Notes: generated by a model not told the origin, from the letters alone. Shown: positions 1 to 64,000, counted from the stretch's first letter. The stretch is DNA of 64,000 nucleotides from a virus (IMGVR_UViG_3300033146_001239:4085-68084); one strand, 5' to 3'. A program made the numbers and translations.

Positions 1-1
1 T

Positions 2-181
2 AGAAATAACAAATTTCAAATGTGCCGAAACTAATTCATCCACAGCATTAGTATCCCCATTCTGTATTCTAATCGCTAATTCTATTTCATCCTCCGATGT
101 TAATTTTTTTTGTTTCTTTTCAATATCTTTAAAATATCTATTAAGACTTTCTTCTTTGGTATCTATAAATTTTCTTTTCAC
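2..181 (-). CDS. Phage-encoded sigma-70/RpoD-family RNA polymerase sigma factor (5' part; continues off the window start)
   Basis: Not in the ORF track. My translation from GTG at 181 is MKRKFIDTKEESLNRYFKDIEKKQKKLTSEDEIELAIRIQNGDTNAVDELVSAHLKFVIS, which fits sigma-70 region 1.2 to region 2.1 (SL..Y..dI...LT.E.E.ELA.RI..GD..A...LV.a.L.FV.S). Confidence 0.8.
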   Translation of the reverse strand, partial: MKRKFIDTKEESLNRYFKDIEKKQKKLTSEDEIELAIRIQNGDTNAVDELVSAHLKFVIS

Positions 182-225
182 CCATAATTAGTTTATTTTA
201 TGTTATTTATATAAATATAGAAAAA

Positions 226-762
226 CTAATTTTCATCGTCTTTCGTTAATTTGGATAATAATTCTTTATCTCTAGTTGTAAAATTTTGGTATCCTTTATC
301 AATGATTTCATTAATTAATCTTTGTTTTTCTTCATTAGTCATAGACGAAACATCGATTATTTTAGCATCTTCAATATCGGTACCACCAGATATTTTAAAT
401 TTTTCATAATTAGTATTTAATATTTCACTATGTATTCTCATTAAAAAATCTCTAGTTGTCATTTCACTATTTAGATTATTTTTATCAGTTTCCTCAAATT
501 TACCAAATAATGTATTATAGACTGACACACTACCAACATCAACCGCATAATTATTCTTACCAAGTTCAAATAAGAAAAAGCCACGTTTATTCGAAGTGAA
601 AAATTCTTTCAATTCACCAACAGTTGCAACTGTTGAAAACGTAGCTATTACTATATTTTTATGTTCAACGAAATTAACGTCTAATTCAGAAATCGCTCTA
701 ATCTCATCCTTAACACCCATTACTTTCCCTAGAACTATGATACAAAAATTTTTTAAATCCAT
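226..762 (-). CDS. Hypothetical protein; C-terminus resembles the small DUF6576-like helical motif
   Basis: ORF 226..810. The ORF-track start overlaps the promoter at 780-810, so the real start is probably MDLKNF at 762. C-terminus INEIIDKGYQNFTTRDKELL. Confidence 0.55.
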   Translation of the reverse strand: MDLKNFCIIVLGKVMGVKDEIRAISELDVNFVEHKNIVIATFSTVATVGELKEFFTSNKRGFFLFELGKNNYAVDVGSVSVYNTLFGKFEETDKNNLNSEMTTRDFLMRIHSEILNTNYEKFKISGGTDIEDAKIIDVSSMTNEEKQRLINEIIDKGYQNFTTRDKELLSKLTKDDEN

Positions 763-779
763 ATTTTTATTTATATATA

Positions 780-810
780 CAAATATATGAAAAAAATATG
801 GATTTATCAA
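780..810 (-). promoter_or_regulatory. Bacteroidetes-type housekeeping promoter (TTG-N20-TATATTTG)
   Basis: Minus strand TTG ATAAATCCATATTTTTTTCA TATATTTG matches the -33 TTG / -7 TAnnTTTG consensus. Confidence 0.6.
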
Positions 811-812
811 GA

Positions 813-3059
813 TTATTTAACAGTTAACTTGGATATATTACCAGTTTTAATAACCGTTAAAATATTATCTGACCAATCGGCAACTATTTTATTATGGGTT
901 ATAATAAAAATTTTATCATACATCTCATTCATTTTTTGGAATAATAACTCGATATAATCTAAATTAATATTAGCCACTTTACCAAATACTTCATCAAATG
1001 TAATAAAATTAGGTGTTGCTAAGGTAGTTATTCTACCTAAGACAGCTCTTAATGCAATCGCTGACGCTGTTTTCTCAAAACCACTACCAGACTTTAAAGG
1101 TTTAGTAACATCATCAAGTATTATATTAAATTCAACATCATTCTTATCATTAATATCTAATTCAACATCAAAATTACATGTTTCACTTAACAATCTATGA
1201 AGTTCTGAGTTGATAATTGGTAATACTGACCTAAGAATCAATTTACTTATACCTTTTTTCCCAACTAATTCAATATACGTTTTATAAACCTTTTCTATTT
1301 TATCCTCTTTAGTTATTTCTTCTATTAATACCTCTTTTTCGTTAATATCAGTGTTAATATTGGATAATCTATTATTATTTTGATTAATACTATCGTTAAT
1401 TGAGTTTTGTCTAACCATTAATTTAGCAATTTCAGTATCTTCCCAAACAATTTGTGATTCTAACTGTTTATTAGACTCGATAATACTAATATTAAGGTTA
1501 TATTCCTTCAATTGTGCACGTTTTTCGGTTATTTTATTACGAAGACCACCCATTTTCACTTCTAACCTATCGCGGGTTAATTCTAACTTATCTCGTTTAT
1601 TAACAGTTTGTTTATCTTCACTCATACTTAATAATTTAGTATCAATTTCGTTAATTCTATCTGTTAACTCATTAATTGTTGTTTTGGTAACCTCAATAGT
1701 TTTAATATTATTGGAAATAGTTTCACTATTGTCAACATCTTTTAATGGTTGACCACAAGTAGGACATATTTCACTATTTTTTAGATTAATATTTTCAGTC
1801 TCTAATGTTGCAACTTCATTTTCCAATTTACCAACATTAATTTTCAACTCATTACGTTCTTTATTTAAATTGAAATCTAATTCTTCATCATAAACAATGT
1901 CTTTTATCTTCTCAATTTCTACGTTACCAAAATCAACTGATTTCTTAGCTTCAATACCTTCACTAATTAAACCCTCTATTTCGTCACTCAATTTATCTTT
2001 ATCAATTGATAGAATCTTATCATCGATATTATGTTTAGATGCCAATAATTTATCCCTCGTTTTATTATGTTTATCGACTTCTGCTTCATTTTCTGATAAT
2101 TCAATAGCTAACCTTTCATTAACAATATTAATTGATTCTATTTCACTTTTCAAATCATTAATATCTGTTGTTAATGTGGTAATATCATAATGATTCGCCT
2201 TCATTGTTTTAACGAACTTATTATACATATCCCTAACAACCCTTTCCTTCTTCTCAATAGGGTCTAAACCGATAAACTTAGTTAATAATTTACCACGAGT
2301 TGTTGGTAAACTACTAATTAAATCGGTTAGATTATCACTTGTGGCTAAAACCATTAATTCAAAATCTGCCTCAGAACCAATTGTATCTTTAATTTTTTTA
2401 GTTGTTTTAATACCATCCTCACCTTTCAATTCTTCATATTCACCATCTGGTGTTATAATTGAATAACTAACTGAACCCCTAACAGTATAACCATTACCAT
2501 TACGCTTTGGTGTCCTAGTAATTTTACGTTCAATTAAATAATCATCATTTTCAATTCTTATTCCACCCCTAACCACTACTTGATTACTATCACTATATTG
2601 GTTAAATATTTCCTCATTTTTATCAGTTTTAGATGTTGTTCCAAAAAACAAAAATTTTAATGCATCAATAGAGAATGTCGTATTATGAGAAACAATATCG
2701 TTAGAATAAAATTCATGTACTTCATCTACTTGTATATCATATAATGTATCCTTAATATCCATTAAATAACATTCTTTGATTGGTGATAATCCGAATCTAG
2801 TTTGAATTAATTCTCCAGGTTTAGCATTAATTAAATTAATAAACTCATCTTTATCGTTTTTTATTTTATGATAATCAGCACCTTCTACATATAAACCACT
2901 CTCTAACTCACATCTATAAACATCGGCATTTTTTTCAGTTATACCACACCACGTTATATCTTTAAAACCATATTGGGTTTCAACCTTTAACCCTAAATCG
3001 CCATATTTTTGATATATATCGTTTAATTCCCCTATCGTTAATTTTATTTCTTTTTCCAT
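813..3059 (-). CDS. sbcC: IntC split-intein fragment fused to the C-terminal part of an SbcC/Rad50/gp46-like recombination ATPase
   Basis: Residues 1-126 are intein-like and end in LYDIQVDEVHEFYSNDIVSHN. They are followed by T-TFSIDAL (second half of Walker A), a long coiled coil, zinc hook CPTCGQ, signature KSGSGFEK, Walker B FITFDE and H-loop IITHN. Confidence 0.9.
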   Translation of the reverse strand: MEKEIKLTIGELNDIYQKYGDLGLKVETQYGFKDITWCGITEKNADVYRCELESGLYVEGADYHKIKNDKDEFINLINAKPGELIQTRFGLSPIKECYLMDIKDTLYDIQVDEVHEFYSNDIVSHNTTFSIDALKFLFFGTTSKTDKNEEIFNQYSDSNQVVVRGGIRIENDDYLIERKITRTPKRNGNGYTVRGSVSYSIITPDGEYEELKGEDGIKTTKKIKDTIGSEADFELMVLATSDNLTDLISSLPTTRGKLLTKFIGLDPIEKKERVVRDMYNKFVKTMKANHYDITTLTTDINDLKSEIESINIVNERLAIELSENEAEVDKHNKTRDKLLASKHNIDDKILSIDKDKLSDEIEGLISEGIEAKKSVDFGNVEIEKIKDIVYDEELDFNLNKERNELKINVGKLENEVATLETENINLKNSEICPTCGQPLKDVDNSETISNNIKTIEVTKTTINELTDRINEIDTKLLSMSEDKQTVNKRDKLELTRDRLEVKMGGLRNKITEKRAQLKEYNLNISIIESNKQLESQIVWEDTEIAKLMVRQNSINDSINQNNNRLSNINTDINEKEVLIEEITKEDKIEKVYKTYIELVGKKGISKLILRSVLPIINSELHRLLSETCNFDVELDINDKNDVEFNIILDDVTKPLKSGSGFEKTASAIALRAVLGRITTLATPNFITFDEVFGKVANINLDYIELLFQKMNEMYDKIFIITHNKIVADWSDNILTVIKTGNISKLTVK
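2682..3059 (-). mobile_element. C-terminal fragment (IntC, 126 aa) of an atypically split intein
   Basis: Contains a block B-like EGADYHKI, block F LYDIQVDEVHEFYSNDIV and block G SHN, followed by Thr (+1, codon at 2679-2681). Confidence 0.88.
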
Positions 3060-3060
3060 A

Positions 3061-4032
3061 TTATTCTTTTAAAAACTTAATACATTTATTTATAACTTCA
3101 ACCCGATTATTTTTATAATCATATTCATTAACATGTAATACTTGATATCCATCATTAATTATTAATTCATCTCTTTTTTCTTCTCTTTTTTTATTTTCAG
3201 ATGTTTTTCTATGAAAATAAGTTCCATCAAATTCAATTATTTTACCCTTATTCTTAATAAAAAAATCTGGTAAAATGTAACTTTCACCTAAATTTAATCT
3301 ATATTCATGGTTTTTACCACTTAAATCCTTTTTATTATTTAATAAAGTTGCAAAATAAATTTCATTATCTTTAATTAAAGATGGTTCTGTATTTATTATA
3401 TCCCAAAACAAATCTTGTGATATTTTACTAAAATTAACCTTTTTATAATTACTTAACCATTTTCTCTGTCGCTCATTAAAAACTTTAATACCTTCTTCTT
3501 CACCATATTTATTTATACAAATTTCTTTTGAAAATGTAACTTGCCTTTCGGACCGTTTTACTTTAGCTTCCTCTAATGAGTAACCCTTGTTTATCCAATA
3601 TTCTAAACTAGTGCTACCTTTTTTACCATTAAGACTTCTTAATTCCTCTCTTTCATTCCATATTTTAGTCCCATCTTCATCACCAAATCTAGCAATACAA
3701 CCACGTAAAGAAACTAATTTTTGACCTTCTATTTGTAAGATAGCATCTTCCTCACTATACCCACGTTTAAACCAATATTCAATATTAACTGGTCTTAATG
3801 TCTTTATATGTTCTTTAGCTTCTAATTCACTAAACCCACGTTTAACCCAATATTTGGTATTATATGGGGAACCTTTTACTATTTCTACACCAGATTTTAT
3901 TAAACGATTTCTGATTACACTCTCATCAACATTATATTTTTTAGCTATAACATATATAGCTTCAAATTTATTAACATATGAATCAACCATATCATTAATT
4001 TCATCCTCATTAAAATTATACCTTTTTCCCAT
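3061..4032 (-). CDS. Free-standing putative homing endonuclease, Vsr/DUF559-like PD-(D/E)XK fold, with N-terminal HTH and repeated helical motifs
   Basis: C-terminal LPDFFIKNKGKIIEFDGTYFH ... RDELIINDGYQVLHVNE. Three YW.(K/N)(R/K)G(Y/F)S..(E/D)A repeats and two CI..(F/Y)G.E.G.K.(W/F) repeats. Lies between the two halves of sbcC. Confidence 0.8.
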   Translation of the reverse strand: MGKRYNFNEDEINDMVDSYVNKFEAIYVIAKKYNVDESVIRNRLIKSGVEIVKGSPYNTKYWVKRGFSELEAKEHIKTLRPVNIEYWFKRGYSEEDAILQIEGQKLVSLRGCIARFGDEDGTKIWNEREELRSLNGKKGSTSLEYWINKGYSLEEAKVKRSERQVTFSKEICINKYGEEEGIKVFNERQRKWLSNYKKVNFSKISQDLFWDIINTEPSLIKDNEIYFATLLNNKKDLSGKNHEYRLNLGESYILPDFFIKNKGKIIEFDGTYFHRKTSENKKREEKRDELIINDGYQVLHVNEYDYKNNRVEVINKCIKFLKE

Positions 4033-4081
4033 AATTTAATATTTATTAATAAATATACCAGAAAACCAGAAAGGTAAGGGT

Positions 4082-4663
4082 TTATAAAAATTCATCTGGT
4101 ATAAAACCTAACACATCCTTTATTTTATCTAAGTCGACCTTTATAACTACCTCTGTATCAGAACGTAAACACTTACCACCTTGATTTTCTGGAATAGAAT
4201 TAATTATTGTCATTCCCTTTAATTTATCAAAATAAATTGGTTCGTTATCACCGAATGATAATAAATTGTTTATCACTAACCATTTTAAATCCCAACGTAG
4301 ATGTTTAGTTTCAGATTCTTCGAATTCTACCGCAGCATTAACTTTATCATCTAAATTAATTATGTGTTTAAAATTAATTTCAACACCTTCACGTTTTAAC
4401 CATTCCTTAAATAATTCACGCTGATAATTTACATCCATAATATTATCGATACCACTATCACCGATTTTAATTAACTCACCATCTTTATTCTTCCTATTCG
4501 GTCTAAAGATAACGTTAACTTTATCCTTTGCCACACCATATTTATTAGCAAAATATGTTTTAACTTTACTACGCGCTTCTCTAGTATAATTCTCTGGAGA
4601 ATCGTCCCAATAAACTCTAATTTTACCATTCACTGGTATTTTATTATTATTATTATTCACCAT
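4082..4663 (-). CDS. sbcC: N-terminal part of the SbcC/gp46-like ATPase fused to a 29-aa IntN split-intein fragment
   Basis: WDLKWLVINNLLSFGDNEPIYFDKLKGMTIINSIPENQGGK is a typical SMC/Rad50 N-lobe ending in Walker A GGK, followed directly by CLRSDTEVVIK (intein block A) and a stop 29 residues later. Confidence 0.88.
   Translation of the reverse strand: MVNNNNNKIPVNGKIRVYWDDSPENYTREARSKVKTYFANKYGVAKDKVNVIFRPNRKNKDGELIKIGDSGIDNIMDVNYQRELFKEWLKREGVEINFKHIINLDDKVNAAVEFEESETKHLRWDLKWLVINNLLSFGDNEPIYFDKLKGMTIINSIPENQGGKCLRSDTEVVIKVDLDKIKDVLGFIPDEFL
4085..4171 (-). mobile_element. N-terminal fragment (IntN, 29 aa) of an atypically split intein
   Basis: CLRSDTEVVIKVDLDKIKDVLGFIPDEFL*. Cys1 codon at 4169-4171 comes immediately after the Walker A lysine. 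Confidence 0.85.
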
Positions 4664-4922
4664 ATATATCTATTTCTTTATTTTCGTTTCTATTTATTTT
4701 CCCTATATCCCCAACCTCTTTTGTTTTAACTGGTTCAACAAATTTATTTTGTATTGACTTTTCTTTCGTGATTCCCAAATCAACATTTAAAACTTTTGGT
4801 TTATTACCATATTTTTCAATCATAAAGGCATCTCTCAATAATTTATTAATAAAGCTATCAACCTCTAAATTATTAATCTTACAATAATCTCTAATATCTG
4901 ATAATAATTTTTCGTTAATCAC
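4653..4922 (-). CDS. Small hypothetical protein, possibly ribbon-helix-helix-like
   Basis: 89-aa ORF overlapping its neighbours. N-terminus INEKLLSDIRDYCKINNLEVDSFINKLLRDAF. Confidence 0.55.
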   Translation of the reverse strand: MINEKLLSDIRDYCKINNLEVDSFINKLLRDAFMIEKYGNKPKVLNVDLGITKEKSIQNKFVEPVKTKEVGDIGKINRNENKEIDIYGE

Positions 4923-5205
4923 TACTCTTTTCGTCTTTTGTATCCTTAGCTGGACCAGTTATTATATCATCAACTTCTGTTTCTGTTTGATGTAAAATAC
5001 ATAATTCCTTAGTATCTTCATCAACATTTATTTGAAGAATTGGTTTATCAATTCTATAGTAATGCTCACCATTAACTTGACCATATTCACCATTAACTAA
5101 ATTAAATGAATCAAATTCATTTGGTAAAGTGTTTAGGAAATTCTTTAATTCAGCAACCGTTATACTATATTTCCCACTTTCCTCATTTTTTATTTCTTCA
5201 CCCAT
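4915..5205 (-). CDS. Hypothetical protein
   Basis: 96-aa ORF tightly packed in the sbcD-sbcC operon. Confidence 0.6.
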   Translation of the reverse strand: MGEEIKNEESGKYSITVAELKNFLNTLPNEFDSFNLVNGEYGQVNGEHYYRIDKPILQINVDEDTKELCILHQTETEVDDIITGPAKDTKDEKSSD

Positions 5206-5206
5206 A

Positions 5207-6019
5207 TTACTTATTAATTAAAATTTCTTTATTATTATCTAAATCATCTAATGACTTAATTGAAAATTGATAAAAACCATAATTCGTTATTATATCATGT
5301 TCCGTATATTTACCAGTTTCGACATCCCATAATAAAAAACCGTGACCAGTAATTGACTCACCAAAATCTTGTTGAATCAATGACCCACTATATGCAATAT
5401 TAGCATCACCATTTTTAAAATTTTGTCGTAAGTGTATATCACCCAATAATACCATATCACAACCATCAAAATAATTAACACCAACCCCGCTATCGGTAAA
5501 TTCATAACCAATAGATGTTTTTGACCCAATTACTGGTGCATGAAATAATCCAACAATTTTTTTATCTGGATGTTGTTCTCGTGTTTCTTCAATATTTGGT
5601 CTAAGGTTATCCTCGAATATTGAATACACAGCCCACATTATATTCTCATCCTCATAACAAATACTATTTTTAAAATAGTGAATATCATTATTATCGATTA
5701 AATTAATAACTGGCGTTAAAGAATCCATTCTATCTTTATTCTCTTCCAATAAATCATGGTTTCCAGCAATTAAAATTACTGGTGCAATTGAAACTAACTC
5801 AGTGAAAAACCAAGTTAATATATCAGTCAGCTCATTCGAGATAGTTATTTTTTGATGAACAATATCACCTACAACAACAATTCTAACTTCATTAAATTCA
5901 TAATCCGATGCAATTTCTTTCGCCTTAATTATGAATTGTTCAATAATTTCACGATATTCTTCGTGTCTTTTATATGTTCTAAAGTGTATATCGCTAATGT
6001 GTATTAAAGATTTTATCAT
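5207..6019 (-). CDS. sbcD: SbcD/Mre11/gp47-like metallophosphoesterase nuclease
   Basis: Motifs HISDIH, VGDIVH, AGNHD, LFHAPV, LGDIH, YSGSLIQQDFGE. Likely start MIKSL at 6019. Confidence 0.9.
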   Translation of the reverse strand: MIKSLIHISDIHFRTYKRHEEYREIIEQFIIKAKEIASDYEFNEVRIVVVGDIVHQKITISNELTDILTWFFTELVSIAPVILIAGNHDLLEENKDRMDSLTPVINLIDNNDIHYFKNSICYEDENIMWAVYSIFEDNLRPNIEETREQHPDKKIVGLFHAPVIGSKTSIGYEFTDSGVGVNYFDGCDMVLLGDIHLRQNFKNGDANIAYSGSLIQQDFGESITGHGFLLWDVETGKYTEHDIITNYGFYQFSIKSLDDLDNNKEILINK

Positions 6020-6034
6020 AAATATATTTTTTAA

Positions 6035-6065
6035 CAAAAATACTATATTTTTTTAACAATATCAA
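6035..6065 (-). promoter_or_regulatory. Bacteroidetes-type promoter (TTG-N20-TATTTTTG) for the sbcD-sbcC operon
   Basis: Minus strand TTG ATATTGTTAAAAAAATATAG TATTTTTG. Confidence 0.6.
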
Positions 6066-6090
6066 TTAACCACGTATTTATTACTATGTA

Positions 6091-6852
6091 TTAATTTTTT
6101 AATTGTGTTTGGTATTTATGATGCATTAATAATTGTCTAGCCTCATGTTTCATATACATGATTGGAATTTTAGTAAACGATAAATCAGCTTTATTAAAAT
6201 AACCAATCCAAATATGTCTACATTTTTTACCAGTCTCCATTTCCATCATCAACGCGTATGTACTTAATTGTAACGAATATACATTGTATTCACAGTCTTG
6301 TAAATGTGAAAATGGTGGTAGTAATGTTTTATTACCATAATCTGAATAGTAATTTATAACTTTATTCGACTTCCAATCGCCAACGTCAAAAAATTCATCG
6401 TCAACATCGATTATTAAATCAGCCGTACCAGCTATTTTAAACTCTTCTGAGAACATTATTCTTTCTGGATATATCTCAATACCCTCATCAATATTTAAGT
6501 CGTGATAGCCATTTAAAACAGCTCGCTCTAAATCATTTTCTGGAAATAACCATTTATTAGCAAATAAATATTTTTCTAATAGTTCGTGGACACCAGTACC
6601 ATACTCATTAGCAGTATCATTTAAATATTGCCAATATTCGATAATTTGCTCCTTACTCATACCATGATAAATCTCATTATGATGCCTAGTACCAAGTTTC
6701 GCAATAGCTTCAGCTACTTTTTCCGTTTCGAATTCTGGTTCAATAGAAGATAATACAGTAGTAACAGATGTATATTGCTCACCTGTTTCTCTATGAATGT
6801 ATATATGTGGTTCTGGGTCAAGATATACCACAGAGTTTAAACGTTTTGCCAT
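6091..6852 (-). CDS. PD-(D/E)XK exonuclease (RecB/Cas4-like superfamily)
   Basis: YTSVTTVL, YGTGVHELLE, IAGTADL, VGDWKSNK, YSLQLSTY. Likely start MAKRL at 6852. Confidence 0.85.
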   Translation of the reverse strand: MAKRLNSVVYLDPEPHIYIHRETGEQYTSVTTVLSSIEPEFETEKVAEAIAKLGTRHHNEIYHGMSKEQIIEYWQYLNDTANEYGTGVHELLEKYLFANKWLFPENDLERAVLNGYHDLNIDEGIEIYPERIMFSEEFKIAGTADLIIDVDDEFFDVGDWKSNKVINYYSDYGNKTLLPPFSHLQDCEYNVYSLQLSTYALMMEMETGKKCRHIWIGYFNKADLSFTKIPIMYMKHEARQLLMHHKYQTQLKN

Positions 6853-6871
6853 AAATTTAAATAATTTATAA

Positions 6872-6903
6872 CAAAAATATGATATTTTTTTCATTTTATC
6901 CAA
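6872..6903 (-). promoter_or_regulatory. Bacteroidetes-type promoter (TTG-N21-TATTTTTG)
   Basis: Minus strand TTTG GATAAAATGAAAAAAATATCA TATTTTTG, upstream of ATG 6852. Confidence 0.55.
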
Positions 6904-6925
6904 ATATTTATAATAAAAGTCTTAT

Positions 6926-7012
6926 ATGAAAAAATTAATTCAAAAAAAATTACGTGAAGATTTAGAATATTTACACACAACAGATGCCACCAAAGATGAA
7001 TTTATTATCTAA
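6926..7012 (+). CDS. 28-aa mini-ORF or truncated gene remnant
   Basis: MKKLIQKKLREDLEYLHTTDATKDEFII*, preceded by TATTTAT at 6905-6911. Its N-terminus resembles that of the convergent 7051..7545 gene. Confidence 0.4.
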   Translation: MKKLIQKKLREDLEYLHTTDATKDEFII

Positions 7013-7050
7013 TGAAAGCAAGAAATGGTGGGATAAATAAATATAAAAAA

Positions 7051-7545
7051 TTAAGTGATAATATTAAGTAATTCATCTTTATTCGGAGCTTGATTAGATA
7101 TACATATATTACCTAAATCACTTGTTTTACAAGTGATATCACTATCTTGTGCTAATTTGTTCCAAATTTTTGGTACTTCGACATCATTCATACGTCTACC
7201 AATACCAGAGAATAAATGACCATAAGTCATAATAATTGCTTTATATATTTTATAAGATAATCCTAAGCCACGTAATTCTTGTGCTAAAGTAATATGTATT
7301 TGAAATAGACCTAGTGATGTAATTTGAATATCAGTAGCAATACCATCCGAAGCACTTGGTATTTGTGGAATGGTTACAAATATAGGTATAATCTTACTAC
7401 CTGGGCCTTGTTCTATTTTTAAATCTGACCAATTAATATTTTTAATATACGATTTTTCTTCATCACTAAGTGTGATATTCTCTGGAGTTCTTAAAAATTC
7501 TAAATCAAGATTTTCTCTCAAAGCTTTTTTTATAAAATTCTTCAT
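7051..7545 (-). CDS. Putative GNAT-fold acetyltransferase-like protein
   Basis: HITLAQELRGLGLSYKIYKAII resembles GNAT motif A, followed by VPKIWNKL. Likely start MKNFIKKALRE at 7545, just after TATTTAT. Confidence 0.55.
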   Translation of the reverse strand: MKNFIKKALRENLDLEFLRTPENITLSDEEKSYIKNINWSDLKIEQGPGSKIIPIFVTIPQIPSASDGIATDIQITSLGLFQIHITLAQELRGLGLSYKIYKAIIMTYGHLFSGIGRRMNDVEVPKIWNKLAQDSDITCKTSDLGNICISNQAPNKDELLNIIT

Positions 7546-7556
7546 ATTAATAAATA

Positions 7557-8504
7557 TCACAAATCTGACTCTTTTAATTTATAAGCCGTTTTTAAATATC
7601 TAAGCAACCCAACTCTACCATATTTTTCATTAATTAAAGAAATATCTAGTTTTTCTGGTAACAAAATAATTCTTATCCTACCACGTAATCTACCAGTATT
7701 TAAAATTCGATATAAATCTTTTGCATCATCTTCCGCATCACCATCTAATACAACAACAATATATCCCATTGCTTTATCAATCAAAAGTTTTAAGAGTTTA
7801 TCATACATGTATTTACCAAGCAACGTAATCGAATTAGGTATAACAATATGGTCAAAACCACCTTCAACTAAATAAATTGTAGCATCCCAATTTATTAATT
7901 TTTCATTAAAAACTATTGTTTGTTTTTCGATATCTGGATTTAAGTATTTTGGTTTTACTTTACCATAAGCTCTACCAACAAAATAATTTATCGTATCTTC
8001 ATTGGATTGAGATGGGATGATAACCCTACCAGCATATTCACCTTCTTTTATAAACCCAAGTTTATGTTTTTTAATGATATCCATAGAAACTCGTCTTTTA
8101 GTTAAGTATCTAATGGCCATATTATAATCAATGTCGTATGGATATTCTTCTGTCAATGGTAAATATTCTTTTGGTAGTTCGCTCATTACCTTGACCTCAC
8201 CCTTTTCTTTATGAAATTGATAATTTGGTGCGAATACTTTGAATTCCCTTAAATGTTTCGGGTCACCGTATCTAGATATTAGATATTTTAGCCCACCACT
8301 CATATTGTTTTGTTGGGCACAAGCCCAACATTTAAACACACCTTTTTCATAGTTAACTTCTAAATTACCCTTACCATCACCATCTGGTAAACCTTTGTCG
8401 TTAGCACATGCTGGACAATCAAATGAAATTTGCCCTTTATCGGGATTATGTTTCTTATGGTCACCTAAAAAATCTTCTAATATGTCAACAATTGCGTCAC
8501 TCAT
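7557..8504 (-). CDS. DNA primase (zinc finger + TOPRIM)
   Basis: CPAC...CWAC zinc finger, GRVIIP, YFVGR, KYLNP, TOPRIM LVEGGFD and LDGDA. Confidence 0.9.
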   Translation of the reverse strand: MSDAIVDILEDFLGDHKKHNPDKGQISFDCPACANDKGLPDGDGKGNLEVNYEKGVFKCWACAQQNNMSGGLKYLISRYGDPKHLREFKVFAPNYQFHKEKGEVKVMSELPKEYLPLTEEYPYDIDYNMAIRYLTKRRVSMDIIKKHKLGFIKEGEYAGRVIIPSQSNEDTINYFVGRAYGKVKPKYLNPDIEKQTIVFNEKLINWDATIYLVEGGFDHIVIPNSITLLGKYMYDKLLKLLIDKAMGYIVVVLDGDAEDDAKDLYRILNTGRLRGRIRIILLPEKLDISLINEKYGRVGLLRYLKTAYKLKESDL

Positions 8505-8508
8505 CCTA

Positions 8509-8539
8509 CAAAGATATAATATTTAATTTTAAAAATCAA
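8509..8539 (-). promoter_or_regulatory. Bacteroidetes-type promoter (TTG-N20-TATCTTTG), probably giving a leaderless primase mRNA
   Basis: TTG ATTTTTAAAATTAAATATTA TATCTTTG TAGG ATG; the ATG is 4 nt after the -7 box. Confidence 0.7.
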
Positions 8540-8639
8540 TTTAATTATAAAACATGACAAAAATCATAAAAAAATTACTTGAATAATTTCTATTTATTAT
8601 TAGGTTATACCTATAACGTTAAATTAAAAAAAAAATATT

Positions 8640-8693
8640 ATGTGTAAGTGTAAAAAGAAAAAAATTAAACCTCAAACAAGCAGTAGTAAGTAA
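8640..8693 (+). CDS. 17-aa basic Cys-containing peptide (MCKCKKKKIKPQTSSSK)
   Basis: Coupled to the next gene by a TAATG stop/start overlap; TATTTAT at 8591-8597. Confidence 0.35.
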   Translation: MCKCKKKKIKPQTSSSK

Positions 8694-9013
8694 TGAATAT
8701 ATTTTTATTTATTATCATCTGTTACGGGATTTCAAATATAATTGTATTTAGTTATATTTTTGAAAAAATACGTGATGTGTTAGAGAAAGTTTCACCAAAT
8801 TTTTTTGGTAAAATGGTTAATTGTATGATGTGTACTAGTACATGGATTGGATTTCTATTATCAACGATTGGTTATCTACTAAGTTACCCAGTCTTAAGCC
8901 CTATGTTACATTATGGTGTGGATATATTCTATTTAGCTATATTCTTAGATGGTATGTTAGCGTCTGGGTCGGTATGGTTAATTCATACAATTCAAGAATT
9001 TTTCGAAAAATAA
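8693..9013 (+). CDS. Small membrane protein with CxxC motif (DUF1360-like)
   Basis: Three hydrophobic segments; FFGKMVNCMMCTSTWIG. Confidence 0.7.
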   Translation: MNIFLFIIICYGISNIIVFSYIFEKIRDVLEKVSPNFFGKMVNCMMCTSTWIGFLLSTIGYLLSYPVLSPMLHYGVDIFYLAIFLDGMLASGSVWLIHTIQEFFEK

Positions 9014-9042
9014 AAAAGGGGTTTTACAACCCCCTTTTTTTT
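9012..9042. terminator. Bidirectional intrinsic terminator
   Basis: AAAAAA-GGGGTT-ttac-AACCCC-c-TTTTTTTT between convergent genes. Confidence 0.8.
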
Positions 9043-9691
9043 ATCTATCTTCTGGTAACCACTTACCTTCTTTGTGCATTTCTCCTAATACCGCAATATA
9101 GGCATCCGTCATATCAAAATTTTCTTTCTTTAATTTTCCCTTTTTATCGCGTAACCAAGCAATTTGTGGTTCTAATTCAACAACCTTATCCCAAACAACC
9201 TCTTTTTTATCAACATCCCATGGATAAGCACCAAATAATACGGGTTTATTCTTTTTTAATTGTTTTTCAGTATAAGCCTCACCTTTTTTATTATGGGTTC
9301 GAATAGCTTTTAATTCTGGAAACCCATAAGCTCTAGCATCATATGATGATATAAAATCTGGTACCACACCTAATTTAGCATATACAGCTCTACTCAACAT
9401 ACCATTAAATCTAAGTAACGTTGCAACCGTATTAACATTATTCGAACGTAATAATGGTTCTTCAATTATTACTTTACCAATACCAGCATTAATATATTCA
9501 TTTAAGAATTCATTATCGAAAATATCAGCTTTTTTAATAAGCTCTTCCATCTTTGATTCTGGTTTAGGTTTTACTTTAGGTGTCACGTGATGTAACAAAA
9601 GTAATTTACCTTTATCCCCTAAATCTTTGAAAACTGCTATACCAATTGTTTTAGTTGAAATATCCAACCCTAGAATTAAATCTTTACCCAT
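9041..9691 (-). CDS. RuvC-like Holliday junction resolvase (RNase H fold)
   Basis: ILGLDISTKTIG, VIIEEPL, FDMTDAY catalytic acidic motifs. Confidence 0.8.
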   Translation of the reverse strand: MGKDLILGLDISTKTIGIAVFKDLGDKGKLLLLHHVTPKVKPKPESKMEELIKKADIFDNEFLNEYINAGIGKVIIEEPLLRSNNVNTVATLLRFNGMLSRAVYAKLGVVPDFISSYDARAYGFPELKAIRTHNKKGEAYTEKQLKKNKPVLFGAYPWDVDKKEVVWDKVVELEPQIAWLRDKKGKLKKENFDMTDAYIAVLGEMHKEGKWLPEDR

Positions 9692-9739
9692 ATTATTTAT
9701 TTTTATTTAAAATAATAATAAATTTTAAAAAATAAACAC

Positions 9740-10948
9740 TTATACAGTTATTTTTACAGATAAAGCTATAAAAGTTTGTGTTGGTATCTCAATTTGTTTA
9801 TCTGGTTTAGCTAATGCTATCAATCTATTATTATCATCATATAAACCTAACTCCGACATTCTAATTACATCACCATTAGAATAAGTTGGATTAGTTGATA
9901 CACCAAACTCATTTCTATCCTTGATGCAAGTGATATTTTGTGCAACATCAGTTGCTATTGAATTAAATGTAACAGTTGTTGCGGATGTACCACTTAAATC
10001 GAAAGAATTAACGATATCTGGGTGTGTTATTACAATAAAACCTTTATCTAAATATGATACACCTACAACTGTATCAGCACTTTGACTAGTAACATTACTA
10101 GTTTTATTATTAAACATCATTTTATTTGCAACACTAAATGGTTTTACTTTATCAAAACCAGTCCCCCAACTTTTAGTTGGGTCACCATTAGGTCTTTTAA
10201 TATCATCAGAAAATAACATTGTTAATGGGTCACCAATATTACGAATATTAGTATTCGCAATTTCTTTTATATTATTATCTTGTTTTTCTGGTGAAGAAAT
10301 TCCTTTTTGATATGTACCATAAATATCATACGTACCACCACTAAATTGTATTGATATTTTAACCGATTTACCATCTAACATTTCACCATATTCATTTTGA
10401 TTAATACCAATGACTAATATTTTATCTTGATTAAGCCCACTTAATGCGGTGTTAGAATAACCACCATTAATATCATTTATATTCGAAAAATATTTCTTTT
10501 CGGTATCCGTTATTGGTAAACCAAAAGTCCTAAATAGATTACTATAATACGCATTTGAACCTGTTGTTATATTTCTATCAATTATTTCTTGAGTTAACCC
10601 AGATGATGATACCGTTTTACTACCTAATTTAACATTATTTGTGGTAACCATGTACGATGTTGATTCAATTGGTTTATAAATGATACCAGTTGGTAAAAAA
10701 CGAATATTATTTCTTATCATTGAACTATTTGATGAACTATTAGTATTGGTACTATTACCACCTAAAGAACCACCAATATTTGGTATCTTACCAGTTGGTA
10801 GAATCGAATTAGTATAATAATTCGCATCGCTATCCCCTAAACCAAATTTAGTAATAATATTAATATCATTAACTAATAATCTTTGTCTACCATAAGGTGT
10901 TAATCTAGCGATTAATGTTGTCGTTGTTGCACTTGTATTATAACCCAT
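9740..10948 (-). CDS. Virion structural protein (baseplate/tail), paralog of the adjacent gene
   Basis: N-terminal LTPYGR..L....FGLGDSDANY and C-terminal STNPT...IRMSELGLYDDNNRLIALAK are shared with 10962..13091. Confidence 0.65.
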   Translation of the reverse strand: MGYNTSATTTTLIARLTPYGRQRLLVNDINIITKFGLGDSDANYYTNSILPTGKIPNIGGSLGGNSTNTNSSSNSSMIRNNIRFLPTGIIYKPIESTSYMVTTNNVKLGSKTVSSSGLTQEIIDRNITTGSNAYYSNLFRTFGLPITDTEKKYFSNINDINGGYSNTALSGLNQDKILVIGINQNEYGEMLDGKSVKISIQFSGGTYDIYGTYQKGISSPEKQDNNIKEIANTNIRNIGDPLTMLFSDDIKRPNGDPTKSWGTGFDKVKPFSVANKMMFNNKTSNVTSQSADTVVGVSYLDKGFIVITHPDIVNSFDLSGTSATTVTFNSIATDVAQNITCIKDRNEFGVSTNPTYSNGDVIRMSELGLYDDNNRLIALAKPDKQIEIPTQTFIALSVKITV

Positions 10949-10961
10949 TTTATTTTACTTT

Positions 10962-13091
10962 TTAAAAATCCATACTTAATTCAATCATGATAGTATTACC
11001 ATTGATTAATTCAACAGGTGTCATTAATTTACCAATCACAACTAACTCTTTATTATCATCATATATCCCAACTTCACTAACCCTAATATTTGTAGGGTTT
11101 GTTGATGGGTCTTGACTCCTAGTTGGATTAGATGTTTGATTAAAATCAGCCGAATTTAATCGTATATCAAATATTGTTTTATATGTTGTCGCACCAATAT
11201 ATGTTTCTAAATTACCATAGAAGAAACGTTCATCACCGAAATTTAAATTTTCATATAGTGATTGTATTGGAATATTTAGTGTATCAATTAAATTAAAAAT
11301 TGTCGCACCAGTTGTTGTACCAGTTGAGATTACAAACCCATTTGTAGCTGGTGATTGATTTTCTAAAGCAGTTGGTGAAATGGTTTCACCAGACGCAACT
11401 GTAATTTGAGTACTTGTAAAATCAACCTCATTCCAAGCATCTGATAATGGTCTATCATCTATATCATCAACTATTTGATATAAGATTTTAAACTCATTCG
11501 CATAGAAACCTCTACCATCATAACCAACATCTTCAATCTTTCTCATATATGGTAATAAATCGATATCTTCTAACCTAAATTCTAAATCACGTGTAGATGA
11601 TGTTTCATTAGTTATTTTAGAATATTTTTGACAAGGTAATGGTGTTGTATAACCAGAACCATTTGAATTCATTAAACCGTATGTTATATACATTGTCTTA
11701 GTAGCTTCTAATATACCAGAATTGGCCCCACCACTTGGTGCTACCAAGTTAACACTTAATACTGGTAATGTCCAATTTCTATTAGATTTATATGACATAG
11801 CAGCAACAATTTCTTCATCATCTACCACAACTATTTTTAATTGTGGAAATACTTTACCGACAGCTTTAGGGGTTTTATTTCCGATTAATGTTGGTTCTTC
11901 GATTAAATCAACGTATTCTATATTTGAAATACCTATAGTTTTAACATCGCCAGATGCGATAAAATCCATACCCATTATATCACCAGTACTACTACCAGAA
12001 AATTCTCGTCTATGGTACATTAATGTTGGTATATGTAGTTTAACTGTCTTATCATGAACATTATCTATATAAAAGAATTCACCATAAAAATTAGATATAG
12101 TTCTATTAGTATAATGAATTATTGCGATATTTTTTTGACCTTTATCTAAACTAGATAAACCACCACATACGTCAGTACTATCATCACTACTTTCATTAAT
12201 ATCATACCCTAAATATGGGAACATTGTTCCTAAATAATCATATGACCCAAAACGTTCATACCCTTCATATGTTGTAGATGTACCACTTAAACCTAAAATA
12301 TTTTCAGAAAAAACATTATTCATATTCCATAATGGAACATCATCTAATGATACGTTACATGAACTATTAAACGCTAGAGTACCAGTATCCCAATAAGCAC
12401 TTTGATTTGCTTGACCGTATGCGTCATAAACCTCACCATGTTTATAAATAAAATACTCAATATTAACACTTTGACCAGATAAATTCGGTAGTTCTCTATC
12501 AACTGTTATTGTTGTATCACCAGAAATACCAGCATGAATTTGATACCATAAGTTAGGTGTTGGTTCAATATTTTCGGCCAAAGTTAAATTACCTAATACA
12601 TCATTAGTAAATTTAAACATTATCCAATCACCTAATTCCCTATTCACAGATGAACCAATGTTTAAATCAGTACCACCAGTAAAGTTTGATGCAGCAATTA
12701 CACCATTATCATTTACATATTCATTAGTTACCATAGTTGTGTAACCAGATGTTGTTGAACTAAATGCACCTCTTTCATCAGCTTCATTATTAGCAACAAC
12801 TTTCATTACCCTAATATCACCAGGTGATAATTCATTCAATACCTCAGTACCAGTATAAACATACGATTTGAAATCTGGTTGCCTATCTTTAGGTCTAAGT
12901 ATATTGGAAGAACCGCTTAGTGCTGGGTCTGTTAAATTATTTTCAACTACTGTTTCTCTATCGTAATTGATTTCAGAATCACCAACACCCCAATAAGAAA
13001 AATTCAACAAACCTTGCGATAATTTTTCCCTACCAGTTTCAGTTAATTTCACACTAATAAAAGCATTTGTACATTTTATAATATAACTCAT
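10962..13091 (-). CDS. Virion structural protein (baseplate/tail)
   Basis: LTETGREKL...WGVGDSEINY; C-terminal TSNPT...IRVSEVGIYDDNKELVVIGK, a tail-fibre-attachment-like motif. Confidence 0.65.
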   Translation of the reverse strand: MSYIIKCTNAFISVKLTETGREKLSQGLLNFSYWGVGDSEINYDRETVVENNLTDPALSGSSNILRPKDRQPDFKSYVYTGTEVLNELSPGDIRVMKVVANNEADERGAFSSTTSGYTTMVTNEYVNDNGVIAASNFTGGTDLNIGSSVNRELGDWIMFKFTNDVLGNLTLAENIEPTPNLWYQIHAGISGDTTITVDRELPNLSGQSVNIEYFIYKHGEVYDAYGQANQSAYWDTGTLAFNSSCNVSLDDVPLWNMNNVFSENILGLSGTSTTYEGYERFGSYDYLGTMFPYLGYDINESSDDSTDVCGGLSSLDKGQKNIAIIHYTNRTISNFYGEFFYIDNVHDKTVKLHIPTLMYHRREFSGSSTGDIMGMDFIASGDVKTIGISNIEYVDLIEEPTLIGNKTPKAVGKVFPQLKIVVVDDEEIVAAMSYKSNRNWTLPVLSVNLVAPSGGANSGILEATKTMYITYGLMNSNGSGYTTPLPCQKYSKITNETSSTRDLEFRLEDIDLLPYMRKIEDVGYDGRGFYANEFKILYQIVDDIDDRPLSDAWNEVDFTSTQITVASGETISPTALENQSPATNGFVISTGTTTGATIFNLIDTLNIPIQSLYENLNFGDERFFYGNLETYIGATTYKTIFDIRLNSADFNQTSNPTRSQDPSTNPTNIRVSEVGIYDDNKELVVIGKLMTPVELINGNTIMIELSMDF

Positions 13092-13144
13092 AGTTTAATC
13101 TTTTCTTTATTTTAATTATAAATATCCAATAGTAAAGAATTCAA

Positions 13145-14542
13145 TTAAGAATTAGCCATTATTGTTATTGGTACAACCTCAGTTGTTTTAATTCGTTCAA
13201 GTATATCACCACTTATTGTCTCATAAATTTTATGGTTAATTATTTTATAATATAAAGTATCACCTACACCATAACCCGTTAAATCTAATGTTTGTGAATA
13301 CATTATTTCACCAATAATATAATTTTGAGTACCACTAAATATTATATTACTACAATTAGAATCATCACTTAAATAAAATTCAAAATAACCTAACGTATTT
13401 TGCGGTGGAAATAAAAGCCTCCAAATTATTTCTGGATTAAATAATGTAATACTATTCTGAACATACGGAATTGATTGATATATTATCAATATTATATCAT
13501 CAACTATTAAATTACCCTCTAAAATAATTTTTCTCGGATTGGATAAGTCGGAATTATAATCTATATACGGTGCTAATGTTACACCATTTATTGATACAAT
13601 CACACCACCATTCTGATTTAATGATGTAAAAATTTCATATTTATTAGTATCAGTATTATAATATACTGAATTAGAACCTTCACCACCAGTACTACCAGAT
13701 GTAATCATTGGAACTACAAATGAATCGTGTGTAGTACTATTTACGTTATTATTCGAACCAATCACACCAATTAATGTGATTATATCACTAGTTTTCAAAC
13801 CACTATTAAATGTGATTAAATTATTTAATATAGTATAATCAATATTTTTTGATAATGTTAAACCATTCAAATTAACTATAATTTCACCATTATAATTATC
13901 AGTAAAATAAATTTGTGTTTGACCATCAAAATCTGGTATAATACTCCTTAAATATAATGAATTTAATGGTGTAACATTACCAGATGGTATATTAAGTAAC
14001 GGTATTGTAGCATCTGTGAATAAAACAAAATAAAAATCTAAATCTGGTACGTATTTATCATATAATTCACCAACAAAGTAGTCTTTAGTATCTATCGTTA
14101 AACCTAACCTCCCCAATATGTCAGTACAAACAAAATCATGAAAAAATATTTTAATTAAATATTCACCATCCATATTTAAGGTAGCTGCAACTATTTCAGT
14201 ATTAAATGACGCTGATAATGGGATGTTTAACTCTTGGTAAACTATCGAATCACTAAACCCAGATAACTGAGAATCGTATTTATATATTTCTAAATTAAAT
14301 GTTGTAGCTGTCGTACCACCAGTCAATAAAAAACCTAGATTAACTAATTCAGAATATCCATTAACAATATGAACACAAGTATCCCCAGTTGTTAAACCAC
14401 TTACAATTTTACAACCACCACTAACAGTATATCTTGGTTGTTCATAAATACAAATATCGGAACTCATGTTTACGTTCAAGATATCACTATTTCTAATAAC
14501 ATTAGAATTATTCTGTACATATATTGGTTGTTGATATCTCAT
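13145..14542 (-). CDS. Putative virion structural protein with two internal beta-rich repeats
   Basis: IIVNLNGLTLSKNIDY...L..SDIITL and VIVSINGVTLAPYIDY...L..DDIILI. Confidence 0.6.
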   Translation of the reverse strand: MRYQQPIYVQNNSNVIRNSDILNVNMSSDICIYEQPRYTVSGGCKIVSGLTTGDTCVHIVNGYSELVNLGFLLTGGTTATTFNLEIYKYDSQLSGFSDSIVYQELNIPLSASFNTEIVAATLNMDGEYLIKIFFHDFVCTDILGRLGLTIDTKDYFVGELYDKYVPDLDFYFVLFTDATIPLLNIPSGNVTPLNSLYLRSIIPDFDGQTQIYFTDNYNGEIIVNLNGLTLSKNIDYTILNNLITFNSGLKTSDIITLIGVIGSNNNVNSTTHDSFVVPMITSGSTGGEGSNSVYYNTDTNKYEIFTSLNQNGGVIVSINGVTLAPYIDYNSDLSNPRKIILEGNLIVDDIILIIYQSIPYVQNSITLFNPEIIWRLLFPPQNTLGYFEFYLSDDSNCSNIIFSGTQNYIIGEIMYSQTLDLTGYGVGDTLYYKIINHKIYETISGDILERIKTTEVVPITIMANS

Positions 14543-14775
14543 TAATAATTAATATTTAATTCAATTATTTTTTTATCACTACGTAAACCGAATGGTATAT
14601 TAATTTTAAATTCATCAGAAAGATAAACTTGTTTAAAATTTTGTGTAAAACCAATAAAACCGTATACATTAATATAATCTTCTATGTCTACTAAACTATA
14701 AATTAACCCCACATTAATTTTACTTTCATAGTTGTCACACACATTCGCTTCTATATTTTTTAATAATTTAGACAT
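14542..14775 (-). CDS. Hypothetical protein
   Basis: 77-aa ORF with TATTTAT 5 nt upstream and a stop/start overlap with the next gene. Confidence 0.55.
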   Translation of the reverse strand: MSKLLKNIEANVCDNYESKINVGLIYSLVDIEDYINVYGFIGFTQNFKQVYLSDEFKINIPFGLRSDKKIIELNINY

Positions 14776-14797
14776 ATATAATAAATATATTAAATTT

Positions 14798-16663
14798 CTA
14801 AAGTTTTATCCCTAATGATTCTGATGATTCACCAATTACTATATGTGAACCACCACCTTCATCACCATTTACATCAATTATTGATATTTTACCAATAAAT
14901 GATGAACCATCGTTCATATCATAAATTGATAAACCATTACAATTTAATGAATTAACATCAATAGTTGAGCAAGGATTAGTGTTCACACCTTTTAATTCTT
15001 TCGAATTCGGATTAGTTATTATTATACCATCATTTGATGATGCATTAGTAATTACTTGTTCATTTGATTTAATTGGGTTAACTGGATTAATTGGGTTAAC
15101 TGGATTAATTGGGTTAACTGGATTAATTGGGTTAACTGGTTCAAATGGTATAATAGGTTTAGTCATTTCTTTAATTGGTAATTCAATTATTGAAATATCG
15201 ATATTAGTATCACCAGTACCAATTATCCCACACGGACCGATTTCGTTACAAGTAATTAAACTATATCTTTTGTATTGAAATTTTTGTTGGTCAAAAATAG
15301 AATTTCTATAGACAGTTGTTGCACCCCAAATTGACGTTGACGGTACTACTTGTTCAAATAATTCATACCAATAATTATTCACTAAATTGATAAACTCATT
15401 TAAATCACAATATGTGTATTGATTTGGACCTAATTCACAATTATTTATTAAACCTAAATAAATTTCGTATAACCACCTTAGTGTTGGGTATGATTGTAAA
15501 ACTTTTCTATCTTTAACATCAACTAATTCAGATAACATAACCTCAATAAATGTTTGAACATCCGTTATATCATTAATATTTGTTGATAATAAATCATTAA
15601 GATTTGTACCACCAGAAAAAATATCATAATTAAGTACACACTCATTATTTATTAGAAAATCAAACACACCACACTCTATAGCTGACGCACCATCTAAATT
15701 TAAATCAATTTCTTTAGTATTTAAAACTAACCTCTCATGATTAACATTATAATTTGTATCTCGTTGAATTAAATTATAATTTCTATCATCAACACCATTT
15801 AAATTTACCCACGATTTTTTATTATCAATTTCTCGTGTTAAATCAAAACCAGGGCAAGAGTTTATTAATATATCCTCAACACGTGTTTGAGTACAAACCT
15901 TATTTAATTTAATATTATCCAATAATAATGAAAAATTACATGAACAACCATTCATAGTGAAACCTATTTTAATTTCTTCATTAGTAATCGAATTAATAAA
16001 ATCTTCATCACATATTGAATATTCAACATGTACCCAATCTGAATCAAACGTATTACCACTAACAAACGAACAATTATCACCTAAATTATTCTTCACACAT
16101 TCAATTAATCCATCACAATTATCACCAGTAAATAATATACCAGTATTCTCATTACCATTTATAAAATTTCCAAAATCATTTGTGGTTGAATAAAACTCAT
16201 TTTCGTTTACATTAACCCATCCAGAACTACCACTAGTTGGGTTACTAGAATATTGTTCTGTTGACATTATTACAGAATTTAGTATAATATTCTCTAAATT
16301 AGGTAATACATTACAAGTACTACCACTATTACTACAAGATAATAAATTTTCACAATTAAATTGTATTAAAAAATCGAACGATATATTTAAACAACACACC
16401 TCATCTTCATCAATAATAAAGGTAGTCCCACCACTATCGTTTGTTGATAAAATAGTTGTAAACTCATCCATATTTTCGGTACAATCGTATGGGCACTCAC
16501 ACCTAGATTGGGTAGGATTCCAAACACCACCTTGTAAAAAACAACAATATTCACCAACCGAATCAGTTGTATCACCACTAGTATTTCCTACAATAACACC
16601 ATCTTCACATCTAATATTATTTAGTTCTACACCATATATGTTATAACAAGTATTATAACCCAT
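14798..16663 (-). CDS. Cys-rich putative virion structural protein
   Basis: 621-aa ORF in the structural cluster; many Cys; PVNPIN repeat. Confidence 0.6.
   Translation of the reverse strand: MGYNTCYNIYGVELNNIRCEDGVIVGNTSGDTTDSVGEYCCFLQGGVWNPTQSRCECPYDCTENMDEFTTILSTNDSGGTTFIIDEDEVCCLNISFDFLIQFNCENLLSCSNSGSTCNVLPNLENIILNSVIMSTEQYSSNPTSGSSGWVNVNENEFYSTTNDFGNFINGNENTGILFTGDNCDGLIECVKNNLGDNCSFVSGNTFDSDWVHVEYSICDEDFINSITNEEIKIGFTMNGCSCNFSLLLDNIKLNKVCTQTRVEDILINSCPGFDLTREIDNKKSWVNLNGVDDRNYNLIQRDTNYNVNHERLVLNTKEIDLNLDGASAIECGVFDFLINNECVLNYDIFSGGTNLNDLLSTNINDITDVQTFIEVMLSELVDVKDRKVLQSYPTLRWLYEIYLGLINNCELGPNQYTYCDLNEFINLVNNYWYELFEQVVPSTSIWGATTVYRNSIFDQQKFQYKRYSLITCNEIGPCGIIGTGDTNIDISIIELPIKEMTKPIIPFEPVNPINPVNPINPVNPINPVNPIKSNEQVITNASSNDGIIITNPNSKELKGVNTNPCSTIDVNSLNCNGLSIYDMNDGSSFIGKISIIDVNGDEGGGSHIVIGESSESLGIKL
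15069..15139. repeat. 18-bp tandem repeat x4 (TTAATTGGGTTAACTGGA) encoding (PVNPIN)n
   Basis: Copies start at 15069, 15087, 15105 and 15123. Confidence 0.95.
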
Positions 16664-16688
16664 TTATCTATTTATTTTATTTTTGTTA

Positions 16689-19403
16689 TTAACAAGTACT
16701 ATTATCAATTATCACTTGTTTTTCTAATTCACAATTATTATTATCAACAATTCTTACTATATAATTATCCTCACTTACATTATTAATCGTATAATAATCT
16801 AAATTAGTTTCATCAACATATGCACCATTTAAGTATATTTTAAATGACGAATTTCCAATAATATTACTAATTATAATATTATGACAATTTTCAACAGTTA
16901 AATCAAATGTTAGTTCACATGGTGAATTAACCCCACATATACTATTAGAATCACAAACCCTTATATTTTCACCATTATAGTTAATAATTTTAGTATCATA
17001 TCCTAACCCACAACAGCAAGCTACCGCATCTTCAGTTTCGATATTTGGGAAATCGTGAAGATTTATTGTACTATAATTATTTTCAAAATTAAATATTACA
17101 TACCCATTAACACCAATATCAATTGATTCAGCACCACAATTACTTGGTGGGGTTCTTAATAAAACACATTGTACTTCATCTATACCATTATAACCACTAA
17201 TTGCGTGATAATCATTACCTAAATTTTCACAACAACGAATACCTTCTGCTAAACTTAAATTAGGGAAACCAATTAAAAATGTCGTCATATATGTATCAAA
17301 CGTAAACGATACTACCCCATTATGGTCGACAGTATAATCTAAGTAACTACAAGGTATATCAACCTCATTGATATTACACTTATAATCTATTTTTAATATT
17401 TTATCATCTATTTCAAAATCACAATTACAAACACTTTTACGTGGTTTTGGTTTTGGACTATCTACTATTTCACTAGAAATATTAATACAATTTGTCGCAT
17501 CATTACCTTGAGAATCAATTACCGATATAACTGTTTCTTGAAATCGAATACCATTAAAATCACCACCACTATCATTCATATATAAATTAGTAATTCCAGA
17601 TGAAACATATTCTTTATGTAAAGTAACAGATGAAAAATCTGGAATTAAACAATTAAATTGGTCTAAATATTCTTGCCCCTTATCATAAGGTCCAACATGT
17701 GGGTTATTACCCGTTGTTATATCAACAACTGCATGTTCCCCACCAGTTTCTCTATACCATTGCCCAGCCTTTTGAAAATACATATTAGGTGTATTTGGTA
17801 ATATTTTAGGGAAACCATCTTCATCAATATTCAATTTATCTAAATCCACATCAATATCTAATTCACGTAAAACATCTTTAAATAAATTAATATCTAATGG
17901 TTTATTTATCGTATAAACATATTCATTAAATTTATATAACCCAGTTGGTGTACCGATAAATTTGAAAAACATTTCAATCACTTTTCTAGTACCTTTTGAT
18001 TTCCAAATCCACGGTGTATTTATTATTAATCTTCTCCAAAATTCAATTTCTTGTTCTGAAATTGATAACCCCCTTGAATGACCCCTAAACCCTTGATTAT
18101 TACGAGTTAAATATGATGTTAATACGTCATTATTAACCAATGACGATGTTAATTCCCAACCAAGAGACCTACCTAATATTCTAACAATATTATCAGGTAT
18201 ATTATCTTTTTTATCATATGTTACAGTATGTGCATGTGAAATACCATCAATATGTGATAAAATCTCATCATATTCCCTTCCATAAATTTTTAATGTTTTA
18301 TTCATTTTAGCACCACTAGTTTCATGTTCACCACCTAAACAATCTGGTGTTGTATCAAAATCAGATATTGAATCACTTGTTAAAAATCTAGCAATCATAT
18401 TTGAATCAACTTCATCCGATTTATCAGCCATATTAATTAATTTTGTAACATATTGTACATATTCTGGTGTATTAAAATCTAAATTATAACCATCAGATAC
18501 TGGCCAAATAAATGAATCATTTTTTGTTAAAACAACCCCAGAATCTAAAACCTCATTATATGTGAATGTTGATTTATAATTTGGAATTGTTAATCTATTT
18601 AATAAATAATTTTCGAATAACGATAACCCCTCAAAAAATGTCTCAAATAATTCAGTTTTAGGTTTAATATGATAATTCTCAGATGTATACCCACTAATAT
18701 TAGGAAATGGGTTACCATTTACTTTAAAATTCAAAACACCAAAATTAGTATCAGTAACCGCTGTATAATCTAATATTTCCTCACCATTAATAATATAATC
18801 ATTAAAATTAATACTAAAATTCCTTAAATTATAATTATTATATGAATTTAATAATATGGCTTCACTTGAGAAATCAATATTATATAAATTAACGATTTGA
18901 TTTGCATTAACAGAAAAAGTTGAGAAATTATTTATACTATCATAATAATAATTTTCAATAGTATTCCCAGTATAATTAAAACTAGATAATGGTGTGTTCA
19001 TATATTGTTGAACATATAATGAAGCTGGCCATTCACTAATAATAATTTCTAAACTAGTTCTAATAAATTCTCGTAATGAACCAAATAACGCATAATTTCT
19101 TAATTTTGTTTCATTTAAATTAAGTTTTAATGTTTCATCTGATACTAATGAACTTAAAATATTATTATTATTATTTGGGTTTATCGAATCAAGAGTATAA
19201 AATTTAGAATAATTATTAGTTTTAAAGATACGACTAACTTTATCATCTAAATTAGTATCAATAATAAAATTACCATTAGTGAATGTAATATTATCGCTAT
19301 TAGCAATTTGTTGACCAACAAGACCATCACTAAAATTACGATATTCTATACCATCCGAAAAAAACACCCTCTGGGCGTAACCAACCACTTTAACCTTACC
19401 CAT
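16689..19403 (-). CDS. Putative baseplate wedge-like structural protein with Cys-rich C-terminus
   Basis: EFWRRLIINTPWIWKSKGTRKVIEMFF resembles the baseplate (P2 gpI / T4 gp7-like) KGT motif. Confidence 0.65.
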   Translation of the reverse strand: MGKVKVVGYAQRVFFSDGIEYRNFSDGLVGQQIANSDNITFTNGNFIIDTNLDDKVSRIFKTNNYSKFYTLDSINPNNNNNILSSLVSDETLKLNLNETKLRNYALFGSLREFIRTSLEIIISEWPASLYVQQYMNTPLSSFNYTGNTIENYYYDSINNFSTFSVNANQIVNLYNIDFSSEAILLNSYNNYNLRNFSINFNDYIINGEEILDYTAVTDTNFGVLNFKVNGNPFPNISGYTSENYHIKPKTELFETFFEGLSLFENYLLNRLTIPNYKSTFTYNEVLDSGVVLTKNDSFIWPVSDGYNLDFNTPEYVQYVTKLINMADKSDEVDSNMIARFLTSDSISDFDTTPDCLGGEHETSGAKMNKTLKIYGREYDEILSHIDGISHAHTVTYDKKDNIPDNIVRILGRSLGWELTSSLVNNDVLTSYLTRNNQGFRGHSRGLSISEQEIEFWRRLIINTPWIWKSKGTRKVIEMFFKFIGTPTGLYKFNEYVYTINKPLDINLFKDVLRELDIDVDLDKLNIDEDGFPKILPNTPNMYFQKAGQWYRETGGEHAVVDITTGNNPHVGPYDKGQEYLDQFNCLIPDFSSVTLHKEYVSSGITNLYMNDSGGDFNGIRFQETVISVIDSQGNDATNCINISSEIVDSPKPKPRKSVCNCDFEIDDKILKIDYKCNINEVDIPCSYLDYTVDHNGVVSFTFDTYMTTFLIGFPNLSLAEGIRCCENLGNDYHAISGYNGIDEVQCVLLRTPPSNCGAESIDIGVNGYVIFNFENNYSTINLHDFPNIETEDAVACCCGLGYDTKIINYNGENIRVCDSNSICGVNSPCELTFDLTVENCHNIIISNIIGNSSFKIYLNGAYVDETNLDYYTINNVSEDNYIVRIVDNNNCELEKQVIIDNSTC

Positions 19404-19566
19404 ATAATTCTTTATTTAAAATCTTCATAATATCATTCATATTGTTAATATAAGGTATTCTTATTAAATGTATACCATTATCGTCACAATATTTATTCTT
19501 AATAACATCATTCACTTTCCGTTTTTCAAAACCACTAATACCACCAAAAACATTTATTCTACCCAT
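19396..19566 (-). pseudogene. Internally deleted remnant of a Vsr/DUF2726-like endonuclease (56-aa ORF)
   Basis: My translation MGRINVFGGISGFEKRKVNDVIKNKYCDDNGIHLIRIPYINNMNDIMKILNKELYG* looks like only the C-terminal end of that family; the catalytic D...E core is absent. Confidence 0.7.
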
Positions 19567-19570
19567 TATA

Positions 19571-20485
19571 TTAAATGTTTACTATATTATTAAATTGTTT
19601 TGTGAAATCAATGTTAGTTCTTTCTTCACGAACCTCAAATAATGGTTTACCAGTAAACTCTTCTTTGATTTCATATAAATTATATTGTTTATAAATTTCA
19701 TCGTTAAAATTATAAATAGTATAAATACCATCTTCTAATGATTTAGTTTGATTTGCCATCATAGCATAAGCTAATGTTTCAATATCATGTTCAACCATTT
19801 CTATTTCAATCATTATTGGGTCAAAAAATGTGTTAGTAATTATAACTTCTTGACCTATTTTACCTATATCTGGTAACGCATTAGGTTTTACATTTGGGGC
19901 TGATGCTGGGGTTACAGTACAAAATGATAATGAACTGGTATCATCAAAAACATAACGTTCTGATTGTGTTATAGAATTAGGGTTATTATTAAATGTTGGT
20001 ACTGAAAAATTGTTAGATGTAATTATTGTGAAAAAATTTTGTTGTTTTCGTTCATCTAACGTTGGGTTCATTTGTATATATTCAACTCTATAACCCACTA
20101 AATTATTATTTTGAAACGCTTCTTGATGTTCTGGTGATATTGTTGATAAATCAAAAACAATACCTTTAGTGTCTGGAAACGGTGCTAAAACCCCACAAGC
20201 GGTAATAGTCGTTCTAATTTCTTTTGGTTTAATAATAATCGTATAAAAACCCTTTGCTTGTATAATATTAGTTTCTAATTTTAAAGTATACAACCCACCG
20301 AAAATTTCAAATGTATTACTAGTGTTATTTGGGTTAGCTGTTTTAATTAAAACAGAATTTGGATTTAATTTAGTTAATTCAGTATCCCCTATTGACGTTC
20401 TAGACGGTGTATAATGTAAAAATATTTCCACATCTTGTGGTCTAATATCCGCGCCCCTTACTATTCCATATGCTCCAGTGCTCAT
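19571..20485 (-). CDS. Putative virion structural protein
   Basis: 304-aa ORF in the structural operon; the last residues (EVREERTNIDFT) read like conserved phage structural sequence. Confidence 0.6.
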   Translation of the reverse strand: MSTGAYGIVRGADIRPQDVEIFLHYTPSRTSIGDTELTKLNPNSVLIKTANPNNTSNTFEIFGGLYTLKLETNIIQAKGFYTIIIKPKEIRTTITACGVLAPFPDTKGIVFDLSTISPEHQEAFQNNNLVGYRVEYIQMNPTLDERKQQNFFTIITSNNFSVPTFNNNPNSITQSERYVFDDTSSLSFCTVTPASAPNVKPNALPDIGKIGQEVIITNTFFDPIMIEIEMVEHDIETLAYAMMANQTKSLEDGIYTIYNFNDEIYKQYNLYEIKEEFTGKPLFEVREERTNIDFTKQFNNIVNI

Positions 20486-20488
20486 AAT

Positions 20489-21277
20489 TTATATATTTTG
20501 TTTTATTATATTATAATACCCATTACCAAATCGCATTAAATGGTTAACAGATTCGATTTCAGATAATTTTAAATGTGGTTCAAATATAACATTCTCACCT
20601 CTTTCAATAAATACATCACTTTGTATTTCTGGGGGGAAAACCACACCTAAATATTCTTCTAATTTCGTTATAGCCGATAATGAAGTGTTAGTTTTATTAA
20701 AACCTTCATTAAATGCCGTAAATTTTGTTTCAATTATAGATTCATAATTTCCATGAACATTAACAACCCTTCTAGTTTTTTGATTATTATCTTCAAAATA
20801 TAACCCACTACTTTGTAAATTAGTACCAAAATTTGGGTCGGAAATATCACCTTTAATTGTATATTTCGTAACACCATTTGGTTGGAAATCAAAAACCCTA
20901 GTTCTACCATCAACTGAAATACCTAAAAAATTATCGTATACTTCAGATTCAACATCAAAACCTGGTAGATATTGTGTAACACCATAATTTTGACATTCGG
21001 ATAATTTACTACTGCTAAAACCACTTAATAAACCACCATATGTATAATAACCACTAACATCCACACCTATTTGTCTAACATTATGGGTATCACCAGTCAT
21101 AGTAAATGTTAAATTTGATGATTTATATTCCATATCTTCATTAATACCAATATCATCAAATGTTTGTGTTAAAAATATAGGAATATAAATAGTACTAGCA
21201 GTCATTAACCCATATGTTACATCTGGGTTACGACTATATAAATCTTCTATTAATATTTTCCTTTTAATTAATCTCAT
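20489..21277 (-). CDS. Putative virion structural protein
   Basis: 262-aa ORF, translationally coupled to its neighbours. Confidence 0.6.
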   Translation of the reverse strand: MRLIKRKILIEDLYSRNPDVTYGLMTASTIYIPIFLTQTFDDIGINEDMEYKSSNLTFTMTGDTHNVRQIGVDVSGYYTYGGLLSGFSSSKLSECQNYGVTQYLPGFDVESEVYDNFLGISVDGRTRVFDFQPNGVTKYTIKGDISDPNFGTNLQSSGLYFEDNNQKTRRVVNVHGNYESIIETKFTAFNEGFNKTNTSLSAITKLEEYLGVVFPPEIQSDVFIERGENVIFEPHLKLSEIESVNHLMRFGNGYYNIIKQNI

Positions 21278-22062
21278 TAAATTATTTCAGTTTCATATAA
21301 ATTTATTAACACTTCATTACTAGAATAAACAATATTTTGATTATATGTAGTGTCTAAATAATAAATATATTTATTATTCTCTCTTTTTAAAATATATTTA
21401 GTATAAATCACATCAATAACCTCGTTAGCGTTTAATACTGGTGTTGAACTTGTCATCATTTTATGTGAAAAACCTGTTTTAGCATTATTAAATTCAGCTT
21501 TCATATAAATAGAAGTCCCAGTCGTTGTATACATTTCATCATCTTTATTATTATATAAAAATAACCCCTCAGCAAAACCACTTGGGTTTGTTATTGGGTC
21601 TGATAAATTAAATTGAATATTTTCAGATTCAAAATCACCACCAGGTGTTGTAACTAAAAATTGTGGGTGTATTGTTACATCAAATAATTTATCACCAATT
21701 GTTGGTTTATCATTATTATAAAATGATAACCTTAAAAACGATTCTTTTAAATTATTTCTACGAAACCTTAAATCATCATTAACAAAATCAATGTCACCGT
21801 ATGTGTTACCAGCAATAAAATGTAATTTATATCTAACAAATTTCATTTTATTGCCAGAATTATCATACGGCGAAAATCTAACACGTTCATAATCAACTAT
21901 TTTATTAATAGAACCCCTAATACCAGTTTCAACAAATTTACGTTCAATTATATCTGATTGGTCTACTGGGCTAAATGATGTTGAAATTGGAATCTTGATT
22001 AATAATTCCGTTACACCAGATAATGTACCATTATTTATTTGTATCTTCTTAACATCCACCAC
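21277..22062 (-). CDS. Putative virion structural protein
   Basis: 261-aa ORF, overlapping its neighbours. Confidence 0.6.
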   Translation of the reverse strand: MVDVKKIQINNGTLSGVTELLIKIPISTSFSPVDQSDIIERKFVETGIRGSINKIVDYERVRFSPYDNSGNKMKFVRYKLHFIAGNTYGDIDFVNDDLRFRRNNLKESFLRLSFYNNDKPTIGDKLFDVTIHPQFLVTTPGGDFESENIQFNLSDPITNPSGFAEGLFLYNNKDDEMYTTTGTSIYMKAEFNNAKTGFSHKMMTSSTPVLNANEVIDVIYTKYILKRENNKYIYYLDTTYNQNIVYSSNEVLINLYETEII

Positions 22063-23767
22063 AACCTCGTTTTATTTCATAATTATCACCATCTAATGGG
22101 TCACCTAATGGGTCTCTTGGGTCATTAGGACTTGTTGGCTGATAATATAAATCAGTCAAACTAAATGGGTCTTGCCTCCTTACATTTAAAAAAATGTTTT
22201 TATATAAATAATGTGTACCATTAGTAAAAGGATAATCTAATGGTGGTGTACTAGTATCACTAAAACCTAATGATAAAAGGTCGCGCCATAATAATCTCCC
22301 ATCACCTAAATCTGTTGAATATAATGGTGGACCATATACATTTATATCCCCTTGTTCAATATATGACGAAAATTGTCTAATTTGAATCCGATGATGTGGG
22401 TTATATAAATAACCTTCTTGTCTACCATTAGCTTCACGATTATTGGTATTAAATCTATGTGAAACTTCCGATAATACATTTTCTATTAATGAAAATTCGT
22501 TATATTCAACAACATCCCCGTAAAATAATTCTTGACTAAAATCTATATCAAGTTCTAATGGAACATGTGTTACAATTGGTGTTAACCCACCGTTATGGAT
22601 TCTTCTAATATCTGATACATTAGTCATCGAATTAATTGTATCAGTGTATGGAATATCAATACCACTACTAATTTTAGAAAAACCTAAGTTATGTCTCTTA
22701 ATAATCGTCAAAAAAACCTCAGATAGTGGTCGACTTAAATTATCTGATAAATATGTGATATCAACATCTTCAGTTGTACCAGAACCACCGTTAAAAACAT
22801 ATTGAACTGTTTGGTCAGAATAGATGTTTTTAGCAATACTTAATGGATAAACCTCATAATCATTAACATCAGTTATTCTTTTAAATTTTCTAAAATAGTA
22901 AATAGATTCTCTTCGATTATTTCCACTACTACCCATAACACGCCTCATTCTAGCATTAAAGATATTGTTAATCAATTCACTACTAGTATCTACCACAAAC
23001 ACATACTCACCCATAGTACCATCTTTATAACCCAATTGTTTAACCTTAAAATCACCATTTAAATTAAATGGACTTAATCCATTAATATTTACTTTATCAC
23101 CAACTTTTAAACCATGTTTTACAGGTGTTCTAAGTGTATTCATTTGTCTATTACCAATTTCTATAGTAGTTAATTCAATTATCAATAAACCACCGTTAAC
23201 AATAGTATGACCCGAATCTATACTATGTGGGTACGTAATAATCAATTCCCAATTTGGTATACCACTAGTAGGTGTTAATTCAAAACACTCGTTTCCAGGG
23301 GTCATCTTTTCAAATTTACACGCATTACTAGGATTTTGAGTATCAAATGGTTTATAAAACCCAAACCACCCATCAACTTCTTTTAAATTAGTGTTAAACG
23401 ATTCTTTGTATGTTAAATCTTCTTCGTCTATTGAGCTACCATTACTAGGAAATGTTTTATCCCTAAATCTAAATTCATCGAAGATACCCCAATGGTTTAC
23501 ATTTGTTGTTGTCACCCATTCATTATTGTTATCACCATTCACTTCGAATAACGGGTTACTAAATAATGTTTTAATTGTTCCCAAAAAACGATATTTTTTA
23601 CACCTATTACGTTCTAATTGAAATTCATCGTATTGGTTAACCATTTCATTAATTTCATTTGGAACCAATAGACGATTATTATTGTTAAGAGGGATTTTAA
23701 CATTAAAACCCTTATTAACCGATAATTGTGAATCTTCTTTATTTAATCTTTTAACGATTCTTTCCAT
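22049..23767 (-). CDS. Putative virion structural protein
   Basis: 572-aa ORF in the structural operon. Confidence 0.6.
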   Translation of the reverse strand: MERIVKRLNKEDSQLSVNKGFNVKIPLNNNNRLLVPNEINEMVNQYDEFQLERNRCKKYRFLGTIKTLFSNPLFEVNGDNNNEWVTTTNVNHWGIFDEFRFRDKTFPSNGSSIDEEDLTYKESFNTNLKEVDGWFGFYKPFDTQNPSNACKFEKMTPGNECFELTPTSGIPNWELIITYPHSIDSGHTIVNGGLLIIELTTIEIGNRQMNTLRTPVKHGLKVGDKVNINGLSPFNLNGDFKVKQLGYKDGTMGEYVFVVDTSSELINNIFNARMRRVMGSSGNNRRESIYYFRKFKRITDVNDYEVYPLSIAKNIYSDQTVQYVFNGGSGTTEDVDITYLSDNLSRPLSEVFLTIIKRHNLGFSKISSGIDIPYTDTINSMTNVSDIRRIHNGGLTPIVTHVPLELDIDFSQELFYGDVVEYNEFSLIENVLSEVSHRFNTNNREANGRQEGYLYNPHHRIQIRQFSSYIEQGDINVYGPPLYSTDLGDGRLLWRDLLSLGFSDTSTPPLDYPFTNGTHYLYKNIFLNVRRQDPFSLTDLYYQPTSPNDPRDPLGDPLDGDNYEIKRGCGGC

Positions 23768-23773
23768 ATTAAA

Positions 23774-26700
23774 TTAAGTTGTTGGGGTATGTATTGTTAT
23801 TATGGTAGATGTACACACAATGTTTGCATCACGAGCTTGGCATTGATAATCAGTATCAGCTGTTGATACAGTGAATGTTGGATTACTTGACCAACTTGAC
23901 CAACCGCTATCATTCACTCTATATTGATACGATGGAGTTCCACCATTAGCGTATAATGTAATAGTAGTTGAATCAACTGGGTAACCACCACAAATTAATG
24001 TTGGTGGTTCAGTAACCGTAACTGTTTTATCAATTAGACAACCCCAATTACTAGTTACCGAATAATAATCATAAAGTTTAACAATATAATCACCAGCTGG
24101 TATTAATATTCCAGCATCAAAGGTAACGGTATTAGTCGATGGTATTCCACTACTATTATATTTAATAATTTTTTCATCAATTAATGTACCACCATCATCA
24201 TATAATTGTATTTTATACGCATTAACATTATGTTGATGGTAATTAGAATAAATTTGTTGATTACTTTCTGGAACACCACCACCAAAACTAACTTTTATTG
24301 ATGCGTTATCACCACCATGACAACTAACATGATTAACTTCGTCAATCGTTAATTGTAAACTAATTGGTTGATAAATCGTTTGATTAATAGATGTTGTACA
24401 ACCATTATCATCTGTAACAATAAAATTATATGGACTAGCACCTAAATTATTTTTAATATAGGTATTATTTCCTAATAATTCATCTGGACCAAAACCATAA
24501 TTAATAGTGTATGGTGGTGTTCCACCATAAATAGAACCATATAACGACCCGTTTGTGTTACCATTACATCTTAATCCAAGACCATTGTTATTAATCACCA
24601 TACCTAATTGATTTGGATTAACCATATTAATATTAACACTATTAATTGGTGGTGTGAGATAATTACCGTTAACCATTATAGTATTTGGTGTCCCACCATT
24701 ATTATCAAAAACCTCTAAAATATAATTACCTTCGATTAAATTACTAAAACTAGAACCAAAACTATCATAACCATTCGACGCGGAGGTTAAATGTATATCA
24801 TATGGTGTAACACCACCATTCACGCTTACATTTACTTGCCCATCACCTACATCATGACAACTAATATTCGTCCATTGAACAATAATATTCATTGGTGGTG
24901 GTGTTATTAATGAAATGTGATAAAATTCACTAACGTTACCATCACTAATTATTGTTTGATAATTACCACCACATAAACCACTAAATTCGACTGGGAATTG
25001 ATTATACTGATTGCTTATCACCGCTGTACTACTACTTAATGTAATATTATAGTTACCACCTGGTGGGTTACCACCAGAAATATTATTTACTGTTATATTA
25101 CCATTACAAACACCGAATGATGTTGGGTTTATTGAGCTGATGTTTGCTACCATAGCTGGTGGTTCATTTATCATAAACACCCCTCGTGCACTACCATTAG
25201 TTGAATCTATAACAGTTATTATATATGTTCCACTAAAAAGGTTTGTAAACGATAATAAATTATTATTAACACCATTTAACCATTGATTAAAACCATTTGG
25301 TCCTATAATTTCATATTCATAAGGTTCATCACCACCTAAAATTTCAACAGTTAACGTTCCATTATTACCACCCACTAATGTTACATCTGTTGTAACACCT
25401 TCTAAAATAAAATCATTTTGTGGGAAATAATCACAATCCGTTAAAAACCTAGTATTTAATTTATTAATTGCTGATTTACTAGGTCGTAACCCAAAATAAA
25501 AATAATATGAATTATTATACGGTAAACCTTTAACATCTGGTTGAAAATCTGGTGATGGTGTGTTATTACCAAAACCATATTCAGCATCACCAGCACCATA
25601 ATTATAACCATTAAAACCTCTAAATATTGTATGAGCTGAATACCCATTAATACTAACAAAACCAGGGTCATACATTTTACCCGCAACAACACCATCAAAT
25701 ATACCATTAATTGCCGCATTAGGTGTATTTAAACCCCTTATACCATATCTAACATACTCATCAAATATATCTTGACTTTCTGGACCATTTAATAATTCTA
25801 ATGGTATTGGTTGGTCTAACACACCATCACACGTTTGAGGTCCAGAATTATCTATATAATTATTCCATTGACCAGTATCTAACATACCGATGGTATTATT
25901 AACATCAACGTTTTGTGTTGCACCAGACCACCCATCTTCTTCATCTATATTCCTACCTAATTCAGATTGTAACCTAATATGACGACTTTGACAGTAATTT
26001 ACAAATAACCCTAATGGGTTAACATTCATAAATAACCCATCTTCCCCACCACCATAACCAATTATACCACTTTCAGTTACAATTGTTTGTAATTGACCTG
26101 TACTTGGGTTAACACATTCTACTTCCGTTGTATCAAATAATGGACCTCTATTATATGTTGTAGTTGGGATTCTATCAATTATGTATGGGAATCCATCAAC
26201 ATCACATTTATATGTACCACCTAAACAAGTAATATCAGTTGCATATAATTTATGCCCATTAGAGTACGGTGCATAATACATATGATTATCAAATTCTTTA
26301 ATTAAACCCGTTGATATAACCCTAGTTTCCCATGCTTTTTCAGCCATCGGTGTATGTAAATCTACACCAAAAAAATCTTGAAAAGAATCAACTAAATCTG
26401 GTTGTGGTTGAACTGATGTATCAGCAATATGATTTTCCATACAAAATAAATTAGAATTATGTGTACATGTATAATCAACATCACAAAATGTTCTACGTTT
26501 AGCTTTCCGTTTATACTTAAATAAAAAATAATATAATGTACCATTAATCCAATCATTATAAAAATCAAAAGTAAACATTTCAAAATAATCAGCCAAACCA
26601 GAACCAACACAAGAAATATACTTAAAACCACTAGCATCAATCGTTCCAGGTGGATACGAAGAATTATTATATTTGGTATGGAATACTGGGTGTGTATCAG

Positions 26701-28546
26701 TACTTTGGTCAGTATCATAAATATTTAAAGTACAACCACCATCATTACCACTACAAGAAATATCATTACAATTATCATTACAATCACAACATTCACATCC
26801 TGGTGCAAAAATAGCACCTTGTGGGTTACCACCACAATTAACACCACTAGTACTAGACTGTTCACATTTCATACTTAAACACCCTAAATATTTAATTGAT
26901 GGGATTGGTTGAGATGTACTGCTGACTGGGCAAAAACTCGCACTAATACACCAATTTAAAACCGTTCCCCCACAACATCTTAAAGGGCAAAACGTATTTT
27001 GCCACCCAGTAATAAATGAACATAACCACCTTTCAATACTTAGTATTACATTATTAACAATATTCATTATCCAATTTATAACCCAAATTAAAATATTTAT
27101 AATCGGTATTATAAATTTATTTAACATTGTAACAATTATAACTAATACTGATAATAACGTCATTATTATACTAAATAATGGGTTAACATTTGTATCCATC
27201 CTACTATAAGGAAAATTTGTTTTATCATCACAACGGTCAACCTCTTTAATACCAACCCAATTACGATTATCAACACCAAAACCAATATTAGCTTGGAATC
27301 GTGGAATAAAATTTCTAATGGTATAGATTTTATTCCATTTCATTTTAAAAAAATTTCTATCACTGGTATTACTATCAAAATTATAATCAATTTCGGAATC
27401 ATCAGTTGGGTTATGTGGTACTAAATATTCAGCTTTTTCTCTAATTCTTCCCTCACCCCCAGTAACATCCATTTTAATTCTAAATCTAACTTCAGCTTCA
27501 GAAAATAAACCCTTCCTTGGGTCTTCTGATTCAACTAAATTACCAAATTCGTCAGTAACCATTGGTTTTAAATTCATTGGGACTTGGTACACCCATGTAC
27601 CATCATCATCAATAACTCGACCACCTTTAATTAACTTATATTCAACATTACCATCCTCAGTTTTTCGAATCATTTCTATATTTCCAGCACCAGTAGTTAA
27701 TTCACATAATTTACCAGTTTTCTTTCTAGCCCTACAATGTCTATTAATACTATGTTTATCCTCATCTGCGATAACACTACCCATAAAAATAGCTGATGAT
27801 TCGATACGTTCTGGAATATTATAATCAACACGATTAATTCCAACATCACAATCTTCATTTTCACCCCAAAATGGTTTAACATCAACTGATGTTGTACCTT
27901 TAATTATATGTCTTAAACTATCTAAATCGTTAGATACTTTAAATTTAGTTGGGGAATCAAATAATGTACTAACACTACCATTTACTGTTAAATCATATGG
28001 TCTACGCGTTGCAAAACCAATATCTGAAACATCAACATCTAAATGTATTGTATGTGTACCGACTGGTATACCAAATAACATAAAATCACCAGCGTTATTA
28101 GTTGTTGTCGTAAATTTATAATATTTTTTATAAATTTCCAACATAACATCATTATCTAAAACTTCTCGTTTATTTGGAAAACTACCAACTGGTAAATGAC
28201 ACTCATTTTTTCTTTTTTTAGGTAATAAATTATATCTAACACCTTTATCATTTTTATCTGTAGTATGTTCATATGGGTATAATCCAGATATTAACCCATT
28301 AGATGAATCAATTTCATCTAATGGAATAAAAATTGAAACTTTAGCATTAGGTATACCAAAACCTTCATTGGCTGTAACTCTACCAATAACAACACCATAA
28401 TCAGCACAAAATTTTCGATAAATTTCTTCTTGTGATATTCTTAATGAAAGAATATCTAAAAAATCAAATTTCTGTTCTAACTTAAATTTTAGATAATATG
28501 GTCTTTCATCTAAATTTGTACGTATCCTAATAGTTTTTTCACTCAT
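23774..28546 (-). CDS. Large virion/tail-associated protein: carboxypeptidase-regulatory-like N-domain, hydrophobic helices, Cys-rich region, C-terminal SprB-like repeats
   Basis: GVVIGRV...GIPNAKVSIF...TTNNAGDFMLFGIPVG; hydrophobic stretch FSIIMTLLSVLVIIVTML; repeats such as SCHDVGDGQVNVSVNGGVTPY, CNGNTNGSLYGSIYGGTPPY and SCHGGDNASIKVSFGGG. Confidence 0.75.
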   Translation of the reverse strand: MSEKTIRIRTNLDERPYYLKFKLEQKFDFLDILSLRISQEEIYRKFCADYGVVIGRVTANEGFGIPNAKVSIFIPLDEIDSSNGLISGLYPYEHTTDKNDKGVRYNLLPKKRKNECHLPVGSFPNKREVLDNDVMLEIYKKYYKFTTTTNNAGDFMLFGIPVGTHTIHLDVDVSDIGFATRRPYDLTVNGSVSTLFDSPTKFKVSNDLDSLRHIIKGTTSVDVKPFWGENEDCDVGINRVDYNIPERIESSAIFMGSVIADEDKHSINRHCRARKKTGKLCELTTGAGNIEMIRKTEDGNVEYKLIKGGRVIDDDGTWVYQVPMNLKPMVTDEFGNLVESEDPRKGLFSEAEVRFRIKMDVTGGEGRIREKAEYLVPHNPTDDSEIDYNFDSNTSDRNFFKMKWNKIYTIRNFIPRFQANIGFGVDNRNWVGIKEVDRCDDKTNFPYSRMDTNVNPLFSIIMTLLSVLVIIVTMLNKFIIPIINILIWVINWIMNIVNNVILSIERWLCSFITGWQNTFCPLRCCGGTVLNWCISASFCPVSSTSQPIPSIKYLGCLSMKCEQSSTSGVNCGGNPQGAIFAPGCECCDCNDNCNDISCSGNDGGCTLNIYDTDQSTDTHPVFHTKYNNSSYPPGTIDASGFKYISCVGSGLADYFEMFTFDFYNDWINGTLYYFLFKYKRKAKRRTFCDVDYTCTHNSNLFCMENHIADTSVQPQPDLVDSFQDFFGVDLHTPMAEKAWETRVISTGLIKEFDNHMYYAPYSNGHKLYATDITCLGGTYKCDVDGFPYIIDRIPTTTYNRGPLFDTTEVECVNPSTGQLQTIVTESGIIGYGGGEDGLFMNVNPLGLFVNYCQSRHIRLQSELGRNIDEEDGWSGATQNVDVNNTIGMLDTGQWNNYIDNSGPQTCDGVLDQPIPLELLNGPESQDIFDEYVRYGIRGLNTPNAAINGIFDGVVAGKMYDPGFVSINGYSAHTIFRGFNGYNYGAGDAEYGFGNNTPSPDFQPDVKGLPYNNSYYFYFGLRPSKSAINKLNTRFLTDCDYFPQNDFILEGVTTDVTLVGGNNGTLTVEILGGDEPYEYEIIGPNGFNQWLNGVNNNLLSFTNLFSGTYIITVIDSTNGSARGVFMINEPPAMVANISSINPTSFGVCNGNITVNNISGGNPPGGNYNITLSSSTAVISNQYNQFPVEFSGLCGGNYQTIISDGNVSEFYHISLITPPPMNIIVQWTNISCHDVGDGQVNVSVNGGVTPYDIHLTSASNGYDSFGSSFSNLIEGNYILEVFDNNGGTPNTIMVNGNYLTPPINSVNINMVNPNQLGMVINNNGLGLRCNGNTNGSLYGSIYGGTPPYTINYGFGPDELLGNNTYIKNNLGASPYNFIVTDDNGCTTSINQTIYQPISLQLTIDEVNHVSCHGGDNASIKVSFGGGVPESNQQIYSNYHQHNVNAYKIQLYDDGGTLIDEKIIKYNSSGIPSTNTVTFDAGILIPAGDYIVKLYDYYSVTSNWGCLIDKTVTVTEPPTLICGGYPVDSTTITLYANGGTPSYQYRVNDSGWSSWSSNPTFTVSTADTDYQCQARDANIVCTSTIITIHTPTT

Positions 28547-28548
28547 TT

Positions 28549-28833
28549 TTAATCATTTGTATCATCATCACCACAATCATCACAATCCTTTTCTTTATTA
28601 TAAGATTTACCAATTGTAATTATCCACCCAGTTATTTTATTAATAACATTTTTATCATTCATTACAATATAACCAAATAATATGGCAACTGTTAATATTA
28701 ATATTAATGGTAAAAATATCATAGAAATTAAGAATAGAAATATCCTAATAATTAAAGAAAATTTCATAAATTTAACCTCTTTATTTTCTTTTTCAGTTTT
28801 TAGTTCACTATTTTTTGAATTCTTACAAGCCAT
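28549..28833 (-). CDS. Small membrane protein
   Basis: A long hydrophobic segment, basic N-terminus and acidic Cys-containing C-terminus (DCDDCGDD). Confidence 0.6.
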   Translation of the reverse strand: MACKNSKNSELKTEKENKEVKFMKFSLIIRIFLFLISMIFLPLILILTVAILFGYIVMNDKNVINKITGWIITIGKSYNKEKDCDDCGDDDTND

Positions 28834-28881
28834 ATCATTTTATTTTTTAATAATATAGGTTAAAATAAATTAAAATCAATA

Positions 28882-29799
28882 TTATGTTCGAACTCTAATT
28901 TCTAATTCTTCTATAGTTATTGAGCATTTACTACCCTTGACCATATTTTCTCTCCACGGTATAAATTCTAAATTATTTATATTACCAATTAATTCTGGTG
29001 ATATACCTTGTTTAAAACCCTCTAATATTGAGAATTTATGGTCCAATTGTTTCGCACCATCAACACCACATAAACCTCTTTCACCATACCCAACTAACAT
29101 TTCAATTGGTTGTTTATTAGTTATTGAATTAACACTTCGCCTATATTTTTCATACTCATTTATTTTAGATAAATATTCATTATATGGTACACCTAAACCA
29201 TACTTATCTTCCGTTCTAACGACACCATGTTTATGTAACACACTATTAATTGTGGTGTATGGTACACCTATTTTTTTACTAATACTTAACATAGACGAAC
29301 CAGATTTATATAATTTTAAAATTTCATCAGTATTTGGGTTATCGTATTCATAAATATTATCTAACGATATACCATTTTCGTGTAATAAATTAATCACTGT
29401 TCTTTTACTACAACCAATTTCCCCACCAACTTCGATTGACGATAAACCACTTTGATATAATCGAATTATATCACCAACATTAAATTTAGACCCCCGTTTT
29501 TTACCAACCTTACTTTCACTAATTGACCTAGTAACACCCATTGATTTAAGTATACGTTGTGGTACTGTTGATGATACACCTAATCGATTACCAATTTCAA
29601 TTGTGGATAACCCATCTTCTAAATACAATTTTCTAATCATGGCATAACGTTTTTCTCGTTCTAATTCGGTTTTACTAACGGTTTCATTAAAAATTCTCCC
29701 ACAACTCTTACATTTATAACGTTGTACCTTATTTTTATCTTTACCATTTTTTTGTGTTTTACCACCACAGTGGATACATTTTAAATTCTCTTTTACCAT
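28882..29799 (-). CDS. Putative HNH-like homing endonuclease with IS1 InsA-like zinc ribbon and three HTH repeats
   Basis: CIHCGG..QKNGK....QRYKCKSCGR; three I..LY..G.S...I....G HTH repeats; C-terminal QLDHKFSI.EGF...I.PELIG...NL...PW.EN..KG. Confidence 0.7.
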   Translation of the reverse strand: MVKENLKCIHCGGKTQKNGKDKNKVQRYKCKSCGRIFNETVSKTELEREKRYAMIRKLYLEDGLSTIEIGNRLGVSSTVPQRILKSMGVTRSISESKVGKKRGSKFNVGDIIRLYQSGLSSIEVGGEIGCSKRTVINLLHENGISLDNIYEYDNPNTDEILKLYKSGSSMLSISKKIGVPYTTINSVLHKHGVVRTEDKYGLGVPYNEYLSKINEYEKYRRSVNSITNKQPIEMLVGYGERGLCGVDGAKQLDHKFSILEGFKQGISPELIGNINNLEFIPWRENMVKGSKCSITIEELEIRVRT

Positions 29800-29816
29800 A
29801 ATATAACCCTTTTTTT

Positions 29817-29845
29817 ATAAATAGTTAATATTTCTAAAAAGTCAA
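29817..29845 (-). promoter_or_regulatory. Phage-type promoter TTGACT-N16-TATTTAT
   Basis: Same layout as 41507-41535. Confidence 0.55.
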
Positions 29846-29862
29846 CACTTATGTGTTATTTA

Positions 29863-31689
29863 TTATGTCCGTACCTTGCAGCGAATATCTTGTGCTGGGT
29901 ATTTAACTTCAAACATAGTTGTTGGTTCACCAAAAATAGTGTGTTGACCTAATAAATCTATTTCTCTAGTTGCACTATCAACTAATGGTTGTGATATTTC
30001 ATTAGTTGAGTATTTACCAGAACCTATTTTATTAAAGAATTTTAAATCTACTACATTAAGAACACCATTTACATTATTTATATTTTCAATTAATTGACCG
30101 ATATAAATATTATCACCCATTTGAAATTTATTTTTATCTAAATATTTAGTTGTAACATTAATAACTTCGGTCACGATTTGTGTTTGGGCAAAACCTTTTT
30201 CAATAAATAAATCAATATCGACACCTAAATTAACAATTCGCCCATTATTAACTTGAACATAATCATTTAACATTCTATAATCTGAAAGATATTCAGCAAT
30301 ATTTTCTTTTAATGTATTTGTTGATTGGTTAGTTAATTTACCATTTTCATCTAACCCAATAATATAAATCGCAACTTTATTTTGATGTTCAAAAATACCA
30401 CTTCTAAATGGTGAACCAAAATCACCTGGCATCTTAGATATTAATACATTATAATCTTTAATTGTTACAGCTCTATTTTGTGATGCGAAATTATACCTTA
30501 TCAAATTTCTAATTTCATCAACTGATGGTTCATCTTTACCACCTAATGCTGGTATCTTATTAACAACACTTAATGATGTACTCACTGTGGTATTAATAGC
30601 ATTATTTGGGCCGTTTACTATAACATCAGCACTTGTAACCTTATTAAGCACAAATGGACCAATATTAGTGTCCGCACCACCACCTATTCGATATTGAACA
30701 AACATTGTATTATTAGATTGTGGGATTTCACCTAATGATAAATTATTAATGATATTACCAATCTGGTCTACACTTTGTTTTGAAATATCAAAATCACATA
30801 ATGAATCAATATCCGCCATACCAGAACCAAAAATTAATTTAGTGAAACCCATATCAGTATATTCACTAATAAATCGTTTATTAACCGAAATATAATTACC
30901 AACATCAATCGATGGGTTATCAGAAACACTAGTACCGTTTGGGTCTGAAATAAAAATCTTATCATCAACTAACGCATCAACTTCCCACCAACGATTATCC
31001 ATATCTAAAAATTGATTAATATTTGGTATTGACGTATAATTAGTCCCAGGTAGTGTAATAACTGAATTAATTGAAATTACATTATTTTCTGGTAATATAA
31101 CTTCTAAAAATGGTTTTTCATCTACAGGGTTAATAACCCTTTGATAAATTTTAGTCACACCATTCACAACAATTTCTTGTTTAGTAATATCATAAGCTGT
31201 TATGATATTATTATTATCAGTAACTGGTGTAATTATTCTATTTGGTATCCCGCCTTTTCTAAATGGTGAATTAAAATCAATATCTTCAGTAGTCTCGAAA
31301 ACTTTACCAGCACCGCTAATTTGAGCACCTTGACGCACTAATGGCGCGTATTGCCAATCTGGGTGGTCCCCGTCTACTGGTATTCTAACCGTAAATTCAG
31401 CCATTGTAACAGATGGTCGTTTACCAGGTACTTTTAACCCAAATGTTCTCGCTAATGATAAAACAGAGCGTCTTTCTTTGGCGTAATCTATTTGAGTTTC
31501 ATTAAACATTCTATCAGTATGATGAGATAATATATCACCAATACCAGCATTTAATTCAATCATCATCATACCAACAGACGCATCATTAAAGTCTGCCATA
31601 ACGTCTGGGTAATATCTTTGAGTAAAATTAATTAATTCACTTCGCATATCTGCGAAATTTCGTGCATAATACGCTAATTTCTTTGCCAT
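29863..31689 (-). CDS. Baseplate wedge subunit (T4 gp6 / baseplate J-like)
   Basis: YYARNFADMRSELI, FNDASVGMMMIEL, GGKDEPSVDEIR, FASQNRAVTIKDY. Confidence 0.88.
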   Translation of the reverse strand: MAKKLAYYARNFADMRSELINFTQRYYPDVMADFNDASVGMMMIELNAGIGDILSHHTDRMFNETQIDYAKERRSVLSLARTFGLKVPGKRPSVTMAEFTVRIPVDGDHPDWQYAPLVRQGAQISGAGKVFETTEDIDFNSPFRKGGIPNRIITPVTDNNNIITAYDITKQEIVVNGVTKIYQRVINPVDEKPFLEVILPENNVISINSVITLPGTNYTSIPNINQFLDMDNRWWEVDALVDDKIFISDPNGTSVSDNPSIDVGNYISVNKRFISEYTDMGFTKLIFGSGMADIDSLCDFDISKQSVDQIGNIINNLSLGEIPQSNNTMFVQYRIGGGADTNIGPFVLNKVTSADVIVNGPNNAINTTVSTSLSVVNKIPALGGKDEPSVDEIRNLIRYNFASQNRAVTIKDYNVLISKMPGDFGSPFRSGIFEHQNKVAIYIIGLDENGKLTNQSTNTLKENIAEYLSDYRMLNDYVQVNNGRIVNLGVDIDLFIEKGFAQTQIVTEVINVTTKYLDKNKFQMGDNIYIGQLIENINNVNGVLNVVDLKFFNKIGSGKYSTNEISQPLVDSATREIDLLGQHTIFGEPTTMFEVKYPAQDIRCKVRT

Positions 31690-31766
31690 AGTAATAATGT
31701 TTTATAATAAATATCTAACTTATTTATTTTAAAAATCAAGTCTATATTTATTATTAAACAATTTAC

Positions 31767-32240
31767 ATGAAAATAAATGAAATTTATAATATTTTAATTA
31801 CCGAAACAAAAGAAGGTATTTCTTTCATAATAGATGATAGTGATATAGAACTTTCTGATTCAACATTAATTGAAGGTGTAATTGATGGTGAAGTTTTTGG
31901 TCACATCACAATTTCATTTACAACCAACGGTTATTGGAAGTTTGAAGATGAAATGGATGAAGAGGGGTATGATGAATTATTCCCAGATGATAGTTTTGCA
32001 ACAATCGAAGTACTCGAAGTAAATGACGAGTTTAAAGGTCAAAATTTAGCTAGACCATTAATGTTGAAAGCATTGGATTATATAAAAGAAAATGGTGAGA
32101 ACGTTATTTATCTAAACGCCTCACCTATGGGTTTCACTGGATTAGGGTTATCTAATCTAGTTAATTTTTATAAATCATTTGGTTTCAGAATTATTGTTGA
32201 TGATTATTCTGGAAATAAAGAAATGATTCTATATCTTTAA
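31767..32240 (+). CDS. GNAT-family acetyltransferase
   Basis: IEVLEVNDEFKGQNLARPLM (motif A), IYLNASP, LVNFYKSFGF (motif B). Confidence 0.85.
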   Translation: MKINEIYNILITETKEGISFIIDDSDIELSDSTLIEGVIDGEVFGHITISFTTNGYWKFEDEMDEEGYDELFPDDSFATIEVLEVNDEFKGQNLARPLMLKALDYIKENGENVIYLNASPMGFTGLGLSNLVNFYKSFGFRIIVDDYSGNKEMILYL

Positions 32241-32857
32241 AAATTTTCTTCGACACTTAAAATCGCTGTAACATGCATCGCACCCACTTGTGATATAAAT
32301 TTTTGTGTCAACATTTTTTTACACTCAATCATATTAGTATAAAAACCAGACTCTGTTAATATAGCTGGACCAGCTGTTTTTGTTAAAATAGTAAACCTAG
32401 ATTCTTTATCATTATCACCATCTGATGTATCCCTTCTCATCCTAAAAAGATTAGTTTTTTCAGCATGTTTAAAAAATACATCAGCAATTGGGTCTGACGA
32501 CGTTCTACCTGGTGATGTATAAACTTCATAACCACTAGCAGATTCAACACCAGCCGCATTACCATGTATAGATATGGTCACAACTTCTTCACCAGTTTTA
32601 CTCCTAACATGATTTATTCTATTAGCTCTTTCAGTTAACCCAATATCATATTCCTCTGGATTAACAACATAATAACTAATATTATATAATTCTAACATTT
32701 CTATTATTTTTTCCCTAATTTCGCGAACATATACCCATTCGAATAATTGAGAACCATCAGCCCATACTGGACTTCGTTTACCAGGTGTATCAGAACCATG
32801 ACCAGCGTCTAATGCCCAAATATAGTTTGAATCACCAATAACTAATTTACCTTTCAT
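32237..32857 (-). CDS. N-acetylmuramoyl-L-alanine amidase (Amidase_3), probable endolysin
   Basis: LDAGHG, FEW, LTERANRIN, ISIHGNA, PAILTESGFYTN. Confidence 0.92.
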   Translation of the reverse strand: MKGKLVIGDSNYIWALDAGHGSDTPGKRSPVWADGSQLFEWVYVREIREKIIEMLELYNISYYVVNPEEYDIGLTERANRINHVRSKTGEEVVTISIHGNAAGVESASGYEVYTSPGRTSSDPIADVFFKHAEKTNLFRMRRDTSDGDNDKESRFTILTKTAGPAILTESGFYTNMIECKKMLTQKFISQVGAMHVTAILSVEENF

Positions 32858-33876
32858 ACTTTAATACCTATTAATTTTAATTCTTTATCCCATTCAGTTG
32901 TATTAGCATCAGACAACTCATCTAATTCATCTTCACCAACGCCATATAAATCCATCATATATTCAGTCATTTTCCCAGTTGTATGTGTTAAATTAAGTGT
33001 CCTATTAAATAATACTACTTGTTCCTTTATACTATATTTTTCAATATTTTCTAATTTCTCTATCCAATACTCAAATTCTTCTATTTTTTCTTCTACTTGA
33101 GGTCCGTATTGATTTAACCAATTATCGTGTAAGAAAAAACCATATAATTCACCCAAAGCTTCTACATCATTAGATATAATCGATAACCCATCAAAATAAC
33201 CTAAATCAACTAAATCATCAAACGTATATTCTTTTTCTTGTATGTACTCATAAGCTGAATCATAATCTTTAAAATTAGTATCATATTCTTCATTAAAGGT
33301 TTCAACACCATAATCATCTAATTCAGATTCCATATTACCTCTCATTTCATCAACAATATAACCCATTTGTTCTTCTAAGACCCCTTTTATATTCGGCAAC
33401 ATTTCCAAATTTTCTATAACTCTCTCAACTATTGGATATTCGGATAAACCTATTTCCCTTTTAATCATATCAACAATATATGAATACATATCTGTTGTTG
33501 AAAAACCTTCTATTGAATCATAAACCCTACTTAGACCCCATTGATACCAATCATTTACATTGTGAATATTAACCCAAAATTTAAATAACCTTATTAAAAC
33601 TTCCGATAAACTACTTAATAACAATCTAAGTTTACGCTCAATAATTTTAATAATGTTTTCACGTCTTTTCTCATTACCATGAAAACCTTTAGTTAATAAC
33701 ATACTATATTTATATTCTAATTCATATAAATACTCTAAATGTTCCTCTAATTCATCGCTATCGGTATCTTGTGGTTCAGACCACATAGATTTATCGAAAA
33801 CTTTAAATGAATTTATTTCTGGCATAGTATGCTCAGATAATAATTTTTTAATTAATTTATCTTTAATATTTTCCAT
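32854..33876 (-). CDS. Acidic hypothetical protein, possibly head-internal
   Basis: 340-aa ORF; N-terminus LIKKLLSE. Confidence 0.6.
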   Translation of the reverse strand: MENIKDKLIKKLLSEHTMPEINSFKVFDKSMWSEPQDTDSDELEEHLEYLYELEYKYSMLLTKGFHGNEKRRENIIKIIERKLRLLLSSLSEVLIRLFKFWVNIHNVNDWYQWGLSRVYDSIEGFSTTDMYSYIVDMIKREIGLSEYPIVERVIENLEMLPNIKGVLEEQMGYIVDEMRGNMESELDDYGVETFNEEYDTNFKDYDSAYEYIQEKEYTFDDLVDLGYFDGLSIISNDVEALGELYGFFLHDNWLNQYGPQVEEKIEEFEYWIEKLENIEKYSIKEQVVLFNRTLNLTHTTGKMTEYMMDLYGVGEDELDELSDANTTEWDKELKLIGIKV

Positions 33877-33882
33877 TATAGT

Positions 33883-34257
33883 TTAATTAATATCTTTCGA
33901 TTCATAAACATCGTCAGTTACAGTATAATCAATCCTAACAATCGCTGCATAAACAACATCTTCTGCTTGCTCAACCTTAACCTCATCAATTTGTAGGTTA
34001 GGCATATATCTAGTAACAACATCCTTAATTTCTTGTTTTATACTACTCAATGTTATATTATCATTTGGTTCGAAAATAAACTTAAGTAAATTTGTACCGA
34101 AATTAGGTAAATAAAATCTAGTACCCCTTTGAGTTAAAATTAAATGCATTAAATCAGCTTTAATCGCACTTTCATCAGTAGTTGTTATATCTAAATAATA
34201 ACCTTTTAGACTATCCTTAAACGGAAAATTGATATTTATACCTTTATCTTTTGCCAT
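33883..34257 (-). CDS. Baseplate gp25-like wedge protein
   Basis: GININFPF, IKADLMHLILTQRGTRFYLPNFGTNLLKFIFEPND. Confidence 0.9.
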   Translation of the reverse strand: MAKDKGININFPFKDSLKGYYLDITTTDESAIKADLMHLILTQRGTRFYLPNFGTNLLKFIFEPNDNITLSSIKQEIKDVVTRYMPNLQIDEVKVEQAEDVVYAAIVRIDYTVTDDVYESKDIN

Positions 34258-34298
34258 AATTTTATGTTAAACATTTATTTATAAATATCAATTATAAA

Positions 34299-34328
34299 AT
34301 TAAAAGAGTGGTTAACCACTCTTTTAAT
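34299..34328. terminator. Intrinsic terminator, perfect palindrome
   Basis: TTAAAAGAGTGG-TTAA-CCACTCTTTTAA immediately downstream of the RNR gene. Confidence 0.75.
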
Positions 34329-34329
34329 T

Positions 34330-36288
34330 TTAATCAGTATTAAATGTGCCAACATCGACACTAATTAGTTCATCATTGGTAACATCTACCTCACAATTCC
34401 CACTGGAGCAAGCGACTTCACCTTTAAAATTAGTAGTATCTGTTAATTCTACAACTTTAGTTAAATCTATGTTTGATAAATGTTTAAGCATTGAATTAAA
34501 TGTCTCTTCTGAAATATCTTCGAATGGGGCTTGTTTATAACTACCAGAATCATATGGTAATACTGATATACCATTAAATGTATCCCTATTTTCCCACATC
34601 CAATTACCAACATCTGGCCATTCAGTATAATCAATTTCATTCGTTATATTACCATCATTATCTCTTTTATATGTCTTCTTAATTGAAACTGTAACAGAAA
34701 CATTATGATGATTAGAACCTTTTACATGACCACCACTAATCCATTCAGTATTAAAACGTTTAACACGTTCTAATAATTCAAGTGGTGATTCATCCCTAAA
34801 TATAGCCCCATCTGGTGCTTTAACTGGTACTGAAATCACTGCTTGTTCTGTTGGTCTGAAAAATTCATCTTCGATTAATTCTGGATGATTATCAGCTAAA
34901 TATTGATAAATTGATTCATTTTTACCAACACGTATTCTTCTAATATAATATGGTGCGTGCCAAGCATGTATTCCAGATGATGACCCAACTACTAATGAAC
35001 TAGTACCCGATGGTTTTACTGATGTTGTTCTAGCCGCTGGATTAATACCTATTAAATCAGCAACTCTTATATTTTCTTTTACAACAACTTTTGACGCTTC
35101 ATTCAAGTCAAATGGTAAAACACCACCAGAGGCAATCCCAGTCATACTCACACCTAATAACGCTTCTTTTTCAGCAGTTCGTTTCCATATATCTCTTAGA
35201 TAATGAAAATCTGTATAACCAGCTTGTAACGTACCAATAAAAGATGCGGCTTTAACTAATTTATTAAGATGTTCTTGTGAATTAACAACCGTTACATCAA
35301 CTTCAGTTAAATTACAAAATCCATTAGCTTTTAATGAAATTTCAGCACATGGGTTTGTCCCAACATCTTTATCATTAGTAAAAAAAACACCTGGTTCACC
35401 AGAATTTGAAGCTTCTATTTTTCCCCATAATTCCATAAACTTAGCTTTAGTAATTTTATGTCGTAAAATAGTTGCAGAATTATTAGCACGACCACGTTGA
35501 GGGTTTAATTCCCACCAATTACCAAACTTACAAGATAACATTTCTTCATCGTCTAACGAAAATAACGAAATTAATGCAGCTCTCCTAATACCACCAGCCA
35601 AAACAGCATCCGCAATGTGACAAACAATGTCATGAGTTTCTAATGGTGTTAGTTTATCACCATCCTCTTTTTTATTTAAAATACCCTTAATATTATGGAT
35701 ACAATCTTTTAATGGTTGTGGGCCTGGTGCTTTACCGCCAGAGGTTACTAATTCAGCACCTTTCTGTCTAATATCTGAATAATCAAAGATTGGTTTAGAT
35801 GTATTCATACCAAAATAACTTTTCATTAATAATTTAATCGCATCGGCCCACCCTTCAATCGAATCTGCAACTAAATAACGTCTAGTTCTATTTAGATTAG
35901 GTTTTCTAATTTCTGGTAATTTTTCAACATGATGTTTTTGAACCGAATAACCTACACCTGTACCACCTAATAATAAAAACATTGTTTCTGAAAATGCTCT
36001 CCAATCATCAATAGGTAAATACGAACAGTTGTATAATCTATTTGGGCTTATTTCTATTGGTTTACCGCCAAATTGTAAACTACGCATTGATGGTAGAACC
36101 TCTTTATTGAAGACGTATTCGTAATTTTCCCTTATTTCTTTTTCCAGTTGTGGGTAATGTTTTATATGCATTTCCATATTTCTAGTTACGATTTCTTCCC
36201 AGGTCTCTCGTCTCTTTAATTCTGGGATATATCTTCCGTATTTCATATGTACGGTTATATCAGATAAAATTTTTCTAGATACACTCAT
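34330..36288 (-). CDS. nrdJ: Class II (adenosylcobalamin-dependent) ribonucleotide reductase, NrdJ/RTPR-like
   Basis: KVLPSMR-like EVLPSMR, YNCSY, GGTGVGYSV, GGIRRAALISL, TNPCAEI, TSVKPSGT and C-terminal ACSSGNC. No beta-subunit gene is adjacent. Confidence 0.88.
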   Translation of the reverse strand: MSVSRKILSDITVHMKYGRYIPELKRRETWEEIVTRNMEMHIKHYPQLEKEIRENYEYVFNKEVLPSMRSLQFGGKPIEISPNRLYNCSYLPIDDWRAFSETMFLLLGGTGVGYSVQKHHVEKLPEIRKPNLNRTRRYLVADSIEGWADAIKLLMKSYFGMNTSKPIFDYSDIRQKGAELVTSGGKAPGPQPLKDCIHNIKGILNKKEDGDKLTPLETHDIVCHIADAVLAGGIRRAALISLFSLDDEEMLSCKFGNWWELNPQRGRANNSATILRHKITKAKFMELWGKIEASNSGEPGVFFTNDKDVGTNPCAEISLKANGFCNLTEVDVTVVNSQEHLNKLVKAASFIGTLQAGYTDFHYLRDIWKRTAEKEALLGVSMTGIASGGVLPFDLNEASKVVVKENIRVADLIGINPAARTTSVKPSGTSSLVVGSSSGIHAWHAPYYIRRIRVGKNESIYQYLADNHPELIEDEFFRPTEQAVISVPVKAPDGAIFRDESPLELLERVKRFNTEWISGGHVKGSNHHNVSVTVSIKKTYKRDNDGNITNEIDYTEWPDVGNWMWENRDTFNGISVLPYDSGSYKQAPFEDISEETFNSMLKHLSNIDLTKVVELTDTTNFKGEVACSSGNCEVDVTNDELISVDVGTFNTD

Positions 36289-36311
36289 TTACTTTTCTTC
36301 TTTTTTAATTG

Positions 36312-37703
36312 TTATGTACCACTTAAAAGTGATTCTTTTTTATTCATTGCATCGATAACTATTCGTTGGTTTTCAGCCTCTTTATTCTTTTTGGCTGCTA
36401 ACATAGAAATACCACCACCACTTTTAGTTACATCAATCTGCATAGTACCATTATTAAAAATAATATCATAAAAGATAATACCATCTTTACCAAATCTAGA
36501 TTTAAGTATTGCTAATGTTGCAGTACCATCTTCTTTTTGGTCTAATGTTTTAGCAATTGAGACAATGAAATGACCTATCTGACCTCTTTTAATTGAACCA
36601 CCCATTTGGTCTGATTCAACGACTTCTGCTTTAATTGAGCTTCTGTTACCTTGAACAGCAGTCCACCCAGCTACATCGAAATCAACTAATAATGTTTCAA
36701 ACGACCTCATTATATCACCTTCTGCATCCCAAGTGTTCTGAAATGATTTAGTTGGTACAATACAATCGATATAATCTAATAAAATTAAGTCTGGTTTGAA
36801 ACCTTTTGCTCTTTCTTGTCTAAGGAATTGTCTAACTTTTTGCATTGATGTCCCATCTGATGGGAATTTCTTTAACATAATTCTACCTTTACTGTTCTTT
36901 TTGGTTTCAATGAGTTCTTGTAATTCATCTCTATGATTAGATAATTCACTAAGTTCAATTCCAGACCAACACGATAAGTGTTTTCTCTGAATTACTTTCG
37001 GCATATCCTCAAAAAAGATTTGTAATACATTGTACCCTAAATCCATAGCACTATTGGCTATTTTTGTAATCATTGTTGTTTTTCCAACTCCAAAGGGGGC
37101 TAATATAACACCAAGTTCACCTTTTGCTAGACCACCATTCATATGTTCATCTAAACCAGCAATACCTGTTGGTATTGGGTCTCTAAAATCATCAGCAAGA
37201 ACGGTATCAATTGAATCTAACACGTCGACACCTTGACCTTTATCGTCACCAATCTCAAGGACCTTCTTTATCATCTCTTCGGCTTGGTCGTAATTGTCAG
37301 AATCACCCTTATCAACTAATACTTTTAGTTTTGCAACAACTTTCTTTAATTCTTGTTGTTTACAGAAACCCATACCTTGTTTTTGGATTAATTCAGTGTC
37401 GTGTAAGTCAACTTCTTTGATTTCATCTAAGACAGTTTCGGTATACTCTAAACGAATTTCATCATTTATATCCACTTTTAAGCGAATTCGCAACGTTTCG
37501 TAATTAGGTATAATTTCACTCTCATCCCAAGCATCTTTAATTTTAACCATTAATGTTCGCATTGGTTCTTCATCAAAATAATTCGGTTCAAGAATATCTA
37601 TGATAGAATTTGCGAATTTATGGTCAGTTAAAACTTGTGCAAGAAGTCTGATTTGGAAATCATAACCTAAGTACCCTAACGTGTTATTATTTGTTTTACT
37701 CAT
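36312..37703 (-). CDS. Replicative DNA helicase (DnaB / T4 gp41-like)
   Basis: IPTGIAGLD, GGLAKGEL, Walker A APFGVGKT, LLDYID, WTAVQGNR, KSRFG. Confidence 0.92.
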   Translation of the reverse strand: MSKTNNNTLGYLGYDFQIRLLAQVLTDHKFANSIIDILEPNYFDEEPMRTLMVKIKDAWDESEIIPNYETLRIRLKVDINDEIRLEYTETVLDEIKEVDLHDTELIQKQGMGFCKQQELKKVVAKLKVLVDKGDSDNYDQAEEMIKKVLEIGDDKGQGVDVLDSIDTVLADDFRDPIPTGIAGLDEHMNGGLAKGELGVILAPFGVGKTTMITKIANSAMDLGYNVLQIFFEDMPKVIQRKHLSCWSGIELSELSNHRDELQELIETKKNSKGRIMLKKFPSDGTSMQKVRQFLRQERAKGFKPDLILLDYIDCIVPTKSFQNTWDAEGDIMRSFETLLVDFDVAGWTAVQGNRSSIKAEVVESDQMGGSIKRGQIGHFIVSIAKTLDQKEDGTATLAILKSRFGKDGIIFYDIIFNNGTMQIDVTKSGGGISMLAAKKNKEAENQRIVIDAMNKKESLLSGT

Positions 37704-37732
37704 TCTGAAACTCTTTGTAAAAATAAATATGT

Positions 37733-38197
37733 CTAAAGTTCAACTTCTCCATATTTTTTAGTAAATTTTTTACTACCCAATGTTTTTCTAATATTATAAA
37801 CAATATCTGGTATAAGTGACTTAATATCAATTTGATATCTCACCGCTGGTGGGTAAACAGTACCATCAAAATCACCCTTAATTACTGATTCCTTATCGAT
37901 TTTTATTTCAAAAGAAAATATGTGTTCTTTATCATAAATGTTATCCGTTGGAACATCTTCTTGCTTTTGTTCAACATATGGGTTAAATCTACCCCATAAA
38001 TAATCATCAGTTTTTTCTTTTAAATCTGATTTAATTAATGAAACACAATCCTCATATAACCATTTTAAATCCATAGAATCTAAAACATTATCATTATAAC
38101 CTAACACATTGAAATATCTTTGAACTATTATGTGTCCATTGATGTATAATAAAAATTCAAATCTTTGTTCAATACTTCTTTTTTCTCTTTTTTCCAT
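37733..38197 (-). CDS. Hypothetical protein
   Basis: 154-aa ORF within the replication operon. Confidence 0.65.
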   Translation of the reverse strand: MEKREKRSIEQRFEFLLYINGHIIVQRYFNVLGYNDNVLDSMDLKWLYEDCVSLIKSDLKEKTDDYLWGRFNPYVEQKQEDVPTDNIYDKEHIFSFEIKIDKESVIKGDFDGTVYPPAVRYQIDIKSLIPDIVYNIRKTLGSKKFTKKYGEVEL

Positions 38198-38209
38198 TTT
38201 TATTGATTT

Positions 38210-38431
38210 TTAAATTAAACTTTTTTCTCTATTTATTATTCTTTTAAATGGGAATAAATAATTATCCATATTATAATCCCTAATTATATCCGTTAATCTA
38301 TGTTCTTTCATTAACTTATGAACATTTTTAAGACTTCTACCTTCGAAATCTATTGGAGCACCAATCATTGAATCTAATGCTTGGGTGGCTTGTTGTGTCA
38401 TTAACGGCTTTTTAATTACCTTGTACACCAT
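38210..38431 (-). CDS. Probable separated C-terminal part of the 5'-3' exonuclease (+1 frame)
   Basis: Overlaps the end of 38412..39230. KKPLMTQQA...IDFEGRSLKNV reads as the expected C-terminal continuation. Confidence 0.5.
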   Translation of the reverse strand: MVYKVIKKPLMTQQATQALDSMIGAPIDFEGRSLKNVHKLMKEHRLTDIIRDYNMDNYLFPFKRIINREKSLI

Positions 38432-39230
38432 TAGTTATCCCCTCTATGATGTTCGTATAGACTTTTAACGGCTTTTTTTTATTATTAACTCTTTCATCTT
38501 GTAATTCTGTTGCTCGATTAATTAACCAATTAACATCAACTTTTTGTGTTTTAACTTCTGGAAAATATTTTAATAATGTTTGTAAACCAAGGCCTTTAAT
38601 ACCTTTAATCGAGTCTGATGTATCACCAACAACAATTTTAGTGAATAACGCATTAAATAATGGGATTCCTATAGTTTCTAAATAATTAGATTTAGTTAAT
38701 TCAATTTTTTTATCAATTAAATAAATTTTCACATTATCATCAATCAACTGACCCATATCTCTATCGTTTGTCATAATAGTAATTTTATATTCACCATTAT
38801 TATTATTATTACAAAAATAGGCAATACAATCATCACCCTCGATTATATCATCTTGATATTGTCGAATAGATAATTCTTCTAAATAAGTAGAAACGATATT
38901 TTTTTGTATTAAGAAATCTGGGTCTGGAATACTACCATTAACATAATCTTTACCGCGACCACTTTTGTAGTCGCTATATAGATTATATCGTAGTTTACCA
39001 CTAAATTTTCCATCCCAAAATACATATACTTGTTGAAAAAAACTTTCATGTAAACGTTTTCGTAATAATGTTAAAAATTGATAAACACCACCAATATGGT
39101 CACCATCACGATTAATTTCATTTTTAGCCCCGTTATACGCTCTTTTTAGTAAAGCGTTCCCATCAACTAATAATACATGTATTTGTTTTTGCTCAGAACT
39201 CATTCCCCGTTTGGGTGGTCTTCGATTCAT
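38412..39230 (-). CDS. 5'-3' exonuclease / flap endonuclease (PolA N-domain, T4 RNase H-like)
   Basis: LLVDGNAL, VFWDG, YKSGR, EGDDCIA, TNDRDMGQL, GDTSDSIKGIKGLG. Confidence 0.9.
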   Translation of the reverse strand: MNRRPPKRGMSSEQKQIHVLLVDGNALLKRAYNGAKNEINRDGDHIGGVYQFLTLLRKRLHESFFQQVYVFWDGKFSGKLRYNLYSDYKSGRGKDYVNGSIPDPDFLIQKNIVSTYLEELSIRQYQDDIIEGDDCIAYFCNNNNNGEYKITIMTNDRDMGQLIDDNVKIYLIDKKIELTKSNYLETIGIPLFNALFTKIVVGDTSDSIKGIKGLGLQTLLKYFPEVKTQKVDVNWLINRATELQDERVNNKKKPLKVYTNIIEGITNGVQGN

Positions 39231-39270
39231 CGCATAAATTTTTAAAGGTTAAACAATTTGTAAATGTATA

Positions 39271-40383
39271 TTAACTAACATACATGTCTCTCATCGATTC
39301 ATCACTTGGTTCTGACTCCTCAATAGTAATATCACCATCGGCAATATTTAATTTAGCTAAAAGATAATCTCTATGTTCATCAACATATTCATTCTTTTCA
39401 GCTGGGTTAATAAACCCGTGTGGTGTTGATGCAATTACACCATCCCAAGTTACACCACCAATTTGATTTTTTACAATCTTAATTTTTGCTTTAGTACCGA
39501 ATGCATATTTAGCACCTTTACTAGTCGCGTCTAATGTAGACGTACCGTGAGATTGAATTCCACCCATGTGGATAATCTGTCTAGCCCCATAATAGAATGC
39601 TTCACCACCTTTATGCTTGATTACACCAGCACCTTGCATAGAATCAATCCATATTTTTTGAACACCCACAAAAGTATTCGTATACTCTTTACCTTCTTTT
39701 CTTGATGAAGGGATTCTGTGGTTAAGTATAGATTTAAAGGAAGTTTCTAATGAACCAGCATTCCACATATTATTTTTAGATTTAGATTTCCAAGATTGGA
39801 ATCCATTGATTGAACCTATTGAATCCCAGAAGAAACAAAACTCAACTGGATATTCACCATTAGCTTGTTTATCTAATAATTCTTCAATAAACCTTGCAAC
39901 ATCTTCGTTTACAGCCTCACCTCGTACTTCTTTTTTCTCTTTAGCTTCTTGATAATCGAACTTACCATATTTTTCTAAAAGAGCATCATTATTTATGTAT
40001 AAGAATTCACCAACATAGTTAATAATTTCACCAGTTGATTCGTCAGTAACTTCTTCATACTTAATACCAATTTCTTTAGCATGTTCCCAAGACCAAGAAT
40101 TTTCAGTATCAATTATTACTGGTAAAATACCTAAAGATTGACATCCTACAACACCTTCATATACTGCTGTTGATTTACCAGTATCTGAAAACCCTCTAAA
40201 TAATGTCACATAACCTTTAGCAACCCCAGGTAAACCAATAGCATCTTTATATGCTTTAGAGAATGGTATGTATGTTAATGGTTTATCTTTAACAGATAAA
40301 TCACTTATACCTAAATCTTTTCGTATATCAGCCATGCTAAATGTTTTTTTCTTTATTGGTTTTTTTGGACTTTTTTTTGGCAT
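39271..40383 (-). CDS. RecA/UvsX-like recombinase
   Basis: Walker A GFSDTGKST, IIDTE, Walker B FFWDSIGS, KGGEA, KIVKNQ. Confidence 0.88.
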   Translation of the reverse strand: MPKKSPKKPIKKKTFSMADIRKDLGISDLSVKDKPLTYIPFSKAYKDAIGLPGVAKGYVTLFRGFSDTGKSTAVYEGVVGCQSLGILPVIIDTENSWSWEHAKEIGIKYEEVTDESTGEIINYVGEFLYINNDALLEKYGKFDYQEAKEKKEVRGEAVNEDVARFIEELLDKQANGEYPVEFCFFWDSIGSINGFQSWKSKSKNNMWNAGSLETSFKSILNHRIPSSRKEGKEYTNTFVGVQKIWIDSMQGAGVIKHKGGEAFYYGARQIIHMGGIQSHGTSTLDATSKGAKYAFGTKAKIKIVKNQIGGVTWDGVIASTPHGFINPAEKNEYVDEHRDYLLAKLNIADGDITIEESEPSDESMRDMYVS

Positions 40384-40412
40384 TTTAATTTTTTTAATAA
40401 AACGTTATTGTT

Positions 40413-40440
40413 AAAATGCGTAGCTAGCTACGCATTTTTT
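40413..40440. terminator. Intrinsic terminator, perfect palindrome
   Basis: AAAATGCGTAGC-TA-GCTACGCATTTT downstream of the SSB gene. Confidence 0.75.
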
Positions 40441-40462
40441 AATTTATGGTCATTACCTTTTT

Positions 40463-41362
40463 TTAAAATGGTAAATCATCGTCCTCATCCGCTGGTGGGG
40501 TGGTAGATTCTGGTGCTGGTGTATTTGTTACAGCCGCAGTTTGTTCTTTAATTTCCTCACCAGTTGATGGTGATGCTTCATCAGCACCCATAGTTATTGG
40601 TTCAGCATTAGTTTCTAACTCAACTTTATCAGCCCATTGCCCTTTTTCTTTATCCCAAACAGGTTCACCACCTTTAACGATAATTTTTAAGAATTCGTAA
40701 GGTTTAATAGCGTAAACATCTCTCCAAGTTCTTTTATCATCTAACCAACCTTTTGCCACTTCTGCTTCAGCGTGTAATGGTTTAGAGTCATCAAAAAGAA
40801 TTGAATTAACTTGAGGTCTACCGTTTTGGTCTCTTGTAATATTTATGATTAAATCTCTACCAGTTGTAGCGTCAGTGATATTACCTTTAGCTCTAATTAT
40901 AGCGATTATTTTATCTAAAATACCAGTACCACGATAATCATGATTGAATCTCCAGAATTTAGGACCATGAGCCTCATTTTCTCTGTCAATTAATTTAGTA
41001 ACGTAAGTACGTCTAGATGTGTAATCTTTTGCTAAGGTTTTATTAGAGTCTTTACCAGTTGCTAATAATGCTTCTCTAGCCTCACAGAACGGACATGGTT
41101 TGTCATCGTTATGATTTAAACATGCGAATTTTTTCCATTTACCATCGATTTGTTTGCTATGAACATACATTTCTTTAAACGGTGTTTCACCATTCTCTGT
41201 AGGTAAAATTCTAACATATTTAGTTGCTGAGTTTACACCATCTGGTAAGAAAGTGTTGAAGTAATTATCTAGACTGAATTCAGTCTTATTTGTTGTTTTT
41301 TTCTTTGTATTATTATCGTATTGTGCCATCATCGCTTGTACGATATCGTTTGTTTCTGCCAT
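40463..41362 (-). CDS. Single-stranded DNA-binding protein (T4 gp32-like)
   Basis: VRILP...PF, H...C...CPFCE zinc site, D..TGRDL and acidic C-terminal tail DEDDDLPF. Confidence 0.88.
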   Translation of the reverse strand: MAETNDIVQAMMAQYDNNTKKKTTNKTEFSLDNYFNTFLPDGVNSATKYVRILPTENGETPFKEMYVHSKQIDGKWKKFACLNHNDDKPCPFCEAREALLATGKDSNKTLAKDYTSRRTYVTKLIDRENEAHGPKFWRFNHDYRGTGILDKIIAIIRAKGNITDATTGRDLIINITRDQNGRPQVNSILFDDSKPLHAEAEVAKGWLDDKRTWRDVYAIKPYEFLKIIVKGGEPVWDKEKGQWADKVELETNAEPITMGADEASPSTGEEIKEQTAAVTNTPAPESTTPPADEDDDLPF

Positions 41363-41363
41363 A

Positions 41364-41502
41364 GTATTTCTATTTTGCGTATTTCTATTAATTTATTTCT
41401 ATATCTCCCGTATTTCTATTTGCGTATTTCTATTAAGTATTTCTGTTTCGTATTTCTATTTTTCTCCTTTCTTTAAATGTTAATATTATCGTTATTTCTA
41501 TA
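41364..41502 (-). repeat. Array of 7-8 copies of an 11-nt motif (mRNA sense AATAGAAATAC) in the SSB 5' leader
   Basis: Plus-strand GTATTTCTATT or close variants at 41364, 41379, 41393, 41410, 41424, 41437, 41450 and 41492. Confidence 0.9.
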
Positions 41503-41506
41503 TTAT

Positions 41507-41535
41507 ATAAATATCAAAAAAACCAGAAAAGTCAA
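41507..41535 (-). promoter_or_regulatory. Phage-type promoter TTGACT-N16-TATTTAT upstream of SSB
   Basis: Minus strand TTGACT TTTCTGGTTTTTTTGA TATTTAT. A TATTTTTG host-type -7 box also lies at 41558-41565. Confidence 0.55.
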
Positions 41536-41615
41536 GCTTTAACGACATTAATTTCAACAAAAATATGATACTTTTTTAACTTTCGCCACTATTATTTTAA
41601 AAAATTTTAATAAAA

Positions 41616-41645
41616 AAAAACCAGACCTATAATAGTCTGGTTTTA
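41616..41645 (-). terminator. Intrinsic terminator
   Basis: AAAAACCAGAC-ctataata-GTCTGGTTTTT with a poly-T tail on the minus strand. Confidence 0.75.
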
Positions 41646-41667
41646 AAGTATTTAATTTTCCTTAAAT

Positions 41668-42396
41668 TTAGTATGTTATATCCTCTTCTTCAAAATCATT
41701 AAATGAATCTTGGATAGTATTTGAATTATAATCACCTTCAACATCTTGTTGAGTTAAAACTAATTCTTTTTCATCATCGTCAGTATCCATTACATCATAT
41801 TTACCTTTTTTTTCTGACCAATAATCAGTTAATTTAAGACTATATGGGTATGAATCCAATGAACGCATTTCTAATTTTTCCTCTTCACTAGGCATACGCT
41901 TATCAATTTCTATTTCCATATCTTCAATTTTCTTAGATATACTATCCATTTTTTGTAAACTACCTTGTAATTCACTAAATTTACTCATTAATATATCCAT
42001 TTTTTGATTAGCAGAATTAGCAATATTTTTAGTTTCTTCATTATCTTTAACTAAATCAGTAATATCAATTTCAACTTCATCTTCAGCTGGTTCTTCTGGA
42101 AGTGGTTCATCTAATGGTTCATCATCAAATTCACCAAAATCATCACCACTATCTAAATCAATCGGTTTGTCTTCAAAGTCCTCTTTTTCATCTGAACCTT
42201 CTTCTGAATCCTCTAACCCATCGGTATCCTCTGCATCATCTGGTATTGGTTCGTCACCAGGAACTTCACCTAATACCAACTCCTCATCAGATTCGATATC
42301 AGTATCAACAGTATCTCTAGCGTCGAAGAAATCGTATTCATAAAGTAATTTATGCTTCTTTAATTCTTCTTTTAATAATTTTTCGTTTATACCCAT
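41668..42396 (-). CDS. Highly acidic protein with coiled coil, possibly scaffold or head-internal
   Basis: D/E-rich central region, EVEIDITDLV, then a heptad-rich segment. Confidence 0.6.
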   Translation of the reverse strand: MGINEKLLKEELKKHKLLYEYDFFDARDTVDTDIESDEELVLGEVPGDEPIPDDAEDTDGLEDSEEGSDEKEDFEDKPIDLDSGDDFGEFDDEPLDEPLPEEPAEDEVEIDITDLVKDNEETKNIANSANQKMDILMSKFSELQGSLQKMDSISKKIEDMEIEIDKRMPSEEEKLEMRSLDSYPYSLKLTDYWSEKKGKYDVMDTDDDEKELVLTQQDVEGDYNSNTIQDSFNDFEEEDITY

Positions 42397-42409
42397 CGTA
42401 AATATATTT

Positions 42410-42583
42410 TTATACTAATAATTCTCTACCATCATCAGTAATCATTCTCTTATTAACTCTTTCGATTAACCCATCCTTTTTTGTTGGGATTATGCAAGTC
42501 TCATCTTTGCATACTTCACCTTCTTCTATATTATCATTTAAGAATTCATCTAGGTTATCGTTTAATTTTTTATCTTCATCCAT
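42410..42583 (-). CDS. Small hypothetical protein (57 aa)
   Basis: Not in the ORF track. MDEDKKLNDNLDEFLNDNIEEGEVCKDETCIIPTKKDGLIERVNKRMITDDGRELLV*; TATTTAT at 42618-42624. Confidence 0.7.
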   Translation of the reverse strand: MDEDKKLNDNLDEFLNDNIEEGEVCKDETCIIPTKKDGLIERVNKRMITDDGRELLV

Positions 42584-42631
42584 AATCTTTAGTTTAAGAA
42601 TTGTTATCTATATATCTATAAATATAACGAA

Positions 42632-43027
42632 TTAGGTAAAAATTCGTTCAATATTATAAATGGTTAACACATTTTTACTGTTTAAAATTAACTTTCCTTG
42701 ATATAAATCCCAATCTATTTTATATTTTTTAACATCAATATTGTGGATATCCTCACCAACTTCATTCTGAATTAATTTATTTAAGGCATTAATTGTATAA
42801 ATAGCCATACCTCTCTTATGTATTGGAATTGCATTTGGAAACAATAATTTTAAATTAACTTTCTTCTTCACTTTAAATTTAAAGGTAACAATTAATTTAC
42901 TTTCATCATCTAAATTTTTAAAGATGAAGACTTTATCTTTGTTTATATTAAATTTGGTTTCTAAGTAATTTAAGAACCAATCTAACCTCTCTGGGAATAT
43001 AAAAGATGCTACTAATATTTTATTCAT
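42632..43027 (-). CDS. Hypothetical phage protein
   Basis: 131-aa ORF (IHKR...IYTINALN), coupled to the upstream gene. Confidence 0.65.
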   Translation of the reverse strand: MNKILVASFIFPERLDWFLNYLETKFNINKDKVFIFKNLDDESKLIVTFKFKVKKKVNLKLLFPNAIPIHKRGMAIYTINALNKLIQNEVGEDIHNIDVKKYKIDWDLYQGKLILNSKNVLTIYNIERIFT

Positions 43028-43622
43028 TATCTATAGAGTATAAAAATGGTAAATATCTTATGTTATCATCTAGCGCAGCGATATCATTACCATACTCTAT
43101 AAGTATCTCATCAATGTCTAAAAAACCACCAACTAATTTTTTAAATTTATTAATTATACTATCTCTTGAGATACCAGCGAATTCGCAAATATCAAGGTCA
43201 AAACTAAAAATTATTTTATCACCATAAATATAAATTACACGGTCATCTTTTATTATACCTTTAGGGTTTTTTAATTCGCTTAATTTTTTAGATATTTTGT
43301 CTAACTTTTTTTTAGAATAATGTATTGGGTCTATATAGATAAAATTTATATCATTAACAAATTGTAAAAAACAAATATTTACAAATTCAACAACTATTTG
43401 ATTAAATTTATCTTTCTTTTCATTTTTATCAAAAGTCCAATATAATTTATCTGTAATATTATGTTTTAAAATATTAAAAGTCGGAAATAAATTTTTAACA
43501 TCTTTAAAACCAATAACCAATGTTGGTAATCCTTGAATTATATCATCATAGGACTCTACCATATTAAACCGAGGGTTAATATTAAAAAAATTCTTTGTAA
43601 CAATATTTCCAATTATTTTCAT
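43020..43622 (-). CDS. Hypothetical protein
   Basis: 200-aa ORF directly after a host-type promoter. Confidence 0.65.
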   Translation of the reverse strand: MKIIGNIVTKNFFNINPRFNMVESYDDIIQGLPTLVIGFKDVKNLFPTFNILKHNITDKLYWTFDKNEKKDKFNQIVVEFVNICFLQFVNDINFIYIDPIHYSKKKLDKISKKLSELKNPKGIIKDDRVIYIYGDKIIFSFDLDICEFAGISRDSIINKFKKLVGGFLDIDEILIEYGNDIAALDDNIRYLPFLYSIDNE

Positions 43623-43626
43623 ATTA

Positions 43627-43657
43627 CAAAGATATAATTTTCTTTTAAGAAAATCAA
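43627..43657 (-). promoter_or_regulatory. Bacteroidetes-type promoter (TTG-N20-TATCTTTG), leaderless
   Basis: TTG ATTTTCTTAAAAGAAAATTA TATCTTTG TAAT ATG; nearly the same layout as 8509-8539. Confidence 0.7.
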
Positions 43658-46600
43658 TTAATCTTGTGGTGCTAACCCTTTTTTAAATTTACATTTACCT
43701 AAAACACCAGATTCTAATAATAATAATGGGTCTTTATCAAAATATCTATTATTGGTCCAAGTACCACCATTTTTATTTTCAAAGATACTAAAATGTAAAT
43801 GTAATCCAGTACTATGACCAGCGGTATCTACACCATTAATTATTTTTTTATTTTGAATACCACCAATCGCCGCAATAATTTGGCCTTGTTTAACTGTTTT
43901 ATTAATTGCAGACGAAAAATCAACACCAGAAATTATTTCTTTTCCACCACTTGTTGTGCCACTTGGGATTGCTAGAATAGAATCGTCAACATCGTATAAA
44001 TGACCATATAATGAAAAATATTTATGACCAGTTTCTTTAATTTCATGACTAATCACCATATATAAACCATAACCACCTGGATTCATTTTCAATGTAACTA
44101 TTTTCCCACCAGCAACTGCTTTTACATCCGAACCTAATTTAATTTTATTCGTTTTTCCAAAATCAACACCATTATGGTGACCAGTTTTTCCATTTAATGT
44201 TCTAATACCATAAAGTGCTGTGACACGTAATTCATCTAATGGGTCTGTAAATGTAAAACCAGTTAAATTTTTAACATCTTCTGTATGTATTTTTTTACCA
44301 GCGACTTCTCTTTCAGTATATGGTCCAACATTTGCTTTTGTAAAATCACCAGAATTTGGAATTGCCCCTAACATATTCATATATAATGAAACCTCATCTA
44401 TTAGCTTAGTTTTAGTTGATTTAATCCTAACACCTTTAAATCTAGTAGACATATGATTAGGTTTTATCGAATGACTAACTTTAATTATTAAATAAGCACC
44501 CTTAAACATCGGAATATTATTTAATTGGAAATACATCATAGGTTGAATCATTGCATCACCTAACATTTCAACTTCACATGAATATGAACGAGTATTATAT
44601 ATATTAAATAAATTTTGACCTATTGTTGACCTATTTATTTCAGAACCACGCATAGATATATCATCAAGTATTTTTAATGATTCTTGTGTTTCTGAAAATT
44701 CCTCTTGGTCTAAACTAACATCTTTAAAATAATTTTGATTTTCTTGACCATAATTTACAGCAAAAATTGGTGCACTACCAAATTTATTATCTGGGTCATC
44801 CATGTTAACCCCATCACTTGGATATTTACCATCCTCACCCATATCTAAATGAATTGATTTCTGACCAGAATAAACACAAACAAATGATGGACCATTTTCA
44901 TGACTAATTTCTAATGAATCATCTAAATAAGAAAATGGTCTAAACGCGTCTTTTAATCCACCAATAGTTTTATAATTAATATAATTAGGTAATGGTATAA
45001 AATTAAAATAATTATCACTTAATAACCTACTAACAACGTCATAAAAACTTTGATTCAAATCACCCATAATATTTTTCTTTAATGTATTTGGGTTTATCAA
45101 AAATTTATCACCAATATCTTCAAAATCTCTATCTAAAAATTTAAATGTATCAATTAAATTACCGCCACGTAAGCACGAATTATTTCTATCATCGTTTCCA
45201 ACACCCGCAACCCATTTTTCAAATATAGATTTAATTGAACGATATAACGTTAATTTTACCATATCATTATCAATCGAATTAAACATTTGTTCTTTAATTT
45301 CTTCATCTCTATTAACACCATCTTTATTACTCTTTTCGACTAATCTATGATATTCCAATGATAAAGTTGTTAAATAATTTTTAAAATCTGTTTTTTTAAT
45401 ATTTAATTTTATATTATCAGTGGTATGATTAACAAATTTATTTCTTTTTTTATTACCATCATCGCTATATACATTCCAAATACGCCACGACCCATTAATC
45501 ATTTTTAAATCAACATTAGTAAACAATGTATATAATTCTTTTTGTATCTGAGTGTTATTTTTCAATTCAGTTATAAAATTTTTACTATTTCCATATTCTT
45601 CAATACCCCAAATTCTACGGTAATTATCTCTATTAAAATGATTATAATAATCATTTGGTGTTATAACACCATTTTTAATGTCATCCCAACTATCATATAA
45701 GCTAATTAAATCTGAATAACTATCAACTATTTCTAATTTAGATTTAATATTTAACCAAGAAGTGTTCCCCCATTTAGTAAACTCAGTTATAAATAAATCC
45801 TTAACTTGTTTTGGTAAATCACAAATAACCCTCTCAATTTTTAACCCCACAATATCAGAATCATGACAAAATTGCATTGAGCAAGATAATTCCGTTAAAC
45901 CAAGGTCAACTTCTAAACCTTGTATAAACCCATTACCATAACTAAAATATTGTGTCAAATATTCATATTTTTCTGGTTTATTATTTGAATCCATAAATGG
46001 AATATAATAATGTGAACCATTATTATATTTAATTGGGTCAACATTTTTACTTAAACGCCATAACAACCCACCAATAAATAATATCCAAGTATACGGTAAT
46101 TTTAGATAACTAGAACGCTCACTAAGTAAACCTTGAATAACTTGATTACTTAAAACACCTGGTGATTTATTTGTTTGATTTATTATATTATTTTTAATGT
46201 TAAATGTATTATCATCAGATTCATATTGTTGGATTAATGGTAATGTATGTAAAAATAAAAAGGCTTTCGATATATTATCTTGTGCATAATAAAATTCACT
46301 ACCAAATAAATCAAATTCATGTGTATGGTTTTCACCATCACTATCTTGAATATTAAAAATAAAACCTGGAATATAAAATCCATCTTGATTTAATATAGGG
46401 GTTACTTCCAACGAATCCCTCATTACCCATCGCATATCTGGTAATAATGGTATTAATTTAGGGTCAAATGAAGAATAACCTACAGTTGAACATTTTTCAA
46501 ATTTATCAATTGTTAACCCACTTAATGATTTTTCTATATCATACCCAAAACCAATAGAAACGTCATAGATATTTCGTAAACCATTTGGGTAATTTACACC

Positions 46601-49177
46601 ATTTATTCTAGGTGTTTTTTTGTTTAGATAAGTACTTGAATGAATTGTTTGGACACCAGAAGTTAATTGACTATCTATTTTATCTGAATTTCTATAAAAA
46701 TACGATGGTACTGGTACAACAGTATTAGCTGTGTTATTATCATTTAATTCGTAAAATACTTGACAACCAAAATTAGGGTCAAATAGTGACCAACCTGGTG
46801 TATTTCTCTCACCTTCTTTAGTATCAACAGTATTTTTATTTAAATCTTTCCCACCAACTAAAACATCATTTAATTTATAATCATCAATGATAGTCACACC
46901 ATAATTAGGTAACATTCTAGGTTCAATAGTATTAATAAATTTAATATATGTATCTGGTCTATTATTATTATTTTTAATAAAATTACACTGTGAATCGGTT
47001 TTTAACCATCTTTCTTTAACTGGTTCCCCATAACTACCCATAGATATTGCATCATCAGTTTTAACTATTTTAGTAGTATTTAAATTATTAGTTAATGGTA
47101 TATACCCATCAGCATCATAATTATATTCATAATAATTACCATTACTTTTAAAATACGGTCTATCTTTAATATTTAATTGATTATTACCATTACCATCAAC
47201 CAATTCTTTAATAATTTTTTCGGGTTTTAAATACCCACTAGTATCAATAACCGTATAAATCGATGTGTTTTTTTTATTTCGTAACCCATCAAATAAATTA
47301 TTAGCTTCCAATTTAGCCATAGCATTTATCTCATTTTCATTAAGATATTTAGCAGTATGGTTAAAAAATATTAGCATTCTATCTAAAACTACTTTAGTAA
47401 TACCCCAATTATTTGAATCAGTGAAAAAATTAGTTTTATATGGATTAGTAGTACCATCAACTAATTCTAATGGGTTTATTAAATACCACCCTATTTCATA
47501 ACCACTTAAACTAAAACGTTCATCGTCTCTTTTAACTACTGAAATTAACCCATCTAATAATTCTTCAATATATTTTACTTCATCAGAATTAGGTAAAACA
47601 TTACCCAACCACGCTTCGTATTTGTTTTTATTAACACCATCAACCTCAAAATATTCTGGCCAAGGATAAATTACATCACCTTTAATGTCAGATACACTAC
47701 CCTTTATTTTTTTAGCGTTTCCATTACTAGTTTTTAACCAAGTTTTCTCTGCATTAATACTAACATCTTTAATTGTTTCATAAAAAGCATCGACATGTGC
47801 TGCTAATATAGTTATTACACGTCTAATTGTTGGTACAAAACCTAAAGTTTCTTCCGTAATATCAGACATTTTTTCACTTAACTCTATTCTTAACTTCTTT
47901 AAAGATTTTTCTAAATTAATTTTTATAGAATCAATTTTATTTAATAAAATTTTATATGGATAAAAAGTAGGGGTTTCTCTTTTAGGTATTAAACTATCAG
48001 AATCTTCAATAATACCTAAATATATATTTTTTGTAACATTATCTAAACCTAGATTACTTTGAACATCCGCACTTGTTTTACTAATAAATTTTAAACCATT
48101 TTTAATATCTTTATCAGTTAATTTATAAGAAGAACTAATATTACCAGAATTATAATCTTTAACTGTTTCATTAATTAATTTCTGATTAACAAAGTCGTCA
48201 TGATAATTTTTAGCATCATTTGATAAATCTTTATCCCGTAAATAAACACCATTCAAATTATATTTTATATTCCCATCATTCATTTTTCCCATTTCTCTAT
48301 TATGTGAAACAATTGAATTTCTAATATCTAATAATTTACTTAATTTATTTTCAGTTGCACTAACTCGTTTAGCTAAATCATCATCACGTTTCATTTTTTC
48401 AAAACTAGTATTTAATGAATCCATATCATCAAAATATTTACCAATAGTTGGTAATTCAAACCCAATATCATTACCATCACTATCTTTTAACGATAAATAT
48501 TTTTCTTGTAGTTTTTTAAATTTTTGACCACCAATATCTGTAAAAACATTACCCCTTATATAACCTAATAACATATCACTAAGAAATGCATATGTATAAC
48601 CAATAAAAACACATTTTATATCAAAATTACCAGTTTGAGAATTAAATTTACTAGTAAATTTGGTTAAATGTAAACAATAATTAACCGATTTACCATAATA
48701 ACCTTGAACCTTTAATTTAAATATGGGGTATGGTAAATCAAAAAAAACATTATATTTTGATTTTTTACCAGATGCAAATACACTACTACCCCTAACATCT
48801 ACCATATTAATAATTATCATTGGTGCTAGTGATGAATTAAATTCAATATTAATATCTGTTAAACCTAAACCTTCTAAATTTTCCCCCGATTTATTAAACG
48901 TAGTACTAACTTGTGTAAAATTAGTTGTTAACATATTAGTATTACCATATTCTGAACCATTTGGTATTAATAAATTACCATCGTCAATAATATTAACATT
49001 AGTTAAATTATTAGTATTATTACTTAAGACACTCCTACCTTTACGTTCAGCTGTTAATTCAACTATAATATTTAATTTTTCTAATGGTATTAAACTACCA
49101 TTAGTGATTTCATTCATATTATTAACATCCAAATAAATTTGTTTGTTAATTGTATTACCACTTGTATTATTTCCCAT
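43658..49177 (-). CDS. Large baseplate hub / tail lysin with C-terminal M23 metallopeptidase
   Basis: gp27/VgrG-like end YSCEVEMLGDAMIQPMMYFQL...GAYLIIKVSHSI; M23 motifs HNGVDFG, YGHL, GHSTGLHLHF. Confidence 0.85.
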   Translation of the reverse strand: MGNNTSGNTINKQIYLDVNNMNEITNGSLIPLEKLNIIVELTAERKGRSVLSNNTNNLTNVNIIDDGNLLIPNGSEYGNTNMLTTNFTQVSTTFNKSGENLEGLGLTDINIEFNSSLAPMIIINMVDVRGSSVFASGKKSKYNVFFDLPYPIFKLKVQGYYGKSVNYCLHLTKFTSKFNSQTGNFDIKCVFIGYTYAFLSDMLLGYIRGNVFTDIGGQKFKKLQEKYLSLKDSDGNDIGFELPTIGKYFDDMDSLNTSFEKMKRDDDLAKRVSATENKLSKLLDIRNSIVSHNREMGKMNDGNIKYNLNGVYLRDKDLSNDAKNYHDDFVNQKLINETVKDYNSGNISSSYKLTDKDIKNGLKFISKTSADVQSNLGLDNVTKNIYLGIIEDSDSLIPKRETPTFYPYKILLNKIDSIKINLEKSLKKLRIELSEKMSDITEETLGFVPTIRRVITILAAHVDAFYETIKDVSINAEKTWLKTSNGNAKKIKGSVSDIKGDVIYPWPEYFEVDGVNKNKYEAWLGNVLPNSDEVKYIEELLDGLISVVKRDDERFSLSGYEIGWYLINPLELVDGTTNPYKTNFFTDSNNWGITKVVLDRMLIFFNHTAKYLNENEINAMAKLEANNLFDGLRNKKNTSIYTVIDTSGYLKPEKIIKELVDGNGNNQLNIKDRPYFKSNGNYYEYNYDADGYIPLTNNLNTTKIVKTDDAISMGSYGEPVKERWLKTDSQCNFIKNNNNRPDTYIKFINTIEPRMLPNYGVTIIDDYKLNDVLVGGKDLNKNTVDTKEGERNTPGWSLFDPNFGCQVFYELNDNNTANTVVPVPSYFYRNSDKIDSQLTSGVQTIHSSTYLNKKTPRINGVNYPNGLRNIYDVSIGFGYDIEKSLSGLTIDKFEKCSTVGYSSFDPKLIPLLPDMRWVMRDSLEVTPILNQDGFYIPGFIFNIQDSDGENHTHEFDLFGSEFYYAQDNISKAFLFLHTLPLIQQYESDDNTFNIKNNIINQTNKSPGVLSNQVIQGLLSERSSYLKLPYTWILFIGGLLWRLSKNVDPIKYNNGSHYYIPFMDSNNKPEKYEYLTQYFSYGNGFIQGLEVDLGLTELSCSMQFCHDSDIVGLKIERVICDLPKQVKDLFITEFTKWGNTSWLNIKSKLEIVDSYSDLISLYDSWDDIKNGVITPNDYYNHFNRDNYRRIWGIEEYGNSKNFITELKNNTQIQKELYTLFTNVDLKMINGSWRIWNVYSDDGNKKRNKFVNHTTDNIKLNIKKTDFKNYLTTLSLEYHRLVEKSNKDGVNRDEEIKEQMFNSIDNDMVKLTLYRSIKSIFEKWVAGVGNDDRNNSCLRGGNLIDTFKFLDRDFEDIGDKFLINPNTLKKNIMGDLNQSFYDVVSRLLSDNYFNFIPLPNYINYKTIGGLKDAFRPFSYLDDSLEISHENGPSFVCVYSGQKSIHLDMGEDGKYPSDGVNMDDPDNKFGSAPIFAVNYGQENQNYFKDVSLDQEEFSETQESLKILDDISMRGSEINRSTIGQNLFNIYNTRSYSCEVEMLGDAMIQPMMYFQLNNIPMFKGAYLIIKVSHSIKPNHMSTRFKGVRIKSTKTKLIDEVSLYMNMLGAIPNSGDFTKANVGPYTEREVAGKKIHTEDVKNLTGFTFTDPLDELRVTALYGIRTLNGKTGHHNGVDFGKTNKIKLGSDVKAVAGGKIVTLKMNPGGYGLYMVISHEIKETGHKYFSLYGHLYDVDDSILAIPSGTTSGGKEIISGVDFSSAINKTVKQGQIIAAIGGIQNKKIINGVDTAGHSTGLHLHFSIFENKNGGTWTNNRYFDKDPLLLLESGVLGKCKFKKGLAPQD

Positions 49178-49490
49178 ATAATTTAATGTGATTAATTATC
49201 TTATCTTGATATCTTTTTAATGCATTTTTAAATGTAAATGGTATTGATATAATTTCCCCGTCTGGAATATCAAATTCTAACCCACCCCATTGTGAATTTC
49301 TAGCCATAATTAAAAAACCATGATATGGGTTATTATAATATTTTTCACTTAATTTGTCAAGCCTTGTTACACCTTTTTTATAAACTTCCGTTTTATCGTT
49401 TAACATTGGTTCTAAGGTAATACCAGGCAATGGAGTTATATCACCATTATTTCTATATAATTCATATCTATCAAAATATTGTACATCCAT
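49167..49490 (-). CDS. LysM / tail-X-like baseplate protein
   Basis: TRLDKLSEKYYNNPYHGFLIMARN...IPDGEIISIP. Confidence 0.75.
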   Translation of the reverse strand: MDVQYFDRYELYRNNGDITPLPGITLEPMLNDKTEVYKKGVTRLDKLSEKYYNNPYHGFLIMARNSQWGGLEFDIPDGEIISIPFTFKNALKRYQDKIINHIKLYGK

Positions 49491-49491
49491 A

Positions 49492-52400
49492 TTAATTAGT
49501 TTTTACTTTTACATTTTGTAAAACAACGTTATTTTGTTTAATTGTAACAATTCCATTAGAAAAATCACTTAATTTTAATGTAGTAGGTTTATCAATCATT
49601 ATATTATTAATTCTCACATCGTAATTCTCATTAAAATCAAATAAATCAGTCCCAATTATTTTTGTTAAAATATTTCTAAATTGTAATAAATAAGTCCCAC
49701 TTTCAATTTTATCACCATTAATTCGTTCAATAGAATATATAAATTCATTTTCAATGATTTCATCATTATCATCAATAGCATTATCAACAATTACACTAAA
49801 TTTTTGTGGTTCATCACTAACAATTTCTTGTTTATTATCATTTATTAAATTTAATACTTGATTAACAACTTTATTTTTTTTAGTTGAATTAACACCAGCT
49901 TTAACTTCATCACCACCTTGCCCAGATATTTCATCACCTTCTTTTTTATTAGGTTTAATCATTGTACCTGGTACCAATTTACCTTGAGAACCATTCATTT
50001 TAATTCTATCAGCTCTTTCATCATAAACTTGAGTATTAGCAAAGAAATTATGCGATACCGCATTCTGTAGTCTATTAATTGGTCCAACTAAACTAGACCC
50101 ACCAATAAATTTAAAGGACATATCAACATTAACTATCATAGGTTGAACCCCTATCCCCTCTGGGTTTAAATCCCAAACTAATGGTTCATAACTAAAGTTT
50201 ACATTATCAATCACAATTTTAGTATTATAAAAATCACCAATTCTTAATATACAAATAGGTGGTCTACCAAATGCTAAATTACCAACACCACTAGAATCAG
50301 TTGGACCTTGCCTTGTACATTGTTTTAAAAATGTTAATCGACTATTTAACCCTTCTGGTGTCATAGAATGAAATGCTGGGTGGAAATATTTTAATTGTTC
50401 ACGAATATCATCAAATATAAATCTATCTGTTCGTTGTAATTCAAGAAAATAATCACACTCACTATATTTATGCATTGATTTTGGTTTCTTATTATTATTT
50501 ACCTTTTCTTTCGGAGAAATAATATTATTTTTATTATTATCTATATTAAACTTTGGTTCATATTCTAATCGAATAAGTACTTTTCTATTTTTTTTATAAC
50601 CCAATGTTTCATAATTTTCTACATCATTTGGTAATACAATAGGGTTAAGTGTGTGTGTAAAAGCACCTTCTGGTTTTAAATCTATTTGTTTTTCTTTAAT
50701 ATTACTCGCACCAGCTTTAATTTTTTTTAAAATCCATTCACCACGTGCTTTTGATAAATTATTATTATAATCACTTGGTGTACCATCTGGTTGACCAATA
50801 CTAGCATAGCCTAAGATAGTTATCTTTAATTCATTATTAATATCTTCATTTAATTTTAAAATTAAATCATCTAATTTATCTTGATAACCTTCATTTAGAC
50901 TAAAGTATGTTCTATTGTAATGCGTTGTTTCTGTCACACCATCACCACCATTTTCAATCCCATATGTTGGTATAGTTGTCGGACACCCGCCACTATATTC
51001 ATATTTATCTTGTATAATTTCCGAATCATTTGGAAAATAAAATTCATATTCTTTTTTATCAATATCTTTATTATCAACCTTTTCATCAGTATTAGTATCA
51101 TCTTCAAGTTCATTTTTATTTTTCTCATCATCAGTAACTTCCCCGTTAAACCCAGTATCTGGGTCTTGACACCCAGCAAATGTTGAATAAATTTCAGATT
51201 CTGATGCAATATTTCTCATATTATTCATTACTGATGGGTGGTCAACTATAATTTGAAATTGTAATGTACCTAACCTTTCAGTATGATTATAAGTATAAAT
51301 TGGTTCACCTCTCCCTATAAATGGAATAGTTTCCCAATTAACACTTGAATTATCAGTAAAATTTATACCATATGGTGGAAACCACATTATCCTCCCTTTA
51401 TCACCAGTAATTGGGTCACCTGGTCCAACTTCACAAGGATATTTTTCTTTTAAATCAGCTGAATGGTCAGCCCACGCTAAGTTTTCAATTGAAAACATAA
51501 AATTCTTTATATTTTCACCTAATTCTTTATCTGGATTATAATATGGACCAATTTTAGGGAAACCATTACCCTTATCATCAGCACCTAATACAGAATCACT
51601 TAAACCATCACGAATTATTGTAGATTTTTTTGTCGTACTAAAAAAACCACTATGTTTTTGTAAATTTTCAACTTGATTATATCTACGCATGGTTGACCAT
51701 ACACGACATAACGTCTCTTTACCATCAACTTTACATGTTACCCCAGAACCTTTACTCATATCATTTTTTAAATATGAATATGGTGTATAAATACTATCAG
51801 AAAATTTTACATCTTTATCTGATGATTTAGTTATCAATGTCCTCGCAATTCCAGCATTAAATAATTCCTTTGTTTTATACAACAAACTTTCTTTATTGTT
51901 TTTATACGGATTTATTAATCCATGGTTAATTTCTTGTATTTCAGTAGTAGTAACATCAATAAATAATTTATCACGATATTCTGGTGCTAAATCATAATTA
52001 CCAAAATTTGGGTTTTCAATTGTGTTAGTAACCTTTTTCTCTACTTTTTCTATTAAATCAACATCCCATTGAAATTCGTGAACGTCAGTATTATTATCTT
52101 CTTTTTCACAAACACGATAACTATCATAATAGTCACTATATGCAGCACCAATTGTACCTTGAAAACGATTACTATCGATTATAACATCAGGCTTATCACT
52201 CGCATAGTACCTGGCATTTATACCATCATCACCCTTCCTTTTATCCTCATAACCAGGTTTATAACAATTTTGATTTACGTTAAAAAATAATGTATTAATC
52301 TGACCTTTACCAGTATTACTAATAAAATTGTTATTTGTTTGTAAATTACTTGCAAATTGATTAGTTTGTAAATAACTCTTACAAAATAATTTAGGTGCAT

Positions 52401-53280
52401 ATTCAAATGAACCAGAAGCCATTAAACTAACTGGCAATTCTAACCCAGCTACTCTTGAGAAAAAATTACCAACTTTACCTAAAGTACTCTTTGGTACTGT
52501 AATATCATAATTTGGTGTAAATATTTCACCACCAGTCAATAAATCTAAAGGATTTGTATTTATTCTACCAATAGTTTCTTGTTGTAAACCAAAAGCCGCA
52601 TTATTACCCATTGCTCTAGCTAATTCAGATGCACCTATGTTTCCTAACAGTGTATCGTTAATAATACCAGTTGATGATAATCCTCTACCAACTATTGATG
52701 CTCTTACATCGTATCCACTAGCTAAACTACCATCTGGATTAATACCAACATCACCTTGAAGGAAACCACCAATTACATTTATAGCTTCGGTTGAAGGACC
52801 ACCTAGGTTAATATGTTGATTTTCATCTAGATAACCATTAACCTGTTTACTCATTGTACCAGGTATTAATCGACCTATATCTCTTGTTTCATAGTTATCT
52901 GGTACATAGTAATTAGTTAGTATATCTACTTCCCTAAATTCATTAGATATTGTTGTTAAATAATTATCATCAGTATTAACTTCATCATAACCAACACCTA
53001 AATGACCTTCATTACCTATATTTCCAATTGGAGAAGAAAACGTAGATGTAGTTTCAGTTGATATATCGAAATCTCTATAAGGATTGTTGGATAAGCGTAC
53101 TTCACGATAACCCTCACTAACATCATCTAAGTTTTGAACATCTGTAACAGCACCTATATTGATTATCGCTTCATGCCCAATACCATGCATTTCTGATAAA
53201 ATGCTACTATCTGGCATTAAATTTAAATTTAATAAATAATCTCTTAAATCTGGTGATATTGAATTAATATTTGCTGACAT
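49492..53280 (-). CDS. Tail tube-initiator/baseplate-type protein with an inserted OmpA-like peptidoglycan-binding domain
   Basis: FPPYG...DNSSVNWETIPFIGRGEPIYTY and PPICILRIGDFYNTKIVI flank an OmpA-like segment (FYFPND...ITILGYAS...YNNNLSKARG...NRKV). Likely start MSANI at 53280. Confidence 0.7.
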   Translation of the reverse strand: MSANINSISPDLRDYLLNLNLMPDSSILSEMHGIGHEAIINIGAVTDVQNLDDVSEGYREVRLSNNPYRDFDISTETTSTFSSPIGNIGNEGHLGVGYDEVNTDDNYLTTISNEFREVDILTNYYVPDNYETRDIGRLIPGTMSKQVNGYLDENQHINLGGPSTEAINVIGGFLQGDVGINPDGSLASGYDVRASIVGRGLSSTGIINDTLLGNIGASELARAMGNNAAFGLQQETIGRINTNPLDLLTGGEIFTPNYDITVPKSTLGKVGNFFSRVAGLELPVSLMASGSFEYAPKLFCKSYLQTNQFASNLQTNNNFISNTGKGQINTLFFNVNQNCYKPGYEDKRKGDDGINARYYASDKPDVIIDSNRFQGTIGAAYSDYYDSYRVCEKEDNNTDVHEFQWDVDLIEKVEKKVTNTIENPNFGNYDLAPEYRDKLFIDVTTTEIQEINHGLINPYKNNKESLLYKTKELFNAGIARTLITKSSDKDVKFSDSIYTPYSYLKNDMSKGSGVTCKVDGKETLCRVWSTMRRYNQVENLQKHSGFFSTTKKSTIIRDGLSDSVLGADDKGNGFPKIGPYYNPDKELGENIKNFMFSIENLAWADHSADLKEKYPCEVGPGDPITGDKGRIMWFPPYGINFTDNSSVNWETIPFIGRGEPIYTYNHTERLGTLQFQIIVDHPSVMNNMRNIASESEIYSTFAGCQDPDTGFNGEVTDDEKNKNELEDDTNTDEKVDNKDIDKKEYEFYFPNDSEIIQDKYEYSGGCPTTIPTYGIENGGDGVTETTHYNRTYFSLNEGYQDKLDDLILKLNEDINNELKITILGYASIGQPDGTPSDYNNNLSKARGEWILKKIKAGASNIKEKQIDLKPEGAFTHTLNPIVLPNDVENYETLGYKKNRKVLIRLEYEPKFNIDNNKNNIISPKEKVNNNKKPKSMHKYSECDYFLELQRTDRFIFDDIREQLKYFHPAFHSMTPEGLNSRLTFLKQCTRQGPTDSSGVGNLAFGRPPICILRIGDFYNTKIVIDNVNFSYEPLVWDLNPEGIGVQPMIVNVDMSFKFIGGSSLVGPINRLQNAVSHNFFANTQVYDERADRIKMNGSQGKLVPGTMIKPNKKEGDEISGQGGDEVKAGVNSTKKNKVVNQVLNLINDNKQEIVSDEPQKFSVIVDNAIDDNDEIIENEFIYSIERINGDKIESGTYLLQFRNILTKIIGTDLFDFNENYDVRINNIMIDKPTTLKLSDFSNGIVTIKQNNVVLQNVKVKTN

Positions 53281-53434
53281 AATTTTTCCTTTATTAATAA
53301 ATATCAATTTAAGTAATTTCTATTATAAATAAATAATATATAGTATTATAATATATATTATATTAATATATAATTATATAAATTATAGAAGATTGTGATT
53401 TTTTTTAATTATGCAACTATTTCGTTAATTATTT

Positions 53435-55984
53435 TTAAACAGGGTTAGGGTTTAATTTTCCACCACCAATTGCTTTTCTTAATTCTCCTTGTATTAAACT
53501 ACTCAATTCTCTTAATAATTGAGGGTCGTCATTGAAATTTATTTTACTATCAGTACCATTTATAGTTATTGGACCAAATTCTATCTTCAATGGTTTAAAA
53601 TTAATATCCATTGATTTAATGTTAGTTTCATTACTAGTTGATTTATCTAACATTTTATCAACTGGACCACCTTTTTTAGCACCAATTATTGTATCATTAG
53701 GTGAAATAGATTGAATTGGTTCACCTGGTCTTGAAACAAAATCATCAACCATATTATTTGGTCCTGTTATTGAACCATTAGGTCTCGCATATTGGGTTGG
53801 TCTTTCATAATTTAGTTCATTATATAAACCATATCCAAGTCCACCGATACCACCAGCTAATGCCCCCCAAGGACCAAACATAGCACCCATTCCAGCACCT
53901 TGTAACGCTGAACTACCAACACCTATAGCTTGACCCCAACCACCATGTTGGTCTTCTAATTGTTGTCTTCCATAATCTAATCCCATACTACCAGCAGTAC
54001 CTAATAAACCAAGTCCCATTCTTGTACCCATACCCCATTTAGTATTTTGCATACCATACCCAGCACGTTTTAATATATTTGGTTTAGTGAATGTTTTGTA
54101 ATTAGTACCTTTAGTCTGTTGCATCCATCGACCTTTTGAATTCTTACTTAAACCCATAAATGATTTATTACCACTAATTCCTCCAACACCACCAGGGCCA
54201 CCACCAGGGCCACCACCTACACTAGCGGTCATATTAAATCCCATTCCAAGTGCGGCTCCATTAGCAAGCCACATCCCTGCTTTAAATAAACCAAATCCAG
54301 CTAATCCAGTTAATAAGGCGGTTGTCACCTTACCACCAACACCTTTATCACCATCAAAAAATGAAGCTAAAAATTCACCAACCTTCGCACCCCAATTTTT
54401 CATCGTTTCAGCGACTTTAGTTAATGTGCCGTCCTTTGATATAGATTTCACGAAATCTTTCAAAATTGGGGTTAATTTAGCGTCTAAACCTTTTAAGAAT
54501 GGTAATAATGTTATCTTTAAAGACTCAACTAGATTAGAAAGCGTTTCATCAAATGTTTTTGAAGCAATAGCTCTATCCTCCAATGTCTTTTTCTCACCAA
54601 TTATTTGATTTTCCATACCAGATGTAATATATTTAACCAATTTCGGGTCACCGTTAACGTTTATCGTCCAACCTTTTTTATCTTTATTCCATTGGGCATT
54701 TGATGCTATAAATTCTTTAGCTTCTTGTGAAAGTTTTGGGTCAATCATCGTTTTTATTTTAGAGTTTTTAGCAAATGCTTTAGAGCTTTCAGCTAGTTCT
54801 TTATAGTCTATACCCAAACTTTTAGCCACTTCACGTAACCTATGCATTTCCATTCCAGAAATTTCAAATTCTTTAGTTTCTTTATTAAATTGAGCAGTCC
54901 CAGTGGTAGCCTTAATTATTGATTGTTGAAGACCTTCCATGTCATGTCGTGCCTGGTACATTAACGTAAATGGGTCGGCTAAATTAGACCACGCACCTCC
55001 TAAAACTTGTAGATTTGCGGCCATTTCAACGGCACCTTCTGGTGTAATTAATTTATCAGCAACACCAGCAATTGACTCCATTGACATTTTAAACCTAATG
55101 GATTCTGCTGTCATTTTTTTCATATTAGCAAGGCCACCTTTAAAATTATAACCTTGAGCTAATTTAAGGTTTTTAACCATGTCTTTAGAAAATTTACTAG
55201 CATTTACACCCATACCTTGAGCTAATTGAACGCCTTCTTCCATTAAATCACGGGCACGTTCAGCTGAATAACCGAAATTTTCTAAATTAGCCGCGTATTC
55301 AGCTGCAATACCAGAATCACCCATAAAAGCACCTTCTTGTAATTCAGCCATTGCGGTTAACCCTTGTTCACTTAACATAACGGTTTTACCTAATTGTTCA
55401 GAATAACTTTGTTGAAGTTTAGCCAACCCTTTCATATTAACACCCATTTGTGTTGTATGAATTGCTGTTTTATTAATCGTGTTAAAAACTTTTTCAGATT
55501 CTTTACCCATTAACCCCATACTAAGGGTTGCCATTCTAACCGCTTTATCTTGTTCTGTGTAATAACCAGGTATTTGTTTAGCGAATTTCCATGTCCCATC
55601 TTTAATAGTATTCCCAATCGCTTTATGAAGTTTAAGTGATTCACGTTGTTTTTTTATTTTTTTCTCATACAATTCGTTTTGCATTTTGAGAAATTTTACT
55701 TCATCTTCTATTAAATCAGCCTCGCGTTCCAGTTGGTCACCAATCTTGCCACCAATTTTTTTAGCTTCTTTACGTAATTCAACCGCCTTTTTTTCAAGTT
55801 TTTCAACTTTACGTTGTTGCAATTTTAGGTTTCGATATAATTTTACAGCATCACCTAATGCGGTAACATAACTACCCATTGATTTATTAGCAGCCTTTGA
55901 AGCTGTTTCAAGTTCTTCAGCTTCTTTTCTCCATTTACCGACTTCTTTTCTCCATTTACCGAATTCTTCTTCAATTTTAGCCAT
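53435..55984 (-). CDS. Tape measure protein
   Basis: 849 aa, helical and Ala/Gly/Met-rich, with Gly-rich hydrophobic segments (GAGMGAMFGPWGALAGGIGG); downstream of the tube and chaperone genes. Confidence 0.8.
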   Translation of the reverse strand: MAKIEEEFGKWRKEVGKWRKEAEELETASKAANKSMGSYVTALGDAVKLYRNLKLQQRKVEKLEKKAVELRKEAKKIGGKIGDQLEREADLIEDEVKFLKMQNELYEKKIKKQRESLKLHKAIGNTIKDGTWKFAKQIPGYYTEQDKAVRMATLSMGLMGKESEKVFNTINKTAIHTTQMGVNMKGLAKLQQSYSEQLGKTVMLSEQGLTAMAELQEGAFMGDSGIAAEYAANLENFGYSAERARDLMEEGVQLAQGMGVNASKFSKDMVKNLKLAQGYNFKGGLANMKKMTAESIRFKMSMESIAGVADKLITPEGAVEMAANLQVLGGAWSNLADPFTLMYQARHDMEGLQQSIIKATTGTAQFNKETKEFEISGMEMHRLREVAKSLGIDYKELAESSKAFAKNSKIKTMIDPKLSQEAKEFIASNAQWNKDKKGWTINVNGDPKLVKYITSGMENQIIGEKKTLEDRAIASKTFDETLSNLVESLKITLLPFLKGLDAKLTPILKDFVKSISKDGTLTKVAETMKNWGAKVGEFLASFFDGDKGVGGKVTTALLTGLAGFGLFKAGMWLANGAALGMGFNMTASVGGGPGGGPGGVGGISGNKSFMGLSKNSKGRWMQQTKGTNYKTFTKPNILKRAGYGMQNTKWGMGTRMGLGLLGTAGSMGLDYGRQQLEDQHGGWGQAIGVGSSALQGAGMGAMFGPWGALAGGIGGLGYGLYNELNYERPTQYARPNGSITGPNNMVDDFVSRPGEPIQSISPNDTIIGAKKGGPVDKMLDKSTSNETNIKSMDINFKPLKIEFGPITINGTDSKINFNDDPQLLRELSSLIQGELRKAIGGGKLNPNPV

Positions 55985-55985
55985 T

Positions 55986-57029
55986 TTACATTATCACTAT
56001 TTTAACTATGGCATCACCGTTATAACCTAATGCAGTACCATTTATAGTTGGTAATACTTGATAAGTGGAACCACGAATTATTTCGGCATCACCTAGAATT
56101 TTAAACGTAACGTTTTGTTTTTCATAAAATACCTTTCTATCATCAATATTTAATTGACCGTTATACGTTCCACCATGTTTTGTTTTAGGCATTATAACGT
56201 TACCGTTATTGGTTAAATTAACATTTAATCTAAACTTAATTTCACCATTTGTTAATTCGTCACCATTTTTTTCTTTAGTATCATGAACGTTTAACCCATA
56301 TTTTTTTAATATATTATCCATAGCTATATAACCTTTAGGGAAAAAGAATATATTATCCATACTTAAAAAACTAGGTTCAAACACCATAGATTTTAATATC
56401 TTATCCTTCCCTTCCAACCACTTTTCTCTAATATTTCTCTTGAATTCATCTTCATTACTTTTAATTTTGTTAGCTAATTCTATATCACGTTTTTCTTTCT
56501 CCCTTTGTTTTTCTTTTTCACTTGATTTTTTATCTAACCTTTTAGAACCATGTTTGAAAACATTATCATTATCATCGTCTGCTTTACCGTTTGGTAAAAT
56601 TTGTGACATTAAATAATTGTTTATCCTAATATTTTTTATCTCATCATCAATGGTGTATGATAATTGTAAATATGGTTCACCATTATTAAACTTTAATGCA
56701 CGGTGTTTATTTAAAGTGTAATAAGTACCACCCATACCACTGTTATCGTTATCTGATATTATAAAATCTAAATACAGTTCATCACCGTTTATTTCAATGA
56801 TTTTAAATGAATAATAATCTAAAAGTTTCCAATTAATATCATCAGCATTAAAATCATATTCACCAGTAGCAATCATCAATATATCACCAGGTTTTACTGA
56901 ATCTAACATACCACTAAATTTTGAAATAATATCTGACAAAAATCTTTTCTTAGCGTCAGATTTATCAGATTCTACAATAAAATTCTTTATATAATTGATT
57001 TGACTTTCAGTTACTATAATTTTTTTCAT
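55986..57029 (-). CDS. Hypothetical protein
   Basis: 347-aa ORF starting MKKIIVTESQ; TATTTAT upstream. Confidence 0.65.
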   Translation of the reverse strand: MKKIIVTESQINYIKNFIVESDKSDAKKRFLSDIISKFSGMLDSVKPGDILMIATGEYDFNADDINWKLLDYYSFKIIEINGDELYLDFIISDNDNSGMGGTYYTLNKHRALKFNNGEPYLQLSYTIDDEIKNIRINNYLMSQILPNGKADDDNDNVFKHGSKRLDKKSSEKEKQREKEKRDIELANKIKSNEDEFKRNIREKWLEGKDKILKSMVFEPSFLSMDNIFFFPKGYIAMDNILKKYGLNVHDTKEKNGDELTNGEIKFRLNVNLTNNGNVIMPKTKHGGTYNGQLNIDDRKVFYEKQNVTFKILGDAEIIRGSTYQVLPTINGTALGYNGDAIVKIVIM

Positions 57030-57063
57030 TCTATTCGTTTATATATAAATATGTTAAACATTA

Positions 57064-57328
57064 TTATAATTGATTGGAATATTCATTATAAATTGATTTA
57101 ACTGATTCACCAGTATGTTTCGTTATTCTAGTACCATTTGATTTATTAACAACATTTTTACTTCTTTCATTCATTTGAATATTTTGTTGATGTAAAGTCT
57201 CTAAGAAAAATCTACGTTCAATCGTTGGCATATTCATAACATCTGAATATGATTGATGAAGATGGTTCATTGTAACATAAACCTCCTCCCATAAATGTTT
57301 TTTAAATTCGCTCGTTAGGCCAAAAAAA
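57064..57328 (-). CDS. Downstream tail-chaperone ORF, probably reached by frameshift from the upstream gene
   Basis: The frame of 57064..57270 stays open upstream through the T7 run: FFGLTSEFKKHLWEEVYVTMNHLHQSYSDVMNMPTIERRFFL. Confidence 0.6.
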
Positions 57329-58465
57329 TTGTTGTGTAAGGGGAAGAAAGGTGGCTACAGGTTCCCTCCCAGGAACCTCAATATTTATTGCTAAATCTAC
57401 TCCAGATTCTATTTTATCAATGTGTTCTGAAAAATCTAATGAATCACCAATTCGTAATGAATTAATAAATTCATCAATAACATTAATATCACGGCTACCG
57501 TTGACTTCAACGATTTGTTGCCTAAATCTATGGTTAACAATATTTGGTGCGTCTAAACCTAATATTTCTCGTTCATATTCTATATAAGTATCAATGGTTT
57601 CTAAATCACCAACAGTTAGTAATTTATATTTTATCGTTGTATTTGAACGTTTAAAAGTATATGTTAATAAACCTTCTCTATCTGGTTCGTCACCTAATTT
57701 TTTTGTTTTTAATGTATTTAAATCAAATATTGTATTAATTTCTTCACCAGTGATTGGGTCAGTAATAATAATTGGATATTTTGAACCATAACCAGTTGCT
57801 CGTAACCAAATTAATATAGCATTTCTATCGCCCGAATGTAAATCTTTTAAGTTAATATCTTCATCTAATATTTTACGTTCTAATAAAACATTAATAAATT
57901 CACCACTTTGAATTAAATTTGGTGATGTTAATATATTTTCATCAGATGCATTCAAATAAGCAACTTTAATTGATTTACGTTTATGTGGATATATTTTACC
58001 TTCCGATGGTAAAGGAATTAAATCATATGCTTGTTGACTCACCACTTTTTGTATTGGTCTATAACCGATTGGTGCGTTTTTAATTGAACTATTAACACTT
58101 ACTGGGTCTGGTGCTTGATATACTGTCTTAGGTACGTATTCTTCTTTTGGTTCTTCACGTTTAGTGATATAAGTTTCGGTTTCAGTTTCAGCTAAATCTG
58201 GTCTACGTTCTAACGCTAGAATACGTTCTAATTCATACCTATCCCTCTCATCTAACTCACCTTCTTCTTTAAGTTTTTGTTGGAGATATTTTTTATTTTT
58301 TTGATTTCTTATTTGCTCATTAGTTAATTCTAGCATATCATCATTAGCTTTTTGTTCACCTTCACTTACTGGTGGTTGCTCAAATGTTGGTTCATTAGCA
58401 GCATTTTTATTAGCTTCGTTAATCATTTCTTGTGTTGGAATCACATTCGGTTTTCTATCGCCCAT
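57302..58465 (-). CDS. Tail assembly chaperone / baseplate hub assembly protein (T4 gp26-like)
   Basis: IPLPSEGKIY, AYLNASDENIL, GDRNAILIWLRATGYG, ends FFWP. Lies between the tube and tape measure genes. Confidence 0.75.
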   Translation of the reverse strand: MGDRKPNVIPTQEMINEANKNAANEPTFEQPPVSEGEQKANDDMLELTNEQIRNQKNKKYLQQKLKEEGELDERDRYELERILALERRPDLAETETETYITKREEPKEEYVPKTVYQAPDPVSVNSSIKNAPIGYRPIQKVVSQQAYDLIPLPSEGKIYPHKRKSIKVAYLNASDENILTSPNLIQSGEFINVLLERKILDEDINLKDLHSGDRNAILIWLRATGYGSKYPIIITDPITGEEINTIFDLNTLKTKKLGDEPDREGLLTYTFKRSNTTIKYKLLTVGDLETIDTYIEYEREILGLDAPNIVNHRFRQQIVEVNGSRDINVIDEFINSLRIGDSLDFSEHIDKIESGVDLAINIEVPGREPVATFLPLTQQFFWPNERI

Positions 58466-58573
58466 TTTTAAAACTTTTATATTAATTGTTATTTTTAGTA
58501 ATCTAATAAATAAATACGATAAATAAAGTTTTTCAAAAAAAAAAGAATATTAAACAATATTCTTAAAAACAAA

Positions 58574-58606
58574 ATACCTGGTACAATTTGACCTCGTACC
58601 AGGTAT
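58574..58606 (-). terminator. Stem-loop, probable terminator after the tail tube gene
   Basis: ATACCTGGTAC-N11-GTACCAGGTAT with a T-rich tail on the minus strand. Confidence 0.65.
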
Positions 58607-58637
58607 ATAAAAACATAAATATTTGAATTTTAGTGTT

Positions 58638-59126
58638 TCAGAAGATTAAAATAGCTCTATCGAATCTTAAAGTTGCTTTTATCTCAGCAATACCATCATC
58701 ATCCATTGATAAATCACCAAAATTGACATTGGTTAACATTGTCCCTTGAAGTTGCCATTTTTCAATAACAACACCAGTTGGGTCTAACATTTCTACTTCT
58801 ACATTTTTCTTATAACCAGCAGCATAACCTTGTCTACCAGTTATTGATTCTGAATGCAATCTCACCCACTCCATTATTGCTTGTGATGCTGATGGTCCAA
58901 TTGGGTCCCTCAATCCAACCTCAATAGTACTCCATGTGAATCTACCTATAACCCAAGTTGATGTATTTAAAAATGGTATTTCAACATCTTTTTGTTCGAT
59001 AGATGGTCTACTAGCACTAGCTAACCACCATTCTTGAATCCCTAATTCAGCTGGGAATCTTATTAACCATCGATTTTTTTTCTTTGGTTCGTATGTGATA
59101 GGCATTTTTAATAGTAAGTCTGACAT
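58638..59126 (-). CDS. Tail tube protein (T4 gp19-like)
   Basis: YEPKKKNRW, DPIGPSASQAIMEW, GYKKNVEVEMLDPTGVVIEKW; next to the sheath gene. Confidence 0.9.
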   Translation of the reverse strand: MSDLLLKMPITYEPKKKNRWLIRFPAELGIQEWWLASASRPSIEQKDVEIPFLNTSTWVIGRFTWSTIEVGLRDPIGPSASQAIMEWVRLHSESITGRQGYAAGYKKNVEVEMLDPTGVVIEKWQLQGTMLTNVNFGDLSMDDDGIAEIKATLRFDRAILIF

Positions 59127-59210
59127 ATTAATTGTTTTTTAAAAATTATTATTCCTTTTATAATAAATATCACTGTTTTGAAAAATTACAAAAAAAAATG
59201 TGATAAAAAA

Positions 59211-59240
59211 TAAAAACCATTACAATTGTAATGGTTTTTA
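59211..59240. terminator. Perfect 30-bp palindrome, probable terminator between sheath and tube
   Basis: TAAAAACCATTACAATTGTAATGGTTTTTA. Confidence 0.7.
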
Positions 59241-59260
59241 TATATTATTCTTATAATATT

Positions 59261-62110
59261 TTAAATATCATCGAAACTAGCACCAGTGTTCGTTAGAACG
59301 AAATCAACACAAATATACTCTAAACTTCTAGTTGGTTTGATATAAATTTTACCACAAAGTTCATTTCTATCAATTGATTCTGGTGAATCATCTAATTGAA
59401 CTCTAAAGTCAGTTAAACCTCTTTGAGCTCTTATGTTATTTAAAATTGGGTTAACTAATGTTAAAAATTGATTTCTTACAACATCATCATTTTGTTCAAA
59501 TAATAATCTGATAGCAACCGCAGATACTAATTTTCTAGTCTGTAATAGTAATCTTCTAACATTAATACGGTTAAGAGCTGTATCATTAACTTGAAGTGTT
59601 TTATTACCCCAAATTTTAATACCGTCTGTTGCGTAATATGCTAATGGATTAACTCTACCTTCATAAAGTATATCTCTATTAACCTCAGTTAATTTCTTTC
59701 TTACTTGTATAGCGTTAACATCACCTCTTTGGATACCAGCTACCGCAAACCATGGGAATGCAATATTATCTGTTAATGCTACGTTTCTAACAACATCTCG
59801 TGTAGGTGGAACCCAAACATAAACGTTATTTTCAGCATCATTAATTTGAATCCATGGCCAATAAGTTGCAGTATAATTACTATCGAATTCACCGTCTAAT
59901 CTATCAACAACGTCGTCTTCAGTTAATATAGTACCACTAGAATCAACGTCTGGTGTTGTTGTAATATATAACGAATCACATCTATCTTCCTCAATCATTT
60001 CGATTGTTTCCTCAACTAGATTAGTGTTATCGAATGTATCGATACCAGGTGTAGCAAAAATATTAATATTTACCGCTTCTGGGTTAGCAAATGTTCTAAT
60101 CGCCTCTAAATAAGCATAATAATCAGAAGTTATTCCGTTATCACCATTAGTTAGTGGATAGTTAGAAAAATTACCATTTGTTAAACCTAATGAACCTCTA
60201 GTTCCATTAATTCTGTATGTATCTTCATTTGTTCTTCTGTCTCGGAAAATATCCCATCCATCAAAACCACCGTATGGTGCAAAAGTAAATTTACGTGAAT
60301 AATTTTTTTCGTAATCAGTATTCATTACACCTAATTCTGATTTAAACTCAAGAATACCAGTAACGAATTCAAATGTTGGTGTGAAAGTAGTACCACTATT
60401 ATCGATAATAATATCTACACCATCAATTGTACAATTTCTCGCATCAACGTCCATATGGAACCCTTTTGTGGTACCAGTCCATTGATTAATCGTTGTTGAA
60501 TCTGGTAAACCATTGTAATCAAAGAAATCTTGGTCAATACCTTTAGTATTTGTTAAACCTAAATAAAATTTACGTTTATTATCCCAAAGACCATACGCAG
60601 CTTTATATTCAATATTAGGAGCTTGAACAGTTGTATTTCCATTTTCAGTGAAATCTTTAACAGGTACACCTAAGAAACCAGCTGGGAATGCATCCGCAGT
60701 ATTTGATTCTGGAGCTGCCTCAACTAAAACATATTTAGATTTTGCTGGGAAATTACCATCTGTAGTACCAACTCTTCTACCAATATAGTTAGGTGAAGTT
60801 GGGTTCATATTACATTTAGCAAATTTCTCTAAATATTGTGGTTTAGCATCAGTATCGTAATATTTTCTTATAACTAAATCAAATTCTTTTTCATCTAGTT
60901 TAATATTTTGAATTGAAATTTTAAACTCATGGTTAGCATGGTTACCATCTGAAATTGTCCATAATCTGAATAATCTCATAACTTTATTACCTCTAACCTC
61001 CGAAACAACATAAGGTGTTACAGCTGGCTGGAATTCTTCAAGGTAATCTTTGAATGATGTACCATAATAAATTAGTGTAGTGTTAATACCCCTAACTTTA
61101 TCATCAGTAATCATATCATCAAACATATTAGTAAAGATACTTTCAACATAAACAGCTGTACTATTATCTTTTTCTGTTCTACCAAGAACGTTTGTAATAT
61201 AACTACGTTTTCTTTTATCAAACGATAAAACATATTCAAACGCACCAATAGTTTCAGCTGTACCAGTTAATTTAAAATTACCTAATGGGTCCGTTTCAAC
61301 TGTTGTACCAGTTGATGAGAAACCAATAGTGTCACCACTTAATTCATAATGTAAAATTTCATTTCCATCATAACGACCTCTAGACCTTAATATTGCAACA
61401 ATTTTGTTTTCAACATCACTATATGATGAACCAGAATACCAATTGGTTAATCCAGATGTAGAACCTGTTACACCACCAGAAATCGCACCAACATTTGTTA
61501 CAACTCCGTTATATGACATACCAGTAAAATTATCGGTACCAGGTATTTTATACATAATAATAGTACTAGAAACAGAATCACCAGTTTGAGCTGAACCCAA
61601 AGTCGAAATTGTACCTAAAAAATCACTATTATCATCATCAATCATTTGTTGAATAACAGGGTCAGTACTTGTTATTTGTGAAATAGTACCAGCTGTTGTT
61701 GCTGTATATTCAAATAATGAACCGTATGAATTACCACTAGCAGTTATTCCTTGTGTTGAAACATCCATAGCAGCATCTAATGTTATCCCCCATGCTCTAC
61801 CAGCATCATAACCAGATAAACCTAACACACGTGTTACATAAAGTTGATTACTTTGACTTAGATATGATTTAGCGATATATGGTAGTTCATATTTTTGATA
61901 ACCAGTTGTAACAAATTGTGTTGCATCTAAACCACCAAAAAATGTTCTAAACTCATCAAAATTGCTAATAAATATTGGTTGGAACGCTGGACCTTTAACA
62001 GTTTCACCAGCCAAACCAAGTGTTGTAACACCTATCTGTCTAGTAACAAAAGTTAAGTCAGTTTCTGAAGTGTAAACCCCAGGGCTTACGAATACTTTGT
62101 TTTGAGCCAT
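59261..62110 (-). CDS. Contractile tail sheath protein
   Basis: FVSPGVYTSETD, GETVKGPAF, YTATYWPW, PWFAVAG..RG, IWGNKTL, LNRINVRRLL, LFEQND. Confidence 0.95.
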   Translation of the reverse strand: MAQNKVFVSPGVYTSETDLTFVTRQIGVTTLGLAGETVKGPAFQPIFISNFDEFRTFFGGLDATQFVTTGYQKYELPYIAKSYLSQSNQLYVTRVLGLSGYDAGRAWGITLDAAMDVSTQGITASGNSYGSLFEYTATTAGTISQITSTDPVIQQMIDDDNSDFLGTISTLGSAQTGDSVSSTIIMYKIPGTDNFTGMSYNGVVTNVGAISGGVTGSTSGLTNWYSGSSYSDVENKIVAILRSRGRYDGNEILHYELSGDTIGFSSTGTTVETDPLGNFKLTGTAETIGAFEYVLSFDKRKRSYITNVLGRTEKDNSTAVYVESIFTNMFDDMITDDKVRGINTTLIYYGTSFKDYLEEFQPAVTPYVVSEVRGNKVMRLFRLWTISDGNHANHEFKISIQNIKLDEKEFDLVIRKYYDTDAKPQYLEKFAKCNMNPTSPNYIGRRVGTTDGNFPAKSKYVLVEAAPESNTADAFPAGFLGVPVKDFTENGNTTVQAPNIEYKAAYGLWDNKRKFYLGLTNTKGIDQDFFDYNGLPDSTTINQWTGTTKGFHMDVDARNCTIDGVDIIIDNSGTTFTPTFEFVTGILEFKSELGVMNTDYEKNYSRKFTFAPYGGFDGWDIFRDRRTNEDTYRINGTRGSLGLTNGNFSNYPLTNGDNGITSDYYAYLEAIRTFANPEAVNINIFATPGIDTFDNTNLVEETIEMIEEDRCDSLYITTTPDVDSSGTILTEDDVVDRLDGEFDSNYTATYWPWIQINDAENNVYVWVPPTRDVVRNVALTDNIAFPWFAVAGIQRGDVNAIQVRKKLTEVNRDILYEGRVNPLAYYATDGIKIWGNKTLQVNDTALNRINVRRLLLQTRKLVSAVAIRLLFEQNDDVVRNQFLTLVNPILNNIRAQRGLTDFRVQLDDSPESIDRNELCGKIYIKPTRSLEYICVDFVLTNTGASFDDI

Positions 62111-62209
62111 TCTCTTAATTTTTTTATTCTTATTATTCTTCTTAATAATAAATATAACAGAAAAACCAAAAAACAGTAATTATGTATTAGTATTATCTAA
62201 CTTTTATAA

Positions 62210-62614
62210 TTAAAAATTGTTTATTGTATATTTAACGTCTTTTATAGAATACTTAGATTTCTTTCTTTTCTTGAATTTATACCAAATATTCCACATAATG
62301 CTTACCGCAATATATCTACGTCTAGCTTGTGATTTAGACACACCTTCCCAACGCATTAATTTATAAAATAATTTATTTGAGAATTTACCACCTTTACCAG
62401 TACGCCATAACCAATCATGTATGTAACACGATAAATCTGGGTGGTTAAAATCTTGAACAACTGTACACCCATCAAAATCATTTTTTGGGTCCCAATTATC
62501 ATCAAATGATAAATCAATTAATGGTTTAATATAATCTGGTGAGTTAGATTTATTAAATTGTAAATTTATTAGTTTTTTTAATGTTTTATTTGTATAATTT
62601 TTATATGGTAACAT
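62210..62614 (-). CDS. DUF1353-like protein
   Basis: FDGCTV, CYIHDWLW, NKLFYKLM..EGVS...ARRRY.AV. Confidence 0.65.
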   Translation of the reverse strand: MLPYKNYTNKTLKKLINLQFNKSNSPDYIKPLIDLSFDDNWDPKNDFDGCTVVQDFNHPDLSCYIHDWLWRTGKGGKFSNKLFYKLMRWEGVSKSQARRRYIAVSIMWNIWYKFKKRKKSKYSIKDVKYTINNF

Positions 62615-62679
62615 TATCTTCTGTGTTTTTTTTCTTTTTTTTATTAGGTATTTGAATTATCTGGTATTTCTACATAATA

Positions 62680-63999
62680 TTAACTATTCCCTATTATCAT
62701 ATTATTTGTATGCTGTTGCATTGCCACTGGTTGTGTTATAGCAACAGCAGTACCAGTTTTATTATCAACCATGTTAAAGGTTCCAATGTTCACAAAAACA
62801 CCAGCACTTATGGTTGAATCAAGTTCAACCACTGATGTGATATGTGAAAAATTACATAAAGTACTAGGGTTTGAACTATTTTTGAATTTAATTTCACCAG
62901 TGAAATTTAATGAAGATATTGTTCCACCACTAGAACTAAAACCAAATTCTTGTGTTATACCACCTGTTTGTGTTGAACAATTTATCATTTCAGTTATACC
63001 ATCAGAAAATGTTACTCCAGTATGACCCAAAAATTTACAACCATCATAAACACCTATCATATTTGTTAAACCATCAATTCGACAATCATAAAATAAACCT
63101 AAAGTATTTTGTTGGCCATATATCTTTAAATTTCTAAATCGTGTTGCTAATGTGTTTTGATTATTAATATTAATTTTTCCATTCCTCCAAGAGATAAACT
63201 CCTTACCACTTACATCTTGGTCTAAAGTTAAATCACCAGCAACCATGATAGTTGAAATATTATATTCTTCACAAATATCTATTGCATCAGATAAATTATT
63301 AACTGCTTGTCCCACTGTACCAAATGGATATTTATTTGTTGAAGTTGAACCAGATGTTGAACTTACATCCAGATATACCTTATTATCATAAACTTGTTCT
63401 CTTATTGTTTGAACTGAACCAACAAAACTCACATTTGCATTTGTTGTAACATCAATATTTGTTGTATCAACTACTCCCCGAACAGAGAAATTACCTTCAG
63501 TATTTGAATTATCAAAATTAAATTTACCCGCAATAAATTCAAATGTTGATGTATTTCCACTTGACATTGAATTTATAATTTTAATCCCACCAGAATATGC
63601 CCTACAGCTTACATCAATTTCGTTTGTAGTACCAGAAAAATCTAATATTGGTGAATCTGTTCCAGCAACAGCACTCCTACAATTATTAAATAAAATTGAT
63701 GCATTTGGATTTAAAGTCATTGGTGTAGTATCCATTAATAAACAATTTTGAAAAACCCCATTTAAATTTTGCAAATTAGTCATTCTACAATCATTTAAAA
63801 TTAGTAAACCGTTAACATCTCCAGTCATAGTAAAATCATTAAATATTGCTCCATAACACAATTGATTATTCAAATCAATTGTACCTCCACCCCATTTATT
63901 AAATTCATAACCACTAATATTTTGTGAAACAGTTAGACCATTTCTAACATTTATTATTTTTGTTGAATAGTTATTAGCAATAGTAATTGCATCAGCTAA
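62680..63999 (-). CDS. Large beta-rich virion protein with a tandemly duplicated domain (3' part; continues off the window end)
   Basis: The frame is open past 63873 to the window edge (LADAITIANNYSTKIINVRNGLTVSQNISGYEFNKWGGGTIDLNNQ). This repeats the internal segment LSDAIDICEEYNISTIMVAGDLTLDQDVSGKEFISWRNGKININNQ. Confidence 0.7.
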   Translation of the reverse strand, partial: LADAITIANNYSTKIINVRNGLTVSQNISGYEFNKWGGGTIDLNNQLCYGAIFNDFTMTGDVNGLLILNDCRMTNLQNLNGVFQNCLLMDTTPMTLNPNASILFNNCRSAVAGTDSPILDFSGTTNEIDVSCRAYSGGIKIINSMSSGNTSTFEFIAGKFNFDNSNTEGNFSVRGVVDTTNIDVTTNANVSFVGSVQTIREQVYDNKVYLDVSSTSGSTSTNKYPFGTVGQAVNNLSDAIDICEEYNISTIMVAGDLTLDQDVSGKEFISWRNGKININNQNTLATRFRNLKIYGQQNTLGLFYDCRIDGLTNMIGVYDGCKFLGHTGVTFSDGITEMINCSTQTGGITQEFGFSSSGGTISSLNFTGEIKFKNSSNPSTLCNFSHITSVVELDSTISAGVFVNIGTFNMVDNKTGTAVAITQPVAMQQHTNNMIIGNS

Positions 64000-64000
64000 A

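Follow-up and report, generated by a model that had tools for sequence, protein, structure and literature searches.

Fractured genes are genes of DNA metabolism in phages, described by Dassa, London, Stoddard, Schueler-Furman and Pietrokovski in 2009, in which a free-standing endonuclease gene lies between an N-terminal half carrying IntN and a C-terminal half carrying IntC, all on one strand (PMC2677866). Half of these loci contain a Vsr-like endonuclease, and their hosts fall into eight types: gp41 helicase, IMPDH, DnaE, NrdA, NrdJ, DNA ligase, terminase and one unknown (PMC2677866). The sole case related to SbcCD concerns an SbcD-like gene that has no intein, and the main text of that report contains no occurrence of the terms gp46, SbcC or Rad50 (PMC2677866). 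Vsr-like homing endonucleases of the EDxHD kind have I-Bth0305I as their prototype (PMC3239194). In parallel, atypically split inteins with a very short N-terminal fragment have been characterized. AceL-TerL, GOS-TerL and the consensus Cat-TerL have an IntN of 25, 37 and 30 residues, respectively, and an IntC of 104–115 residues (PMC13014065, PMC11766414). VidaL, a naturally atypically split, Cys-dependent intein, has an IntN of 16 residues and is divided after strand b2, a position termed S1, while S2 designates a split after helix α1 (PMC13014065). We take the S1 and S2 definitions, and an IntN range of ~15–37 residues for this class, from the same source (PMC13014065).

Here, we analyzed a window of 64,000 nucleotides from a contig that is itself a genome fragment (CheckV completeness 19). 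In the window, which comes from a large, uncultured, myovirus-like phage, the gene for a Rad50/SbcC-type DNA-repair ATPase is interrupted within its ATP-binding loop. The locus belongs to a class already described, that of fractured genes with an atypically split intein, and the sequence makes it very probable that a split intein of 29 + 126 residues joins the two ATPase polypeptides by trans-splicing.

Three genes lie head to tail on the minus strand: the N-fragment ORF (4082–4663), an endonuclease gene (3061–4032) and the C-fragment ORF (813–3059). Both ATPase-half ORFs lie exactly where the original prediction had placed them and are full length, with no internal stop codon. The N-fragment (193 residues) begins with the Rad50/SbcC-like N-extein (4172–4663, residues 1–164), which contains a conserved region at the N-terminus and the beginning of the ATPase head as far as Walker A, ending in ENQGGK. 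A tail of 29 residues whose first residue is Cys follows; this is the putative IntN (4085–4171, assigned from the translation), and the stop codon (4082–4084) comes directly after it. Beyond a spacer of 49 nt (4033–4081), the free-standing homing-endonuclease gene encodes 323 residues, with helical/HTH modules at the N-terminus and a Vsr-like nuclease domain at the C-terminus (residues ~203–323), and a single base separates its stop codon from the ATG of the C-fragment. The C-fragment (748 residues) opens with the putative IntC (2682–3059, again from the translation), which runs from Met1 to Asn126 and ends in SHN, and then continues as TTFSIDAL. The C-extein (816–2681, 622 residues; stop codon 813–815) starts at Thr127, at once the predicted +1 nucleophile and the Ser/Thr of Walker A, and holds the remaining ATPase head, the coiled coil, a CPTC motif with the putative zinc-hook cysteines (1755–1766, from the translation), the signature motif and Walker B. 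An Mre11/SbcD-like nuclease gene (5207–6037; Pfam Metallophos, E = 2.1e-11), upstream and likewise on the minus strand, encodes the partner expected for a Rad50/SbcC ATPase; its product is 36% identical to residues 1–257 of a fused Mre11-Rad50 protein from LR756501.1 (E = 2e-44).

The same intein-free fusion protein defines the ends of the insert. Its residues 271–414 match the N-fragment up to GK (E = 2e-13), and its alignment with the C-fragment begins at IDA, three residues beyond that end. The closest longer relative, the intein-free P0302 (784 residues), is 78% identical to the N-extein and 68% identical to the C-extein over 621 residues, an alignment that starts exactly where Thr127 of the window meets Thr163 of P0302. 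All 65 longer relatives carry GGK[TS] without an insert. When the insert is removed in frame, the junction reads GGK|TT and matches Walker A in every one of these 65 proteins; the exteins abut exactly, the layout is no product of chance, and the boundaries proposed at the outset restore the P-loop as predicted. The predicted length of the spliced product, 164 + 622 = 786 residues, also agrees with the original prediction and falls among the lengths of the 65 intein-free relatives, mostly 777–814 residues.

The predicted rejoined protein has the Walker A, signature and Walker B motifs of a gp46-type Rad50/SbcC head and, in its coiled coil, a CxxC hook. A profile built from 30 C-fragments matches Rad50 (5f3w_B, E = 5.1e-30) and SbcC (6s6v_C, E = 1.9e-27). 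The zinc hook that had been read from the sequence is present as CPTC, but the Pfam Rad50_zn_hook model scores it at 13.6 bits (E = 0.059), under the cut-off of 24.3. The NCBIfam Rad50 equivalog models reach E = 1.4e-12 with scores far under their curated cut-offs, and the ATPase is therefore a distant phage member of the Rad50/SbcC family.

The residues expected of intein chemistry are conserved across the family. Cys165 of the N-fragment corresponds to intein Cys1, directly after GGK, a residue that all 29 split N-fragments share. His64, Asp108, His125 and Asn126 are invariant in 30 of 30 C-fragments; His64 presumably belongs to block B, Asp108 is the block F Asp, and His125-Asn126 forms the C-terminal dipeptide of block G, with a terminal HN also found in 97 of 98 relatives with an N-terminal start. 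The block B consensus is TxxH, usually with Thr; three residues before His64 the window has Ala, as do 9 of the 30 C-fragments, whereas the other 21 have Ser. The +1 residue is Ser in 21 of the 30 and Thr in 9, and among 19 related viral loci Thr occupies this position in 18. The hallmarks named in the original prediction are thus shared by the split relatives, and of the intein models, a kind of check it called for, TIGR01443 (intein_Cterm) gives 17.2 / 21.1 bits, over its cut-off of 15.6, but Pfam Intein_splicing (PF14890) stays under its gathering score of 35.8, both for the IntC of the window (19.7 bits) and for the intein of a contiguous relative, L003 (27.8 bits). Mini-inteins of this type lack the N-terminal half of the PF14890 model or have diverged from it; several relatives do reach the gathering score. 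Alone, the IntC of the window matches inteins of the PDB weakly (gp41-1, E = 0.055), and the family profile matches at positions 2–125 VidaL (E = 5.1e-11), gp41-1 (E = 3.9e-10) and CatC (6dsl_B, E = 3.1e-7). C-fragments with Terminase_6N exteins were also found among the matches to the window IntC.

The sub-threshold Pfam score would fit intein fragments that have no splicing chemistry and serve only as a dimerization clamp, joining the ATPase halves non-covalently. There are precedents for such rescue: the intein-less SbcD-like gene of Dassa et al. was fractured by a Vsr-like endonuclease gene and has short peptides inserted where it is broken (PMC2677866), and in an Aeromonas phage a fragmented NrdA yields a ribonucleotide reductase assembled through interaction domains (PMC3045599). 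Here, however, the break separates the P-loop Lys from the Thr, and 155 unspliced residues would therefore occupy the nucleotide-binding loop. Mere docking would not require invariant chemistry residues either, and Cys1 and the four residues of the C-fragment admit no exception, with +1 always Ser or Thr. We consider a clamp improbable, and trans-splicing remains the favored reading.

In L003/L010 and L012, the equivalents of IntN and IntC are found in a single ORF, which offers a contiguous version of the intein for modeling. The intein at L003:3908-4363 has 151 residues and is 69% identical to the window in IntC. Its AF2 model (pLDDT 96.9, pTM 0.88) has VidaL (6vgv) as its best PDB match in Foldseek (E = 1.8e-11, TM 0.82/0.85); 64 matches reach E <= 1e-3, and among the matches listed all are inteins except two BIL-domain entries. 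A Hint fold, on which the original prediction depended, is therefore supported through the model of this relative rather than through the window's own pair of fragments. On the same model, the split maps to the loop at residues 22–30, after the helix at residues 14–21, which would place it at S2, after α1; IntN would correspond to strands b1-b2 and helix α1. The proposed likeness to the short-IntN inteins AceL-TerL and GOS-TerL is borne out in this respect, as they are likewise split after α1. An intein in two ORFs, with 29 residues in one and 126 in the other, combines an IntN within the ~15–37-residue range with a long IntC.

The arrangement is not confined to the window. Twenty-one of 33 related viral loci are split and contain an endonuclease gene, 4 are split without one, 3 are split with a decayed endonuclease remnant, 4 are contiguous and 1 is unclear; the survey used intein-containing search patterns, and these proportions are therefore biased towards intein-bearing loci. 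The same terminal tail is present in 26 of 31 other N-fragment homologues, and it is 29 residues long in 18 of 19 related split loci. Identity to the window is 44–73% for IntC compared with 33–47% for the C-extein, IntC being the more similar in 19 of 19 loci. Metagenomes contain many examples of the same arrangement, and relatives retain the split state.

This conservation bears on whether the gene is simply dead, that is, an SbcC inactivated by insertion of the endonuclease, with two ORFs that are decaying remnants. Nothing specific favors such a decay; the ATPase gene is present in one copy only in the contig, and a second intact copy could lie elsewhere in a genome of which the contig is a part. 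Remnants would hardly be expected to keep both ORFs full length and open, or a C-extein as close to its intact homologue as that of the window is to P0302, and 28 of the 33 loci, whose sequences diverge at up to roughly two thirds of residues, have the two halves split in the same way with their ORFs intact. We regard inactivation as highly improbable, and a gene whose product is reassembled by trans-splicing is the better reading of the locus.

The halves might instead be rejoined before the protein is made, if the 1-kb endonuclease segment were removed as an intron or bypassed by the ribosome and a contiguous intein then spliced in cis. Vsr-like endonuclease genes are known inside group I introns, for example in recA (PMC2677866, PMC3239194). 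A search of positions 600–6200 with Rfam gave no match at E <= 1 to an intron or to any RNA family, in line with the original prediction, which had an intron as the outcome that would overturn it. The non-coding flanks of the endonuclease ORF measure only 49 nt and 1 nt, and the C-fragment has its own ATG, with the head of IntC conserved in 30 of 30 relatives. In the four loci split without an endonuclease gene, one reading frame stops and the next starts across a gap of only 22–63 nt; such gaps are too short for a group I intron and count against one here. Rejoining at the level of RNA or translation is thus very unlikely, and two separately translated fragments that splice in trans remain the preferred explanation.

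The middle gene had been called a Vsr-like endonuclease, an assignment that the domain models uphold. The Pfam model DUF559 gives 22.3 bits, over its cut-off of 20.6. Through a model of the nuclease domain (residues ~200–323), the closest similarity is to 3r3p_A (I-Bth0305I; Z 11.0, rmsd 2.5 Å, 94 of 97 residues), followed by 3hrl (Z 10.3) and Vsr itself (1cw0_A, Z 9.9), and residues 2–48 of the modeled endonuclease resemble the Tc3 HTH (Z 7.0). A Foldseek search with the endonuclease model returned no match at E <= 1e-3 (best 1.4e-2), and a profile search of the PDB returned none. The N-terminal part contains three to four YW.(K/R)G(F/Y)S..EA repeats. The protein has 635 relatives; E243, D256, E267 and H274 do not vary across the 30 sequences aligned, and the invariant columns do not include the last Asp of EDxHD. 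Taken together, a Vsr-like endonuclease of the DUF559 / I-Bth0305I type is supported, and the enzyme looks intact.

From the anatomy of the locus, its homologies, its conservation and the fold of the contiguous relative, we infer the following course. An ancestral ATPase gene would have carried a mini-intein of ~151–155 residues in its Walker A loop, between the Lys and the Ser/Thr. The intein coding sequence may then have received, just past helix α1, a free-standing gene for a Vsr-like homing endonuclease, which left the ATPase gene as two ORFs. Alleles of co-infecting relatives that lack the endonuclease gene are probably cut by the enzyme, whose own gene would spread in this way. Two polypeptides would be made, the N-extein with its 29-residue IntN and the 126-residue IntC with its C-extein. 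IntC, partly folded, would gain a complete class-1 Hint fold when IntN docks on it; Cys1 would form a thioester, which Thr+1 would attack; Asn126 would cyclize, and the ester would rearrange to a peptide bond. The predicted products are a 786-residue ATPase with an intact GGKTT P-loop and the free intein pieces. With Cys1 and Thr+1, the step from thioester to oxoester is energetically less favorable, and the splicing rate may therefore be low.

Compared with the fractured genes of Dassa et al., the locus has a free-standing endonuclease gene between intein-bearing halves in the same order on one strand (PMC2677866). The endonuclease shares with I-Bth0305I the C-terminal nuclease fold and an N-terminal helical/HTH DNA-binding part, a likeness of fold rather than of sequence profile, and has invariant acidic and His residues in its own family; I-Bth0305I lies inside a group I intron of recA, whereas the gene of the window stands free within a split intein (PMC3239194). 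For the intein, VidaL (6vgv) is the closest solved structure both by sequence (E = 1.8e-7 when compared with the contiguous relative, in addition to its match to the family profile) and by the fold of that relative's model, yet it is split at S1 with a 16-residue IntN, and the window intein after α1 with 29 residues (PMC13014065). AceL-TerL, GOS-TerL and Cat-TerL are sequence relatives through the CatC match. They share with the window intein a short IntN, a long IntC, an S2 split, an origin in phage metagenomes and a P-loop NTPase host (PMC13014065, PMC11766414). The window intein differs from them in its 126-residue IntC, longer than their 104–115 residues, in an IntN of 29 residues within their 25–37, and in a predicted Cys1/Thr+1 pair of nucleophiles, where theirs are Cys/Cys or Ser/Cys (PMC13014065, PMC11766414). 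The literature searched contained no split intein in an SbcC/Rad50 host, and the possible novelty raised for SbcC/gp46 holds within that scope. The host also differs from that of the TerL inteins: theirs is the large terminase, and here, new within the literature searched, it is Rad50/SbcC.

The interrupted gene is spread over three ORFs arranged head-to-tail on the minus strand: an N-fragment (4082-4663), a middle ORF encoding an endonuclease (3061-4032, 323 aa), and a C-fragment (813-3059). The N-fragment (193 aa) runs to ...ENQGGK and continues into a 29-residue tail (IntN, 4085-4171), whose first residue in translation is Cys, before reaching its stop; the C-fragment (748 aa) opens with 126 residues (IntC, 2682-3059) ending in ...SHN and resumes as TTFSIDAL.... 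The spacing is 49 bases from the N-fragment stop to the endonuclease ATG, and a single base from the endonuclease stop to the C-fragment ATG. ORF calling and translation of both intein pieces reproduced exactly the split gene and coordinates of the original prediction, and the supported reading of this locus is that a fractured phage gene houses a naturally atypically split intein.

The source IMG/VR record is 68,084 bp long with a CheckV completeness of 19. Further window ORFs belong with the families of tail sheath, T4 baseplate, primase, DnaB-like helicase, RecA-like and class II RNR proteins; the window (~27% G+C) therefore comes from a large myovirus-like phage and covers only part of its genome. 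A search for sequencing runs containing the sequence returned no RNA run and two DNA runs, with word fractions of 0.36 and 0.18; the contig pieces from the DNA runs were short, none spanned the locus, and no joint was found. Promoter-like sites on 600-6300 numbered 49 versus 43.1 +/- 7.0 in shuffles, and terminator-like sites 1 versus 0.9. Immediately after the SbcC gene comes a 194-aa ORF (226-810, minus strand), and similar ORFs trail the gene in two related viral loci, L003 (6234-6722) and L005 (6247-6876). Elsewhere, a 305-aa ORF (28882-29799, minus strand) with two helix-turn-helix matches, HTH_23 and HTH_38, could be a mobile-element or endonuclease-associated DNA-binding protein, and an ORF running off the start of the window (2-181, minus strand) resembles, by eye only, a sigma-70-type factor in its region 1.2/2.

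The break point in the host gene, a Rad50/SbcC-type ATPase, can be placed to the residue by comparison with intein-free relatives. When the search was restricted to longer proteins, all 65 relatives of the N-extein read GGK[TS] with no insert; their lengths are mostly 777-814 aa, versus 786 aa predicted for the spliced product (164 + 622), in agreement with the original claim that removing both fragments restores an intact P-loop in a protein of that length. The closest intein-free relative, P0302 (784 aa), shares 78% identity with the N-extein and 68% with the C-extein over 621 aa; in this comparison, of the kind proposed with the original prediction, the C-extein alignment begins exactly at Thr127 of the C-fragment. 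A profile of 30 C-fragments matched Rad50 (5f3w_B, E 5.1e-30) and E. coli SbcC (6s6v_C, E 1.9e-27), in both cases from profile position ~125 onward. These comparisons put the insert directly after the Walker A Lys and before its Ser/Thr, with the P-loop Thr itself as +1 nucleophile. A Pfam search of the N-fragment returned no families.

Among named phage genomes (INPHARED, tblastn), only distant matches were found, in six records for the C-fragment and two for the N-fragment, none covering 80%. The nearest record is the 735-kb uncultured phage LR756501.1, in which a Mre11-like nuclease and a Rad50-like ATPase are fused as a single 1202-aa protein (L001:2026-5634, minus strand). The N-fragment aligns with this fusion up to ...ENQQGK (E 2e-13) and the C-fragment begins to align three residues on, at IDA, leaving the 29 + 126 intein residues without a counterpart; the upstream window ORF at 5207-6037 matches the Mre11 part (E 2e-44). 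The Mre11-like and ATPase genes are separate in the window, with two small ORFs between them (4915-5205 and 4653-4922), and a homologue of the 89-aa small ORF occupies the same interval in L003 (3094-3435) and L005 (2063-2359). The Mre11/SbcD-like gene of L003 (1947-2877, plus strand) seems to be cut into overlapping ORFs of 231 and 82 aa. The residues around this break are unrelated, and a frameshift, an inserted segment or another fracture could be the cause.

The check by intein HMMs came out divided. The NCBIfam intein C-terminal model TIGR01443 scored 17.2 bits on the C-fragment and 21.1 on IntC alone, above its curated cut-off of 15.6; Pfam Intein_splicing reached 19.7 bits, below its gathering score of 35.8, which was counted against the intein reading, although several relatives pass. 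IntC by itself, searched against the PDB, matched only gp41-1 (E 0.055), and positions 2-125 of the 30-sequence C-fragment profile matched VidaL (E 5.1e-11), gp41-1 (3.9e-10) and CatC (3.1e-7). His64, Asp108, His125 and Asn126 are invariant in 30/30 split C-fragments, with overall identity to the window down to 22%, and the +1 position holds Ser in 21 of them and Thr in the other 9; Cys1 is invariant in 29/29 split N-fragments. The C1...HN/[CST] signature cited with the original prediction holds in these split fragments, with +1 always Ser or Thr. In block B, a position usually occupied by Thr is Ala in the window, and across the 30 sequences it is Ala in 9 and Ser in 21. Were the intein pieces a purely non-covalent clamp holding the two halves together, there would be no need for an invariant Cys1, an invariant HN or a Ser/Thr at +1. 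Overall, trans-splicing of the two halves is very probable.

Single-chain relatives reveal the domain that the two pieces would form together. In the related loci L003/L004 (= L010/L011) and L012/L013, a single ORF encodes the N-extein, a 151-aa intein and the C-extein without a break, and the related protein P0026 has the same layout as far as the contig end. A model of the L003 intein, a contiguous relative and not the window's own pair, was built from a 23-row alignment with pLDDT 96.9 and pTM 0.88. Its best PDB match in Foldseek is the VidaL intein (E 1.8e-11, TM 0.82/0.85), and among 64 matches at E <= 1e-3 all of those listed are inteins except two BIL-domain entries. The break point of the split relatives falls on this model in a loop at residues 22-30, following a helix at 14-21. 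Two further contiguous variants were seen: P0046 retains ...LPDELK at the IntN end and has ~9 additional linker residues ahead of the IntC head, an arrangement resembling two re-fused halves, and P0062 lacks the helix alpha1 segment.

The middle gene had been described as a Vsr-like endonuclease, a claim borne out by a Pfam DUF559 match to residues 237-321 (22.3 bits vs 20.6) and by its modelled fold. The family comprises 635 proteins at E <= 1e-3, and E243, D256, E267 and H274 are invariant across 30 aligned relatives; the NCBIfam Vsr model gave a faint match only. Sequence searches of the PDB returned nothing significant with the single sequence and no matches with a 30-sequence profile, so the placement of the endonuclease among known structures came from fold comparison alone. 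Foldseek with the endonuclease model gave no match at E <= 1e-3. In VIA, model residues 203-323 matched the catalytic domain of I-Bth0305I, the Vsr-like homing endonuclease prototype (3r3p_A, Z 11.0, rmsd 2.5 A, 94/97 residues), with DUF559-like 3hrl at Z 10.3 and Vsr 1cw0_A at Z 9.9, and residues 2-48 resembled HTH domains (Z 7.0). As modelled, the protein appears to match the 'EDxHD' homing endonucleases, a family characterized by Taylor et al. (PMC3239194) and present in half of the fractured loci described by Dassa et al. (PMC2677866). Its N-terminal half also carries, at residues ~58-165, three to four YW.(K/R)G(F/Y)S..EA-like repeats, which probably form a modular DNA-binding array; W62, G66, W87, Y145, W146 and G150 are the same in all 30 relatives compared. 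The gene between the halves in L037 (5117-6442, plus strand) matches endonuclease residues 53-195 only (E 1.1e-18), and because of this limited match it may share the DNA-binding repeats and carry a different nuclease domain.

Removal of the endonuclease segment as an intron, the alternative named in the original prediction, is unlikely: Rfam gave no matches at E <= 1 on 600-6200, the endonuclease ORF occupies all but 50 nt of the gap, and in some relatives the halves lie only 22-63 nt apart. These relatives emerged from a scan of viral contigs whose search patterns held intein motifs, which biases the resulting 33 loci toward intein-bearing ones: 21 are split with a related endonuclease gene, 4 are contiguous and 1 is unclear, 4 lack the endonuclease gene and have halves just 22-63 nt apart (L009, L018, L024 and L035, at about 5040-5160), and 3 are split by a 543-nt gap holding a stop-filled endonuclease remnant (L015-L017, 5077-5619). 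The last seven seem to represent a late phase in the life cycle of a homing endonuclease. L022 (6164-6566), L028/L029 (about 6135-6620) and L019 (6176-6288) have 110-490 nt of additional sequence separating the endonuclease gene from the C-fragment. Across 19 split loci, IntC is 44-73% identical to that of the window, always above the C-extein (33-47%); IntN has 29 residues in 18/19, and +1 is Thr in 18/19. At protein identities of 35-70%, synonymous sites would be saturated, making dN/dS unsuitable. That the gene is simply dead is unlikely too, as the ORFs are intact and conserved. If trans-splicing did not work, it would be difficult to account for split genes whose ORFs stay intact and whose catalytic residues stay invariant once the endonuclease gene is gone.

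Used as query in an exhaustive HMMER search, IntC retrieved 267 cluster representatives at E <= 1e-3. Setting P0026 aside, IntC starts within 10 residues of the first residue in 98 of the 149 nearest listed representatives (95 of the 98 begin with Met), marking the locus as part of a large untapped family; in the other 51 IntC is internal, with GK[CS] just upstream in 26. Since phmmer with the window C-extein gave an SbcC-like call for only 31 of the 149, extein classes were taken from Pfam on 75 of them, which yielded SMC_N/AAA_23/SbcC, Terminase_6N and DnaB_C; the Terminase_6N exteins indicate that the window intein shares a broad lineage with published TerL inteins. Among 31 other proteins of N-fragment-like length, 26 carry the same 29-aa tail, 1 is contiguous and 4 are intein-free contig-end pieces.

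A Rad50/SbcC-type enzyme is needed for recombination-dependent replication, and if the reading is true, the phage would make this enzyme only after protein trans-splicing. The family also provides a natural series for testing the model in which split inteins arise through invasion by an endonuclease gene and persist after its loss. It is possible, if somewhat short of an even bet, that the SbcC clade keeps every stage of split-intein birth in living phages (intein-free allele, contiguous mini-intein, gene broken at a non-canonical site by an endonuclease gene, decaying endonuclease gene, stable endonuclease-less split), and that its diverged pairs of 29-aa IntN and ~125-aa IntC with Ser/Thr at +1 are a large natural set of efficient trans-splicers, semisynthetic ligation tools needing only a GK/T junction.

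Atypically split inteins are valued for a short IntN that peptide synthesis can supply, and this family pairs a 29-aa IntN with Ser/Thr at +1 inside a generic P-loop junction. The naturally atypically split inteins named in the parts of the literature consulted are PolB16 OarG, VidaL, AceL-TerL and GOS-TerL, plus the consensus Cat (a 2025 review and Mootz-lab papers of 2023 and 2026, including PMC13014065). The main text of Dassa et al. reports eight host types, SbcC/Rad50 not among them, and uses these terms 0 times (PMC2677866). Judged by titles and abstracts, none of the papers found to mention both split inteins and Rad50 deals with such an intein, though the primary VidaL, AceL-TerL, GOS-TerL and Cat papers or their supplements may mention one. 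The suggestion that the intein may be new stands for its SbcC/Rad50 host, undescribed in the literature searched; atypically split inteins in fractured phage genes are as a kind already known. Specialists would find the mechanism unsurprising; what the family adds is a large number of natural short-IntN inteins and an unusually complete evolutionary series. The short-IntN precedents first invoked, AceL-TerL and GOS-TerL, hold at the level of the split site: on the L003 model the window-type break corresponds to position S2, the position assigned to both in a 2026 paper (PMC13014065), and differs from that of VidaL and PolB16, which break earlier, at S1.
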